Shown here: positions 1-30,056 of the stretch, in pieces | How the letters are laid out: the number at the start of each line of letters is the position of its first letter | Position numbering within the stretch: position 1 is the first letter of the stretch | Source of the DNA: Candidatus Thorarchaeota archaeon | GTDB lineage: Archaea; Asgardarchaeota; Thorarchaeia; Thorarchaeales; Thorarchaeaceae | Direction of reading: 5' to 3' | Assembly (NCBI GenBank): GCA_038893995.1 | Contig: JAWAQK010000030.1 | Span: 1-30,056, forward strand | DNA length: 30,056 nt | Position numbers and translations under genes: made by a program | Notes under the pieces: model-generated | Seen by the model: the letters and a program-made list of their open reading frames with translations, nothing else | The model's database searches: none | What the model was told of the DNA's origin: nothing

Positions 1-508
1 CATACCGAGCATACGAAGGACCGTTCAGATGTTGAGGGAACACTACGGACCCAGGTACAAGTTCAGGGGCAAGACATACTATGGGTTTCCCGAACCAGAG
101 AATCTTGCTGGGGCAGATGTGGAAGTCCTCAGGAGAATTGGCCTTGATTGGAGAGCAGAGTTCGTGGTGTCCTCATCAAGATCCATAGCAAGTGGAGATG
201 TGACCGAGGAGCAGTTGCGAGGACTCAGCTACGAGGAGGCCCATTCTCTGCTCAAGACTCTGTACGGTGTTGGCGACAAGGTCAGCGACTGTGTCTGTCT
301 GTTCTCACTGGGCTTCCTCGAGGCATTTCCCATAGATGTCTGGATTGAGCGAGTGATTCAGGACAACTACGGAATACTTGCCTCAGCAAAGGCATATGCG
401 AAGAAGTCTCAGCTCGCCCGTGAGTACTTTGGACGGTACGCAGGATATGCACAGGAGTACCTATACTACTATTCGCGGAACAATATGGCAAGGACCCGTG
501 GGTCATGA
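1..508 (+). CDS. 8-oxoguanine DNA glycosylase (OGG1/AlkA HhH-GPD family), 5'-truncated by the window edge
   Basis: Frame open from position 2 (IPSIRRTVQMLREHYG...). HhH motif LKTLYGVGDKVSDCVCLF, FPIDVWIER and YAGYAQEYLY are typical of the OGG1 family. Confidence 0.85.
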   Translation, partial: IPSIRRTVQMLREHYGPRYKFRGKTYYGFPEPENLAGADVEVLRRIGLDWRAEFVVSSSRSIASGDVTEEQLRGLSYEEAHSLLKTLYGVGDKVSDCVCLFSLGFLEAFPIDVWIERVIQDNYGILASAKAYAKKSQLAREYFGRYAGYAQEYLYYYSRNNMARTRGS

Positions 509-1609
509 GATCTTGAATCTCTGCCGGATCTTCATCTTCTCTCCATACCATGAATGATTGCTGACTCCACTGGATATCTCCCAGAGCCGCGTCTTGTAGA
601 ACTTCAGTGGATGAACTACGTATTCGCACAGAGGGTCGTACGAGACGTTCAAGTATACCGGACACAGAGAGCTGCTCTGTAGCTTCTTGCAACTGGGGGG
701 AGTGTATCCCTCTCCACCAGACTTGCTCGCGATGTGTCTCACCTGATACTCAGCCAGTCCTCTCACAAAGTCCGAACTGGTCTGGAATACATTCGTGACG
801 TCCTCTACACTCATTCCTATCTTAAGGAGGAAAGAGGCAAGTGTGAAACGCGCCTCGTGTGACAGACTCTTTCCACGGCCAACATCCTCATACATCTGAG
901 AGATACAGGGAGGCAGGGCCTTCAGGTCTGTCTGGGCCCCTGTCACCCTCTGCCGCGCTGGTTGCGCCGCCGATAATTCGCTCTCAATACGAAGAATGGC
1001 AAGTGCCATCCGTTCGGTGACAGGCGGTACTTCAATCGAACTTTGTAGGATGAGTTTCTTGAACTTGCCGGAGATGAGCCTGTTGAGCTCGGACCGTGTG
1101 AGTGGTACCCATCCTAGACGCACGGGACGGTTGACCAGTTTCCAAGTATCGTCATGGAAGTCAGGAGCCACCTCCAAGTAGTTGAAGAACTTCATTCGGA
1201 ACTCGTACGGTCGAAGGAGGTGCGGTGCCATGCGGCGCTCGGTAGTGTCAATCTGCTCAACTTTCCACGAGAAGGACTCCCTGGCCAGCGAAACCACGAA
1301 GTCACTGGGCTCAGACGACAGATATCGGTTTACTGACTTCGACTCAGCCTCAGCCTGCAGTTCTTTCAGGTAGTGATTCCCGATCTTCTCGACTATGAGT
1401 CGAGCTGTGGTGTACACGAGGCAGTCGTGCGGATCGCCAGTGTTGACAAGGGGTATGTCCGTCTTGTCGATAACGGCCATGACTCTGGCCTCTGCAGCAT
1501 CAACGACATACTCGTATCGACCGTCGGCCAGCAGTGTCATGAGTACGTTGACGTCCCTGGCCAGTGACTGAGCCACCTGTCTCGCCTCAAGCGAGAAGGG
1601 GTATTTCAT
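503..1609 (-). CDS. priL: DNA primase large subunit
   Basis: N-terminal KYPF. C-terminal Fe-S domain motifs LPPCI, LSHEARFTLASFLL, YQVRHI, YTPPSCKKL..LCP and C..VVHPLKFY. The true start may be 7-9 codons upstream (see findings). Confidence 0.92.
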   Translation of the reverse strand: MKYPFSLEARQVAQSLARDVNVLMTLLADGRYEYVVDAAEARVMAVIDKTDIPLVNTGDPHDCLVYTTARLIVEKIGNHYLKELQAEAESKSVNRYLSSEPSDFVVSLARESFSWKVEQIDTTERRMAPHLLRPYEFRMKFFNYLEVAPDFHDDTWKLVNRPVRLGWVPLTRSELNRLISGKFKKLILQSSIEVPPVTERMALAILRIESELSAAQPARQRVTGAQTDLKALPPCISQMYEDVGRGKSLSHEARFTLASFLLKIGMSVEDVTNVFQTSSDFVRGLAEYQVRHIASKSGGEGYTPPSCKKLQSSSLCPVYLNVSYDPLCEYVVHPLKFYKTRLWEISSGVSNHSWYGEKMKIRQRFKIS

Positions 1610-1788
1610 GATACGGATGTCTAGGCTCAGGGCAATGGTGCCTCCTCAGTTGTCAAGCCTGTACAAGTTCTGACATAGAGTTTTCGACTGACACGAGACA
1701 GACCCCTCGTAGCAGGTTCTCGAAGTCCACCATCGCAGGAAGCGGGTCAGATCGAGATCTCTATGCCCTGATGGCGTACGGACAAGGT

Positions 1789-2439
1789 TCACCTCACGCC
1801 CTTGACCATTGCGCGATAGGAGTCAACCATCTGGGATGATACGTCTCTCAACTGTGCTTCGTTGAACAGGGCGACAAGATCGTCCAGTGAGTGTTTGCAC
1901 ATGTGGGGATACCTTCTCCGTGCCTCATCCTCGCTCATCCCGCGTTCCACCATTGCACTGACGAATCCATCTGGGTCACCCGACACAAAGTCAAATGCGA
2001 GTAGTATCCCTCCTGTCTTCAGCGCATCCGCCGCTGAGCGGATGAAAGATTTGGGATCCTGAAGCTCGTGCAGAAGGTATCCACAGAAGACCAAGTCCGC
2101 AGTTCCCCCAGCCAGGTCAAGAGAGTCAGTGTCAAAATTGACACGTCGAATCCCGATCCTATTGGGAGGTAGCTGCCCACCGAGAATGTTCCTAGCGTAG
2201 CCCAGCATCTCCTCGCTTGAGTCTAGACCGCATACTTGAGTAGCTCCAAGTCTTTTCACTGCATCGGACAGGAAAAGCCCGGGCCCACAGCCAAGATCTA
2301 CCACATGGGGGAACAACTTGTATCCCAGCAACGCGTAAAAGGCACTCCAGAACTTGCGACCATACCTTTGCTCGTAAGACTCTGCCAGCGCCTTGACCTT
2401 TTCGGGGTCAGACCAGTCAGCCTTGGACAAATTGCTCAT
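1789..2439 (-). CDS. Class I SAM-dependent methyltransferase
   Basis: Motif I VVDLGCGPG, GLDSSEEML, DLVFCGYLLHEL, LKTGGILL. Confidence 0.88.
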   Translation of the reverse strand: MSNLSKADWSDPEKVKALAESYEQRYGRKFWSAFYALLGYKLFPHVVDLGCGPGLFLSDAVKRLGATQVCGLDSSEEMLGYARNILGGQLPPNRIGIRRVNFDTDSLDLAGGTADLVFCGYLLHELQDPKSFIRSAADALKTGGILLAFDFVSGDPDGFVSAMVERGMSEDEARRRYPHMCKHSLDDLVALFNEAQLRDVSSQMVDSYRAMVKGVR

Positions 2440-2739
2440 CGTGCCTCACGTCTCAACAGTGATAGATCTAGATTAGTATAGATGACTGTGTGTGCACCGT
2501 GAGTGATAAACGTCCGGTTTCTCCACATACACCAATCTCGGCAAGATATCTGGACGAGCTACGTTCTTCCGGCCAGAGACTGTGTACAGTCACTGGGCCT
2601 TGGGAACAGCCATGTGAAACCAGTGTCAAGTGAGTACGTCCGGGGCTCATATACGATAGAGGCGGAAATATTGAGTAAACACTGATAGTTTCGGGCAGGT
2701 GTTGGGCTTTTATCCTCAGCGACTGTCATATTTGGATCA

Positions 2740-3888
2740 ATGAAGCGTACGGGCGTTGCTCACCTCAGGCTTCATCCGGGAAGAGCTCCCCAGTGGCTAG
2801 TGAAGCGGATGATGCCCATGGCCAGCGCGATATGTCAGGTCATAGTGGATGAATTTGGCTCGGCGGAGCTACTATCCCGCCTGGCTGACCCCGTGTACTT
2901 CCAGGCGCTCTCTAATGCACTTGGTTACGACTGGGATAGTTCGGGCTCTACAACTGTCACTAGTGGTGTTCTGGCCTCCGTGCTCTGCTTCGAAAAGCAT
3001 GACATGGTGGGGGTTGGAGGTAAGGGAGCAGCCTCACTACGGACGCCCGAGATGCTGAAGGCACTCGAGGACTATGGTCTTAATGGCGCAAGACTGGCCG
3101 AGGTCAGTAGAAGAGTTGCTAAGATAGACAGTGCCGCAATTCAGGACGGGTACCAATTGTACCATCACGTATTCTTTGTAGATAGGGAAGAGAACTGGAC
3201 TGTGGTCCAACAGGGGCTCAATGAGCAGAAGGGAGACGCCAGAAGATATCACTGGACCTCAGAGGGACTGACATCCTTTGTTGATGAGCCACACTCAGGA
3301 ATCGTGTCGGGCCAGGTGGCAAGCGCAGCACTTGATATGACTTCGCGCAGGTCTGAAGGCTGTCGTAAGACATCCGTCGACATCGTGAACGACGGCCCAC
3401 TGCGGACCCGTCGTCTGTTCGAGGAGATCCAGTCATACAACGCGGTCACCCTGGATAGGTGGATAGACCCCGGGTCCACTCCGAGGTACATTCCAGAATA
3501 CAAGGTCATCCCGCAACGAATGAACTGGGATGCTGTGAGGAGGGCGTATGAGAGACAACCCTCGGGTTACGAGGAGCTTCTCGACGTGCCGGGTATGGGT
3601 GCTGCCGCAGTGAGGGGACTGGCACTCATTTCTGAACTCATCTTCGGAGACGCTCCGTCATGGTCAGATCCGGTACGAATGACCTTCGCATTCGGAGGCA
3701 AGGATGGTGTGCCATTCCCAGTCAAGAAACATGAGTATGATCAGGCAGTATCTTTCATGGAACATGCGATATCTGAGGCAAAGTTGGGGAGACGGGAGAA
3801 GGTCACTGCACTGAGAAGGCTCAGAGAGTTCGCTCCACCAATCCTGGTATGTGAAACCGGTCAGCACGAACGGGAGTCAACCGAATGA
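2740..3888 (+). CDS. DUF763 domain-containing protein
   Basis: Family signatures LHPGRAPQWL, DWDSSGSTTV, KIDSAAIQDGYQLYHH, VQQG, ARRYHW and GGKDGVPFPV. HhH-like DVPGMG. TTTTAT box about 27 nt upstream. Confidence 0.9.
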   Translation: MKRTGVAHLRLHPGRAPQWLVKRMMPMASAICQVIVDEFGSAELLSRLADPVYFQALSNALGYDWDSSGSTTVTSGVLASVLCFEKHDMVGVGGKGAASLRTPEMLKALEDYGLNGARLAEVSRRVAKIDSAAIQDGYQLYHHVFFVDREENWTVVQQGLNEQKGDARRYHWTSEGLTSFVDEPHSGIVSGQVASAALDMTSRRSEGCRKTSVDIVNDGPLRTRRLFEEIQSYNAVTLDRWIDPGSTPRYIPEYKVIPQRMNWDAVRRAYERQPSGYEELLDVPGMGAAAVRGLALISELIFGDAPSWSDPVRMTFAFGGKDGVPFPVKKHEYDQAVSFMEHAISEAKLGRREKVTALRRLREFAPPILVCETGQHERESTE

Positions 3889-3918
3889 CACAATTGCGAG
3901 GAGCGTGGTCTATGGCAC

Positions 3919-4719
3919 GTGATTGAACTCGTATCCTATGACAACGACGTATTGTGTGTGCGTACAGCCAGTGAACAGAACGGACAACCGATATTCTGGG
4001 TGTACTCATATCTCGTGGGCGACACCCTATTCGATACTGGTTGCGGAAACACTTCCAACGAGTTCAGGTCGGCGATCTCTACCAGAGAAATAGGAAGAAT
4101 AGTGATCTCTCATGCTCATGAGGACCACGTCGGGGCCTGTTCCAGACTGGAATCTGAGGTCCCCGTGCTAGCGCCTGACCCCATACACGCTGCTCTGCGC
4201 AGCCCACCCGCGATAAACGACTTCTTCAGATTCGTATGGGGTCAACCAGAACCTATCAAGAGCCCTCTGAAGCTGCCAGACAACCTGGAAACGGAACGAT
4301 TCAGGTTCAGTATCGTCCGGCTTCCCGGCCATACTGACTCCATGATAGGACTCTACGACAGCGAGAGACAATGGTTATTCTCTGCGGATGCCGTACCTTT
4401 TCCGTCAAGGAAGAAGCTGGCAATGCCGGATGAGAACATCCCAATGATGCTCCGGACGCTGGAGATGATTCAGCAGCTGGACATAAGTGTGCTGTTCGAT
4501 AGCCACCATGGGCCCATCGACAGACCCCATGAGCACGTTCAGAAGAGGATAGACTTCCTGAAGGAGACCCAGTCCCGTGTCAGAAGGCTATACGAGGAGG
4601 GGCTGTCGATAGAAGATATCGTCCGTTCACTAAATTTCGAGCAACCCTGGTATGTAGACCTGACAGGTGGAAGATTTGGTGTCGAACATCTTGTGAGATC
4701 GTTGATTCATGACAAGTGA
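3919..4719 (+). CDS. MBL-fold metallo-hydrolase
   Basis: LFDTG, HAHEDH (HxHxDH), PGHT, SAD and a final DSH metal ligand. Confidence 0.88.
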   Translation: MIELVSYDNDVLCVRTASEQNGQPIFWVYSYLVGDTLFDTGCGNTSNEFRSAISTREIGRIVISHAHEDHVGACSRLESEVPVLAPDPIHAALRSPPAINDFFRFVWGQPEPIKSPLKLPDNLETERFRFSIVRLPGHTDSMIGLYDSERQWLFSADAVPFPSRKKLAMPDENIPMMLRTLEMIQQLDISVLFDSHHGPIDRPHEHVQKRIDFLKETQSRVRRLYEEGLSIEDIVRSLNFEQPWYVDLTGGRFGVEHLVRSLIHDK

Positions 4720-4734
4720 ACTACGAACACACGA

Positions 4735-5898
4735 CTATGATCTTCTCTCTCTTCGACGGTCATATCTACTGGAGAAGGTCCTTGTGAGACGTTCATGTTC
4801 TCGTCGGGCACGATCGGCCTCCCTCTGTCTTGAGCAGTTGAACTTGGCAGCACGTCCCAGGACTGACACGCGCTCAGCGTCTTCTTCAGACCCCGTAGAC
4901 TTGTAGATACGTCTGGCCTTCTCCCACGCCTCCGCCGCAGAGCAGAAATCATTCATTCTTGCATTGGCGTGTGCCTGTGCGTCCCAGGCTGCTGCATCGT
5001 CCTTGACAACAGAGGTGAACCGAGACCAGGTCTTGGCAGCGTCAGCCCACCGTTCCAGCTCCATATACACAAGTGCCAGATTGCGCAGCGCAGATGTGTT
5101 CTTGTGATCCATGATGACTGCCCGTTCAAGATGACTGGCTGCAGTCTTCATGTCTCCAGCCCTGTAGGAGACCACGCCCATCATGTTCTCGATTGACGGA
5201 TCGGTGGGATCCAGGACTGATGCTCGTTCCAAGGCCTTCAGGGCAGCCTTGTACTTCTCAGCCTGAACGTATACATCTGCAAGCGTCCGCCATGAGATGA
5301 TGGAGTCAGGGGAGATCTTGACAGCACGTTCCGCAGACTTGATGGCCTCGTCGAATTTGCCGAGCCGAGCCAGGATCACGGCCTTGTGAACAATCGCGAT
5401 AGAATTGTCAGGATCACTGGACAGTACACGCTCATAGCTGACCAGTGCGGCCTCAGGATTGCCAAGCTCGGCCTCCAGGTCACCCCTCCGAATCCATAGA
5501 AGAGAGTCCGACCCATCCTGTCTCAGTATCTCGTCGATATAGCCTATCTCCTCTCTTGCTCTTCCGAGTAGTCTCAACGCGAGAACAGCGCCCCTCAGTG
5601 CGTCGATTGCACCGGGAGACAACTCAAGTGCCTTCTTGAAAGAGACTAGCGCATCTGATGCCTTATTGGGTCCAAGGGCCAGCAGTACATGACCCCTATT
5701 TGCGTGTGCAGCGGCCAGGCTGGGATCCAATCTTATGGCAGTGTCGAGGCTTCTCAACGCATCTCCGAAATCACCAGACTTGGCAAGCAACGCACCCTTT
5801 GCATTCCATGCAGCTGCATCGCCAGGCCTGTCCCGTAGATGATCCTCAACAGCCGCGAGCAGGTCTCGGTCCGTGGGAGGCTTCGTGGTCACCTTCAT
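4735..5898 (-). CDS. Tetratricopeptide repeat protein
   Basis: Consecutive 34-aa TPR units (AWNAKGALLAKSGDFGDALRSLDTAIRLDP; AHANRGHVLLALG...) and a charged C-terminal helix. Start chosen at MKVTT; the ORF is open to 5949. Confidence 0.88.
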   Translation of the reverse strand: MKVTTKPPTDRDLLAAVEDHLRDRPGDAAAWNAKGALLAKSGDFGDALRSLDTAIRLDPSLAAAHANRGHVLLALGPNKASDALVSFKKALELSPGAIDALRGAVLALRLLGRAREEIGYIDEILRQDGSDSLLWIRRGDLEAELGNPEAALVSYERVLSSDPDNSIAIVHKAVILARLGKFDEAIKSAERAVKISPDSIISWRTLADVYVQAEKYKAALKALERASVLDPTDPSIENMMGVVSYRAGDMKTAASHLERAVIMDHKNTSALRNLALVYMELERWADAAKTWSRFTSVVKDDAAAWDAQAHANARMNDFCSAAEAWEKARRIYKSTGSEEDAERVSVLGRAAKFNCSRQREADRARREHERLTRTFSSRYDRRRERRS

Positions 5899-6103
5899 CA
5901 GCTGGCATACCACACTCGTACAGTGAACTTGATGTTTGCGGATAGGCACAAGTGTAAAATACGTGGGACTGCTAACCCACTGAGACTATCTGCTATCTCC
6001 ACCGCTGGAGTGAATACCAAACACCATGATCCCACCACGCACCGAGAGTCGCATCTGTCGAAACCTGTCTAGGCTGACGTGCCCCATGAGGCGTGTGCAT
6101 GCC

Positions 6104-6835
6104 ATGAGGCCATGTGGACTGATCATACTGGTCCTCTTCATTCACGCAGCTGCTCCGAACTTTGTGACAGCACAGGTTCAAGGCCTCGAGTGGGGCGTGA
6201 ACATAGGAGAGGAATTCTTCTACGCGCTACAGCGACGCGCGATTGACCCAGCATGGGAGGAAATCATGACACAGGAACTACCCTTTGTGGCCAACTTGAG
6301 CCAGGGCCAGCTGGCAATTGTGAGTATCACAGAGTTAGAACCCATTCCTGATGTGCTGGAGAATGGTATCCCACTTGCATTCTGCAGCGTCAGGAGAGAG
6401 AATGACTCCACTATCATACTGAGCCGTTATCACATATTCGTGGTTCCCGTTGGGAACTGGGCATTGCTCACAGAGAAGAGCGGCTATACATCAGTTCAGG
6501 GTGTCACTATCATCGACGACCAGTCCGACTGGGGCATAATAAGTTCAGTGTCGTTCGACGCAGGAGGCCTCACAGTCTCAGCCTATCAGGAGATCAGGTA
6601 CGAGAAGGAGAACGGAACTCTGAGGTACCTGAGAATGAGGTACAGCGTCTACGGAACTGATCTGGTCGATATAGTGTTCGTCCAGTGGCACACAGGAATG
6701 CCGACTGTTCTCCCGCCCGAGTTCCAGATGACCAATCTGCTGATCATCATTGTCGCAGGCATTGGTGGGGTAGCAGTTGGACTAGTACTGTACGGAAGAA
6801 GGAGAAAGCCATTAGTCCAGATACTTGGAGAGTAG
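6104..6835 (+). CDS. Hypothetical exported protein with signal peptide and C-terminal membrane anchor
   Basis: MRPCGLIILVLFIHAA signal-like segment, LEWGVNIGEEFFY at the mature N-terminus, and C-terminal TM LLIIIVAGIGGVAVGLVLY followed by GRRRK. Start uncertain (6026/6086/6104). Confidence 0.75.
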   Translation: MRPCGLIILVLFIHAAAPNFVTAQVQGLEWGVNIGEEFFYALQRRAIDPAWEEIMTQELPFVANLSQGQLAIVSITELEPIPDVLENGIPLAFCSVRRENDSTIILSRYHIFVVPVGNWALLTEKSGYTSVQGVTIIDDQSDWGIISSVSFDAGGLTVSAYQEIRYEKENGTLRYLRMRYSVYGTDLVDIVFVQWHTGMPTVLPPEFQMTNLLIIIVAGIGGVAVGLVLYGRRRKPLVQILGE

Positions 6836-6840
6836 AACAG

Positions 6841-7188
6841 ATGAAGAATGCACACAGTGAGGCAAAGAGGGTGACATGCTCAGAGGACAGCAATGTCATT
6901 GAGATCAAGTGTGGGGAGGAATTCTACTACCAGTTTGGCCGCCATGCCTCCGTGGGAGAGGAGGCTGAGTTTGAGATCGAGGACACATCCGTCGTCACTC
7001 ACATAGATACAGAGCTCAAGTATCGTTACCCAGAGAGAATGAAACCAGGATGGACCGGGGGAGATTCTCAGACCGGTCGTTGGTTCTTCAAGGGAGATAG
7101 ACCTGGAGAAACGAAGATTCATTTTCGCGAACTGTTCAGGGGTAGACTGGAACGCGAATGTGTCTTGACTGTGGTCGTCAGGGACTGA
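6841..7188 (+). CDS. Hypothetical Ig-like protein resembling chagasin / I42 protease inhibitors
   Basis: ATG 5 nt after the upstream stop. Pattern IEIKCGEEF...HASVG...GWTGG.SQTGRWFFKGDRPGETKIHF follows the I42 layout, but the canonical NPSTGY and RPW motifs are diverged. Confidence 0.5.
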   Translation: MKNAHSEAKRVTCSEDSNVIEIKCGEEFYYQFGRHASVGEEAEFEIEDTSVVTHIDTELKYRYPERMKPGWTGGDSQTGRWFFKGDRPGETKIHFRELFRGRLERECVLTVVVRD

Positions 7189-7225
7189 ATTCGCGACCAT
7201 ACTGGTCAGAGCTGGAGTATTCATC

Positions 7226-7813
7226 TCAGGGGACCAAGTCAGAGAGCAGGGACGACAGACCAAGCTCACACAACTGGTCACGTGCGGAACTCGCAAACTG
7301 GATGATGGACAGTAGTAGATGAATCTCGGACCATGCAGCCGCAGATGCAGCAACCGCACTCTCCAGGACGGTCTCTCGATCCACCTTCAGCGCAGAGCAT
7401 GCGGCGCGGACCGAGACCTGCCTCACGTTGGATGCACTCCGGGCCCAGAATCTGGCAGACGGCTCGTCCAGGAAGACCTCACATCCGTCTTCTCGGTTTG
7501 CCAGAAACAGATGCGTGACATCGGTCAGATCGACAGTGGCACCAGCACTGGTCTCTGAGGTTGTCATCCCACTGTCGCGCAGGACTGTGACATGATCTAT
7601 GGGAGTGGGACCGCTCTGAAGAGGGATGCTCACACCACCTATGCCAAACTCTGCGCGACGCCGAACTACATGGTTCATGTCATCATCTGCGGGAGACCAG
7701 ATGGTCCGATAGATCAGGAGGGAGTTGTCTGTGCAGTCCAACCTTGTTTCCACAACTCGGTCAGTCCCCGCGTTTCCGAGTTCTGTGACCACGTGCGATC
7801 TTGTTATGGCCAT
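7226..7813 (-). CDS. Hypothetical protein, possibly the last gene of the ars operon
   Basis: 195-aa ORF with a GAGGAG SD, starting 22 nt after the arsR stop. No family recognised. Confidence 0.6.
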   Translation of the reverse strand: MAITRSHVVTELGNAGTDRVVETRLDCTDNSLLIYRTIWSPADDDMNHVVRRRAEFGIGGVSIPLQSGPTPIDHVTVLRDSGMTTSETSAGATVDLTDVTHLFLANREDGCEVFLDEPSARFWARSASNVRQVSVRAACSALKVDRETVLESAVAASAAAWSEIHLLLSIIQFASSARDQLCELGLSSLLSDLVP

Positions 7814-7835
7814 ACCCTCTCCTCTTGAACAAGTC

Positions 7836-8165
7836 CTACTGAGTCTCGGTCTGACCTTGACCTCTCACAGTCCTCTGTCGTGTCAACTCGCGTAACCTGG
7901 CAATGATGTCGACAATGGCAGGGTCAGCAATTCTGTAGAGTTTCCTTGTTCCATCACGACGCATGACCAATATGCCTGTTCGAACCAACTGATTGAGGTA
8001 TGTGGATATGACTGACTGCGGTCCATCCAGGTATTTCCCAATGTCGCATTGACAGAGCTCCTGACCGACAAGAAGTTCTACTATCGCAAGGCGTAGGGGA
8101 TTGGCAAGTGCCTTGAGAAACTCCACGATCCACTCCGAGTCTTGTCGTTCTGTCAATGTGTTCAC
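7836..8165 (-). CDS. arsR: ArsR/SmtB family metalloregulator
   Basis: FLKALANPLRLAIVELL, ELCQCDI (compare the ELCVCDL As(III) site), HTH SVISTYLNQL..GIL..RRDG..KLYRI. Confidence 0.9.
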   Translation of the reverse strand: MNTLTERQDSEWIVEFLKALANPLRLAIVELLVGQELCQCDIGKYLDGPQSVISTYLNQLVRTGILVMRRDGTRKLYRIADPAIVDIIARLRELTRQRTVRGQGQTETQ

Positions 8166-8170
8166 TCTGC

Positions 8171-8431
8171 CTACGACTGAGTCTGTTTTACTATTGCCGC
8201 TTCAATTTCAGCAACAGTGGGATTGGGCCCCAGGAGTATGTTGCCAACAAGTACGCCACGATACGAGACACCTGCCTCCCTCGCAGCCTCGCTGTCAGCT
8301 GAACACTCCCTGTATTCCACCTCGTCCAGATGGTTGCGAATAGCCTCATACACGCGGCTGAGAAATGTGGTCTGACTGCACCCACAGACTCCCGCTGGGA
8401 GGAACACTGTGATTGTCACTCGCTTCTCCAT
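8171..8431 (-). CDS. Small thioredoxin-fold redox protein with a CGC motif
   Basis: Beta strand VTITVF followed by GVCGCS, then SEAAREAGV...VLVGN..LGPNPT..EIEAAI. Resembles thioredoxin/ArsD-like folds. Confidence 0.6.
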   Translation of the reverse strand: MEKRVTITVFLPAGVCGCSQTTFLSRVYEAIRNHLDEVEYRECSADSEAAREAGVSYRGVLVGNILLGPNPTVAEIEAAIVKQTQS

Positions 8432-8435
8432 TAGA

Positions 8436-8840
8436 TCATCTCCATCTATCTCTCACTGAGTCGACGGCAGATGCAACATCTGCAGCTACCCGTTCTACAA
8501 TATCACTAAACTCGTCAATCTTCCATTTACCTTTTGCAGGGGAACACGCGTCAGGCAGATAGTCCTCGACGCAGATCCTGGCCGAGGGCTCTGCACTGTA
8601 CTTCGCGGTCTGTAGAGCTGCGCACATCTTGCTACAGCCGTCGATCGTGATGGTCGGAAACACCCGTGCAAACTCACGCTCATCAGCATCACCAGCAATG
8701 AACAGTGGAAGACAGATCGTGACCGTTTCGTCTGGCTTCAACTGGTGAAGTACACGAAGCGTCGCGGCCCTTGACACACTACCTCCTATACAGTCTTCAC
8801 CACTACATGAAATTAGTCCCACTTTTGGTTTGAAGGTCAT
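8436..8840 (-). CDS. DGC domain (putative zinc-binding) protein
   Basis: ISCSG, TICLPLF and ITIDGCSKMCA give the DGC family Cys pattern. Confidence 0.88.
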   Translation of the reverse strand: MTFKPKVGLISCSGEDCIGGSVSRAATLRVLHQLKPDETVTICLPLFIAGDADEREFARVFPTITIDGCSKMCAALQTAKYSAEPSARICVEDYLPDACSPAKGKWKIDEFSDIVERVAADVASAVDSVRDRWR

Positions 8841-9229
8841 TGATTTCCCTCCGGTAGTATTTCTCTGACAACATCTCTGGCCAGAAGCACACCACCCTCA
8901 CCTATGTCGAGCACAGTCCCAGGGCTATGCTCCCTGTTTGCTGCCAACACCCTTGGCAACAGGATCTCCTTGACAACATTGGAACCCACGCGTTTCGCAC
9001 ACACTGTTGCGCACTTCTTGGGACATCCATCGATCGTGATGACTCTGGAGGTCCTCACAGTTTCTACAGAGTGCTCGTCTTCAGCCATGAGGAGCGCAAG
9101 GCACAGGGTTCTGTACTTGTCGTGATGCTCATGCTCCGTCAGCATGTATGTTGCTTCGCGTGCAACAGAGCCGAATGCCTTGCCTATCCCGCTACATGGT
9201 AGTATCACTATCTTATCAGCTGATGTCAT
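8837..9229 (-). CDS. DGC domain (putative zinc-binding) protein
   Basis: LPCSGIGKAFGSVAREA, TLCLALL, ITIDGCPKKCA. ATGA overlaps with both neighbours. Confidence 0.88.
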   Translation of the reverse strand: MTSADKIVILPCSGIGKAFGSVAREATYMLTEHEHHDKYRTLCLALLMAEDEHSVETVRTSRVITIDGCPKKCATVCAKRVGSNVVKEILLPRVLAANREHSPGTVLDIGEGGVLLARDVVREILPEGNQ

Positions 9230-10074
9230 GCTGTTGACACCTTCTTGCCTAGTTCGTGTTTCGCCCTCTCAGATGCACGTGCCATGTATTCGACTGCATC
9301 CTTGAGCAGTTCCAGTTCAGTGATGTCACTGGGACTCATCAGGTAGAGCCAGCCCTCGTCATATGGCGACTCGTTCACGAGTTCTGGTCGCTCCCTGAGC
9401 TGGTCATTACGCTCCACAATGACACCCGATACGGGGGATATTATCTCGACCATCGTCTTGGTGGACTCAAGCACGCCTATATCATCGCCCAGCGATACCT
9501 CGCGTCCTGCTTCGACCAGCTCGACGTAATAGATGTCGGACAAGGACTGCTGGAGCAGGTCGGTTGCACCGATTCGGACCTTGTCTCCCTCCAACGAGAC
9601 CCAGAAATCGTTGTCACTGTAACGAAGACCCTCCTTGACTCTCAATGTGAACTTGTCAATCTTCTGGACAAGAAATTGTCCATTCTCTTCCTGGAGGGCA
9701 CTCACTCGTCCCATGGGAGTTGTGGGTTCGAGCAGACCTCCGAGTCTGGATCGGACTTGTTCCACCACAGTCTGGACCTTGTCAGAGTCAGGTAACTCAG
9801 ACTCCGACAGCTCACCGAGTTCGATGCTGTGGAGAGTATGGGCGCCTCTTGAATCTGCAATCTTAGAAGCACAGCGCATTCCGCAACCGTCAATACATAT
9901 CACCGGGGACGATCGAAAGTCCTTCAACTCGCCCGCCCTCGCGTTTACCAATGCAGCAATACTACCTATCACAATCGCATCAGATGAAGCATACAGCTTC
10001 TCTGCTGCCTTCCTCGTGAAGTGTCCCCCTGGGCGATCAAAACCACAACAGGGCAGAATGTATACTCGATTCAC
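9226..10074 (-). CDS. DGC domain fused to a glycine-cleavage H-protein-like lipoyl carrier
   Basis: N-terminal LPCCG...ICIDGCGMRCA. C-terminal LRYS..DFWV...VRIGATD..QQSLSDIYYVEL...ESTKTMVEIISPVSG...PELVNESPYDEGWL with the lipoyl Lys retained. GTG at 10074 overlaps the ferredoxin TGA; alternative starts are 10083 and 10095. Confidence 0.85.
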   Translation of the reverse strand: MNRVYILPCCGFDRPGGHFTRKAAEKLYASSDAIVIGSIAALVNARAGELKDFRSSPVICIDGCGMRCASKIADSRGAHTLHSIELGELSESELPDSDKVQTVVEQVRSRLGGLLEPTTPMGRVSALQEENGQFLVQKIDKFTLRVKEGLRYSDNDFWVSLEGDKVRIGATDLLQQSLSDIYYVELVEAGREVSLGDDIGVLESTKTMVEIISPVSGVIVERNDQLRERPELVNESPYDEGWLYLMSPSDITELELLKDAVEYMARASERAKHELGKKVSTA

Positions 10075-10415
10075 CGACAGCATTCCCCCGAACATCTACA
10101 TTCGTCGCTAGCGATCCGAGCGGCCTTTATGAGGCCCAGGATCTCCGATTTGTCGGGGAACGATATTGCACCCTTCGGACACATCTTCTTGCACGCCTGG
10201 CAGAATACAACGCAGTTGTATGGATTTTCCACCTCAATGTACGGAGGACCTGAGCGAGACCTGTAGACATGATGAGGACAGAATTTCAGGCAGTCGTAGG
10301 CGCCGCCACAGCCGTCACAGAGAGTCGTATCGATGCGAGGCCACCATGGTATTAGTCTTCGGTCCACACCCATGAACGTAGTCGATCCACATGAGTCACT
10401 AGACACTGTAGCCAC
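10071..10415 (-). CDS. 4Fe-4S dicluster ferredoxin with a Cys-rich C-terminal tail
   Basis: CDGCGGAYDCLKFCP and CVVFCQACKKMCP; tail ECRCSGECCR. Exact start uncertain. Confidence 0.88.
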   Translation of the reverse strand: MATVSSDSCGSTTFMGVDRRLIPWWPRIDTTLCDGCGGAYDCLKFCPHHVYRSRSGPPYIEVENPYNCVVFCQACKKMCPKGAISFPDKSEILGLIKAARIASDECRCSGECCR

Positions 10416-10776
10416 TCTCCTTGAGTGATTCGGTCACCTTTGCGAATGCATCATCGGTAGTCGTGTCCCTTATGTCAATTGAGATGAGATCCCGCTTGAC
10501 GTCAAGGCCCTGCTTGGCAAATGCGTCCCTGAAGAGCTTGTGCTGCATGGCAGGGGCACAGCCACCGATGATTACTCCTCGTCCCTTCTTCAGTGTGGCT
10601 TCGAGGTACCTGTCACCGTCTTCGACACAGAGCTGTGGATGAATGACTGCGTACTCGACAGGCAACTCAAGACGCACTCTGTTGATGAAGTCCCATATGT
10701 CCATCTTCTGAAAACCGGGACACTTGCCGGTACAGACACACATGATGAATACTGGCCGGGAGCCCTGTTGATCCAC
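10399..10776 (-). CDS. Stand-alone heterodisulfide reductase subunit A N-terminal-like domain protein
   Basis: FIMCVCTGKC...HPQLC..DG...VIIGGCAP....KLFRDA....GL......IDIRD matches the HdrA N-domain pattern (CxC...LC...AACSP..HE..FR...NIRE). SD GGAGGTG lies 7 nt before GTG 10776. Confidence 0.75.
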   Translation of the reverse strand: MDQQGSRPVFIMCVCTGKCPGFQKMDIWDFINRVRLELPVEYAVIHPQLCVEDGDRYLEATLKKGRGVIIGGCAPAMQHKLFRDAFAKQGLDVKRDLISIDIRDTTTDDAFAKVTESLKESGYSV

Positions 10777-10778
10777 TA

Positions 10779-11912
10779 CTAGGCACCTCCTGTAACACAC
10801 TCGGCCGCCTGGCCCACTTGAAGATTGTAGAATCGTCGGCCTAACCAGAGGGCTACATAGACAAGACCGAGCAGAATTGGCACCTCCAGCAGCGGACCAA
10901 CTACTGCCGCAAGGGCCTGTCCTGAGTCAATTCCAAAGACACCAATAGCAACAGCGATGGCCAACTCGAAGTTGTTACTTGCCGCAGTGAATGACAGGGT
11001 CACATTCTTGTCATAGGCAAACTTCAAGGCGTACGAGATTCCGAACGACACCAGGAACATGAGGACAAAATAGGAGATCAGAGGTAGAGAGATCCGCAGC
11101 ACATCAAATGGAAGAGAGATGATGACATCACCCTTCAGCGAGAACATCACAACAATGGTGAATAGCAGACCTATCAATGCATATGGTCCCAGTTTGGGAG
11201 CAAAGTCCCGATCATACCATTCTTTCGAACGCCTTCTGATAAGTACGTACCTCGTGACTACGCCGGCCATGAGAGGAATTCCGAGGAAGATGAACACGCT
11301 CTGGGCGATATCTAGCACTGAAACGTCAACTACCTCTCCGGACCCCAGCCCCAATACGGAGGGAAGATAGGTGATGAAGAACCACGCCTCGGGGCTATAC
11401 ATTACTATCTGGAAGACGGAGTTCAGCGCCACAAGGACTGCACAAGACTCTCCACAGCCACCCGCAAGCATGTTCCAGATGAGGACCATTGCAATACAAC
11501 GTGCTAGTCCCACTAATACCACACCAGTCCTGTAATCGGGCAGATCGGCCAAGAACAACCACGCAAGGCTGAACATCAGAAAGGGGCCTACCAGCCAATT
11601 TAGAGTCAGTGAAACCCCAAACATCTTACGCTCGCGCTTGAGCTTGCCGAGCTCCTCATACTTCACTTTCGCAAGTACTGGGTACATCATCCATAGCAGG
11701 CCTACTGCTATTGGTAATGATACAGTTCCGATACGAAAGAAGTCGAGCAAGTCAGCAAGCCCTGGGAACACATACCCAAGAAGAAGGCCAACTATCATGG
11801 CGAGAATTATCCAAAGAGGCAAGAGCCGGTCAAGCAGACCAAGTCCCTTTGTAGGGACGAGAATCCCAATTCGAGTACTGTCTGATCCGGGAGACATATG
11901 CTCTTGTGACAT
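10779..11912 (-). CDS. acr3: ACR3 family arsenite efflux transporter
   Basis: LDRLLPLWI, GLLWMMYPVLAKV, GLARCIAMV (conserved Cys), AASNNFELAIAVAI and GPLLEVP; about 10 TM helices. Confidence 0.95.
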   Translation of the reverse strand: MSQEHMSPGSDSTRIGILVPTKGLGLLDRLLPLWIILAMIVGLLLGYVFPGLADLLDFFRIGTVSLPIAVGLLWMMYPVLAKVKYEELGKLKRERKMFGVSLTLNWLVGPFLMFSLAWLFLADLPDYRTGVVLVGLARCIAMVLIWNMLAGGCGESCAVLVALNSVFQIVMYSPEAWFFITYLPSVLGLGSGEVVDVSVLDIAQSVFIFLGIPLMAGVVTRYVLIRRRSKEWYDRDFAPKLGPYALIGLLFTIVVMFSLKGDVIISLPFDVLRISLPLISYFVLMFLVSFGISYALKFAYDKNVTLSFTAASNNFELAIAVAIGVFGIDSGQALAAVVGPLLEVPILLGLVYVALWLGRRFYNLQVGQAAECVTGGA

Positions 11913-11920
11913 GAGAAACC

Positions 11921-11950
11921 ATCAAATAATCGAACTATTTAAATAAATAG
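11921..11950 (-). promoter_or_regulatory. TATA box of the ars operon with an overlapping AT-rich palindrome (candidate ArsR operator)
   Basis: Minus-strand TTTAAATA at 11943-11936, 24-31 nt upstream of the acr3 ATG. Near-perfect palindrome CTATTTAAATAAATAG at 11935-11950 and imperfect ATCAAATAATCGAA at 11921-11934. Confidence 0.6.
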
Positions 11951-12090
11951 ATAGAGCTAGTGGGTGGTGACAGTGACTGTGTCAGATGAGTCCAGCCCCG
12001 CCGCAGGGAGTAAGACGTCCAAGTTAGAATGGGATGCTCAGAACCATCCTACGCGAAAAAGATAACTCTTTTCGTCTTGATGCAACACGT

Positions 12091-13701
12091 ATGCGAGGGG
12101 TCGTGTCAAGTGCGTTTCTCTTCTTGAGCCTCCTCTGCCTGACGCTGCAGGCACCCCTTTGCGTCCCGGCCACTGAGAGATGGACTGTCGCACTAGACAG
12201 GGCATACGCACCGCATGAGTATTGGGAAAATGGCACTGCAAAAGGATTCAACACGGACATCGTCCGATCTATTGCAAGGATCATGAATAGAGAGATTCAG
12301 TGGATTCCGCTCTCCTGGTCAGAAGTCTATGAGGCACTGACTAACGGCACTGTGGACAGTGTCTGCATGGCTAGGAGCCCAGAACGAGAACTCCTATTCG
12401 ACTTCAGCCAACCAATCATGAACATAACACTCAGGGTATTCGTCAGAGACGAGGTCGCAGGGATTCTAAGCATTGAAGACCTCGCTGGTCACACGGTGGC
12501 CGTCGAGGCGGGCGATATCTGTGAGGAGGTCATCCAGGACCTGTGCCCTGAGGCGGTAAGGGTGCCTGTAGAGTCGCAGGAGGAAGCTATCAGGTTGGTC
12601 GTGGAGGGAGAGGTCACTGCGGCCTTCTGCAATATGCACGCAGGTGGTCATGCCATCCTGAAGAACTCATACTCCAATGTCAAGATGGTCGCTCAGCCCA
12701 TACCAGCGGGCGAGAGATGTATAGCAGTGAGGAAGGGCAACGTTGGTCTGCTGACCGAGATAGATAGGGCGCTAGACGAGATGAAGGCAACAGGTGAATA
12801 TGATCAGATCATGGTGAGATGGTTTGGTGAGTATCCCTACGGGGGAGACCCCAACCTGCGAACAATGCTCACTGTGGTCACGAATGTCACAGTCATCGTA
12901 TTTGCGACCCTTGTGGCAGTGGTCACGTGGAGTTGGTCACTGAGAAGACGAGTGAAGAAAGCGGCCTCAAGACTGTCGTTGTTGGGGGACCTGTTCAGAC
13001 ACGACCTTCGGAACATTGAACAGTGCATATCTGCATGTATTGAGCTACTAACAGATGAGAGGATACCTGAAGATCTGAGGAGAGACCTGAGAGATGATGC
13101 AATATTTGCAGTGAATCGGGCAAAGCGGCTCATAGACGACTATTCCACAATCGAGGAACTGACAGCGAATTCAGTGCCACTCACTGAATTAGATCTGGGA
13201 TCAACATTGAGCTCAGCTGTAGAACAGTTCGCAACCGAACGGCAACAATTCATGGTCAGGACTCGATTCAACCATGTGTCGGCATTGCGAGTAGTTGCAG
13301 TCCCCATGTTGAAAGATGTGTTCCTACGTATTCTGGAGTCCCTAGCAAGCATGCCCACTAGCAGGAACAAGTCAGACATGATCGACATCACGACCTCACG
13401 GAGCGGCAGATGGGTGATGATAGAGTTTCGCCGACACTGCAACAGCATACCGGAGAACATCAAGGAGGGCCTGCTGAAGAGGCACATGGGCGTGCAGGCG
13501 CCAATGGTAGGGCTCGACATGTCGATGGTATATGCCGCGGTGACTTCAAGCCGAGGGGTTGTCAGACTAGAGGATATTGAGGATGGCGGAGTACTAGTGA
13601 GAGTGTGTCTTAGGGAAACACGAAACCGACGGAGGATTCTGCCGATTGCGTCTACGAGAAGGTCTCTACGAGAACAAGAGGCCCCCTGTGCGAAGACCTG
13701 A
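12091..13701 (+). CDS. Membrane sensor: family-3 solute-binding domain + TM + degenerate histidine-kinase core
   Basis: Signal/TM helix. SBP motifs YAPHEY, GFNTDI, W..VYEALTNGTVD, ERELLFDFSQP and GEYDQIMVRWF. Second TM, H-box FRHDLRN, eroded HATPase boxes. ORF open from 12034. Confidence 0.8.
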   Translation: MRGVVSSAFLFLSLLCLTLQAPLCVPATERWTVALDRAYAPHEYWENGTAKGFNTDIVRSIARIMNREIQWIPLSWSEVYEALTNGTVDSVCMARSPERELLFDFSQPIMNITLRVFVRDEVAGILSIEDLAGHTVAVEAGDICEEVIQDLCPEAVRVPVESQEEAIRLVVEGEVTAAFCNMHAGGHAILKNSYSNVKMVAQPIPAGERCIAVRKGNVGLLTEIDRALDEMKATGEYDQIMVRWFGEYPYGGDPNLRTMLTVVTNVTVIVFATLVAVVTWSWSLRRRVKKAASRLSLLGDLFRHDLRNIEQCISACIELLTDERIPEDLRRDLRDDAIFAVNRAKRLIDDYSTIEELTANSVPLTELDLGSTLSSAVEQFATERQQFMVRTRFNHVSALRVVAVPMLKDVFLRILESLASMPTSRNKSDMIDITTSRSGRWVMIEFRRHCNSIPENIKEGLLKRHMGVQAPMVGLDMSMVYAAVTSSRGVVRLEDIEDGGVLVRVCLRETRNRRRILPIASTRRSLREQEAPCAKT

Positions 13702-13786
13702 GTACTGTTCGGCATCAAACTCCCTGTGGAGCACCGACCGTCAGGAGAGCCATTCAATGCAGGCCTAATAGTAAAGCGACAGGGCA

Positions 13787-14749
13787 TCAGATGTCGGCGG
13801 GCTGGTCATCCTCGCACCTATCCGGCCCAGAAAGCAGACGCATTGCTGATGGATACTTTTTTGCAAGGGCCTCGCGAGAGGGCTGGATGGTATGATACGG
13901 CCTGTAGTCCTGTCCGGCCTTCGTGGCATCGATCTGCTCCTGAATGATGCCTCGCATGCTCTGATTTACCTCGAAGCCGAGGAAATGCCGGAATCGGGCC
14001 TTGGCACACACGGCAGTGGTGCCATTTCCCATGAATGGGTCAAGGACTAGATCACCAGGCCTAGTTGCAAAGTCGATGCAGCGGCAAACAACACGTTCAG
14101 GAAGCTTTGTGCTGTTCTTCTTTTGACCCGGTCGATACGTACGAGGTATGTCCCAGACGTCGAGTGGGTAGTGTTCAATCTTGTTGAAGTAATACCTTCG
14201 GGGATCCTTGGCCAGGAACAGGATGTGATAGTGACTCGTGACGAACTTGCGACGAGTGAACACTCCAAACTGATACTTCCAGATTATGTGGTTGATCACA
14301 CTAAGACCCGCGTGCTTCACGGCAACAAGGATGTCACTCAGATGTGTCCACCCGGAGAAGATGAATGCCGACGAGGTATCCTTCATTATACGTGGCAGCT
14401 CGGTGATCCACTCACGGGTGAAGACGTCATAGTCAGTTCCAACCTCCCGATATCCTTCAACGACTAGGTCGGCATTACGGTTGTACTGTGACCCACGACC
14501 ATCAAACTCAATCCCAAACGGAGGATCAGCAATGACTAGGTCAACCGACTCAGGAGGCAACTGATGCATTCCAGCAATGCAGTCCTCGTAGAGCACATGA
14601 TCTACTTGGAATGGAAAACTGGCCCCTTCATAGAGCTGTTTTGCCTCGTCAAATTCCCAGTCATGATCAGGCCTGAAGTTCAGTGCAGCGACACCCGGAA
14701 CATAGGGAGTCCTTCGCTTCCTCTCGTTGGATCTGGATCGATCAATCAT
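13787..14749 (-). CDS. Site-specific DNA methyltransferase (N6/N4, beta class), orphan
   Basis: Motif IV VDLVIADPPF precedes motif I VLDPFMGNGTT; also IIWKY, DVWDIP and GFEVN. Confidence 0.9.
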   Translation of the reverse strand: MIDRSRSNERKRRTPYVPGVAALNFRPDHDWEFDEAKQLYEGASFPFQVDHVLYEDCIAGMHQLPPESVDLVIADPPFGIEFDGRGSQYNRNADLVVEGYREVGTDYDVFTREWITELPRIMKDTSSAFIFSGWTHLSDILVAVKHAGLSVINHIIWKYQFGVFTRRKFVTSHYHILFLAKDPRRYYFNKIEHYPLDVWDIPRTYRPGQKKNSTKLPERVVCRCIDFATRPGDLVLDPFMGNGTTAVCAKARFRHFLGFEVNQSMRGIIQEQIDATKAGQDYRPYHTIQPSREALAKKYPSAMRLLSGPDRCEDDQPADI

Positions 14750-15149
14750 TGATTGTGCTCAACCCCTTGACAAGTGAAACCCGACCATGGTCTGCTCAGA
14801 GCGAAGGTCGTGAATAGGCATATAGGTCCCGGCCCATCTCTCGTTCGGTGATGAACGGACCATGAGACAATCGTGAATTCAACGTGACTTCCTTTTAAGT
14901 CACAGGCCTATGGAATCAGTCCAAGCCACAGATCAGCTGCACAGGATCATGTGGCATAACAACAGGATGGGTGAGTCGTTCGTGACAGGCGCAAGGGCTG
15001 AGATCCTTTGAGCATCGTCATGAGGACCATTGTTGACAGTACTATGCATTGATCTCGGAGGCAATAGGACATCGGTAGCGATGACCATGCGGAAGCTTAT
15101 CACGCCAACACTTTTCTGCATGTGAACTATATTACTAGATGATGGCGAA

Positions 15150-15665
15150 TTGGTAACTACAGTGACAAGAGCCCTGATCAGTGACTTCTCCAAGTTCAAG
15201 ACTGCATGGGAGAGGGACTCTGGAAGTCCTGAGAATTCTGTCCTCTACTACATGATGGCTGCGCTCATGGTCGAACAGGACCCTGCACTCGCCGAGGCAA
15301 TGATGACGGTCGTGGTATCAAAGGATCACGTGACAGAGGACGGTAAGAGCCCTTCGGGGTTCAAATTGCGTTCAAGTGCAGCCTACTATGTGGGCCAGTT
15401 TAGGAAGAATCCACATATAGCAAGGTCGTATGTCGGGGGTAATCCAGACAATAACTACCAGTACTCCAAGAATGAACTCAGGCTCACAGTAGTGAGGGTG
15501 GTGGAACAGGGCGATAACACTCTGAAGCTGTTCATATCAAGCAGCGGGAAGGACATGCCCACTCCAGTGACCGTTGCAAGAAATAACAAGAACCAGTGGA
15601 AACTCATCGAGTACTCATCACTCTGCACTGGCGTGAGACCACCTAAGGGATCAGCCGACTTCTAG
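15150..15665 (+). CDS. Hypothetical protein (DUF6935-like)
   Basis: ARSYVGGNPDNNY, KLFISSSGKDMPTPVT and WKLIEYSSLCTGVRPP resemble this family from memory. TTG start. Confidence 0.6.
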   Translation: MVTTVTRALISDFSKFKTAWERDSGSPENSVLYYMMAALMVEQDPALAEAMMTVVVSKDHVTEDGKSPSGFKLRSSAAYYVGQFRKNPHIARSYVGGNPDNNYQYSKNELRLTVVRVVEQGDNTLKLFISSSGKDMPTPVTVARNNKNQWKLIEYSSLCTGVRPPKGSADF

Positions 15666-15741
15666 ACTTGCTTGAGGACAGTGTGGCTCGTGGCCCTCAC
15701 GTGGGGCCCTCTCGAGAACATCTGCGGACAAAGACCCGGTC

Positions 15742-15774
15742 GGAGGGGAGCAGCAAAAATACCGCTGCCCCTCC
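15742..15774. terminator. GC-rich hairpin between convergent genes
   Basis: GGAGGG-GA-GCAGC / loop AAAAATACC / GCTGC-CCCTCC. Confidence 0.4.
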
Positions 15775-15795
15775 TACCTGAACATGTCCTGAGGG

Positions 15796-16521
15796 TCACA
15801 GGAGATAGAAGGCCCAGATATAGAGTACCATGAAGAAGACCGCGACGACAGCAGAAACAGCAAGCTGCCATCGCCGGACTATGGTCTTGGACTCTGTCAC
15901 ACGGGTGTACTTCAGACGATCGAAGACCAGATACGAGATAGGTATCGTCACGAGCGCCGCAGCCAGCTGATCCGCGATCCAGTGTTGCCTGACGAGTAGC
16001 GTGGATATCATGACAGCTATCGCAATTGGCCACGAGATATAGCCATACTCCTTTCTCGCCTTCCAGAGCGCATAGGCGGTCAAGAGTGAGGTAGACCCAT
16101 GTAGGCTTGGGAAGCAGTTCACAGGGACATCGCCTTGATAGAGAGCCTGAATCTGAAGTGAGAAGAAATCGGTCCCGGAGACTATGCGCTCAGGCCCAAT
16201 TACTGGAAAGACGAGATAGATCGCATACGCAATGAGATTGACGAGTACGAAGCCAAGGACGAGCGCATTGCGATACTCCCTGTGTACAAATGCGAAGTAG
16301 AAGTAGCTGAAGAATAGGAAGGAGTAAAAGAGATACCAATACACGATGATTGCGGACGGAACAAGGGGGATCATCAGGTCAAGCGGCGTGGCCAGAGTCA
16401 CCGGCATGTGTAACATGACTGACACGTGTGCAACCACGTCATAGAGTAGCGACACGCCAAGTATTATTAGAATGCTCACAACTCCGTATATGACCCAGAG
16501 ATAGTTCTTGAAACCGTTCAT
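15796..16521 (-). CDS. PAP2 superfamily membrane protein (AUR1 / inositol phosphorylceramide synthase-like)
   Basis: About 6-7 TMs, YLVFPVIGPER, NCFPSLH and RQHWIAD motifs. Confidence 0.82.
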   Translation of the reverse strand: MNGFKNYLWVIYGVVSILIILGVSLLYDVVAHVSVMLHMPVTLATPLDLMIPLVPSAIIVYWYLFYSFLFFSYFYFAFVHREYRNALVLGFVLVNLIAYAIYLVFPVIGPERIVSGTDFFSLQIQALYQGDVPVNCFPSLHGSTSLLTAYALWKARKEYGYISWPIAIAVMISTLLVRQHWIADQLAAALVTIPISYLVFDRLKYTRVTESKTIVRRWQLAVSAVVAVFFMVLYIWAFYLL

Positions 16522-16585
16522 GTCACGGTGTCGTGCAGGTCGGGTTCAAATCCTTTTCCACTCGAGCCTCACAGGAGCTTCATGA

Positions 16586-17770
16586 ATGCACAGACTGATA
16601 AGAGGAGACAAAGCCAGGAGACCATCATATTGTGCAGACCTGAACATACTTGTCAACAATGCCTGGATGAGCGTGCTCTGTTGTTACTTGTCATGTCGTG
16701 AGGAGGCGTGGAACATCTCCACTATCACCATCGGATCGAAGTTGTGGGGCGGAAGAGAGGTAGAGTGGGTCCTTCCGGTCAGTAGCACAGTACTTCATCT
16801 CATGCGACAGCAGTTGATCTCGGTAGACCTCTCGCCGATCGCGATGTGTACGGGACTGAGAGAGATAGTCCTCCATAAGAACCGCATCCTGGAGATCGAC
16901 CTCAGCCCATTGGCAGACTGTCGATCACTGGAATACCTGTCTCTCTCGTCTAACCGGTTGACACAGGTTGACCTGACTCCGCTCGGTCGTTGTTCGTCCC
17001 TGCAGGTGCTTGACATTTCTGAGAACTATGTCCGTCGGGTGGACCTGGGACCATTGGCCAATTGCGCTCAGCTCGAGGCACTGTCAGTCGCATCGAATCT
17101 GATTGAGGAGGTCGACCTGAGTCCTCTCAGCAGATGCAAGAGAATGGTCGCAGTCAGTCTGAAACGAAATCGCCTTGCCAGTGTAGACCTATCACCCCTA
17201 AGAGCCCTCACTGCACTTGAGAGGCTGGACCTGTCAGAGAATGCCCTAGAGCACATTGATCTCGGTCACCTGTCGTCCTGTAGCCAGCTGAAGGAACTCA
17301 GGCTGAGCAGGAACAGAATCAAGGATCTGGACCTGACTCCTCTGGAGAATCTGCATCGTCTGAGACTGCTTGACCTATCACACAATATGCTGAGTCGCTT
17401 GAGTCTGTCTGCACTGAGCAAGTGCTCGGATCTCTCTGAGCTGGACCTATCCGGAAATCCCACGGACTCGCTTGATGTCAGCCCCCTGAGTCATTGTGTC
17501 AGTCTTGAAACAATACGGATAATGGGGAACGGTCTCAGACATCTTGATCTGACCCCCATGAGTCAGCTCCGAAACCTGTCAGTCTTAAACATCGCAGAGA
17601 ACAGACTCGAGCAGATTGACATCACACCCCTGGCGGAATGCCCGCATCTTGAGCTGTTGCAGGTTGATCCCTCGGTCAACTTGGTGATTGATGCTGAGAC
17701 TGCTGACCGCAAGGATCTTCCCCTTCCCGTACGAAGACTCATTCGTGACCAAAGAGTGTCGCTCAGATGA
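16586..17770 (+). CDS. Leucine-rich repeat protein
   Basis: About 13 tandem 24-aa LRRs with consensus LxxLDLSxNxLxxIDLxPLxxCxx. The true start is probably near 16715. Confidence 0.92.
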   Translation: MHRLIRGDKARRPSYCADLNILVNNAWMSVLCCYLSCREEAWNISTITIGSKLWGGREVEWVLPVSSTVLHLMRQQLISVDLSPIAMCTGLREIVLHKNRILEIDLSPLADCRSLEYLSLSSNRLTQVDLTPLGRCSSLQVLDISENYVRRVDLGPLANCAQLEALSVASNLIEEVDLSPLSRCKRMVAVSLKRNRLASVDLSPLRALTALERLDLSENALEHIDLGHLSSCSQLKELRLSRNRIKDLDLTPLENLHRLRLLDLSHNMLSRLSLSALSKCSDLSELDLSGNPTDSLDVSPLSHCVSLETIRIMGNGLRHLDLTPMSQLRNLSVLNIAENRLEQIDITPLAECPHLELLQVDPSVNLVIDAETADRKDLPLPVRRLIRDQRVSLR

Positions 17771-17923
17771 TGACTCACCAAGAACTGCTGACGTTCTGAA
17801 GTTCGGTTCTGCTGTCCTCAGGCTGTTCGGGTGACGCGTGACCCTGACGACTCGCATGAAGGAACAGCGATCTTGCACTTGGCGATGCTATGGTCCTCCC
17901 AGGAAAATGTCCAAAACGAATGA

Positions 17924-18394
17924 GTGATTAGCGATTGCACTCAGCATGTCATTGTGACCATGTTTCAAGTAGATACCAGACAGGGCAGCTGGACATGGAT
18001 CCCAGTCCATTGGATTGTAGTATACTCGACACTGAACCTGGCAAGCATGATACTGGAGGCTATGACTGGTACGGACCACTACCTCCAAGTGATGACCATC
18101 GGAATTCCAGTCTTGGTGGCCCCAGTTGTGTACAGGAGACTTGCAGGAGGGGCATGCAGTCTGAGATTCCATGTCTGTGCATTCATGAAGGGGCTCTTGG
18201 TCGGAGTTCTACTAGTCGTTCAGTCCGTAGGCGCCGATCTCGTGCTCGGCACATACTTGGGGGTGGCGGTGATACTGGGACTCTCCTCGCCCCGTTCAGA
18301 AACACTTGTGTACGGGATCTGGCTCATCAGTGCACTGATTGGTGGCCTTGGAGCTCGAGTCTCAGAGGTCCGCCAAGCGTCAGTCGGACAGTAG
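17924..18394 (+). CDS. Hypothetical membrane protein (about 4 TM)
   Basis: Hydrophobic segments and C-terminal LIGGLGARVSEVR. Start is possibly ATG 17960. Confidence 0.6.
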   Translation: MISDCTQHVIVTMFQVDTRQGSWTWIPVHWIVVYSTLNLASMILEAMTGTDHYLQVMTIGIPVLVAPVVYRRLAGGACSLRFHVCAFMKGLLVGVLLVVQSVGADLVLGTYLGVAVILGLSSPRSETLVYGIWLISALIGGLGARVSEVRQASVGQ

Positions 18395-18494
18395 ACGCCT
18401 GTCGGAGGTCACTCGGTTACGAATGACTTCACAACGTGACCAGGCCCACGAGGCTCAAATGTTCCCACGGTAGGGTTTCTGTGCCGAAGTACGA

Positions 18495-18782
18495 CTAGGC
18501 CGGTGGGTTCTTGAGGTAGTACAGCGACTGTCCAGGGACTACGGAGATTGCCCCTTCAGGGCAGACCTTCGCGCATCTCATACAGCCTGTGCATATCGAT
18601 GGCCAGACTGGCGTTATCATCCACCTCTCGGGATTGTACGGGTCAGGATGATTCTCGAGTGTGGGATGCATCAGGAACACGGCAGTGTCACATACATTCA
18701 GACACTTCCTGCAGGTCCTAGGGTCCACTCGTCCATCGGCACCACACTTTGCATAGTCGATCTTGATCTTCGTCCGCTTCAT
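18495..18782 (-). CDS. 4Fe-4S ferredoxin
   Basis: C..CRKCLNVC and CTGCMRCAKVCPEGAI. SD GGAGAGG, 13 nt downstream of the upstream gene. Confidence 0.88.
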   Translation of the reverse strand: MKRTKIKIDYAKCGADGRVDPRTCRKCLNVCDTAVFLMHPTLENHPDPYNPERWMITPVWPSICTGCMRCAKVCPEGAISVVPGQSLYYLKNPPA

Positions 18783-18795
18783 GCGATCCTCTCCC

Positions 18796-19665
18796 TCAGT
18801 ACCTGCCAGCTTGACCTGGAACAGTGTCTCTCGGTACCAGAGTCAATGCATCGTGATTACATGCATGTCTACATACTCCACATCCGAAACACTTGTCAAG
18901 ATCGACTATGACACGCTTGACAGATGGTAAGAACCTCAATGCATTGAACTGACACATTCTCACACAGGACTTACAACCCTGACACTTGTCAGGGTCTACA
19001 TTGATCACATACTCAGCCTTGTAGACAGTGTGAAGACCGAAATCATTTCGAAGACGAAGACCACCGCACTCCGGACTCTCACACGAACACACCGCATTGA
19101 TGTAGGGCACAGGTTGGAACCAGACAGTGGCAACGTAACCCTTCTTGTTCTGCTCCTCGAGTGCAGCCATCGCCTCCTCTCTATCTAGACGATACTTCAC
19201 GTTCTCTGGGATATACCTGTGCAGCTTTTCGATGATCCCAGAGAGCTGACCGAAATTGATGCACACGGGATCCTTGACACCACGTTGCATCCATCTGCAG
19301 ACGCAGTAGTTCTTGATGATAGGTTCGGCAGCGAGATTCCCTAGAATGTGCATGGCATCTTCCATTGGCACTACCTGCCCGAAGTGACCATCAGCCCTGG
19401 CAGGTACTCGATTCTTGCTCTCGCTGTGTATCTGTCGCTCTGCCGCAGCCCGCAGTATCCTGCCGATTATTGGCATCCGCATCTTGTAACCGAGGCCAAT
19501 CGAACTTATCCCCATGATCTTTCGGATGAACAGGGTCTCCATGTTTTTCCACTGTTCCTCGAGATATTCGCGCATGTTATACTCATCCGCAAGTTCGTCC
19601 GAGTAGAGGCGGGCATTCATGTACCACTTGCCGCCATTACCGTGTTTCATGCACCACTTACACAA
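18796..19665 (-). CDS. 4Fe-4S dicluster domain-containing Fe-S protein
   Basis: N-terminal CKWCMKHG..GKWY, HFGQVVP, CVCR and VCSC...C. C-terminal CQGCKSCVRMCQF and CFGCGVCRHAC. TTG start. Confidence 0.85.
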   Translation of the reverse strand: MCKWCMKHGNGGKWYMNARLYSDELADEYNMREYLEEQWKNMETLFIRKIMGISSIGLGYKMRMPIIGRILRAAAERQIHSESKNRVPARADGHFGQVVPMEDAMHILGNLAAEPIIKNYCVCRWMQRGVKDPVCINFGQLSGIIEKLHRYIPENVKYRLDREEAMAALEEQNKKGYVATVWFQPVPYINAVCSCESPECGGLRLRNDFGLHTVYKAEYVINVDPDKCQGCKSCVRMCQFNALRFLPSVKRVIVDLDKCFGCGVCRHACNHDALTLVPRDTVPGQAGRY

Positions 19666-19884
19666 GGGGGGTTCACCGTCCGTAGTCGAACTATGTTTGT
19701 GACAAGGTCCGACCTATAAGGATACTCACCACATGGTCCTACGAGATAAGACTCTGGTCGGGACAAATGAACGCTGTACGAGAGATCGGACCATTGACAC
19801 CGGTGACCAGCGATTCTCATGAGGCAGACGGCCGGCAATGTGCAGAACCAAAAGCATTTTAACTATAGTGAATAGATATGGCGT

Positions 19885-20691
19885 ATGTCTGTTGCTATTG
19901 GTTCGAAGGGGTTGCAAGCACTCAACGTGATTGCAGTCGTTGCAACTATTGTCGTCAATGCTCTTGCAAACATAGTGCCCTTCAATGGACGGTACACTGG
20001 AGAGATCGCGGACTACTTCTTCAACTACTTCACTCCGGCGGGCTATGTCTTCTCCATCTGGGGAGTAATCTACGTACTGTTGATTGCCTTCATGCTGTTC
20101 CAGGTTCGAGCAAGCCAACGTGAGGCAAACTACCTCCGTCAGATAGGCCCCCTTTACCTCATTGCAGCTGTGGCCAACATTGTCTGGTTGGTGATGTTCC
20201 ACTATTCTTACGGCAACGATCTACTGTTCGTCTTCACCATCATACCAATAGTGGGATTACTGCTCACACTGATAGTCATCTACAACCGGCTAGGAGTTGG
20301 CAGGATACTGGTGTCAAGGAACGAGCGGCTCGCAGTTCAGCTGCCCGTCAGCGTCTATCTCGGTTGGATCTCGGTAGCAACGATCGCCAACACTGCATCA
20401 GTACTCAACGTACTAGTACCCGGCATAACTCTGAGCGCACAGCACGTAACGACTGGAGTGATGGTCCTGGTCGCACTTGTTCTGACATTCCTGATGCTAT
20501 ACCAGAGACATGACTATGCATTTGGTCTCGTCTTCGCATGGGCCTCTGTGGGTATAGGAATCAAGCATTCTTCGATATTGGTCATCAGCTACACTGCAAT
20601 AGGAGCTGCCGTTGTTGCAGTGCTGCTGATAGTCCTGCTTCCGGTCGTCATGAGAAAGAACATCCTCGACTTCTACATGCTGCGGAGTTAG
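19885..20691 (+). CDS. TspO/MBR-like tryptophan-rich membrane protein
   Basis: VNALAN, FTPAGYVFSIWGVIY and SVYLGWISVATIAN. TTTTAA box about 23-28 nt upstream. Confidence 0.82.
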   Translation: MSVAIGSKGLQALNVIAVVATIVVNALANIVPFNGRYTGEIADYFFNYFTPAGYVFSIWGVIYVLLIAFMLFQVRASQREANYLRQIGPLYLIAAVANIVWLVMFHYSYGNDLLFVFTIIPIVGLLLTLIVIYNRLGVGRILVSRNERLAVQLPVSVYLGWISVATIANTASVLNVLVPGITLSAQHVTTGVMVLVALVLTFLMLYQRHDYAFGLVFAWASVGIGIKHSSILVISYTAIGAAVVAVLLIVLLPVVMRKNILDFYMLRS

Positions 20692-20699
20692 TACACGAT

Positions 20700-20730
20700 T
20701 GGAGGAGATGAGCATGCAGCTCCTCCTCCA
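20700..20730 (+). terminator. Hairpin immediately after the TspO-like gene
   Basis: TGGAGGAG-AT-GAGC / loop ATGCA / GCTC-CTCCTCCA. Confidence 0.45.
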
Positions 20731-20861
20731 CTTCTGACTACCTTGTAAACAGTTCATGCATTGAGGATATGCACAGTAACATACTGTGACCCTCGGGAGT
20801 GACCCCGCATTGTGGCTCCGGATTATATACTCTGGTCGAGCAGTATTCCTTGTGAAATAAC

Positions 20862-20966
20862 ATGACAACAAGTTACCCAAGTTGGAACAGACGGATGAAG
20901 AGGACCAATATGAGGGCCCAGTCAACCGAGGCGCTTGGATACGCCTACATGACAATCATGAGGTGA
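20862..20966 (+). CDS. Putative 34-aa small peptide A (MTTSYPSWNRRMKRTNMRAQSTEALGYAYMTIMR)
   Basis: ATG 32 nt downstream of TTATATA (20823-20829). Shares a motif with the adjacent peptide B. Confidence 0.45.
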   Translation: MTTSYPSWNRRMKRTNMRAQSTEALGYAYMTIMR

Positions 20967-20973
20967 TCAAGGG

Positions 20974-21066
20974 ATGGCATCTAGGAGTAGACGCTCTGAC
21001 AATGATACACCATGTTGCAGGTACATATCAACTAGAGCAATCGCCCAGGCATACTTCAGGAAGTAG
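20974..21066 (+). CDS. Putative 30-aa small peptide B (MASRSRRSDNDTPCCRYISTRAIAQAYFRK)
   Basis: Archaeal SD GAGGTGA (20960-20966) 7 nt before ATG. Motif shared with peptide A. Followed by a hairpin and pyrimidine tract. Confidence 0.5.
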   Translation: MASRSRRSDNDTPCCRYISTRAIAQAYFRK

Positions 21067-21105
21067 GACCAAAGAGGGACCTACTTCCCATCTTTCTCTT
21101 TCTCT
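21059..21105 (+). terminator. Hairpin plus pyrimidine tract ending the small-peptide unit
   Basis: Perfect 9-bp stem GGAAGTAGG (21059-21067) / CCTACTTCC (21080-21088), then TCTTTCTCTTTCTCT. Confidence 0.5.
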
Positions 21106-21199
21106 GTGCCTCCATTCTGAAGACAAACATGGTTGTCCACGGCACCGTCCATTCAAGCTGATGTCCCATCGGCATGGTTCAACCCCAATGGGGGTTACA

Positions 21200-21982
21200 T
21201 CAGTTGTCCAGCGCAACCCTTCTTGTAGTGACACATACGATACCTCCGAGCTGCGAGATTCGAACTCCGGCGTCGGTGTCTTCCTCCACCACTCGAGTCT
21301 TCACAGAATGACTGTTGGCAAGATCAATTATGCGTCGAAACCTACTGGATGTCCGATGAGAAGTCCAGAAGGTGCTAGTGACAAAGATGTGTTCTGGTAT
21401 CTCAGTGAAGTTCCTGCCAGCCCGGAAGTGCTTCGTCAGGCACTCTTCAATCTCATCAAGGGTGTACAGGACACCAAATCGTCCTGTCTCGTCATATAGC
21501 CTAGCACCGAGCAGTGCGTTGATCATCCCCGACTCTGTGTCAACTGCCCCCTTCACAGCTGACTCAAAGTCTCTCGAGTCAACCAGTGCTCTTGCTGCCC
21601 TAGAATCTCCTGCACCACCCCTTACGACTGAGATCTGAACACTCTTCAGAAGGTACTTGTGATGTCCTCGAACATGGCCGACGAATGCCTCCGCGTAGCC
21701 AAGGCCATCAGTGGGTCCCGTCACAATTGTAGTGGAAACACCCGATGCGAACACGGGTTTGAGCGCGGATACGATCGATCCGTAGAAGTTGTAGTAGGAT
21801 CCTCTAGTGTCACTGTCCGGATCGACATCGCGATGGACCGCCCTATACATCTTCAGAGACTCACTGTAGACAATCCAGATGACTGCCATTTGGTCGCCAA
21901 CGTCCACTAGGACTGCGACAGGGTATCCACGACGACTATGACGGGAAACTCTTCTTGAACCCACTGTGGCGCGCCTTCCCAC
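21200..21982 (-). CDS. Pelota/eRF1-like protein comprising only the middle and C-terminal domains
   Basis: YNFYGSIVSAL...TIVTGP...AEAFVGHV resembles pelota domain 2. VLYTLDEI...HIFVT...IIDLANSHSVKTRVVEEDTDAGVRISQLGGIVCV resembles the pelota/eRF1 domain 3 end (G.QL..LGGIAALLR). Confidence 0.65.
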   Translation of the reverse strand: MGRRATVGSRRVSRHSRRGYPVAVLVDVGDQMAVIWIVYSESLKMYRAVHRDVDPDSDTRGSYYNFYGSIVSALKPVFASGVSTTIVTGPTDGLGYAEAFVGHVRGHHKYLLKSVQISVVRGGAGDSRAARALVDSRDFESAVKGAVDTESGMINALLGARLYDETGRFGVLYTLDEIEECLTKHFRAGRNFTEIPEHIFVTSTFWTSHRTSSRFRRIIDLANSHSVKTRVVEEDTDAGVRISQLGGIVCVTTRRVALDN

Positions 21983-22105
21983 AATCCGTTGACTCTATCG
22001 ATATGTCTGAATGGCTTTGTCCCGCAACTACCTCTTCAAACATAAGTCCATTGATACTTACACCATTTCCAACTCCGAGGACAGTCAGATGGCAGGGAGC
22101 CTATC

Positions 22106-23197
22106 ATGAGTCGGGCGAGAATCTACTGGATAGAGCTGGCGAAGGGTACTGGGGTGGTATCGGTAGTTACAGTACACTCGATGATCCCTGACATCAATCT
22201 CTGTACGCAGCATCTGAGTAGCTTCACAATACCCCTATTCTTCGTTCTGGCAGGACTCACCTATAACAACGAGCGACACCGCTCGGACTTGGCCAGTTTC
22301 GTCCGTGCTCGAGCACAGCAGTACCTGATACCCTACTTCGTCTTGTATATCGCCATGATCAGTCTCCGTCACTTGCTGGGTCCGTACGCAGGCACAAACA
22401 TTACGACGGACCAGCTTGTCTTTGCCTTGGTCTACGGAAGTGGGCCTCCAGACTCAGCCACACACCTCTGGTTCCTACCGGTGCTATTCTTCGGTCTGCT
22501 CCTGTTTGCGGTCACTGACCGTGTGATGGCGAGCCTCTCACAATCTTCCAGGTTGCCGTTGCTGGTGTTATTTCCTCTGTTGGCGGACTCGGTAAAGTCC
22601 CTATTTGGAGGTGCGCTGGTACCATGGCACATCAACGCCATACTGATCTCGACCACATTCATGATGATTGGTAACGGACTGAGGATGTTGGGAGGACTGC
22701 GAACCTGGAAGGTCGGAGGCAATGCGGAGGGGATTCTGATAGCACTCATCTTGGCATCAACTACGCTTATCCTGTCCACTATGAACGGATTCACCGACAT
22801 TGCTGTAGACAATACGGGTCGGTCAGTATGGATCTACATCGCCACAGGGGCACTCGGTTCAATGTTAGTCTTTGTTGTGACCGGCTATGCTTCTAACAAG
22901 GACTCAGCGCTCACCAGAATGTTGACCCGTCTGGGGGGCTATTCTCAGGAGGTGTACGAGGTCCATCCACTCATGTTCTATGCAGTTCCGGCAATCATTG
23001 TGGTACTTGGGGGAACTACATCCATGTATGAGGACATGTTTTTCCTGTTCTGGCCAGCTCGACTCATCATAGCTCTGACCATATCGATGGTCCTGGCAGA
23101 ACGAGTGATATCGCGGCATTGGCTCACCAGACTTGTGTTCCGGGGTAGTGCCACCCCAAGCACCAGAGCTGTCACAACAGAACCTAAGACAGTGTAG
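22106..23197 (+). CDS. Acyltransferase family 3 (membrane O-acyltransferase)
   Basis: RIYWIELAKG...VVTVH, FTIPLFFVLAG, YLIPY, HLWFLPVLF and LGGYSQEVYEVH; about 10 TMs. Confidence 0.88.
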   Translation: MSRARIYWIELAKGTGVVSVVTVHSMIPDINLCTQHLSSFTIPLFFVLAGLTYNNERHRSDLASFVRARAQQYLIPYFVLYIAMISLRHLLGPYAGTNITTDQLVFALVYGSGPPDSATHLWFLPVLFFGLLLFAVTDRVMASLSQSSRLPLLVLFPLLADSVKSLFGGALVPWHINAILISTTFMMIGNGLRMLGGLRTWKVGGNAEGILIALILASTTLILSTMNGFTDIAVDNTGRSVWIYIATGALGSMLVFVVTGYASNKDSALTRMLTRLGGYSQEVYEVHPLMFYAVPAIIVVLGGTTSMYEDMFFLFWPARLIIALTISMVLAERVISRHWLTRLVFRGSATPSTRAVTTEPKTV

Positions 23198-23332
23198 GTG
23201 CGCCGCGACCGGATTCACCCCATGGACTCTCGCTGAACATCATGCCACTCACCCTGTGAGCCCTGTTAACTTTGATGAAGCATTCGAGGTTGAGAAGAGA
23301 CAGGGCTGTATGGAGGAGGGGGCGAACTCCCA

Positions 23333-24118
23333 TCACTTGATTGATAGTCTTGCAACATCTGGAGGATCGAGTAGATCCAATGTGCACTCTACGCCAGCGC
23401 TCAACGCACCCAGATGTAGATGGAGTGCAGCAATGCCACAGTCTAGTCTCGGTGATACTCCAAAGTCGTATCTTGTTGGAGCTGCAGAGATGGTTATTGA
23501 ATTCGTTCCGATGGAGAATCTCCAAGGCTGTCGATTGACTGCAGATGGGGCCAGCCGGGCCGCTTCAATTGCTCTATGCACCCACTCAGCGCCCGTTTTT
23601 TCTCCGGAGTATATCAGCTCGGCAACATCCTTCCTACGGTGAGGTCGTACAGTCTTGATTCCATGGTCGTCCAAGCGTTCGGCAATATTCTCTGCGTACC
23701 CGATCGGAGTGATTGCAAGTACTTCTTCGTCAGGAGTAGCACCGACCTCCCGCGCAATGTTCTCCTTTCTGAGTAAGGCAGCAACCCAACAGGTGTTGAG
23801 CCCCAGGGCGGTGGCCTCGAGCACTACACCCTCCCCAATGTAGCCGGCCACTTCCTGTGCATGATCATCTGTTGTGTCGCCGAGGAACGCCACGTAGTGG
23901 ACTACACCTGACTTGTCCAATACACCCACAAATCGCCTCACGAACTTCATGGTCGGTCTACGGACAAGTATGGCTCTTGCTCCCCTGAATGGCCTGAATC
24001 CCGTGACGACCCTATCAAGCTCATCGAGGATCTCTTCCGGAACCTGCTCTCCAGAGTATCTTCTCACAGAGTGCCTACTCGGTATGGCGGAGTACCATCG
24101 CTGGACTGGTAGTGACAT
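23333..24118 (-). CDS. Nitroreductase family protein (two-domain type)
   Basis: AIPSRHSVRRY, GEGVVLEATALGLNTCWV, AARLAPSAVNRQPWRF and LDCGIAALH. ORF open to 24178. Confidence 0.88.
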   Translation of the reverse strand: MSLPVQRWYSAIPSRHSVRRYSGEQVPEEILDELDRVVTGFRPFRGARAILVRRPTMKFVRRFVGVLDKSGVVHYVAFLGDTTDDHAQEVAGYIGEGVVLEATALGLNTCWVAALLRKENIAREVGATPDEEVLAITPIGYAENIAERLDDHGIKTVRPHRRKDVAELIYSGEKTGAEWVHRAIEAARLAPSAVNRQPWRFSIGTNSITISAAPTRYDFGVSPRLDCGIAALHLHLGALSAGVECTLDLLDPPDVARLSIK

Positions 24119-24232
24119 GCATTGTCCCCCGTTGCGGACACCTCTCGGTGCTAAAACAGTTTCGAGCAGTCGCACCAACGTTATTAGGGAGGACCCAACA
24201 GTATTGCGTGACCCCGTGGAGGCCTGGTTGGA

Positions 24233-24409
24233 CTGAGAGTAGGACCCAGACGACGAGTCGTGATTGCCCCAAGGCGCGGTGTTGTCAGAAGAGGTGGACG
24301 ACGCACATCATGCTGTTGTACAGGTTGTTGCTTCTGCGTGATTGCGGTGGTATTGATCCTGTTCATACTCGGTATCAGCATAGTCTCACTGTTGTTCCCG
24401 TGGCTATAG
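24233..24409 (+). CDS. Putative small Arg-rich, Cys-rich tail-anchored membrane protein (49-58 aa)
   Basis: (M)RVGPRRRVVIAPRRGVVRRGGRRTSCCCTGCCFCVIAVVLILFILGISIVSLLFPWL*. It fills an otherwise empty gap. GGAGG at 24218-24222; start is CTG 24233 or GTG 24260. Confidence 0.65.
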   Translation: MRVGPRRRVVIAPRRGVVRRGGRRTSCCCTGCCFCVIAVVLILFILGISIVSLLFPWL

Positions 24410-24446
24410 CCACACGTCAGGACCTAGCGATTGATGGTTGTAGGAG

Positions 24447-25112
24447 CTACGGAGCAAAAGGTCTAGCATCCAGCTTCTTATCAACCCCATGATGTCTTGC
24501 AGCTTTGAGCCATCTTCTCCTTACAATGAAAGAGTAAAGTCTTGAGGGAAGTATCGGTTTCGCTGCGAGAGTTATCGCATCATCTGGAATTGGCACCCCA
24601 CTGGCGAGTGCTTCAGCTGCCCGTTCAAGAGCAGGTCTCAGAAAGCGGGTGGCACCACCAGTCTGCTCCAGCGGTCGTCCTCCAATCGAGGGCCCAGCAC
24701 CAAAGGCAATACCACCAGCCCATCGGAGATGTGCCCTAGACGCAAAGAGCCTGCATATCTCGATGGCACAAGTGCACTGCGATGCCTCAGGGTAACCACA
24801 GTTTATGACAACACCAAACAGCGGCGAATTGGGCGGGTCTCGAGTCCGGTCAGCTGCTATCCTCTGAAGTATCCTGAGTACTGGGGCCGGCAGGCTGTCA
24901 ACGTAGAGCGGCGCGCAGAGGACCACAATGTCAGAAGAGGCGATCGAGGTTGAGAGGTTCAGGAGGTCCGAATCATTGTTGATCCGGTGAATGAACAACT
25001 TCTCTATGGTCACTCCGTGTTCTCTCAGATGCGTCCCGAGATAGTCAGCAATTGCATTTGAGGAACTCCTCTCTGTCCGTGGGCTCCCAACCATCAGTAT
25101 CGCATGAGTCAT
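24447..25112 (-). CDS. NAD(P)H-dependent FMN reductase / flavodoxin-fold protein
   Basis: MVGSPRTERSSS, APLYVDSLP and NCGYPE. ATGA overlap with the upstream gene. Confidence 0.85.
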   Translation of the reverse strand: MTHAILMVGSPRTERSSSNAIADYLGTHLREHGVTIEKLFIHRINNDSDLLNLSTSIASSDIVVLCAPLYVDSLPAPVLRILQRIAADRTRDPPNSPLFGVVINCGYPEASQCTCAIEICRLFASRAHLRWAGGIAFGAGPSIGGRPLEQTGGATRFLRPALERAAEALASGVPIPDDAITLAAKPILPSRLYSFIVRRRWLKAARHHGVDKKLDARPFAP

Positions 25113-25750
25113 TCACCCTTCACCTCCACAGTGTCTATGAGCGAACCTAACATGCTACTGAGCGTGTGGGAGGCCTCAGTCGTTGTTTCGGAGAGCAAAG
25201 ACTCTGACAAGACCACTGATGAGTGCGCTGGGCTGAGGTGGTTGATGCTAATCCTATGCATCAACTGTTCAAACAACCGGCCCTCCTCGGGGTCACTGGT
25301 ACACATTATGCCGATCGCAATCATTGGGGCATATCTCTCATACCTCTTCCTGTGGTGGGTCTCTCCTCTGATCCTCTGAAAGAATGGATGGACCATACAT
25401 ATACTGCGGTCAAGAATGGATTTTAACACGGGTGAAACCCCGCCAAACACGATTGGCGTCAGATATACGAGCAGGTCGCACTGTGCCATCAGTCTTGTGA
25501 CACTGACTGCATCATCATCTATGACGCAGATGCCAGGGGTCTTGATCCAACATCCAAAGCAGCCCCTGCACGGTGAAATCCGAAGACGGTCGAGATCAAC
25601 CCACTTGACTTCTAGACCTCTTAAGTTGAGTTCTGACATCAGGGTGTTGTGAATGCACATTCTAGTAGAGCATTCGTCCTCAAACCCATCGAGCACCAGC
25701 GCCTTCCTATGAGTCAATAAGAGGTCCTCGTTCATGCAGACCGACGGCAA
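25109..25750 (-). CDS. Flavodoxin family / iron-sulfur flavoprotein-like protein
   Basis: ISPCRGCFGCWIKTPGICVIDDD and TPIVFGG.S..LK..LDR. Start may be 25735. Confidence 0.85.
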   Translation of the reverse strand: MPSVCMNEDLLLTHRKALVLDGFEDECSTRMCIHNTLMSELNLRGLEVKWVDLDRLRISPCRGCFGCWIKTPGICVIDDDAVSVTRLMAQCDLLVYLTPIVFGGVSPVLKSILDRSICMVHPFFQRIRGETHHRKRYERYAPMIAIGIMCTSDPEEGRLFEQLMHRISINHLSPAHSSVVLSESLLSETTTEASHTLSSMLGSLIDTVEVKGE

Positions 25751-25872
25751 CTTATGAACTCTGCCTCAACATACCACTAGGTCAAATCGATACAGCTGAT
25801 TCAGAGAGTGAACTCAGGTGTTGTGGTAGACATGAGTAGCCATCGAGTGACTCAGTGGGACAGCAGACAATC

Positions 25873-26694
25873 TCACTGCACTGTCTTCATCGTGGGAAGG
25901 AGATGGAATTTTCCAGTCCTTTGCTGCCTGACAACCCTAAATATGACGGCCCCGATGACCACTACAAGGCCTGCAGCAGCAACAAGGACCACCAGTGGTT
26001 GAGTAGGATTGACAGGATTGAGTCTCTCAATGAGGATGCCAAGGACCGCCCAGGCTCCTACCCCCGTGAAGACGTAGTCATTTCTCGTATAGAGGACTGT
26101 CAGGTAGATTCCAAGGACGATCACCAAGAAGATCGCAGCCCATCCGGCTTCGCCGAGTGGACCAGGCTCAAACCCGCTCAGAGCGAGACCCGTCGTTGTG
26201 TTGACTATTGTAGCGACAGTGACCCATCCTGTGAGCATACTCCACCCCACTGTCACAAAGATGTGATCTCTGATCGGACGGCCTCGTAGGTTTATTCCCA
26301 GCCCTAGATAGGCCCCCAGTGTTGTCAGCAGGTATGCGTACATTGCGGCAATAGCAGGCCATACCATCCCTGAGGCCCAGAGTATGTACCACAGTGAGGA
26401 CGACAACCACGATAGCATGAAGAAGGGGCCAACCTCGAGGACGTACGGCATATCGAGCTTCTCCTCCGCCGGTCGAAGGATGTCTCGGGCCTGGTAGAAG
26501 TAGAAGGCCGCCTGAAAGAGGAAAATGGGGCCCCAGATAGCGAATGTGAGTTCATTTGGGCTCAGTAGATGACGATACGAACTACCAAAGACTGAGCCTG
26601 AGAACCCGACATTGCTGAGCAGAAGGATCAGCGCACAGAGCGGAGGGGTAGCTAGATTCATGACCTGATACATTACCTTGCGATCCGACTTCAT
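25873..26694 (-). CDS. Second TspO/MBR-like membrane protein
   Basis: LLSPNELTFAIWGPIF, SMLTGWVTVATIVN and DYVFTGVGAWA; paralogous to 19885..20691. ORF open to 26865. Confidence 0.8.
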   Translation of the reverse strand: MKSDRKVMYQVMNLATPPLCALILLLSNVGFSGSVFGSSYRHLLSPNELTFAIWGPIFLFQAAFYFYQARDILRPAEEKLDMPYVLEVGPFFMLSWLSSSLWYILWASGMVWPAIAAMYAYLLTTLGAYLGLGINLRGRPIRDHIFVTVGWSMLTGWVTVATIVNTTTGLALSGFEPGPLGEAGWAAIFLVIVLGIYLTVLYTRNDYVFTGVGAWAVLGILIERLNPVNPTQPLVVLVAAAGLVVVIGAVIFRVVRQQRTGKFHLLPTMKTVQ

Positions 26695-27017
26695 CGGCTT
26701 GACTCCAATGCCGGAGAACACTCCTTCGATATTAGCATTCGTATTGGAACGAACCTTCGAAGCTCCGGTGTGCGCTACGGTCCGGTAGCACGATCGGACG
26801 GTACCAGTCCTCGAGAGACCATACGAAATGGCCTGGACTTTCAGGGACAGGGATATATACCACAAATGAAATCATCATGAGTGCTCCTCATATGGAGCAG
26901 CCACGTGTCGGGAGCAGGGAGTGTGAGCCAGGTGCGATCTAGAGGGTTTGACCATACATCTCGGACCCGGTGCCCCACCACAGAGCAATGCGACACAATC
27001 CCAAGAGGGACAATGCA

Positions 27018-27902
27018 ATGAGATATGTGAAGTTGGCACCACTGCTGATGCTGTTTCTTCTCTCAGTAGCGATGGCACCAGCAGCTCCGTCTGTATCCGT
27101 AGATCAACACAGGGGCACTTCGCTCCCAGGGGCCTTCGGATCGGGGCCTCCAGCTACCATCGACGTGCCAAAGGGACCTCCAACTCGAATCACTGGAGTC
27201 ACCCATTGGGCATTGATAGTTGGAATCAGTGACTACAAGGCCATAAGCGACCTCAATTTCTGCGATGATGACGCAAATGACTGGTATGCCTACCTTGCAG
27301 GCCTCGGTTATGAGCATATCATCGTACTCGGTGACCACACCAACGTATACACACAGTACGATGGCCTTGCAACCGAGATCAATGTGAAGACGACACTTCA
27401 GTATATCGTCAACACTGCAGCACCCGGGGACACTGTGGCCTTCATATCATCGGGACATGGATCCGGGGACAGCAGGGGATCAAGCCTCCTGTGCATGTGG
27501 GACGCATCAGCAGGTGAGTCTGGTGAGGACGGCTACCTATGGGACTATGAGCTTGCAGCAATACTGAGTAGCGCTGTTGCAGAGAATATCTTCGTGTTTC
27601 TTGACCACTGCTTCTCAGGTGGGTTCGGTGACGACCTCATGGCGATGCCCAATGCGGCAAACGTCTACGTGGCTGTTACCTGTGATGTCATGGGAATGGG
27701 CTGGGACTCAGCCGAGTACAGCAATGGACTGTGGACATACTTCTTCCTCGAGTACACGCTGATTGGAGTCTTCGATTCGGACCCGAACACGAGCATGGAG
27801 TCTGCATTTGACGTGGCCGAGTCGGCCTATCCGTATCGCGGAGGCGCTCACCATCCTCAGGAATACGACGGGGACACTGCGAACCTGTTCTATCTCTGGT
27901 AG
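27018..27902 (+). CDS. Caspase-family (peptidase C14) protease with signal peptide
   Basis: WALIVGISDY, LNFCDDDA, catalytic SGHG and LDHCFSGG. N-terminal MRYVKLAPLLMLFLLSVAMA. Confidence 0.88.
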   Translation: MRYVKLAPLLMLFLLSVAMAPAAPSVSVDQHRGTSLPGAFGSGPPATIDVPKGPPTRITGVTHWALIVGISDYKAISDLNFCDDDANDWYAYLAGLGYEHIIVLGDHTNVYTQYDGLATEINVKTTLQYIVNTAAPGDTVAFISSGHGSGDSRGSSLLCMWDASAGESGEDGYLWDYELAAILSSAVAENIFVFLDHCFSGGFGDDLMAMPNAANVYVAVTCDVMGMGWDSAEYSNGLWTYFFLEYTLIGVFDSDPNTSMESAFDVAESAYPYRGGAHHPQEYDGDTANLFYLW

Positions 27903-27932
27903 ACAGGAGATCCAGTAGCAACCATCAACTTG

Positions 27933-27993
27933 AGAATGGGATGTTTCCGACCACCCGGCCCAATCGGGGCTGTTTGGGGGAGCATCCCATTCT
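27933..27993. other. Long stem-loop between convergent peptidase genes
   Basis: Perfect 11-bp AGAATGGGATG / CATCCCATTCT, extendable with G-U pairs, plus an inner CCCGG/TCGGG stem. Confidence 0.5.
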
Positions 27994-28095
27994 ACCACTA
28001 CTTCTGCACGCGATCGCTTACTCCTACACGGAAGAGTGCCAGGTACCGCACTCACTCTGCTGACTTCATCCGATTCTAGTTGGCACATTCAGCCC

Positions 28096-28803
28096 CTAAC
28101 GCCTTGATCGTCTTACCACAACTGCAGCCGCAAACACATAGAAGGTTGTGAAGACGAACGTCCCGGCGAGGAGGGGACAGGACAGCGGCGTAGGAGATGG
28201 ATGCGGGTAGAGTATCCTGCTTCCAGAAGTCTGAGATATCACATCGAATGTCGCTCTCGCCGAGGGACTAGAGTAGTTGTATGGACACACATCACAGCCA
28301 AAGAATCGCATTGAATAGTGCAGATGAGGATAGTTTGAGCTGAACATCAGTGTGGCCAGATGGTCTCCAGGCAAGACTCGCTGTCCTATTCTGGCAGAGA
28401 TGAGACTGCTCTGGCGAGAATTGTTGTGAGGATCCAGGAAGCCAGGCTCAATCACCAGTTCTACGACCCACGCGGTGTTAATTGCTATGTCGATGGAAAA
28501 CAGGGTGTTTCCTGCATACGGGTTCACGTGCTCACTGACCATGATGACAGTCCCTCTATGGGGAGCAACTATGGTAACGTTGTCAGATATGACCAGGTCG
28601 ATGCCATTGTGAAATACTCCCGGTTCACCCCAGTCTGGCGTGTAGAATGCAGAGAGCCTCACAACCCTATCAGACTCGAGGATCGGAAACTCGAGTACTG
28701 GCGAATCAATGCCCAAGGGTATTCCGAACATCACATGAAAACCAACTACGATCGTCAAGATGACTGTGGGAATCGCTATCACAATCTTCTCCGATCTCTT
28801 CAT
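28096..28803 (-). CDS. M23 family metallopeptidase-like protein, membrane-anchored
   Basis: HNGID (HxxxD), IVAPHRGTV, IGQRVLPGD and PHLHY (HxH). Hydrophobic helices at both termini. ORF open to 28926. Confidence 0.75.
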   Translation of the reverse strand: MKRSEKIVIAIPTVILTIVVGFHVMFGIPLGIDSPVLEFPILESDRVVRLSAFYTPDWGEPGVFHNGIDLVISDNVTIVAPHRGTVIMVSEHVNPYAGNTLFSIDIAINTAWVVELVIEPGFLDPHNNSRQSSLISARIGQRVLPGDHLATLMFSSNYPHLHYSMRFFGCDVCPYNYSSPSARATFDVISQTSGSRILYPHPSPTPLSCPLLAGTFVFTTFYVFAAAVVVRRSRR

Positions 28804-28981
28804 GGCTGCTCGCGAAGTCGGAGATGGATACGAAGAAATGCATTTTGTGCACCAACTCTGCAACGTAATGCAGGTTGAGGGAACAACCACGGTGCAGAGG
28901 AACCCGCACGAAACAGAAACACTCATTCACCGAATCGCATCCAGTGCGAAACGAGTTCTGGGTAAGGTCCAGTAGGACAAG

Positions 28982-30056
28982 ATGGTGATCGTGACGAGCG
29001 ACAGACGAATCATAGAGGAGTCCTTTCCCGTGAAGGAGGTCGGGCTCGAGTCAACCAGAGAGAAGAATACTCCTCATATGAACCCGTCAACGATCCACAC
29101 GTGGTGGGCACGTCGTCCGTTGGCCGCGTCGCGTACGACGTGCTACGCAGCTCTGGTAGCAGCATCCACCAGACCGAGAACAGACATACGTGACTTCATA
29201 ATCAGGTTGGCCTCTGACGTGGGCATCTCAGGCGGACAGACCCTAGCTCAGGCCAGAAGGGATATCCTCGAGTCGAACCATGGGCGTCCTCCTCGAGTCC
29301 TAGACCCATTTGCAGGTGGAGGTTCAATACCTCTTGAGGCCATGAGGCTGGGCTGTGAAACCTATTCCTCTGATCTGAATCCAGTTGCAGTCCTTATTCA
29401 GAAGTGCATGATGGAATACCCGCACAGATATGGCACCAATACACGCACTTGCGTCGTTGGCCCCCATGACGCAGGGCCGAGATCGCTGATGGACGACCTC
29501 CGACTGTGGAGTGAGAAGATATTCCAGAGGTGTAAGGAGGACATCGGTCAGTTCTATCCCGACGACTCTGAAACGAATCGTCCGATTGGGTATCTCTGGG
29601 CGCGCACAATACCTTGTCAGAACCCCTCATGTGGCTCCACTATTCCACTTGTACGGCAATTCCGACTGGCCCGAAGGCCCAGAAAGTGTGTGACGCTTCT
29701 TCCAACAACGAGAGACAGAGATGTGCACTTCCTGATAGCTGGGGATGGCTACAGGAGTCTGCCCGAGGGGTTCAATCCAGACGCGGGGACCGTGCGTAGA
29801 GCCATCGTCACCTGCCCAGTGTGTGGCACCTCGATTGACGCACGAACCGTTCGCAGGCTGTTCATTGGAGGACGTGCAGGAGAGAGACTAGTTGCTGTCA
29901 TAGTCCGAGACTCGAGTTCCAGGAGGAAATCCTATCGTGAAGTCACAGAGAGGGACGTGTCTGCATTCATCAGCGCACAACGGGCACTGGAGTCGGCCGC
30001 CAGTGTGTTGGAAAAGGAGTGGGGATGTGCCCCCGTTCCGGATGAGGAACTGCCTC
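28982..30056 (+). CDS. DUF1156-containing adenine-specific DNA methylase with Zn ribbon, 3'-truncated by the window edge
   Basis: Hand translation: MVIVTSDRRIIEESFPVKEV..ESTREKN...IHTWWARRPLAASR...PRVLDPFAGGGSIPLEAMRLG...DLNPVA...WARTIPCQNPSCG...CPVCG...PVPDEELP. No stop before the window end, so it is absent from the ORF track. Confidence 0.92.
   Translation, partial: MVIVTSDRRIIEESFPVKEVGLESTREKNTPHMNPSTIHTWWARRPLAASRTTCYAALVAASTRPRTDIRDFIIRLASDVGISGGQTLAQARRDILESNHGRPPRVLDPFAGGGSIPLEAMRLGCETYSSDLNPVAVLIQKCMMEYPHRYGTNTRTCVVGPHDAGPRSLMDDLRLWSEKIFQRCKEDIGQFYPDDSETNRPIGYLWARTIPCQNPSCGSTIPLVRQFRLARRPRKCVTLLPTTRDRDVHFLIAGDGYRSLPEGFNPDAGTVRRAIVTCPVCGTSIDARTVRRLFIGGRAGERLVAVIVRDSSSRRKSYREVTERDVSAFISAQRALESAASVLEKEWGCAPVPDEELP

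Follow-up and report, generated by a model that had tools for sequence, protein, structure and literature searches.

Lipoic acid is a textbook target of arsenite. Dihydrolipoate binds As(III) tightly, and the S3 sites of ArsR, ArsD and ArsA bind As(III) as well. In Mycobacterium tuberculosis, Lpd, DlaT, AhpD and AhpC form a lipoyl-dependent thiol relay that serves peroxide defence. The sHdr-LbpA sulfur-oxidation system, said to go back to Cao et al. in 2018, reportedly combines a GcvH-like lipoate-binding protein, Hdr-type Fe-S proteins and LplA-like ligases of its own. Protein-bound lipoyl groups reduce Ohr/OsmC enzymes, and the H and L proteins have been proposed to support the OsmC of Trichomonas (PMC5384416). 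Stand-alone DGC genes (PF08859) lie within an As-responsive arsR-arsP-arsE operon of Pseudodesulfovibrio mercurii (bioRxiv 10.1101/2022.10.17.512643). We found no published description of a cassette that unites these elements in the literature on the DGC domain, GcvH in ars operons, lipoate ligases and arsenic, or Asgard arsenic genes.

Here, we analyse such a cassette in a 30,056-nucleotide stretch (the window) from a Candidatus Thorarchaeota archaeon (assembly GCA_038893995.1, contig JAWAQK010000030.1). As in the mycobacterial and Trichomonas relays, a lipoyl protein outside a metabolic complex is predicted to act as dithiol reductant of Cys proteins, and genes for Lpd, AhpD-like (CMD) and OsmC-like proteins adjoin cassettes of this type. 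The partners differ, being DGC proteins, a protein resembling the N-terminal domain of HdrA (HdrA-N-like) and a ferredoxin, and so does the context, which is arsenic resistance rather than peroxide. With sHdr-LbpA the cassettes share the pairing of a GcvH-like lipoyl protein with an Hdr-type Fe-S protein and LplA-like ligases, but of HdrA they have the N-terminal domain alone, they lack the HdrB/C CCG domain and a flavoprotein, and DGC proteins and an ArsR/ACR3 context are added. The P. mercurii ND132 operon likewise places a PF08859 gene and a small Trx-fold protein (ArsE) under ArsR control; unlike the present locus, it contains just one DGC gene and encodes neither lipoyl nor Fe-S proteins. 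The DGC product of ND132 is likewise uncharacterised.

Organization of the ars operon

The operon consists of nine genes on the minus strand with junctions of -25 to +22 nt. Its first gene encodes the arsenite efflux permease ACR3 (10779–11912; TIGR00832 equivalog, 425.6 bits, cut-off 282.8), followed by the HdrA-N-like protein, the ferredoxin, the DGC::GcvH fusion and two stand-alone DGC proteins, DGC2 (8837–9229; PF08859, E = 7e-17; model pLDDT 94.5) and DGC3 (8436–8840; PF08859, E = 1e-14). An 86-aa GVCGC protein without a Pfam or NCBIfam match (8171–8431), whose orthologue comes after DGC3 in most Thorarchaeota loci, precedes an ArsR/SmtB repressor (7836–8165; NF033788, 65 bits, cut-off 55). 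The string ends with a 195-aa hypothetical gene of no assigned family (7226–7813), whose orthologue follows ArsR at several loci of Thorarchaeota. Among the nine genes, HdrB and HdrC are absent, and the HdrA-N-like gene is the only Hdr-related one. The As(III)-type motif of the repressor (ELCQCD), the presence of ACR3 and the near-abutting or overlapping genes point to an ArsR-regulated ars operon. The best explanation of this layout predicts that the module is transcribed together with acr3 and arsR in the source genome. Upstream of acr3, a repeat search located an AT-rich imperfect palindrome (11929–11955; 12-nt arms, 83% complementary), a candidate TATA box and ArsR operator.

The DGC::GcvH fusion is a real protein

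The fusion gene (9226–10095, minus strand) encodes 289 aa in a single ORF, with an ATG start and no internal stops, and was modelled by AlphaFold2 with a mean pLDDT of 90.1. A first-pass annotation, made from the letters of the DNA, had described one ORF joining a DGC domain through a flexible linker to an H domain with an intact ESTK lipoylation site, and each of these elements is borne out. Specifically, the DGC domain (res. 13–113; 9757–10059) has an α/β fold and matches PF08859 with 43.1 bits (cut-off 27; E = 4.9e-11), and the H-protein-type lipoyl domain (res. 157–273; 9277–9627) matches PF01597 with 111.1 bits (gathering score 22.2; E = 4.1e-32). The intervening linker (res. 114–156; 9628–9756) is partly disordered, with pLDDT below 50 at residues 124–136, and varies in both sequence and length among homologues. 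The ESTK motif (E210-S211-T212-K213) lies in a conserved hairpin, and K213 (codon 9457–9459), the predicted lipoyl-lysine, is kept in 50 of 50 fusions.

A search for the DGC + GCV_H architecture, proposed in the same annotation, found the fusion in 57 protein clusters. One alignment covers both domains in a single open frame at 72 of 80 independent genome loci, including complete genomes or chromosomes and cultured Acetobacterium strains. The annotation had named an assembly or frameshift error as grounds for dropping its proposal; since the fusion is kept in more than 70 independent assemblies, complete chromosomes among them, such an artefact is ruled out, and the fusion is confirmed as a real protein rather than a product of chance. 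DGC and H occur as split genes at three Actinomycetes loci, all in long-read MAGs, where frameshift errors are possible.

The H domain is distinct from the glycine-cleavage H protein

The H domain superimposes on the pea H protein (1dxm) with Z 23.4 and an rmsd of 0.9 Å over 131 residues (37% identity), and it shares the fold and the lipoyl-lysine hairpin motif with GcvH (PF01597). It differs in its fusion to a DGC domain, in an N-terminal DKFxFRV extension and in the location of its gene, which is part of an ars operon rather than a neighbour of gcvT or gcvP. The looser PRK01202 GcvH subfamily cut-off of NCBIfam is passed (121.9 against 117), but the TIGR00527 gcvH equivalog cut-off is missed (112.9 against 115.85 bits), and in phylogenetic trees the fused H domain forms a clade apart from canonical GcvH (SH-aLRT 97–98). 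GcvH-L of Streptococcus and Staphylococcus (TIGR03077, PDB 5a35) is also an H-like lipoyl protein outside glycine cleavage, encoded in a stress operon, and gives a structural match of Z 16.3; however, the fused domain scores 65.5 bits against the TIGR03077 cut-off of 144.05, and its partners are others, with neither a macrodomain nor a sirtuin.

Whole-genome family searches placed gcvT and gcvH on contig C2 and gcvP on contig C28 of the source genome, and found no gcvP, gcvT or lipoate ligase on C30, the contig of the window. The first-pass annotation had noted the absence of these genes from the window and placed the lipoyl domain outside the glycine cleavage system. It had been ready to abandon this view if the domain clustered with canonical GcvH and were the only H protein of the genome, and the opposite was found on both counts. 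Because gcvT-gcvH and gcvP reside on other contigs and the fused domain forms a separate clade, the latter is not a glycine-cleavage H protein. We accordingly give almost no credence to the ideas that the gene encodes a spare H protein of glycine cleavage, that its product is a lipoyl-relay donor in the assembly of lipoate, or that it is an artefact: the PRK01202 score and the identity to the pea protein fit the first of these, but the missed equivalog cut-off, the separate clade and the gcvT-gcvH and gcvP genes elsewhere speak against it, as do the many intact assemblies against an artefact. The search for lplA and lipA that the annotation had suggested was successful in part: LplA-like genes lie on contigs C1 and C8, distant from the operon, whereas LipA (TIGR00510) was not found in the source genome (91% complete). 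Next to the operon, neither a ligase nor an E3 gene is present in this genome, and close orthologues of the cassette-linked ligases or of DUF5714 from other Thorarchaeota were not found in it.

Cysteine sites of the DGC domain

The CC and DGCxxxC motifs picked out by the first-pass annotation correspond to C16/C17 and D69-G70-C71...C75 of the fusion. Alignments revealed that C16, C71 and C75 are invariant in the fused DGC domain and that C17 is not conserved. The suspected replacement of the middle Cys of the paralogues (C43 in DGC2) by Ser holds, with Ser45 at this position in each of the 32 fusions of Thorarchaeota type that were examined. At position 67, 27 of the 32 carry a new Cys, which the annotation missed, and this clade-specific residue may substitute for the lost canonical second Cys. 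DGC2 and DGC3 retain four invariant Cys each. Pfam treats the four DGC Cys as a zinc site, and such a site could be purely structural, which would count against the explanation we favour below.

These residues bear on one alternative, an As(III) sink or metallochaperone, which we consider unlikely but not far-fetched. In a manner analogous to ArsD, the arm in its dihydrolipoyl form would bind As(III) along with the three invariant Cys of the fused DGC domain and pass it to ACR3, and the Fe-S proteins would only keep the arm reduced. The invariance of C16, C71 and C75 with frequent loss of the fourth Cys is in keeping with this idea, as are the known S3 sites, the affinity of dihydrolipoate for As(III) and the presence of ACR3 in the operon. 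However, a chaperone would have no need of three DGC paralogues and a pair of Fe-S proteins, the four invariant Cys of the stand-alone proteins fit a metal or cluster site better, the fourth Cys is regained as C67 in most Thorarchaeota-type fusions, and many loci lack ACR3 within 6 kb.

Structural comparison offers little further guidance. The best match of DGC is the uncharacterised 3pu6_A (Z 9.1–9.6), followed by hydrogenase maturation proteases (Z 7–8); no sequence match to solved structures was obtained, nor any Foldseek match at E ≤ 0.001. Resemblance to LMW-PTP/ArsC folds (Foldseek prob 0.93–0.95 but E > 0.01; Z 6–7) is at noise level. As modelled, the DGC fold is without an informative structural relative. 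Homology of DGC to the HdrA-N-like protein was considered and rejected, the Cys being roughly aligned at a non-significant hhalign probability of 1.7% (E 0.03).

A five-gene core shared by about ten phyla

The first-pass annotation considered the fusion by itself; the protein belongs, as one subunit, to an Fe-S/lipoyl/DGC five-gene core with the colinear order HdrA-N-like, ferredoxin, DGC::H, DGC, DGC and the fusion in the centre. The HdrA-N-like protein (10399–10800) has five invariant Cys (CVCTGKC, QLC, GC), and a profile of 19 orthologues matches residues 4–93 of HdrA (7bkb_A; E 5e-4); the protein retains all four positions that align with Cys of HdrA and has one additional invariant Cys. 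Its homologues fall into 1478 clusters; a tblastn search for plasmid carriage gave no match in PLSDB. The 2x[4Fe-4S]-type ferredoxin (10071–10415) matches Pfam Fer4 families and has eight invariant Cys. Its Cys-rich C-terminal tail, considered as an HgcB-like feature, is not conserved in 18 orthologues.

We confirmed 425 loci among the species-representative genomes searched; about ten phyla, including the Asgard archaea, are represented in the 80 that were examined. The five-gene core is present at 73 of these 80, six of the other seven being cut by contig ends, and at 20 of 20 Asgard loci. ArsR/ACR3 islands harbour it in Asgard archaea, Bacteroidota, Acidobacteriota, Actinomycetota and Bacillota. 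The presence or absence of the fused DGC domain goes with that of the HdrA-N-like protein and its ferredoxin. H proteins from the clade of the fused H domain also occur unfused: such a protein is encoded first in a shorter ars cassette (H, DGC, DGC, OsmC-like), and two DGC genes come directly after it at all 23 loci whose contig continues. The association of DGC with a lipoyl protein therefore holds in both fused and unfused form, which strengthens the Rosetta-stone argument of the first-pass annotation for a tie between DGC domains and a lipoyl arm, on which they were supposed to act or with which they might exchange thiols or metalloids. The core may also be, though this is less likely than not, a new kind of enzyme complex in anaerobes, driven by ferredoxin and dependent on lipoate, that would transform or traffic an arsenic species via DGC Cys or cluster sites. 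If so, it would be the first function assigned to the DGC family and a new physiological role of lipoate in metalloid resistance.

Arsenic-resistance genes surround the core

Within 6 kb of the core at 92 loci, we counted ArsR at 68, ACR3 at 32, LMWP-type ArsC at 24 and ArsE-type Trx at 17. At least one of the four is found at 77 loci; the 15 with no ars gene in this range include many on short contigs. An ArsC-like gene is present in 18 of 22 Thorarchaeota genomes with the cassette versus 35 of 59 without, and we rejected the cassette as a replacement for ArsC, a result compatible with the sink or metallochaperone described above, as is the recurrence of ACR3.

The ArsC result argues, in turn, against a new ferredoxin-dependent reductase or lyase, a doubtful proposal in our estimate. 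Such an enzyme would act on arsenic species beyond the reach of anaerobes' known ars enzymes (pentavalent organoarsenicals, thioarsenates, As(V)), with the DGC proteins as catalysts and the lipoyl arm as internal reductant. A multi-cluster electron wire with a swinging arm looks like an enzyme complex and not a carrier, the gene order is strictly conserved, and some neighbourhoods hold rhodanese, rSAM/SPASM, TauE and cysteine desulfurase genes. The weak likeness of DGC to LMW-PTP/ArsC folds would also fit, but it does not rise above noise, and no clue to the substrate was found.

It is improbable that the cassette is instead a general module against thiol, peroxide or sulfane-sulfur stress that travels with ars genes under a regulator sensing a non-arsenic signal. 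The ArsR/SmtB family includes persulfide and sulfite sensors, and the window's ArsR also gives weak BigR and TsoR matches in NCBIfam; OsmC-like and AhpD-like neighbours and the peroxide-defence role of known lipoyl relays point the same way. Against this stand the As(III)-type ELCxC motif of the regulator, the equivalog ACR3 that opens the operon, and the recurrence of ArsC, ArsE and ACR3 around the core in unrelated phyla.

LplA-like ligases adjoin the core at 17 of the 92 loci and dihydrolipoyl dehydrogenase lies near it at nine, which makes lipoylation likely. In Firmicute copies, dihydrolipoyl dehydrogenase (TIGR01350, 522 bits) is directly upstream and LplA adjoins.

A proposed lipoyl-arm dithiol relay in arsenic defence

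The reading we favour, with about as much conviction as doubt, is a lipoyl-arm dithiol relay that serves arsenic defence. The gene and its domains, their conservation, the distance from true GcvH and the arsenic-island setting are established, whereas lipoylation, the direction of electron flow, DGC metal content and the substrate are inferred. Lipoate on K213 would form a swinging dithiol on the H domain, tethered by the flexible linker to the Cys-rich DGC domain, which would be a docking or transfer site. The ferredoxin and the HdrA-N-like [4Fe-4S] protein would supply low-potential electrons, and in Firmicutes NAD(P)H electrons would enter via dihydrolipoyl dehydrogenase. The reduced arm would then reduce the Cys sites of DGC2, DGC3 and small Trx-like partners, or swap thiol-bound As(III) with them, keeping the thiol chemistry of arsenic detoxification going while As(III) exits via ACR3.

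Further observations weigh against this relay. Free dihydrolipoyl groups are poisoned by As(III), and their advantage as reductants under arsenic stress is not obvious; ArsR-family regulators respond to other signals too; the source genome has LplA-like genes only on other contigs, away from the operon, and LipA was not found in it; the DGC fold lacks an informative relative among structures; and 15 of the 92 loci, many of them on short contigs, are without an ars gene in the 6-kb range. Even so, defence against arsenic seems to draw on lipoic acid, the classic target of this element. With a dedicated lipoyl protein linked to ArsR, the textbook picture would be inverted, the chemistry of the target being recruited for defence. 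Such a protein would also give a first functional handle on two uncharacterised items, the DGC domain and the free-standing domains of HdrA-N type. Hundreds of anaerobes carry this widespread module next to arsenic genes, and its carriers in culture include Acetobacterium wieringae DSM 1911, A. paludosum DSM 8237 and Ca. Formimonas warabiya DCMF; because it occurs in such tractable anaerobes, the question is directly testable.

A DGC domain fused to an H-type lipoyl domain

The gene at window positions 9226–10095 on the minus strand is a single uninterrupted frame of 289 amino acids in the ORF listing, within which Pfam identifies a DGC domain (res. 13–113; 43.1 bits against a cut-off of 27) followed by a GCV_H domain (res. 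157–273; 111 bits). An AlphaFold2 model computed from 50 homologues has a mean pLDDT of 90.1 and falls below 50 solely at residues 1–3 and 124–136, which is compatible with two folded domains connected by a flexible linker. The modeled H domain superimposes on the pea H protein 1dxm with a Z-score of 23.4 and an RMSD of 0.9 Å over 131 residues (37% identity), and the lipoylation motif is E210-S-T-K213. The architecture proposed in the first-pass annotation, one frame joining a DGC domain through a flexible linker to an H domain with an intact ESTK site, is thus borne out.

The DGC plus GCV_H architecture search suggested in that annotation was run with a word index and gave 57 clusters that contain both Pfam domains, at 46–63% identity; the majority of the named ones are from Thorarchaeota. 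Across 301 scanned genomes from the phylum, the full-length fusion occurred in ~22 members of the window's own family, and a second fusion clade, 29–35% identical, in other Asgard families. Both domains are spanned by a single alignment in 72 of 80 loci from species-representative genomes, and among the fusion-bearing loci are ones from a complete Thorarchaeota chromosome, the finished Ca. Formimonas warabiya genome, and cultured Acetobacterium strains, which argues against an assembly or frameshift artefact. In three long-read Actinomycetes MAGs (L085, L125, and L132), the DGC and H parts lie in different frames at the fusion position, a split that is either real fission or a product of erroneous homopolymer frameshifts.

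Separation from the glycine-cleavage H protein

Elsewhere in the window's genome, which is 91% complete at 2.33 Mb, gcvH sits beside gcvT on contig C2, and gcvP is on contig C28. The fused H domain scores above the loose NCBIfam GcvH subfamily model, under the equivalog cut-off, and far under the GcvH-L cut-off. We computed quick trees for the H domains of the fusions together with the nearest stand-alone GcvH-like proteins in a library of 1.8 billion proteins and the two GcvH copies of this genome. In these quick trees, a branch with SH-aLRT support of 98 (LG+G4) and 97 (C20 mixture) has the fusions and stand-alone proteins with an N-terminal DKFxFRV extension on one side and the genome's two GcvH genes on the opposite side. 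The separate clade and the location of gcvT-gcvH and gcvP on other contigs uphold the initial placement of this lipoyl domain outside the glycine cleavage system. The fused domain does not cluster with canonical GcvH as the genome's sole H protein, the C2 and C7 copies falling across the branch, and a spare GcvH or an artefact is a highly improbable explanation. The C7 copy (C7:47927–48352) is a stand-alone, long-branched gene of 141 amino acids with an ESGK motif, not adjoining gcvT or gcvP.

Cysteines and fold of the DGC domain

The genome has three DGC matches only, all in this operon. Stand-alone DGC paralogues share the pattern CSG...C...[DEN]GCxxxC, with four invariant cysteines. The model of DGC2, one of the two stand-alone proteins encoded after the fusion, has a pLDDT of 94.5 and an α/β three-layer fold. 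Among its structural matches, only the uncharacterised 3pu6_A exceeds Z 8 (Z 9.1); hydrogenase maturation proteases, flavodoxins, and LMW-PTP/ArsC folds come next at Z 6–8, and Foldseek gave no match at E ≤ 0.001. The DGC cysteines come after strands 1, 2, and 3, as they do in the HdrA-N-like protein of the same operon; comparing profiles of the two families gave no significant result. Candidate occupants or states of the DGC cysteine site are Zn, an Fe-S cluster, a redox-active disulfide, and As(III).

In fused DGC domains, only three cysteines are invariant, and clades differ in whether the fourth is kept, moved, or missing. The window's fusion contains C16, C17, C67, C71, and C75, so the CC pair and DGCxxxC noted at first are present, but C17 of the pair is unconserved. 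The replacement of the paralogues' middle cysteine was read correctly and is clade-wide: all Thorarchaeota-type fusions have serine at the canonical second-Cys position (codon 45, window 9961–9963, minus strand). A new cysteine at position 67 (window 9895–9897, minus strand), four residues ahead of the cysteine of the DGC motif, occurs in 27 of 32 Thorarchaeota-type fusions and, judging from sequence, may be the relocated fourth ligand. Another Asgard fusion clade has neither Ser45 nor Cys67.

Operon organization and the conserved five-gene core

Nine minus-strand genes lie in a row with junctions of −25 to +22 nt. They encode, in order, ACR3 (an equivalog match), a 133-aa HdrA-N-like Fe-S protein (10399–10800), a 2×[4Fe-4S] ferredoxin, the DGC::H fusion, two stand-alone DGC proteins, an 86-aa GVCGC protein that matches no family, an ArsR bearing ELCQCD, and a 195-aa hypothetical protein. 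A profile of the 133-aa protein (19 orthologues) matches residues 4–93 of HdrA 7bkb_A (E 5e-4), with cysteines at all four HdrA-Cys-aligned positions and one extra invariant cysteine (CVCTGKC). This genome's ferredoxin ends in a Cys-rich tail, ECRCSGECCR (window 10071–10100, minus strand), where its gene overlaps the fusion start; the tail is found in 0 of 18 orthologues. Upstream of acr3, an AT-rich imperfect palindrome with 12-nt arms (11929–11955) overlaps a TATA-like tract and is a candidate ArsR operator; diverging from it, a plus-strand gene (12034–13701) encodes a sensor-like protein with an SBP_bac_3 domain.

The order HdrA-N-like, ferredoxin, DGC::H, DGC, DGC is the same in 20/20 Asgard loci. 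Probing one genome per prokaryotic species with the HdrA-N-like alignment yielded 425 confirmed loci; among the best 80 of these, 73 have the full colinear core, six are cut by a contig end, and one is missing the last two genes. Hosts comprise Bacteroidota (18), Thorarchaeota (16), Actinomycetota (11), Acidobacteriota (10), and Bacillota (10), as well as Heimdall- and Promethearchaeota, Bathyarchaeia, Vulcanimicrobiota, and one Alphaproteobacterium. The HdrA-N-like protein is 60–76% identical between Asgard archaea and Bacteroidota, Bacillota, and Acidobacteriota, a level of similarity that points to horizontal spread.

Arsenic genes and a putative lipoyl system around the core

A census of 92 loci, covering about 6 kb per side, found at least one of ArsR, ACR3, ArsC, and ArsE in 77. 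The neighbors are ArsR (68 loci), ACR3 (32), DsbD/CcdA-like (26), LMWP-type ArsC (24), GVCGC protein (20), thioredoxin-like (18), MTH895/ArsE-family Trx (17), LplA-like ligase (17), rhodanese (14), rSAM/SPASM (11), dihydrolipoyl dehydrogenase (9), and AhpD-like CMD (7). With moderate confidence, we read the cassette as a dithiol relay built on the lipoyl arm and devoted to arsenic defence, in which the ferredoxin would supply electrons to the lipoyl arm through the HdrA-N-like protein, and the arm's partners would be DGC and Trx-like proteins. A thiol or sulfur stress module unrelated to arsenic is improbable. An As(III) sink or chaperone serving ACR3, the first gene of the operon and a neighbor in about a third of the loci, is a lesser possibility. 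The cassette as a substitute for arsenate reductase was rejected: ArsC itself lies beside the core in 24 of 92 loci, and an ArsC-like gene is present in 18/22 cassette-bearing and 35/59 cassette-lacking family genomes, counts that are descriptive only, as kin genomes are not independent. That the cassette is a new reductase for another arsenic species seems rather unlikely. Our literature searches found no description of the fusion or cassette, and nothing on PF08859 in an arsenic context beyond the P. mercurii arsR-arsP-arsE operon, which holds a single uncharacterised DGC gene (bioRxiv 10.1101/2022.10.17.512643).

In Desulfofundulus, Formimonas, Dehalobacterium, and a Desulfotomaculaceae MAG, the HdrA-N-like gene is immediately preceded by the dihydrolipoyl dehydrogenase gene (an equivalog-level match to TIGR01350; 522 bits against a cut-off of 409), which in Acetobacterium comes shortly after the core. 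The LplA-like ligase gene frequently comes next after the last DGC gene. Both enzymes flank the core in Firmicutes loci L108, L118, L119, L134, L122, L129, and L142. By gene content, these flanking genes give cultured Acetobacterium and Formimonas a putatively self-contained lipoyl system, and the ligase and E3 encoded beside an H-type protein provide the best evidence at hand for probable lipoylation of the lysine and redox cycling of the arm. In Firmicutes, NAD(P)H electrons could alternatively enter the proposed relay through Lpd. The window's genome has an LplA-like match (C1:47524–48537) within an unusually long 569-aa open frame, only 26–31% identical to cassette-linked ligases of other Thorarchaeota.

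A short, unfused cassette

Metagenome loci retrieved with stand-alone H proteins from the fusion's clade have the H gene immediately followed by DGC2 and DGC3 orthologues in 23/23 cases with a continuing contig, many with ArsR directly upstream. The HdrA-N-like gene and the N-terminal DGC domain occur in none of these short loci. The minimal unit is thus H + DGC + DGC, and the presence of the fused DGC only alongside the HdrA-N-like protein and its ferredoxin suggests that it is an adaptor coupling an Fe-S input module to the lipoyl arm. An OsmC-like gene comes next in 17/27 short loci, followed by ArsE, ferredoxin, ArsC, and ACR3, and is found in 0/93 long-cassette loci. Protein-bound lipoyl groups reduce Ohr/OsmC enzymes, and the proposed backing of Trichomonas OsmC by H and L proteins sets a precedent for thiol reduction by an H protein outside glycine cleavage (PMC5384416). 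Loci L145–L171 include L145:1750–6559, which reads ArsR, DKF-type GcvH, DGC, DGC, OsmC-like, ArsE-type Trx, ferredoxin, ArsC, ACR3; the second DGC of this cassette has a ~110-aa C-terminal extension.
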